Source: Candidatus Enterocloster excrementipullorum (GTDB lineage: Bacteria > Bacillota > Clostridia > Lachnospirales > Lachnospiraceae). From it: a stretch of 17,405 nucleotides of DNA. The stretch covers positions 1-17,405 of the forward strand of contig DWWT01000046.1 of the NCBI GenBank assembly GCA_019119575.1, in the 5' to 3' direction. Below, one piece after another: positions 1 through 17,405 of the stretch. Made by a program: the position numbers and the translations under genes. The notes beneath the pieces were generated by a model, which worked only from the letters and a program-made list of their open reading frames with translations, was not told the DNA's origin and searched no databases. The stretch's first letter is position 1. Every line of letters starts with the position of its first letter.

Positions 1-43
1 GAACTTCCGCAAGGCTGCTGGATAAGGTTGTAGGGACAGCCTG

Positions 44-90
44 AAAAAAGTTTCCCTCATTTCTTCTCGCAAGGGAAAAAATGAGGGAAA
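44..90 (-). terminator. Candidate rho-independent terminator (long hairpin plus T6 on the minus strand)
   Basis: TTTCCCTCATTT (51-62) pairs with AAATGAGGGAAA (79-90). An inner stem TTCTC/GGGAA (64-68/73-77) closes on a GCAA loop (69-72). The A6 run at 44-49 reads as T6 immediately 3' of the hairpin on the minus strand. There is no T-run after it on the plus strand. Confidence 0.45.
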
Positions 91-128
91 AGGGCCAAAA
101 CGAAGTGGCGAAAACGCTGTAAACGCCA

Positions 129-260
129 GTGTTTTCAAGGGGTATAGAAATTTTAACTGAGAAATGGAAATTTGAAAAATATAGAGTAATCCAAGACCGT
201 TTGTATCAAAGCGATTTTGACCGTCTGGTCAGCGAAGCGGAAAAGGAGAAAAAAACGTAA
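129..260 (+). pseudogene. Short 3' remnant resembling the C-terminus of a RhuM-family (prophage/island-associated) protein
   Basis: The frame ending at TAA 258-260 reads ...EKWKFEKYRVIQDRLYQSDFDRLVSEAEKEKKT*. From memory, the FEKYR-x-IQDR-x-x-SDFD pattern is the conserved tail of RhuM-family proteins. The frame is closed upstream by TAA at 120-122, and only a GTG (129) is available as a start. No intact N-terminal part is present. Confidence 0.25.
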
Positions 261-288
261 CAGTTCAAGACGGCGGGAAAACAGGGGC

Positions 289-322
289 AAAAATAGGCGT
301 TAAGCTTGCTTATAAGCACGCC
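289..322 (-). terminator. Candidate intrinsic terminator downstream of echF (possibly bidirectional)
   Basis: GGCGT (296-300) pairs with ACGCC (318-322) around the palindrome GCTTATAAGC. On the minus strand the hairpin is followed by TATTTTTG (complement of 288-295). It is nested in a longer imperfect inverted repeat, GAAAACAGGGGCAAA (276-290) / TTTGCTCCTGTTTTC (323-337). It lies 93 nt beyond the echF stop. Confidence 0.5.
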
Positions 323-414
323 TTTGCTCCTGTTTTCTCATCAGCCGGGAGGTATCAACGTTCAAGCAATGCTGTCCTCTAAGCGGAAGAGAGCGTACAG
401 GCCCCTCGTTCTCC

Positions 415-987
415 TTACTCCCCGCTCATCGTCAGACACTTCTTAGGACAGGAGGCCGCGCACAGCCCGCAGCCTATGCAGTTCTCTTCATCCAGCGTCC
501 AGAACCTGGCTGCGCGGTCCACGGTGATGGCCTCCTGGGGACATTTTTTGGCGCACAGGGTGCAGTAGACACACTTGGACGCATCATTGACGGGATGGCC
601 GCCTGCAGCCGGGGCAGTATCGGCAGCCGCCGGGACTTCTTTCGGCGTCACAAACGTCTCCGAACGCTTCTCCGCCTGGGGCTCCGTATATCCAGGCCGC
701 ATAAATAAGCACTTTTTGGGGCAGACGTTCACGCAGCTGCCGCACTGGACGCAGTCAAAGCGGTTGATGGTCCAGGTGCCCTGCGCACGGTCCACAGCCA
801 GGGCGCCCGGCGGGCAGGAGCGGGCGCAGAGGCCGCAGCTTATACAGTCCTCAATCTTGATTTCGATATGGCCCCGCATGCGCTCGGGAAAATGGGCGGG
901 CTCTGCGGGGTAATTTTTTGTGACGGGTTTGGAAAACAGGTTTTTTATGGCCCTGTGGCCGTATGGGAAAAATTTTATCGCTGCCAT
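415..987 (-). CDS. echF: Ech hydrogenase iron-sulfur subunit: NuoI/HycF-like 2x[4Fe-4S] domain fused to a second 2x[4Fe-4S] ferredoxin domain
   Basis: There are four CxxCxxCxxxCP motifs: CISCGLCARSCP, CVQCGSCVNVCP, CVYCTLCAKKCP and CIGCGLCAASCP. ATG 987 has GAGAGGTGA 6 nt upstream. An alternative GTG 996 overlaps the echE stop (GTGA). The stop is TAA at 415-417. It is the last gene of the operon. Confidence 0.85.
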   Translation of the reverse strand: MAAIKFFPYGHRAIKNLFSKPVTKNYPAEPAHFPERMRGHIEIKIEDCISCGLCARSCPPGALAVDRAQGTWTINRFDCVQCGSCVNVCPKKCLFMRPGYTEPQAEKRSETFVTPKEVPAAADTAPAAGGHPVNDASKCVYCTLCAKKCPQEAITVDRAARFWTLDEENCIGCGLCAASCPKKCLTMSGE

Positions 988-992
988 GTGTC

Positions 993-2072
993 TCACCTCT
1001 CCGTACAGCTGATGCAGGGGTCGATTGTCAGAATGAGAAGGGGTACGTCCGCAAGCTGGCAGCCCTTCAGCATATCCAGCATGGGCGGAATATTGCTGGT
1101 AGTGGGGGTGCGCAGGCGGAAGCGGTCGATGAATTTGGTTCCATTTCCCTTCACATAGTAGATGGCTTCCCCCCGGGGCTGCTCGATCCGCATGAAATAT
1201 TCTCCCTTGGGGAAGCCTTTCACGGGAACGCTTATGGCACCATCGGGAATCTGGCCGATGGCCTGACGGATCAGGGCGAAGGACTGGCGGATCTCCGCCA
1301 GACGCACCTCGCAGCGGGCGTAGGAATCACCCTCGGTGCGGACAATGGGCTTCACGTCCAGATGCGGGTAGGCCCCGTAGCCAAGCAGCCGGGCATCGTA
1401 AGGGATGCCGCTGGCCCGGAGCATGGGGCCCACGGCTCCGGCAAGAACCGCCTGGCCGGGCTCTAAGACACCCAGGCCCTTTAGGCGGGAGTGTACCGTG
1501 TATTCTCCGAGAAATGTCTCTTCAATGACCGCGAAGTCCTTTTCCATCTGCCGGATGGTGGCGTCCAGGCTGTCCAGCATGGTCTTATCCATATCCTTTA
1601 ACACACCGCCGATGCAGTTGACGGAGAAGATGATCCGGCCGCCGGTGGTCATGTCAAACATGTCCAGAATCTTTTCTCTGAGACGCCAGCTCTCCATGAA
1701 CAGGCTCTCAAAACCCATGGCGTCCGCCAAAAGCCCCAGCCAGAGCAGGTGGCTGTGAACCCGGCTCATCTCGATCCAGATGGTGCGCAGGTACTTGGCC
1801 CGCTCCGGGATGTCGATGCCCATGATGTGCTCTACGCTCTCGCAGTAGCCCATGCCGTGGCCGCAGCTGCAGATGCCGCAGACCCGCTCGGCGATGTATA
1901 CATATTCTTTAAAATCCTTGGTTTCCACCAGCTTTTCGAGGCCTCTGTGCACAAAGCCGATGTTGGGCACAGCGCCCACCACGGTCTCATCCTCCAAAAT
2001 CAAATCCAAATGAACCGGCTCGGGCAGAACCGGGTGCTGGGGACCAAAAGGAACAATGCTTCTCTTTGCCAT
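993..2072 (-). CDS. echE: [NiFe]-hydrogenase large (catalytic) subunit, group 4 / Ech-type (NuoD-like)
   Basis: It has the N-terminal Ni-Fe ligand motif RVCGICSCGH and ends exactly at the C-terminal motif DPCISCTER, with no cleavable extension. The true start is MAKRSIVPFGPQHP at ATG 2072, with GGGGTGA upstream. The ORF-track N-terminal extension to 2183 overlaps echD. Confidence 0.95.
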   Translation of the reverse strand: MAKRSIVPFGPQHPVLPEPVHLDLILEDETVVGAVPNIGFVHRGLEKLVETKDFKEYVYIAERVCGICSCGHGMGYCESVEHIMGIDIPERAKYLRTIWIEMSRVHSHLLWLGLLADAMGFESLFMESWRLREKILDMFDMTTGGRIIFSVNCIGGVLKDMDKTMLDSLDATIRQMEKDFAVIEETFLGEYTVHSRLKGLGVLEPGQAVLAGAVGPMLRASGIPYDARLLGYGAYPHLDVKPIVRTEGDSYARCEVRLAEIRQSFALIRQAIGQIPDGAISVPVKGFPKGEYFMRIEQPRGEAIYYVKGNGTKFIDRFRLRTPTTSNIPPMLDMLKGCQLADVPLLILTIDPCISCTER

Positions 2073-2076
2073 GTGC

Positions 2077-2424
2077 TCACCCCTTTTCCTTAAACGGCGC
2101 TTCCCGGTCAATCCGGTAAAGCTTGTCTCTGTAGTCCTGGGTAATGTTCTCGATGGGAACCCCGAAGAGCTCCGCCACCTCATTTTCCTGCATGAAGGCG
2201 CAGGGATAAATCTGGGTGATGCTGGAGACTTTTTCGTCCGTGGCGGTCACCAGCCGCAGGGTTTCCATGTCGTAGCCCCGGCAGAAGGAGTAGCTGAGTT
2301 CATAGCCATCCGGCAGGCGGGCGGCGCAGATCTGAACCAGCCTGCGCTCCTCCATTTTGAAGCGTATCACCGTGGGAAGAAACTGATCCATGGTGATCGG
2401 AGTGATTTCGTTTTTACCTTCCAT
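2077..2424 (-). CDS. echD: Small NuoC-like (30 kDa-family) hydrogenase subunit
   Basis: A 115-aa protein with an ENEVAELFGVPIEN segment resembling the NuoC/HycE N-domain E-x-x-FG motif. Its position between the small and large subunits matches echABCDEF order. An AGGAGG lies upstream, and it overlaps the echC 3' end by 11 nt. Confidence 0.7.
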   Translation of the reverse strand: MEGKNEITPITMDQFLPTVIRFKMEERRLVQICAARLPDGYELSYSFCRGYDMETLRLVTATDEKVSSITQIYPCAFMQENEVAELFGVPIENITQDYRDKLYRIDREAPFKEKG

Positions 2425-2872
2425 CTGTCTTGCTCCTCCTTTTCTCCTGGCGGTAGGCCTCCTGCTTTTCCTTTAAAAGGGCCAGAGCCTTGACGACCCC
2501 GTCGATGATGGACTCGGGCCTGGCCGCGCAGCCGGGCACATAGATGTCCACGGGAATCACAGTATCTACGCCGCCCTTGATATTGTAGCAATCCTTAAAT
2601 ACCCCGCCGGTGCAGGCGCAGATTCCCACTGCGACAACCACCTTGGGATTGGGCATCTGGCTGTAAATCTGCTTAACCACCTTTTCGCTCTGGCTGTTGA
2701 CGCCTCCGGTAATCAGAAGGATATCCGCCTAGAAGGGGTCGCCGGTGTTGATAATCCCGAATCGTTCAATGTCGTAAGAGGGCATGGTGCAGGCCAGCAC
2801 CTCAATGTCGCATCCGTTGCAGCTGCTGGCATCATAGTGCAGCAGCCACGGAGATTTCGCAAGCTTTCCCAT
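2414..2872 (-). pseudogene. echC: [NiFe]-hydrogenase small subunit (NuoB/HycG/CooL-like) interrupted by one in-frame TAG at codon 48 (2729-2731)
   Basis: A continuous 153-codon frame reads MGKLAKSPWLLHYDASSCNGCDIEVLACTMPSYDIERFGIINTGDPF*ADILLITGGVNSQSEKVVKQIYSQMPNPKVVVAVGICACTGGVF...VPGCAARPE. All four proximal-cluster Cys are present, but two lie on each side of the stop. The ATG at 2872 sits 11 nt after the echB stop. The ORF track shows only 2414-2680. Confidence 0.8.
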
Positions 2873-2883
2873 TGTTCTCCCTC

Positions 2884-3747
2884 CTATTTAATCAGCATTA
2901 AAATGAGAAGATTCAGTCCTCCGGCAAGGAGGGTCACAACCCAGCAGCTCCCCAGCATGGTCTTCCACTTTACCCGGGCGCTCACATTGTCCCAGAGGAT
3001 TTCCAGAAAATAGAAAATCAGGCATACGGCCACGGCAATGGGCCAGCTGATGGGATTTTTGTTTACGATGAAGAGTCCCACAATGCCCAGCAGAAGAACC
3101 TTTTCGTAATACTCAGCGATTTCCATAATGGCCAGGGTGGGGCCGGCCATCTCCGTGGTGAGACCCTTTACCATCTCCTGGTGCGCATGGTGGCTGGTGG
3201 ACAAATCAAAAGGCGATTTGCGCAGCTTGATGGCCGTGATGAAGAGAAAACCCAGGAGCATTCCCGGCATGGCAACGACCGGGCTTAAAGGGGAGGCGAC
3301 AATCTCATTGACCACGAAGGAGCCGGTAGCGAGGTAAAAGCCTACGGCGATGAGCAGAGTCAAAGGCTCATAGGCCATCATCTGCATCATCTCCCGGCTG
3401 GCGCCCATAGTGGCGAAGGGCGAGGAATCGCTGGAGGCTGCCATGATGAGGAACATGTCACCGGTGGACAGGATGAACAGGCACATGAGAATGTCTGCCC
3501 CGCCAAAAAGCATGGAGCCCGCCACGGCCAAAAAGACAAGATAGCTCAAATTTAAGAGGAGCTGCACATTGTTTACTGCAATCATCTGTTTGGAAAATAA
3601 TTTCCCCAGGTCATAAAAGGGCTGGAGCAGAGGCGGTCCCACCCGTCCCTGCATCCGGGCGCTGATAACGCGGTCAGCGCCTTCCAAAAGGCCGCCCGCA
3701 AAGGGGGCAAGCAGCAAGTAGGCAATCACGGAAATTACGGAATTCAT
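2884..3747 (-). CDS. echB: Ech hydrogenase integral membrane subunit (NuoH/HycD/CooK-like)
   Basis: A 287-aa polytopic membrane protein. The N-terminal pattern LLAPFAGGLLEGADRVISARMQGRVGPPLLQPFYDLGKLF is typical of the NuoH/HycD family. AGGAGGTG lies upstream, and there is an ATGA overlap with the echA stop. Its own stop is TAG (2884-2886). Confidence 0.85.
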   Translation of the reverse strand: MNSVISVIAYLLLAPFAGGLLEGADRVISARMQGRVGPPLLQPFYDLGKLFSKQMIAVNNVQLLLNLSYLVFLAVAGSMLFGGADILMCLFILSTGDMFLIMAASSDSSPFATMGASREMMQMMAYEPLTLLIAVGFYLATGSFVVNEIVASPLSPVVAMPGMLLGFLFITAIKLRKSPFDLSTSHHAHQEMVKGLTTEMAGPTLAIMEIAEYYEKVLLLGIVGLFIVNKNPISWPIAVAVCLIFYFLEILWDNVSARVKWKTMLGSCWVVTLLAGGLNLLILMLIK

Positions 3748-5642
3748 ATGGCACCTCCTATAATCACACAGAATAGAACAACCAGCACGCCTGCGGAGAT
3801 AATCTCCGACGGGCGGCGCAGATGGCGCATGCCGAACTCAAAGCGCAGATACCAGTTGGTGAGGTAGAGGTGTTCGGGCAGGCCGTAGCTGTTGGTGAAA
3901 TAGGTGTTGTCTCCCTCGTTGACGCCTCCCATGTAGATGGGCACGTAGTCCCGGTGGGCGGCCTTTGTCACGAGGAACATAGCGGCGGGAACTACAATGA
4001 CGGAGGCCAGCATGACGGCCATTGTGTTCAGCACATTGATGGAGAGAACCTCGTGGGACTCCCCGAAAATCTGCAGGATAATCGGGTTGACAATCCGGGT
4101 GGCAAGCAATGGGAAGAGCAGGCAGAGGCAGAGCATGCTCCCTGCGTGGAGGAACATGGAAACGTATTGGTCTGCCCGGGTCACGTCCCGGACCTCCTCC
4201 TTGGTGTGGTGCATGGAGATGAGCTTTGCCAGCCACTTGGTCCAGTAAAACATGGTAGAGGCGCTTCCGTATGCCAGGAAAAGCACCAGTATGTAATTGC
4301 CGGAATCCACAAATGCCTTCAGAGCCACCCATTTGGAGATCAGCATGCCGAAGGGAGCCAGATACATGCCCGCGATGCCGATGCCCATGATATAGGTCAG
4401 CTTGGGAAGGCGCAGCAGCATGCCGTGCATGTTCTCAATATCCCGGGAGCCCAGACAGTTCTCCGTGGCGCCCACGGCCTGAAACAGCATGGATTTGCTC
4501 ACGGAGTGGAAAATCATGAGCAGCACGGCGCCCCAGATGGTCTCCTCCATGCCGATGCCGGCGCAGGCCACAATAAGCCCCAGATTGGACACGGTGGAGA
4601 AGGCCAGAACCTTTTTGCCGTCATTCTGGGCAATGGCCATTAGGCTGGCGGCGATGAAAGTAAAGCCGCCGATGAAAGATACTATGGTTCCCACCAGGTT
4701 GCCGTTTAGGGCCGGGGAAAGACGGATTAAAAGATAAACGCCGGCCTTTACCATGGTGGCGCTGTGGAGCAGGGCGCTGGATGGCGTGGGGGCTACCATG
4801 GCGCCCAGGAGCCATGAGGAAAAGGGAAGCTGGGCGGATTTCGTCAGTCCCGCGAGGGAAAGACAGGCCAGGGGCAGAAGGCTTCCGGCGGCCACCACCT
4901 GGTCAAGCTCCACTGTGCCCAGATCCAGGGCGGAGAGCGCGATGGCCACAGCGAATCCAAGACCGCCGAGGAGATTCATCCAGAGAGCCCGGAAGCTGTT
5001 GGTAACGGCTTCGTCTGTCCGCGTGTATCCGATGAGGAGGAAGGAAATGACACTGGTAATCTCCCAGAAAAAGTACATCCATATCAGGTTGGCGGAAAGC
5101 ACCAGGCCGAACATGGCGGCCAGGAAGAAAAACAGCATGGAGAAGAAAAAGCCGCTCCGGTCTGTGAATTCCGTGTGGTGATGGTGGTATTCCTTCATAT
5201 AACCCACGGCATAGATGCAGATGAGGCCGCCCACGAAAGCAATAATTATGCACATGAGCATGGCCAAGCAGTCAATCTGCATGTGGGCCGCTTCGGGAAA
5301 TTCCGTGCGGCTTTCCATCCAGGCCACCAGACAGGTCTGGACGACGGACAGCAGGGCGATGGGGTATTTTTTGTGGCGGACACTTAAAAATACGATGAGA
5401 CCCATTAAAAGAAATTCACCGGCTAACATCGCGTGATCTGCGGCTTCCGTGCGGACATACAGGAGAATTGTCTGTCCGCCCTGGTTCAGCCAGGCACCCA
5501 GAAAGAAAAGGGTAAAAGCCATTAGAATGCCGGCCGCGGCGTAGACAGCTTTTCCGCGCATCTCGGCGGACGGAATAAAGGGGGCGGCTGCGGCCATGAT
5601 GGTCGGAAGAGCCATTACTATCCAGATCGATTCCATTGTCAT
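3744..5642 (-). CDS. echA: Ech hydrogenase antiporter-like membrane subunit (NuoL/MrpA/HycC-like)
   Basis: A 632-aa, highly hydrophobic multi-TM protein with NuoL-type segments (GYMxxxxxxxxxxxxFF, WLLGAMVAPTPSSALLHSATMVKAGVYLL). AAGGAGG lies 7 nt upstream of ATG 5642. It is the first gene of the operon. Confidence 0.85.
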   Translation of the reverse strand: MTMESIWIVMALPTIMAAAAPFIPSAEMRGKAVYAAAGILMAFTLFFLGAWLNQGGQTILLYVRTEAADHAMLAGEFLLMGLIVFLSVRHKKYPIALLSVVQTCLVAWMESRTEFPEAAHMQIDCLAMLMCIIIAFVGGLICIYAVGYMKEYHHHHTEFTDRSGFFFSMLFFFLAAMFGLVLSANLIWMYFFWEITSVISFLLIGYTRTDEAVTNSFRALWMNLLGGLGFAVAIALSALDLGTVELDQVVAAGSLLPLACLSLAGLTKSAQLPFSSWLLGAMVAPTPSSALLHSATMVKAGVYLLIRLSPALNGNLVGTIVSFIGGFTFIAASLMAIAQNDGKKVLAFSTVSNLGLIVACAGIGMEETIWGAVLLMIFHSVSKSMLFQAVGATENCLGSRDIENMHGMLLRLPKLTYIMGIGIAGMYLAPFGMLISKWVALKAFVDSGNYILVLFLAYGSASTMFYWTKWLAKLISMHHTKEEVRDVTRADQYVSMFLHAGSMLCLCLLFPLLATRIVNPIILQIFGESHEVLSINVLNTMAVMLASVIVVPAAMFLVTKAAHRDYVPIYMGGVNEGDNTYFTNSYGLPEHLYLTNWYLRFEFGMRHLRRPSEIISAGVLVVLFCVIIGGAI

Positions 5643-5681
5643 TGGTCATCCTCCTTGTGCGTTCATTCAAAAACAGTTCAT

Positions 5682-5710
5682 ATTATAATCCCGTGGATTT
5701 TTAAAAACAA
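5682..5710 (-). promoter_or_regulatory. Candidate sigma-A promoter of the ech operon
   Basis: On the minus strand, TTGTTT (5710-5705), a 17-nt spacer and a perfect TATAAT (5687-5682). It sits about 40 nt upstream of the echA ATG. Confidence 0.5.
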
Positions 5711-5760
5711 GATTGCCGGCGGGCCGGATACGCTAAGATATCGTTAATTTTTCCCTGAGG

Positions 5761-5790
5761 TGGAAATTGCCGTATGTTTTGTGCTACAAT
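5761..5790 (+). promoter_or_regulatory. Candidate extended -10 promoter of the hyp operon
   Basis: TGGAAA (5761-5766), an 18-nt spacer and TGcTACAAT (-10 at 5785-5790). The -35 is weak, so the call rests mainly on the extended -10 element. Confidence 0.35.
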
Positions 5791-5869
5791 ACTTGGGGTT
5801 ATTATGTTTGGACAGACACCCATTGTCTGAACGATTGCAATTTTATACCGGATGGAGCAGAAAGAAGCC

Positions 5870-6310
5870 ATGCACGAGCTTGCGGTCACAGAACATATAC
5901 TGGATATTGCCTTGAAGGCTGCGAAGGAACAGAATGCGGTCCGCATCCGGGCCATTCGCCTGCGCATGGGGCCATTTGCAGGGATTGTCCCCGAGTGCGT
6001 GCAGATGTATCTGGACGTGCTGGCGAAAGGAACAATGGCAGAGGGCGCGCAGGTGGAGGCCCGCACGGCTCCTCTGCGGGTGCTGTGCCGGGAATGCGGC
6101 CGGGAGAGTGAGATTACAAGAGAGCATATTGCCTGCCCGTTCTGCGGAAGCCTGCGCTTAAAGACTCTTTCCGGCAGGGAATTTATGGTAGAAAGCCTGG
6201 AGGTGGATGTAGATGGAGATAAAGGTTCTGCATCAGGTGATGGAGTGGAATCAGGATGTAAGCGCCAAGGTGCGGAAAACACTGGCGGACCGCAAAGTAT
6301 GCCTGATTAA
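5870..6310 (+). CDS. hypA: Hydrogenase nickel-insertion metallochaperone HypA, with an atypical 3' extension overlapping hypB
   Basis: MHELAV... begins at ATG 5870, and the N-terminal Met-His-Glu nickel site requires this start rather than 5852. The zinc site is CRECG...CPFCG. The conserved body ends around ...REFMVESLEVD, but the frame stays open to TAA 6308-6310. Confidence 0.88.
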   Translation: MHELAVTEHILDIALKAAKEQNAVRIRAIRLRMGPFAGIVPECVQMYLDVLAKGTMAEGAQVEARTAPLRVLCRECGRESEITREHIACPFCGSLRLKTLSGREFMVESLEVDVDGDKGSASGDGVESGCKRQGAENTGGPQSMPD

Positions 6311-6869
6311 TGTGATGGGAAGTCCGGGGACGGGGAAAACCAGTCTTATTACTGCCTTAATTAAGCGGCTTGGGGAAGAGTTTGCCATCGGCGTGATTGA
6401 GGGGGATATTGCCGGCCAGATCGACGCGGAGAAAATAGCTGCCCTGAATATCCCGGCGGTCCAGCTCAATACGGACGGAGCCTGCCATATTGAGGCTATG
6501 AGCATTGAACATATTCTCCCTCATTTTGACCTGGACAAGCTGGATGTGCTTTTTGTGGAAAATATCGGCAATCTTGTCTGCCCGGCGGAGTTCGATATCG
6601 GGGAAAATTTCCGAATCACAATTCTCAGCATTCCGGAGGGAGATGATAAGGTAAAAAAGTATCCCCTGATGTTTACGGACACCAACTGTCTGGTGCTGAA
6701 TAAGTATGATATGCTGCCGTATTTTGATTTTGATGTGGAGAGCGTGAAGCGGGATTACCGGGGGGTGAACCCGGAGGGCCCCCTCTTCGGAGTCAGCGCA
6801 AAGACCGGAGAAGGAATGGATGCGCTTGCGGAGCGGATCGGAGGGGAAATCCGGGCCGCGATTCGGTGA
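6213..6869 (+). CDS. hypB: Hydrogenase nickel incorporation GTPase HypB
   Basis: It has the P-loop GSPGTGKTS, the GACHIEA (Cys-His metal site) motif, ENIGNLVCPAEFD and NKYD. A strong GGAGGTG lies 7 nt upstream of the ATG. It has no N-terminal CxxCGC motif or His-rich stretch. Confidence 0.95.
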   Translation: MEIKVLHQVMEWNQDVSAKVRKTLADRKVCLINVMGSPGTGKTSLITALIKRLGEEFAIGVIEGDIAGQIDAEKIAALNIPAVQLNTDGACHIEAMSIEHILPHFDLDKLDVLFVENIGNLVCPAEFDIGENFRITILSIPEGDDKVKKYPLMFTDTNCLVLNKYDMLPYFDFDVESVKRDYRGVNPEGPLFGVSAKTGEGMDALAERIGGEIRAAIR

Positions 6870-9268
6870 TGGAACATTCGGTGATGAAAGGAAGAATGTC
6901 CGGGCCGGGAGCAGGCCGGCAGTGCGTCCGGGTAAAGGTTTCCGGTATTGTCCAGGGCGTCGGGATGCGCCCGTTTCTGCACCGGCTGGCCCGAAGTTTG
7001 CAGGTCACGGGCTGGGCCAGAAACACCTTGGAAGGGGTGGAAATGGTGCTGGAAGGGGATACGGAGAGTTTGTCCTCTTTTGTCCGGGAAGTGCGGGAAA
7101 ATCCGCCGCCTCTGGCTGTGGTGGAAGCGGTGGAGCTGATGGCGGATTCACCGGAACGCCGGACCGGGCCGGAAGAGCGGATCCAAAATTTTGAGACATT
7201 TGAGATTGTGGACAGCAGCAGTGAATTGCCAGGAAATACGCTGATTGCTCCCGATATGGCTCCCTGCCCGGACTGCGTAAAAGAGCTCTTCAGCCCGTCA
7301 GACCGCCGGTTCCGGTATCCGTTTATCAACTGTACCAATTGCGGCCCCCGCTTTACCATTATAAAGGCTCTTCCCTATGACAGGGCCCGCACCTCGATGG
7401 AGAATTTCCCCATGTGTCCGGCCTGCCGGGAGGAATATGGGGACATTGAGAACCGGCGCTATCACGCACAGCCGGACTGCTGCCCGGTGTGCGGGCCTGC
7501 CGTATACTTTCTGGACAGTGCCGGGGAGCGGGCACCGGGAGATCCCTTCCGCCTGGCTCAGGAGATGCTCCTTGCGGGCGGTATCCTGGCCGTGAAGGGA
7601 ATCGGCGGGATTCATCTGGCCTGCGATGCGGGAAATGCGGGCGCAGTGGAGCGGCTGCGGCGGATAAAGCACAGGGAGGCAAAACCGCTGGCTGTCATGT
7701 GCGCTTCCTTCAGGGAGGCGGAGCGGTTCTGCCGGATCAGCGGGGCGGAGAGACGGATTTTGGAGAGCCCGAGACGTCCCATTGTCCTGTGCGAAAAGAA
7801 GCAGCCGGACTCCTTGCGTGAGCTTAGCGGGAACAGCCGCCTGGGCGTGATGCTTCCCTACACTCCCCTTCATGTGCTGCTGTTAGACGGGGCATTCGGC
7901 GGGCCGAAAACGCTGGTGATGACCAGCGCCAATGCGCCGGACTGTCCGGTGCTTACGGAAAATGAGGAAGCCCTTTCCCTGCTGAAGGGGCAGATTGACG
8001 GCTTTCTGCTCCACAACCGGCCCATCGAAAACCGGTGCGATGATTCCCTGGTGATGGAGTGGCAGGGGAGGGAATATTTTTTCCGCCGCAGCCGGGGTTA
8101 TGCGCCGCAGCCTGTGCCGCTGGAACAGGAGGGTACGGGGATTCTGGCGCTGGGAGCGCAGCAGAAAGCGTCTTTTGCTCTGGGGCAGGGGAAGAAAGCG
8201 TTTTTAAGCCAGCACATCGGGGATTTGGACAGTCTGGAAGCCCAGGACTTCTTTCGGGAAAATATTTCGCGGTTTGCCGGCCTGTTTCACATTCGGCCAG
8301 GCTTTCTTGCCTGCGATCTGCATCCGGGATATGAATCCACAAAAATAGGGGAGGAGATGGCCGGGCAGAAGGGGATCCCCCTCCTAAAGATACAGCACCA
8401 TTGGGCCCACATGGCTGCCTGCATGGCAGATAACCGTCTGGAGGGAGATGCCTTCGGCATTATCTGGGACGGCACAGGGATGGGCACAGACGGGACAATC
8501 TGGGGGGCAGAATGTTTGTCCGGAAATTATGCGGGATTTGAGCGGCGGGGAAGCATCCGCCCCATTCTTCTTCCAGGCGGGGAGGAGGCGATCCGGCGGA
8601 TTGGCCGGATTGGTTTTTCGCTTTTGTGGGATCTGGGACGGGGTACGCCGTTTTTGGAGGAAAATGCAGAGGCAGCGCCTCTGGAGGGAGGCATACAGGA
8701 ACGGCGGGCGCTGACAGCTATGCTGGAAAAACGTATTTCCTGCGTGGAAGCCAGCAGCATGGGCCGGCTCTTTGACGGGGTGGACGCTTTGCTTGAAGGG
8801 CGCGCCCGGGCCCGGTATGAGGGAGAGGGAGCGGTGCTTCTGGAGGCCCTCGGAGAGGCCGGAAGGGAGGCAGCCTGCCCGTATCCCCTGGCCTTTTATG
8901 AGGAGGCCGGGGTACGCTGCTTTGATACGCGGCCTATGATAAAACAGATTGTTTTAGATAAACAGGCCCGTGTGCCGTCCGCAGATATTGCCCGGCGGTT
9001 TATGGAGACTCTGGCGGCCATGGCGCTGGAACAGTGCCTGCATCTGAACACCGGGAAACATCCGGTGGTCCTGTCGGGAGGCGTCTTCCAGAATCATTTT
9101 CTCCTGGAGCGTGTACGGACGCTTCTGGAGGAGGCGGGATTTGCTGTTTTCTGCCACCGCAGGGTGGCGCCAAATGACCAGGGAATCAGCCTGGGGCAGT
9201 TGGCGATTGCGCAAAGGAGTGAAGAATATCGTGTGTTTGGCAGTGCCGTTAAAGATAACAAAAATTGA
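6869..9268 (+). CDS. hypF: Carbamoyltransferase HypF
   Basis: It has an acylphosphatase-like N-terminus (VRVKVSGIVQGVGMRPF) and two zinc-finger pairs (CPDC...CTNCGPRF, CPAC...CPVCGP). These are followed by YrdC-like (GIGGIHLACDA) and Kae1-like domains. The ATG overlaps the hypB TGA by 1 nt, and a GTG at 6866 is an alternative start. Confidence 0.95.
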   Translation: MEHSVMKGRMSGPGAGRQCVRVKVSGIVQGVGMRPFLHRLARSLQVTGWARNTLEGVEMVLEGDTESLSSFVREVRENPPPLAVVEAVELMADSPERRTGPEERIQNFETFEIVDSSSELPGNTLIAPDMAPCPDCVKELFSPSDRRFRYPFINCTNCGPRFTIIKALPYDRARTSMENFPMCPACREEYGDIENRRYHAQPDCCPVCGPAVYFLDSAGERAPGDPFRLAQEMLLAGGILAVKGIGGIHLACDAGNAGAVERLRRIKHREAKPLAVMCASFREAERFCRISGAERRILESPRRPIVLCEKKQPDSLRELSGNSRLGVMLPYTPLHVLLLDGAFGGPKTLVMTSANAPDCPVLTENEEALSLLKGQIDGFLLHNRPIENRCDDSLVMEWQGREYFFRRSRGYAPQPVPLEQEGTGILALGAQQKASFALGQGKKAFLSQHIGDLDSLEAQDFFRENISRFAGLFHIRPGFLACDLHPGYESTKIGEEMAGQKGIPLLKIQHHWAHMAACMADNRLEGDAFGIIWDGTGMGTDGTIWGAECLSGNYAGFERRGSIRPILLPGGEEAIRRIGRIGFSLLWDLGRGTPFLEENAEAAPLEGGIQERRALTAMLEKRISCVEASSMGRLFDGVDALLEGRARARYEGEGAVLLEALGEAGREAACPYPLAFYEEAGVRCFDTRPMIKQIVLDKQARVPSADIARRFMETLAAMALEQCLHLNTGKHPVVLSGGVFQNHFLLERVRTLLEEAGFAVFCHRRVAPNDQGISLGQLAIAQRSEEYRVFGSAVKDNKN

Positions 9269-9452
9269 AGGAAAATCCGCAGTGGGAGAGGCGGGAGGTC
9301 TGTCTCAGAATGTGCGGGTGGATTTTATACCGGATCTGTCGGTGGGAGACTACGTGATGGTTCACGCCGGCTTTGCCATAGAAAAAATGTCGGAGAAGGA
9401 GGCTCTGGAGGGCTTGGAGTTCCTTGCAGAGGTGCTGGATGAGCAGGCGTAA
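9231..9452 (+). CDS. hypC: Hydrogenase assembly chaperone HypC
   Basis: A GTG start gives (M)CLAVPLKITKIEG..., the invariant N-terminal Cys of the HypC/HupF family. It is 73 aa, has AAAGGAG upstream, and overlaps the hypF 3' end by 38 nt. Confidence 0.88.
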   Translation: MCLAVPLKITKIEGKSAVGEAGGLSQNVRVDFIPDLSVGDYVMVHAGFAIEKMSEKEALEGLEFLAEVLDEQA

Positions 9453-10599
9453 AGGGGCGGCCGCGGCAGAGGAAGAGGAAATGCGGAAGCGCGGGGCAGG
9501 GCGCCTGTCCGCAGAACATGTGCCCGTAGAGCCTGGGGCGCTTCTGGAGGAGATCCGGCGTATGGCCCGATCCCTGGGACAGGTGCAGCTGATGGAAATC
9601 TGCGGCACGCACACTATGGCCATCGCAAGGGCCGGCCTTAAATCGCTGCTTCCTGAGAACATCCGTCTGATTTCCGGGCCCGGCTGCCCGGTCTGCGTGA
9701 CGCCGGCGGGGGCAGTGGACGAGCTGCTGCGCATCAGCAGTATTCCGGGCGTCATCATGGCCAGCTATGGGGATCTGCTCCGGGTGCCCGGCTCGCGCCG
9801 CGGGGACAGCCTGCTGCGCCGGATGGCCCAGGGAGCGGATGTGCGGATGGTGTATTCTCCCATAGATGCCCTGGAAATGGCCGGCAAACATCCGGACCGG
9901 CAGGTAGTGTTTGCCGGCGTTGGCTTTGAAACCACAGCACCTGGGACTGCAGCCTGTCTGATGGAGGCCAGAGAGCGCCGGATGAGTAATTTTTCCGTGC
10001 TGAGCCTGTTGAAGACAACGGAGCCGGCCGTCCGAGCCCTTGTGGACGCGCCGCAGATGCGGGAGTGCAGGATTGACGGCTTTTTGTGTCCGGGACATGT
10101 GGCGGTGATTACCGGGGCGGACAGCTTTGCGTTTCTGCCGGAGGAGTACGGGCTGCCCGCTGTGGTGAGCGGGTTTGAGCCCGAGGATCTGGTGGTCTCT
10201 GTGTATCTTTTAGTAAAAATGCTGGCGGAGGGCCGGCCGGCGCTGGTAAATGAATACGCCCGTCTGGTTCGCGGGAGTGGAAACCCGGCGGCCAGGAAGG
10301 CGGTGGATGCGGTGTTTGCCCCCGGTGGGAGCCTTTGGCGGGGGCTGGGGGAGATATCGGAGAGCGGTCTCGCGATCCGGGAGGAATTTGCCGCCTGGGA
10401 TGCCGCCAGACAGTATGGATTCTGCCCGGATGCCGGGGCGGAGGCAGCGGGCTGCCGCTGCGGTGATGTGATCCGCGGACTGCTTGCCCCCCAGGAATGC
10501 CCCCTTTTTGGACTGGCCTGCCTGCCGGAGGATCCGGTGGGGCCCTGTATGGTGTCCGGGGAGGGGGCCTGCGCGGCGGCGTACCGGTATCGGGAGTGA
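9439..10599 (+). CDS. hypD: Hydrogenase Fe(CN)2CO-assembly scaffold HypD
   Basis: Motifs present: MEICGTHTM, GPGCPVCVTP, GFETTAP, CPGHV, and C-terminal GPCMVSGEGACAAAY. ATG 9439 has GAGGTG upstream and a 14-nt overlap with hypC. The start is uncertain; alternatives are TTG 9424 and ATG 9481. Confidence 0.88.
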   Translation: MSRRKGAAAAEEEEMRKRGAGRLSAEHVPVEPGALLEEIRRMARSLGQVQLMEICGTHTMAIARAGLKSLLPENIRLISGPGCPVCVTPAGAVDELLRISSIPGVIMASYGDLLRVPGSRRGDSLLRRMAQGADVRMVYSPIDALEMAGKHPDRQVVFAGVGFETTAPGTAACLMEARERRMSNFSVLSLLKTTEPAVRALVDAPQMRECRIDGFLCPGHVAVITGADSFAFLPEEYGLPAVVSGFEPEDLVVSVYLLVKMLAEGRPALVNEYARLVRGSGNPAARKAVDAVFAPGGSLWRGLGEISESGLAIREEFAAWDAARQYGFCPDAGAEAAGCRCGDVIRGLLAPQECPLFGLACLPEDPVGPCMVSGEGACAAAYRYRE

Positions 10600-10652
10600 C
10601 GGCCTGCACGGGATCGTGCGGCGGAGGGCCGGCAGACAGCAGGAGGTGTGGT

Positions 10653-11651
10653 ATGGATTCTGTGATTACAATGGATTATGGAAGCGGAGGGACAAAGACC
10701 TCCGAGCTGATTGATTCAATTCTTGTTCCGGCTTTTTCCAATCCGGCCCTGAATGCGCTGGGGGACGGGGCTGTGCTGCCGGGAGGGGAGCGCCTTGTAT
10801 TTTCCACGGACAGTTTCGTGGTATCTCCCTGGAAATTCCCGGGGGGAGATATCGGGAAGCTGGCGGTCTGCGGCACGGTGAATGATGTGTGTATGGCCGG
10901 CGGAGAGCCGAAATATTTGAGTCTTTCCCTGATTCTGGAGGAAGGCTTTGCTGTGGAGAATCTGCGGCAGATTGTATCTTCCGCGGCAGAGACAGCAGCG
11001 CGCTGCGGGGTGCAGATTGTCACAGGGGACACCAAGGTGGTGGAGAGGGGAAAAGGCGACCAGGTCTATGTCAACACCTCCGGCATTGGAGTTCTGCGGG
11101 CATCCGGGCTGGGGCGGGAGGCTGTCCGGCCCGGGGACGCCGTAGTTGTCAGCGGGCCGGTGGGATGTCACGGGGCTGCGGTCATGATGGCCCGAGGGGA
11201 GCTGCCCTGTGAAGGGGAGCTTCTGAGCGACTGTATGCCCCTGCATGCGCTCAGCCGGGCGCTCATAGAGGTCGGAGGGCTTCGCATCATGCGGGACCCC
11301 ACCCGGGGAGGCCTGGCGACCACGCTCAACGAATTTGTGGAGGGACTGCCGTTTACCATTGAGATTTCCGAGGCAGCAGTGCCCGTCACACCCGGCGTTC
11401 GGATGGCCTGTGAACTTCTGGGATTGGATCCCCTGTACTGTGCCTGCGAGGGGAGGATCGTGGCAGTGATTGCTCCGGAACGGGCGGAGGCTGCCCTGGC
11501 CGCTCTGCGGGCCCTGCCTGGCGGGGAGGGCGCGGCCCAGATCGGCCGGGTGACGGAGCAGAGGCCCGGAAAAGTGGTGCTTCGCACCGGGCTTGGCGGA
11601 AGCCGGCTTTTGGGGAAGCTTGCGGGCGGGCAGCTTCCGAGGATATGCTGA
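10653..11651 (+). CDS. hypE: Carbamoyl dehydratase HypE
   Basis: A PurM-like fold sequence ending in the invariant C-terminal PRIC. ATG 10653 is preceded by AGGAGG (10641-10646). The ORF-track extension back to 10497 is Gly/Arg-rich and overlaps hypD. Confidence 0.93.
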   Translation: MDSVITMDYGSGGTKTSELIDSILVPAFSNPALNALGDGAVLPGGERLVFSTDSFVVSPWKFPGGDIGKLAVCGTVNDVCMAGGEPKYLSLSLILEEGFAVENLRQIVSSAAETAARCGVQIVTGDTKVVERGKGDQVYVNTSGIGVLRASGLGREAVRPGDAVVVSGPVGCHGAAVMMARGELPCEGELLSDCMPLHALSRALIEVGGLRIMRDPTRGGLATTLNEFVEGLPFTIEISEAAVPVTPGVRMACELLGLDPLYCACEGRIVAVIAPERAEAALAALRALPGGEGAAQIGRVTEQRPGKVVLRTGLGGSRLLGKLAGGQLPRIC

Positions 11652-11701
11652 TAAGTGAGGCCGGGCTTTGACCGGATAAGATGAGTGCGGGAGGAATGCG
11701 G

Positions 11702-12115
11702 ATGGATTTGGAAGCATACAGAAAGAATTTTAATGAGCAGAGCGCATTTTTAAAGCTGCTCGGCGCGGAGGTGACGGTTTTAAAGGAGGGGTATGCGGAG
11801 GCAGAGCTGACGGTGAAGCCGCAGCTTGTGAATATATCCCGAACCGTGCATGGAGGCGTTATCTTTTCGCTGGCGGATTCCACGGTGGGCGCTGCCTCGA
11901 AGAGCTATGGATTCGGGAGCGTGACGCTGGAGGGAAAGATGAATTATCTGCGGCCCATAAGCGGGGAGTCCCAGCGGATCCGGGCAGTGGCCCAGAGCGT
12001 TCACGCCGGAAGAAAGACCGGGGTGTATGAGTGCCGGGTGTATGACGGAGAAGGGAATCTGGCGGCCATTGGGCAGTATACGATGTTTATGTTTGAGGAT
12101 CGGGTGGCAGAATAG
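11702..12115 (+). CDS. PaaI-family hotdog-fold acyl-CoA thioesterase
   Basis: It has the ...TVHGGVIFSLADSTVGAA... segment typical of PaaI/YbdB thioesterases and is about 137 aa. GGGAGGA lies 6 nt before ATG 11702, with alternative starts at 11681 and 11696. The stop is TAG. It starts 50 nt after hypE with no terminator in between. Confidence 0.78.
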   Translation: MDLEAYRKNFNEQSAFLKLLGAEVTVLKEGYAEAELTVKPQLVNISRTVHGGVIFSLADSTVGAASKSYGFGSVTLEGKMNYLRPISGESQRIRAVAQSVHAGRKTGVYECRVYDGEGNLAAIGQYTMFMFEDRVAE

Positions 12116-12127
12116 GGAAGAGAGAAG

Positions 12128-12160
12128 CGGGGCTGTGTGCGGGCCCCGTTTCTATTTATT
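12128..12160 (+). terminator. Rho-independent terminator after the thioesterase (end of the hyp transcription unit)
   Basis: CGGGGC (12128-12133) pairs with GCCCCG (12143-12148) around a 9-nt loop. It is followed by TTTCTATTTATTATT. Confidence 0.6.
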
Positions 12161-12199
12161 ATTCCGATGGTATTATGGACGGAGAAATACTCGCAAATT

Positions 12200-13261
12200 T
12201 TATACACCTCCAGCCATAAAAAGCGGCATAAATTCCGCCAAACTATAATACATCTCCCCTTTAAGTCCAGCTGCGGAATCCGCGCACACCATGGAGTTGA
12301 GGATGGCCTCCGAGGCGGCCTCGGCCGCCGCCTGGAAGGCCGGGTTGATCTCGCCTTCCGGGATAATGGTCTGGGAGATCAGACCCGAGTTCATGGGGAT
12401 GCGGTTCTGCGTGGTAAAGCCGATCATCACCTCGCCGCTGCCGTGGCCTGTGTAGGCGCCGGTGCGGGCGATTCCCACCGCGGTGCGGCGGATGATGCGC
12501 TTTAACTGCCGGCAGGATACGGGCAGGTCAGTGGCGAGGATGGTCATGATGGAGCCGCGGTCCGGCGCAGATCCCGGCATCCCCTCTTTGGAGGCGGCCA
12601 GTATTTTTTCTCCTGCCGGTATTCCATTTAAGGTAAAATCAATGAGGCTTCCAAAGTTGGACTGCACCAAAACCCCGATGGTGTAGGATTGCCCGCAGAT
12701 TTCAAAAACCCGGGAGGCAGAGCCGATGCCGCCTTTTAAGCCGTAGCACACGGTGCCGGTTCCGGCGCCCACATCCCCCTCGGCAAACTCTTCGCCCGCC
12801 TGCATCAGAGCCTCCTGCACATGGGCCGCGGTGACGGCTCTTTTTTGGATGTCATTGATCTGGCTGTCATTGCACTCGCCCACCACGGGATTGACGCTGT
12901 AGACCGGCACATGATCCGCCGTGCAGCGGTCGATGACGTATTGAACCAGGGCATCCCATACAAGTCCCGTATTTAATGTATTTGTCAGGGCGATGGGGGT
13001 CTCCAGGGTCCCAAGCTCGTCAATCTGCACCAGGCCGCAGCTTTTGCCGAAGCCGTTGTGCACATAGGAGGCCGCCGTGTATTTCAGAGAAAAGGCATTG
13101 TCCGGCCCCGGGAGAATGACGGTGACGCCGGTGCGGTTTTTTCCTTCCCGGATGGTGGAATGCCCTACCTGCACGCCGGCAACATCGGTGATCTTATTTC
13201 TTGGACCGGAGGGAAGCCGGCCGATTTTGATGCCGTAATCCTGTATTCGTTTCTGTTTCAT
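12200..13261 (-). CDS. P1/S58-family (DmpA-like) self-processing aminopeptidase
   Basis: N-terminal KITDVAGVQVGHSTI...RTGVTVILPG and the internal DRGSIMTILATDLPV block are characteristic of DmpA/BapA-type Ntn aminopeptidases. ATG 13261 is 1 nt after the dat stop; the ORF-track start at 13273 is a TTG. Confidence 0.78.
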   Translation of the reverse strand: MKQKRIQDYGIKIGRLPSGPRNKITDVAGVQVGHSTIREGKNRTGVTVILPGPDNAFSLKYTAASYVHNGFGKSCGLVQIDELGTLETPIALTNTLNTGLVWDALVQYVIDRCTADHVPVYSVNPVVGECNDSQINDIQKRAVTAAHVQEALMQAGEEFAEGDVGAGTGTVCYGLKGGIGSASRVFEICGQSYTIGVLVQSNFGSLIDFTLNGIPAGEKILAASKEGMPGSAPDRGSIMTILATDLPVSCRQLKRIIRRTAVGIARTGAYTGHGSGEVMIGFTTQNRIPMNSGLISQTIIPEGEINPAFQAAAEAASEAILNSMVCADSAAGLKGEMYYSLAEFMPLFMAGGV

Positions 13262-13262
13262 C

Positions 13263-14102
13263 TTATCTCTCAATGTCCTCCATATAACAAGCTCTCAGTT
13301 TTCCGACCAGCTCGGGATCTTTCATGCCTGCGGGCTGTCCGTCTACCTCCATCACCCGCATGCTGGGATGGCTGGTGCTGGACATGATAATCTCGTCCGC
13401 GGCCATCATCTCCGCCGGAGTAAACGCCCGCTCTTCGGTGGGAATTCCCAGGGCGCGGCAGTAGGCGAGCATGTGCTTGCGCTCGGTTCCGGGCAGAATC
13501 AGATTGTCCAGGGGATGGGTGATAAAGGCGCCGTCCTTGATAATGGATACGTTGCAGTGGGAGCCCTCGGTCACCAGGCCGTCACGGACGAACACGGCCT
13601 CATTGCATCCGGCCTCCTGGGCCTTCTGGGCGGCCATGACGTTGGGAATCAGGTTCAGGGTCTTGATGTTGCAGTGGAGAAAGCGGGTGTCCTCCACGGT
13701 GATAACCCGATAGGAGTCGGACATCTGTACGCCGGGCCATGGTTTGGAGTAGACGTAGAGATTGCTGGAAACATCTTTGGGGAAGAGATGGTTTCTGGGA
13801 GCGGTTGCCCGCGTGACCTGCCAGTAGAGAAACTGGCTGTCGCTTTCCACCTTGTCTACCAGCTCGGAGAGCAGAGCGCCAACCTCCTCTTTGGTGTAAG
13901 GCAGGTCGATCCGTATCATGGCGGCACTGTTAAACATGCGGTCCAAATGGTCCTGGAGAGCAAAAATTTTATGGTGATATACCATGGCGGCCTCATAGAT
14001 GCCGTCCCCGAAGTAAAAGCCGCGGTCGTTTGCCGGTATCATCATCTCATTAATGGGTGTGATGCTTCCGTTGTAATAGGCGAGATCTTTCATCTTTTCC
14101 AT
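13263..14102 (-). CDS. dat: D-amino-acid aminotransferase (fold-type IV PLP enzyme)
   Basis: It shows block-by-block similarity to Bacillus Dat as I recall it: DRGFYFGDGIYE, LPYTKEEVGALLSELV, YWQVTRATAPRNHLFP, and EDTRFLHCNIKTLNL (catalytic Lys context). AGGAGA lies 9 nt upstream of the ATG. Confidence 0.8.
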   Translation of the reverse strand: MEKMKDLAYYNGSITPINEMMIPANDRGFYFGDGIYEAAMVYHHKIFALQDHLDRMFNSAAMIRIDLPYTKEEVGALLSELVDKVESDSQFLYWQVTRATAPRNHLFPKDVSSNLYVYSKPWPGVQMSDSYRVITVEDTRFLHCNIKTLNLIPNVMAAQKAQEAGCNEAVFVRDGLVTEGSHCNVSIIKDGAFITHPLDNLILPGTERKHMLAYCRALGIPTEERAFTPAEMMAADEIIMSSTSHPSMRVMEVDGQPAGMKDPELVGKLRACYMEDIER

Positions 14103-14155
14103 AATGTGCTGTCTCCTTTTTTATTTTCCTGTATAGGTGGTTTCTGTTTCCCATC

Positions 14156-14184
14156 AGTATACAACCATAAACGGGAATATTCAA
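14156..14184 (-). promoter_or_regulatory. Candidate sigma-A promoter of dat/aminopeptidase operon
   Basis: On the minus strand, TTGAAT (14184-14179), a 17-nt spacer and TATACT (14161-14156). It sits about 55 nt upstream of the dat ATG. Confidence 0.5.
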
Positions 14185-14212
14185 TTGATTTTTCCGTCAG
14201 GTTTGGTATGAT
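14185..14212 (+). promoter_or_regulatory. Candidate sigma-A promoter of the membrane-protein gene
   Basis: TTGATT (14185-14190), a 16-nt spacer and TGgTATGAT (-10 at 14207-14212, extended -10). AGGAGG lies at 14221-14226. Confidence 0.45.
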
Positions 14213-14238
14213 AGTACAAAAGGAGGTTATTTTGTCTT

Positions 14239-15262
14239 ATGCCCAAGCTGCGGTCCGTCCATTTGCAGAATTTTCTGCGTTCTCTGCAGAATGCTACTCC
14301 CGTAATCGCATTTTTCCTCATTGGATTTGTGCTGGTTTATGGGATTTTCGGCATGCAGTACGTGTGTGTGGTTTCCGTGGTTACCGTGTTCTTTCAGACC
14401 AGGCATAAGCGGAATGACAATACGCCCTACCGATACGCCCGCCTGCTGATTGTAGGCTCCCTTCTCATTGTTTTTGCGTACATAAGCTCCAGTAGCCTTT
14501 TGCGCTGCGTCCTTTTAAATCTGTGCATCCCGTTTGCGCTGGTCTTCACCCAGAGCTCCCAGTTTAATCCCAAGGGATATTTTTCTTACGCTATGATTTT
14601 TGTATTTCTCCCTCATGTACTGCGCGACTCCGGGCACGTGGAATCAGCCGATTTTTTCCACCTGCTATGCTCTGACGATGGCGTCTCTGACGCTGGATGA
14701 AACGATAGCCATCACCCTGCGGATTGTGTATCTGGCCGCGGCGGTCGCCATTGTATTTGTGGTAAACCGCTTTTTCTTTCCCATGCGGAAGGAAACCCAG
14801 TTCCGGTATAATTTTAAGGCGCTGTTCCGGCTGAACAACAGCTATTGGGACATTATCCGGGATGGGCTTTCCAAGGAGACAAGGCTGTCGGTTTCCAATG
14901 AGATTCTGACGTATTTCCATATGATTTACCAGGAGTGCGCCGCCTACATACAGAAGAACAAATCCCTCCCTTTCCGGGAGGATAGGGAGGCGGTTCTTCT
15001 GAAGCTGTGGCATATGTTTTCAGAGCTGGAGCAGATGCATTTTCTGGTGCGGACAAAGAGCATTCTGCAGGAGGAGCGGAAGGCGCTTATCCATCTGATT
15101 GATGCAATCCAGGAGGAGCTGTACCCGATTATTTCCTATGAAAATTTTCCTGCAATCCGGGGAGAACTCCGTTATGAAGAACCCGAGGTGGTCTATGTAT
15201 TGGAACAGTATTTAAAGCATGCGGAGTCGCTGCTGGCATATAAGCATTGTATTCCGTTCTGA
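14239..15262 (+). pseudogene. FUSC-like / aromatic-acid-exporter-like integral membrane protein split by a +1 frame change near a T5 run
   Basis: ORF 14239-14700 (N-terminal TM helices) and ORF 14600-15262 (further TM helices plus a helical cytoplasmic domain) overlap in adjacent frames. The second frame is open only from 14597. Removing one T from T5 (14597-14601) gives a continuous protein of about 340 aa: ...GYFSYAMILYFSLMYCATPGTWNQ... The family assignment is tentative. Confidence 0.5.
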
Positions 15263-15284
15263 AGGAACAGGAGGCTGGAATTTT

Positions 15285-16673
15285 ATGAAGATGGATGAAC
15301 TGCAAAAGGCGATAGAAGACATCACCTATGAGAACAAAAAAATTCCGAAAACCGCATTCCAAGTTATACGGGCAAACAGAGAGGAGGCAATCCCCTATCT
15401 GCGCCGGGCGGTGGCGCGTGCGCGCTCTGAGGGGGACAAACTGGAGGAGGGATATCAGCTGCATTTTTATGCCGTGTACCTGTTGGGAGAACTTCAGGAT
15501 CAGGAGAGCTTTCCGGAGCTCATACGGCTGGTATCCCTGCCGGAGGAGACCGTGGAGTATCTGCTGGGGGACTGCGTGACGGACGGGCTTGCGGACATTT
15601 TATATAATACGTATAACGGGGATTTGGAGCTTTTAAAACGGTCCATTGAGGACAAAAACATCGGGGAATTTGTCCGCAGCGCCATGCTTTTGACCATGGC
15701 CCAGCTCTATGAGGACGGGAGGATTGCCGAGCAGGAGTGGAAGGACTTTCTGCGGAAAAACGTACATACAGGGGATACCTATAACAACCTTTACAATGAG
15801 CTTGGACTGACCATCTGCCGCTGCCATTTTGTCGAAATGCTCCCGGATATCCGCTATATGCTTGACAGGGGCCTGATGGATGAAATGTACATGGGAAAAT
15901 ATGATTCCTGTGTGGATGCCATGTTTTTTTACGGGGATGCGGAACCTTTCTGCAGGACGCCGATGGACGCTATAGAGAACCTCAAGCATTGGAGCATGTT
16001 TGCGGACGGCCCGGAAGGCGGTGAAGACGCCGCGGACAGGCTGGAAGCCTCCAATCAAAACGGCGCCGGAAAAAAGGAAGCGGAGGACTTTTTTGAGATG
16101 CTTCGCGCTGCGGAGCGGGAAATGAATAAACCGGTTTCAAAGAAAAAAATCGGGAGAAACGATCCCTGTCCCTGCGGAAGCGGTAAGAAATATAAGTTCT
16201 GCTGTATGAATAAGCAGGGCGAACCGATTGATTTGATTGAAAGCCTGCCGGAGCGTCAGAAATGGCTGAGGCGCTACCCCTATACCGGAATGGAGCGCGT
16301 GGCAGGACGGGTTTATCTGGAGGATTATTTTGACCAGGAAAGCATTGAAATCGATAAAATTTTGTATCTGGGGTTAATGCATCGGCCGGGGTTTATATGG
16401 AACAGAAACCGGCAGGCAGAGGAAAAGCGGGCCAGGGAATATCTCTGCCTAGCATACCGCAGATGCGCGAAAAAAATGGAGGCGGAGCAGATCTGCTCAC
16501 TGGCGGAATATGATGAGAAATACAGCATTCATTACCGCAGCGGCGAGTGGGTCAATAAGCTGCTTTCCCTGCTGAAGGCAAACAATGACAACCGCCTGTA
16601 CCATGAAGTACAGAAGTGGGCCCAGGCGGGAGGACTTTTGGAGGGTGATAAAAAGCGGAAGCAGGAGGTGTGA
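15285..16673 (+). CDS. DUF1186-like protein with an internal SEC-C metal-binding motif
   Basis: ATG 15285 has AGGAGG at 15269-15274. The N-terminal region resembles DUF1186 (IPYLRRAV...FYAVYLLGELQDQESFPELIRLVSLP...LLGD). The SEC-C motif is NDPCPCGSGKKYKFCC, and about 125 further residues follow it. Confidence 0.72.
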   Translation: MKMDELQKAIEDITYENKKIPKTAFQVIRANREEAIPYLRRAVARARSEGDKLEEGYQLHFYAVYLLGELQDQESFPELIRLVSLPEETVEYLLGDCVTDGLADILYNTYNGDLELLKRSIEDKNIGEFVRSAMLLTMAQLYEDGRIAEQEWKDFLRKNVHTGDTYNNLYNELGLTICRCHFVEMLPDIRYMLDRGLMDEMYMGKYDSCVDAMFFYGDAEPFCRTPMDAIENLKHWSMFADGPEGGEDAADRLEASNQNGAGKKEAEDFFEMLRAAEREMNKPVSKKKIGRNDPCPCGSGKKYKFCCMNKQGEPIDLIESLPERQKWLRRYPYTGMERVAGRVYLEDYFDQESIEIDKILYLGLMHRPGFIWNRNRQAEEKRAREYLCLAYRRCAKKMEAEQICSLAEYDEKYSIHYRSGEWVNKLLSLLKANNDNRLYHEVQKWAQAGGLLEGDKKRKQEV

Positions 16674-16675
16674 AT

Positions 16676-17179
16676 ATGCCGCAGCACATTGTTGTGACGG
16701 ACTACAATCCTGAATGGCCGCGGATGTATCAGGAGGAGGAGAAAAAAATTCAGGCGATTCTGCGGGAGAACTGCACGGCGGTCTATCATATAGGAAGCAC
16801 ATCGGTTCCCGGCCTGGCCGCAAAGCCCATCCTTGATATCATGCCGGTTGTTAAGAGCCTGGAGGCGGCAGACCGCGTGGCCGCGGAATTTGAAAAACTG
16901 GGCTATGAGTATCTGGGAGAATTCGGAATCAAGGGACGCCGGTATCTGCGGAAGGGCGGAGACGAGCGCACGCATCAGATTCACATTTTCCAGGAAGAGG
17001 ACAGGAAAAATATAGACCGTCATCTGTTTTTCCGCGATTACATGCGCACCCATAAAAAGGAGCGGGAGGAGTACGCAGCGCTAAAGAAAGCGCTTGCCCG
17101 CAGATTCCCCTATGATATAGACGGGTACTGTGAGGGAAAGGAGGAATTTATAAGAGGGATCGAGGCGCTGATGGGATGA
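16676..17179 (+). CDS. GrpB-family (UPF0157) nucleotidyltransferase-fold protein
   Basis: Motifs present: YNPEWPRMYQEE...IHHIGSTSVPGLAAKPILDIM...GEFGIKGRRYLRKG...HIHIF...HLFFRDYMRTH. ATG 16676 lies 7 nt after AGGAGG and 2 nt after the upstream TGA. Confidence 0.85.
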   Translation: MPQHIVVTDYNPEWPRMYQEEEKKIQAILRENCTAVYHIGSTSVPGLAAKPILDIMPVVKSLEAADRVAAEFEKLGYEYLGEFGIKGRRYLRKGGDERTHQIHIFQEEDRKNIDRHLFFRDYMRTHKKEREEYAALKKALARRFPYDIDGYCEGKEEFIRGIEALMG

Positions 17180-17203
17180 GTTCCTAATCTCTCCCAAGTT
17201 GTG

Positions 17204-17231
17204 CATATTTTTTCCCAACCTCTAATATGAT
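17204..17231 (+). promoter_or_regulatory. Weak candidate sigma-E-type promoter upstream of spoIIID
   Basis: cATAtt (17204-17209), then 16 nt after the ATA, then aATAtgaT (17224-17231). This partly matches the ATA-16/18-cATAcanT sigma-E pattern as I recall it. The -10 match is poor. Confidence 0.25.
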
Positions 17232-17258
17232 GTAAAAAACGTTCTTAGGGGAGAACCC

Positions 17259-17405
17259 ATGAAGGAATATATCGAAGAACGGGCCGTAGCTATTGCCAAT
17301 TACATCATAGACCATAATGCCACCGTGAGGCAGACGGCGAAACGGTTTGGGATAAGTAAGTCTACGGTACATACGGTAGTAACAAAATGGACAGGCTTCT
17401 CTTGA
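17259..17405 (+). CDS. spoIIID: SpoIIID-like sporulation transcription regulator, N-terminal HTH part only (48 codons, then TGA at the window edge)
   Basis: MKEYIEERAVAIANYIIDHNATVRQTAKRFGISKSTVH matches the SpoIIID N-terminus/HTH (B. subtilis MHDYIKERTIKIGKYIVETKKTVRVIAKEFGVSKSTVHKDLTERL). After His38 the sequence reads TVVTKWTGFS*, not KD-x-TERL. GGGGAG lies upstream of the ATG. Confidence 0.7.
   Translation: MKEYIEERAVAIANYIIDHNATVRQTAKRFGISKSTVHTVVTKWTGFS

Follow-up and report, generated by a model that had tools for sequence, protein, structure and literature searches.

Genetic organisation of the ech locus

The gene for the small subunit of an Ech-type hydrogenase is interrupted by a single in-frame TAG codon in a stretch of DNA of 17,405 bp, the whole of which is referred to here as the window. 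The genes around it are intact, and the question is whether this codon is a genuine nonsense mutation, an error in the sequence, or a codon that is decoded and not used as a stop. The operon subunits were assigned from the Pfam annotations of the called genes together with an NCBIfam scan, and the locus comprised the following features.

415..987, minus strand: echF, polyferredoxin, NuoI-like, intact; a 190-aa form with four CxxCxxCxxxCP motifs
993..2072, minus strand: echE, [NiFe] large subunit, NuoD-like, intact; pN/pS 0.05
2077..2424, minus strand: echD, NuoC-like, intact; an AGGAGG of its own stands upstream, and its first 11 nt, from the ATG on, are shared with the end of echC
2414..2872, minus strand: echC, NuoB/PF01058-type small subunit of an Ech-type (group 4) [NiFe] hydrogenase, interrupted in the window
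2414..2728, minus strand: untranslated remainder of echC, codons 49-152 and the stop, carrying C85 and C115
2729..2731, minus strand: in-frame TAG, codon 48 of echC, derived from CAG (Gln48) through replacement of C by T at window position 2731
2732..2872, minus strand: N-terminal 47-codon product, listed as an ORF at 2729..2872 that includes the TAG at 2729..2731
2884..3747, minus strand: echB, NuoH-like membrane subunit, intact; ends TAG-G
3744..5642, minus strand: echA, antiporter-like membrane subunit, intact in the window
5852..11651, plus strand: hyp maturation genes, all six intact: hypA (5852-6310), hypB (6213-6869), hypF (6869-9268), hypC (9231-9452), hypD (9439-10599) and hypE (10653-11651)

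The six-gene echABCDEF-like operon, flanked by hyp maturation genes, is a feature that the locus shares with the group 4 systems closest to it. The hyp genes had been described as intact in an initial annotation of this DNA, and full-length Pfam matches for all six of them bore this out; echA, echB, echD, echE and echF proved to be intact too. No nonsense or frameshift lesion besides TAG48 was found in the ech and hyp genes of any clean strain. The product of echE matched HJC06376.1 from Candidatus Enterocloster excrementipullorum exactly and contained the large subunit motifs RVCGICSCGH and DPCISCTER, and that of echB was an exact match to HJC06378.1. The NCBI numbering from HJC06376 (EchE) to HJC06378 (EchB) leaves one protein slot between the two, and this gap in the accessions suggests that echC is without a protein record in the Candidatus Enterocloster excrementipullorum metagenome-assembled genome (MAG).

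Interruption of echC at a conserved motif

Translation of the window from the minus-strand ATG at 2872 to the TAA at 2414 gave a frame of 153 codons with a single internal stop, the TAG at 2731..2729, and agreed exactly with the translation given in the initial annotation. The accompanying statement that the ORF track was empty between 2681 and 2883 held only at a threshold of 60 aa, as a 47-aa ORF (2729..2872) and an 88-aa ORF with a GTG start (2414..2680) were both listed. The frame flanking TAG48 read FGIINTGDPF-X-ADILLITGGVNSQSEK, where X is the position of the stop. The EchC peptide FGIINTGDPFQADILLITGGVNSQSEK would be a marker of translation past TAG48.

With Gln restored at codon 48, echC scored 136.4 bits against NF005012 (cut-off 116). 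Alignment of the echC product with MbhJ (6cfw_J; E 5e-42) placed C18, C21, C85 and C115 opposite the MbhJ cysteines of CNGC, GAC and PGC, which are the proximal [4Fe-4S] ligands. The stop divides the four cluster cysteines two and two, with C18 and C21 (SCNGC) before it and C85 (GICACTGG) and C115 (VPGCA) after it; this division had been claimed previously and the MbhJ alignment upheld it. The 47-aa product holds only C18 and C21 of the four ligands, and a Pfam scan of this N-terminal product gave no match. The C-terminal part alone matched positions 41-127 of the 128 positions of PF01058 with 85.8 bits (cut-off 27).

It is the conserved His/Gln of the motif (S/N/D)Px(H/Q)AD(I/V)xL(I/V)TG that the stop replaces. 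This residue is His in MbhJ and HycG and Gln in NdhK, and among 80 genome relatives it was His in 73 and Gln in seven. The motif and its His/Gln had been given correctly in the initial annotation. Like other small subunits of group 4 membrane-bound [NiFe] hydrogenases (EchC-type; MbhJ, 6cfw chain J; HycG, 7z0s chain G), the echC product is of the NuoB/PF01058 fold, and it shares with them the CxxC...C...C ligands of the proximal [4Fe-4S] cluster and the motif GxP(R/K/F)(H/Q)ADILL(I/V)TG. In contrast to these proteins, the one encoded in the window is interrupted by a stop in its frame at the motif His/Gln. In the present lineage the motif takes the variant form GDPFQAD, with Gln, and in most relatives it is GNPKHAD. 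The profile score, the four cysteines and the operon context at this locus are all those of the small-subunit family, whereas the uninterrupted frame of the family is missing, as codon 48 is TAG both in the window and in six related contigs. On the evidence of its sequence, the locus is a member of the NuoB/PF01058 family and the present allele is a broken copy.

A rescue of the gene as a split protein or by re-initiation was rejected. The only called downstream start, GTG 2680, misses residues 49-64 including the ADILLITGG strand, and no Shine-Dalgarno sequence was found after the TAG by inspection.

Distribution of the TAG and CAG alleles

The species in which the two alleles occur matches the Candidatus Enterocloster excrementipullorum MAG and belongs to the chicken-gut Lachnospiraceae. 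The truncated 47-aa product (P0136) was present on 23 contigs that were read, in 31 index blocks and on 25 contigs of the cluster table, with many different metagenome assemblies represented, and the matching 88-aa C-terminal call was present on 22 contigs. The identical full-length protein with Gln48 (P0121) was present on 379 contigs (539 index blocks). The frequency of the TAG allele was roughly 5–6% of contigs, which are not equivalent to independent samples, since ENA submitters, Logan and NCBI may each have assembled the same runs. The TAG contigs shown were all from two neighbouring ENA series (ERZ272347xx-ERZ272348xx and ERZ273369xx), and the 5–6% may therefore mirror one cohort and not the whole species. 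It is the recurrence of the allele in independent assemblies that shows it to be real; a single in-frame stop supports no statistical claim.

The base change and its polarity were read directly from alignments. TAG was present in seven and CAG in 11 of 18 aligned sequences, and the window was identical to the CAG strain L097 over the whole of echC save for the C>T. TAG lies one transition from CAG, as had been remarked in the initial annotation, and the conspecific strains read CAG. The outgroup, a sister species, reads TTT CAG. Among the 80 genome relatives the codon was CAT in 54, CAC in 19 and CAG in seven, and a stop in none. This comparison with sister genomes had been suggested in the initial annotation; conservation of TAG across relatives, which had been offered as an argument against a pseudogene, was seen in 0 of the 80 genome relatives and in 0 of 16 metagenome matches. 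These 16 loci came from a separate JGI metagenome collection, where a 25-mer search returned CAG at every one, only one being clearly of the same species, and a 44-mer search of the collection returned no match. No genome of the same species was found among the GTDB representatives, where the best match had 83% protein identity.

The same lesion was at first apparent in the sister species, in the form of an 88-aa protein (P0152). This candidate was rejected as an artefact: the scaffold of L100 is interrupted by Ns, and L100 itself reads CAG.

Haplotype backgrounds, recombination and selection

The TAG was found on at least three haplotype backgrounds, with as many as 66 differing sites between haplotypes per 11.7 kb. 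L082 (TAG) and L095 (CAG) were one base apart over the first 13.8 kb, and that base was the one in question. Haplotypes A and C were identical from 3493 to 2009 save for the TAG, and a transfer of the TAG on a tract of less than 1.5 kb would consequently leave no visible trace between them. Violations of the four-gamete test rose with distance, from 9% of SNP pairs less than 100 bp apart to 21% at 100-300 bp and 39% at 300-1000 bp. As the population recombines heavily, the presence of TAG on several backgrounds is explained by recombination of an allele of single origin. In L086 there were five private SNPs inside 470 bp around the TAG, which means that a single origin would need a shared tract of less than 415 bp. 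The clustered private SNPs of TAG carriers look like recombination imports.

Across the species the ech genes were under strong purifying selection (pN/pS 0.05-0.25). The private SNPs of TAG carriers in ech genes comprised nine synonymous and three non-synonymous changes. The remainder of echC after the TAG (2414..2728) was still perfectly conserved, the only private changes of TAG carriers there being two synonymous SNPs (L086). Decay after the TAG, whether as raised dN/dS or as more lesions in carriers, was not found, in a comparison of low power and small numbers. This absence of secondary decay fits a young allele, hence the term incipient pseudogene. It would also be expected, together with the mostly synonymous private SNPs, if suppression kept echC expressed.

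The most probable explanation, to which we give a probability of roughly 85%, is that a genuine C-to-T change turned an ancestral CAG codon (Gln48) into the stop TAG48, which segregates as a minority allele in a chicken-gut species and is a recent loss of function. As with other segregating nonsense alleles and incipient pseudogenes, a single derived stop in the minority was found against an intact ancestral allele in most conspecifics, in several assemblies and strains, without secondary decay as yet and with independent lesions in the same pathway, and there is no difference in kind from such alleles. Its occurrence on several haplotype backgrounds, in a set of genes under strong purifying selection, is somewhat unusual in comparison with them. 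A recent nonsense mutation in an otherwise intact system was one of the readings in the initial annotation, which was right as to the kind of lesion; it is not a one-off, being a polymorphism that segregates on about 25 contigs and at least three backgrounds.

Origin of the TAG allele

The several backgrounds could also stem from recurrent mutation and not from recombination. The mutation lies at the inner C of a CCWGG site (TTCCAGG to TTCTAGG). The inner C of CCAGG is a Dcm-type 5-methylcytosine site, at which deamination yields CTAGG and with it amber codons, and a CCAGG amber hotspot was reportedly described in the lacI gene of E. coli by Coulondre et al. in 1978. The change of CCAGG to CTAGG, and of CAG (Gln) to amber, is like that of the lacI hotspots. 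If such deamination had produced the TAG independently in each haplotype, no spread by recombination would be needed, and the exact context of the change, CC(C>T)AGG, is in agreement with this, as are the three or more backgrounds, one of which is otherwise the same as CAG strains over 13.8 kb, and the location of the TAG of L086 inside a locally divergent tract.

Unlike at the lacI hotspots, no sign of CCWGG hypermutability was seen here in tests of polymorphism or skew. The inner C/G of CCWGG was polymorphic at 2 of 114 positions compared to 190 of 6690 for other C/G (Fisher p = 0.77), and polymorphism was not enriched at the 57 remaining CCWGG sites. The observed/expected ratios of CCWGG (1.09), CTAGG (1.27) and CTTGG (1.20) revealed no skew beyond a generic avoidance of CTAG, which was depleted with an observed/expected ratio of 0.45 under a Markov expectation. 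An apparent depletion of CTAGG in the window, of about 10-fold, was discarded as it reduces to this generic avoidance under the same expectation. No methyltransferase gene was found in the window. Recombination is frequent enough to give the observed pattern, and the exchange of a short tract between haplotypes A and C would go unseen. A recurrent hotspot is therefore an unlikely origin, though of the alternatives it is the one that fares best, and it concerns only how the allele arose and not its effect.

Possible translation past TAG48

The nonsense allele may instead be leaky, with release factor 1 (RF1) terminating at most passages and a near-cognate tRNA-Gln(CUG) occasionally reading the UAG, which would leave a low Ech activity. 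Background read-through in the presence of RF1 is typically well under 1%, which counts against such an allele. There was no stimulatory structure downstream, the 103 nt from the TAG folding at -22 kcal/mol compared to a mean of -25.2 for shuffled sequences (MFE z = +0.96), and the genuine stops of echB and the thioesterase gene stand in the identical TAG-G context. As the ancestral residue is Gln, encoded by CAG, each read-through would restore the wild-type protein, and in E. coli Gln is among the amino acids that near-cognate tRNAs insert at UAG (PMC4333366). The lack of decay 3′ of the stop also agrees with leakiness, but a young allele explains it equally well. A leaky allele would account for a tolerated lesion in so clean a gene, and we consider it improbable; it would modify the main explanation and not replace it.

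Strain-specific amber suppression or recoding, for instance by a suppressor tRNA (CUA) on a prophage or mobile element, would leave the hydrogenase functional. An in-frame TAG where Gln is expected is indeed like programmed decoding of UAG (pyrrolysine, suppressor tRNAs, and reassignment of TAG to Gln in certain phages and eukaryotes), and the persistence of the TAG on several backgrounds whose ech and hyp genes are otherwise undamaged is indirect evidence in its favour. In contrast to programmed UAG decoding, however, no relative shares the TAG, most conspecifics have CAG, and a recoding signal is lacking. The stop codons of the 17 genes in the window were TGA (10), TAA (five) and TAG (two), and the two TAG stops, both followed by G and kept in all strains, are those at the end of echB (2886..2884), the gene immediately upstream, 11 nt before the echC ATG, and of the thioesterase gene (12113-12115), as had been stated in the initial annotation. 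No further CAG/TAG polymorphism or in-frame TAG was found in 11.7 kb of 16 clean strains. The window and 11 related loci of 8-20 kb contained no tRNA gene, neither tRNA-CUA nor pyl genes being within reach, and the Rfam scan gave no match. Three features of programmed recoding, namely conservation of the TAG in orthologues, avoidance of TAG as a terminator and a stimulatory RNA structure, were all absent. Pyrrolysine, recoding and suppression are thus unsupported, and the read-through or recoding raised in the initial annotation does not agree with a Gln form on 379 contigs, with CAT, CAC and CAG in relatives or with TAG as a normal terminator. We regard suppression or recoding as highly improbable. 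Only marginally more credible, and still very unlikely, is the broader suggestion that the carriers are not null, a mobile amber suppressor or unusually efficient near-cognate insertion of Gln keeping Ech functional and explaining the persistence of the allele; in a milder variant, the loss of Ech would be positively selected in one host cohort.

Least credible of all is an artefactual T, produced by an error in sequencing, assembly or consensus or by a chimeric mixed-strain call: the data are all from metagenome assemblies and the TAG contigs shown are from two related accession series, but the base-call error entertained in the initial annotation is contradicted by a truncated product on about 25 contigs that share the base across different assemblers, k-mer sizes and sources (ENA, Logan and NCBI), by its presence on distinct haplotypes with up to 66 differences per 11.7 kb, and by L082, which has haplotype C at every other site, unlike the product of random bubble merging.

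Probable consequences of the nonsense allele

Under the preferred explanation, a segregating nonsense mutation, translation of echC would end after 47 residues, with two of the four proximal [4Fe-4S] cysteines kept and the entire core of the NuoB fold from β2 onward missing. With no functional small subunit, the Ech hydrogenase would be off in carriers; we infer this loss of protein and of enzyme activity from a truncation that precedes β2 and removes two ligands. The downstream genes may suffer from polarity too, though echD has its own Shine-Dalgarno sequence. The allele would be young, with nothing else decayed yet, and at the same time old enough or tolerated enough to have reached many samples and, through homologous recombination, several haplotypes. 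The reason for this tolerance may be that Ech is dispensable in the niche, or that its loss is mildly advantageous there. Other lesions were found in the clade, a 160-bp echC-echD deletion in L081 and a -1 frameshift in echA on two contigs of the sister species, and Ech therefore seems to be dispensable in it.

For annotation, echC in this window is a pseudogene allele in an otherwise standard Ech operon, and calls for no joining, recoding or error correction. The allele has no bearing on the genetic code and represents no new mechanism, being an ordinary loss-of-function variant. Judging by the TAG allele, the deletion in L081 and the echA frameshift of the sister species, at least some strains of this chicken-gut Enterocloster species appear able to dispense with the group 4e Ech hydrogenase, and the locus is possibly a small case of ongoing gene loss in a recombining gut commensal.

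Organisation of the ech–hyp region and position of the echC stop

The gene order of the window agreed with that described in the initial annotation, the hydrogenase genes lying on the minus strand, the hyp genes on the plus strand and the thioesterase after them:

5642..415, minus strand: echA-F, all intact, full-length family matches
5852..11651, plus strand: hypA, B, F, C, D and E, all intact, full-length family matches
3′ of the hyp genes: 4HBT thioesterase, intact, full-length family match

HypA (5852–6310) covered the PF01155 model in full (1–112 of 112) and extended approximately 34 residues past the match, with a 98 nt overlap with hypB (start 6213). Several gene callers missed hypA or put it in another frame.

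Translation of echC, which encodes the hydrogenase small subunit, confirmed a minus strand frame of 153 codons from ATG 2872 to TAA 2414 with one internal stop (TAG 2731..2729, codon 48). The ORF list showed this gene as 47 amino acids at 2729..2872 and 88 amino acids from GTG 2680. With Gln at codon 48, EchC scored 136.4 bits against a curated cut-off of 116 (NuoB subfamily model) and gave full-length alignments with Pyrococcus MbhJ, from the membrane-bound hydrogenase (6cfw_J, E 5e-42), and with the formate hydrogenlyase subunit HycG (7z0s_G). The cysteines were divided by the stop as originally noted, with C18 and C21 ahead of it and C85 and C115 behind. Alignment with MbhJ (GSPRHADILLVTG), HycG (SPRHADILLFTG) and NdhK (SPRQADLII) placed the TAG at the His/Gln of a conserved motif, and 80 genome relatives encoded His (73/80; CAT 54, CAC 19) or Gln (7/80; CAG 7) at this codon and never a stop (0/80); the motif given in the initial annotation was therefore correct.

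Intact and truncated alleles in databases

The closest database proteins (97%, 91%, 89% and 83–84% identity) all read GDPF-Q-ADILLITGG. An exact look-up found the window EchC with Gln48 on 379 contigs, the 47 amino acid fragment on 25 and the 88 amino acid C-terminal call on 22; counted as contig index blocks, there were 539 for intact EchC vs 31 for the truncated form. A 25-mer allowing C or T at the variable base recovered 16 loci from a separate metagenome collection, of which 16/16 were CAG. Candidatus Enterocloster excrementipullorum is a chicken-gut species (named in PMC8035907), and the window EchE and EchB exactly matched HJC06376.1 and HJC06378.1 from a MAG of this species. These leave one accession number between them for both echD and echC, and the numbering thus suggests that the MAG has no echC protein record. 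The sister species (85% DNA identity) had an intact echC with Gln at codon 48 (TTT CAG). An apparently split echC on the sister-species contig L100 was rejected, as it was a scaffold gap of Ns.

TAG haplotypes and recombination

Six TAG contigs (L082–L087), ten intact-allele contigs (L090–L099) and L081 made up the conspecific set, and these contigs showed 98.0–100% identity to the window over 11.7 kb. Including the window, codon 48 was TAG in 7 and CAG in 11 of the 18 sequences, and the TAG carriers did not form a single clade. The window, L083, L084 and L087 represented one shared haplotype, the nearest CAG relative of which was L097 (1.5 differences per kb), and L085 was a mosaic. L086 belonged to another haplotype group and had in common with the CAG strain L094 a 132 bp in-frame deletion in echA. 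L082 represented a third haplotype and, across its first 13.8 kb, differed only at the TAG/CAG base from the CAG contig L095, which came from the same sample series. The echA deletion (window ~5176–5298) removes 44 amino acids of the membrane subunit EchA and is flanked by a 12 bp repeat; L098 has Ns at this site.

The population recombines heavily, as four gametes were found in 9% of SNP pairs at <100 bp, 21% at 100–300 bp and 39% at 300–1000 bp. Informative SNPs with four gametes against the TAG site lay at least 562 bp away. The two main haplotypes were identical from 3493 to 2009, TAG excepted, so that transfer of the TAG on a tract of <1.5 kb would be invisible at other sites. A single-origin TAG allele with recombination is therefore sufficient to explain its presence on several backgrounds. 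Recurrent mutation is a possible alternative, particularly in L086, which had five private SNPs inside 470 bp around the TAG. These were situated on both sides of it (window 3030, 3022, 2982, 2567 and 2564), with two non-synonymous and one synonymous change in echB and two synonymous changes in echC. The cluster resembles a tract imported from a lineage outside the sampled set, which complicates a single-origin history of the TAG.

The base change itself was CCAGG to CTAGG, as classically arises when the inner 5-methylcytosine at a Dcm site is deaminated. A Dcm deamination signature was not seen in the species from polymorphism at CCWGG or from motif counts. The inner C/G of CCWGG was polymorphic at 2/114 positions vs 190/6690 for other C/G positions (p = 0.77). 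Against dinucleotide shuffles CTAGG appeared strongly depleted (2 observed, 23.5 expected); with Markov expectations over 38 kb, this proved to be generic avoidance of CTAG (O/E 0.45), CTAGG (1.27), CTTGG (1.20) and CCWGG (1.09) being unremarkable. Relative to expectation, the rarest tetranucleotide in the window and in the 38 kb from conspecifics was CTAG; CTAA/TTAG (0.53) and then CGCG (0.59) came next.

Recoding, read-through and sequencing error

Read-through, suppression or recoding of the TAG had also been proposed. Low-level near-cognate read-through of UAG would insert Gln among other residues (PMC4333366), and such insertion at codon 48 would regenerate wild-type EchC; nothing suggests read-through above background here. 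No tRNA or Rfam family was found in the window and no tRNA in 11 related loci, and the 103 nt beginning at the TAG were no more stably folded than their shuffled counterparts (z = +0.96). TAG serves as a normal terminator in the adjacent gene, echB, whose stop lies 11 nt ahead of the echC start, and it also ends the thioesterase gene, as the initial annotation stated; the following base is G at both of these stops and at the internal TAG. None of the strains examined had a second CAG/TAG polymorphism or a further in-frame TAG. These results, with the absence of the TAG from the sister species and the 16 metagenome loci, argue against recoding or suppression. A base-call error is contradicted by the truncated product on 25 contigs and by the TAG on several haplotypes.

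Selection and other lesions in the ech operon

The ech genes are under strong constraint across the species, with pN/pS for echA-F of 0.12, 0.10, 0.10, 0.14, 0.05 and 0.25. The TAG itself not counted, nine synonymous and three non-synonymous ech changes were confined to TAG strains. Two, both synonymous, were 3′ of the echC stop. Given their small size and the influence of recombination imports, these counts do not show that selection continues on the broken echC. The ech and hyp genes of the 16 clean sequences contained no further nonsense or frameshift lesions. As the TAG-only changes were few and mostly synonymous and further lesions were absent, the allele is young relative to the mutation rate.

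In L081, a CAG strain with a contig that occurred in two samples, the same operon carried a lesion independent of the TAG. This 160 bp deletion (window ~2272–2431, junction L081:9684) lies between imperfect repeats, GACA(G)ATGGAA, and joins EchC in frame to approximately residue 54 of EchD, mid-protein, giving a fusion of 211 amino acids. In the sister species, the echA frame was shifted by −1 between residues 250 and 267, and two contigs of separate sample sets carried the identical lesion (L088:2586–2634, L089:915–963). Together with the TAG allele, these lesions suggest that Ech is dispensable in the clade.

EchF also varied in length between strains (window 415–640, the 3′ half of echF). 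It was 190 amino acids with four CxxCxxCxxxCP motifs in the window, 187 in L091 and 132 (−174 bp, in frame) in L093, L094 and L096, in effect the presence or absence of a whole extra ferredoxin-like domain. The gene content of the flanks (beyond window 1–415 and from 12116 onwards) was strain-dependent across L082–L099: a RhuM-family gene 3′ of echF was present in some strains and absent in others, and the thioesterase neighbour was either an AraC-type regulator or, as in the window, a peptidase S58 gene.

Nature of the echC nonsense allele

The echC TAG is a real, derived nonsense allele that segregates as a low-frequency variant in a gut species that recombines. It is not a sequencing error and very probably not stop-codon recoding. 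Judged from the sequence, its carriers have most likely lost Ech hydrogenase activity. The proposal of a recent nonsense mutation that leaves the hyp genes intact was correct as to the kind of change, but the allele is no one-off lesion, since it segregates on several haplotypes. The allele is ordinary in kind, and amounts to a modest population-genetic footnote in which several backgrounds carry one nonsense allele in an operon that is otherwise strongly constrained.
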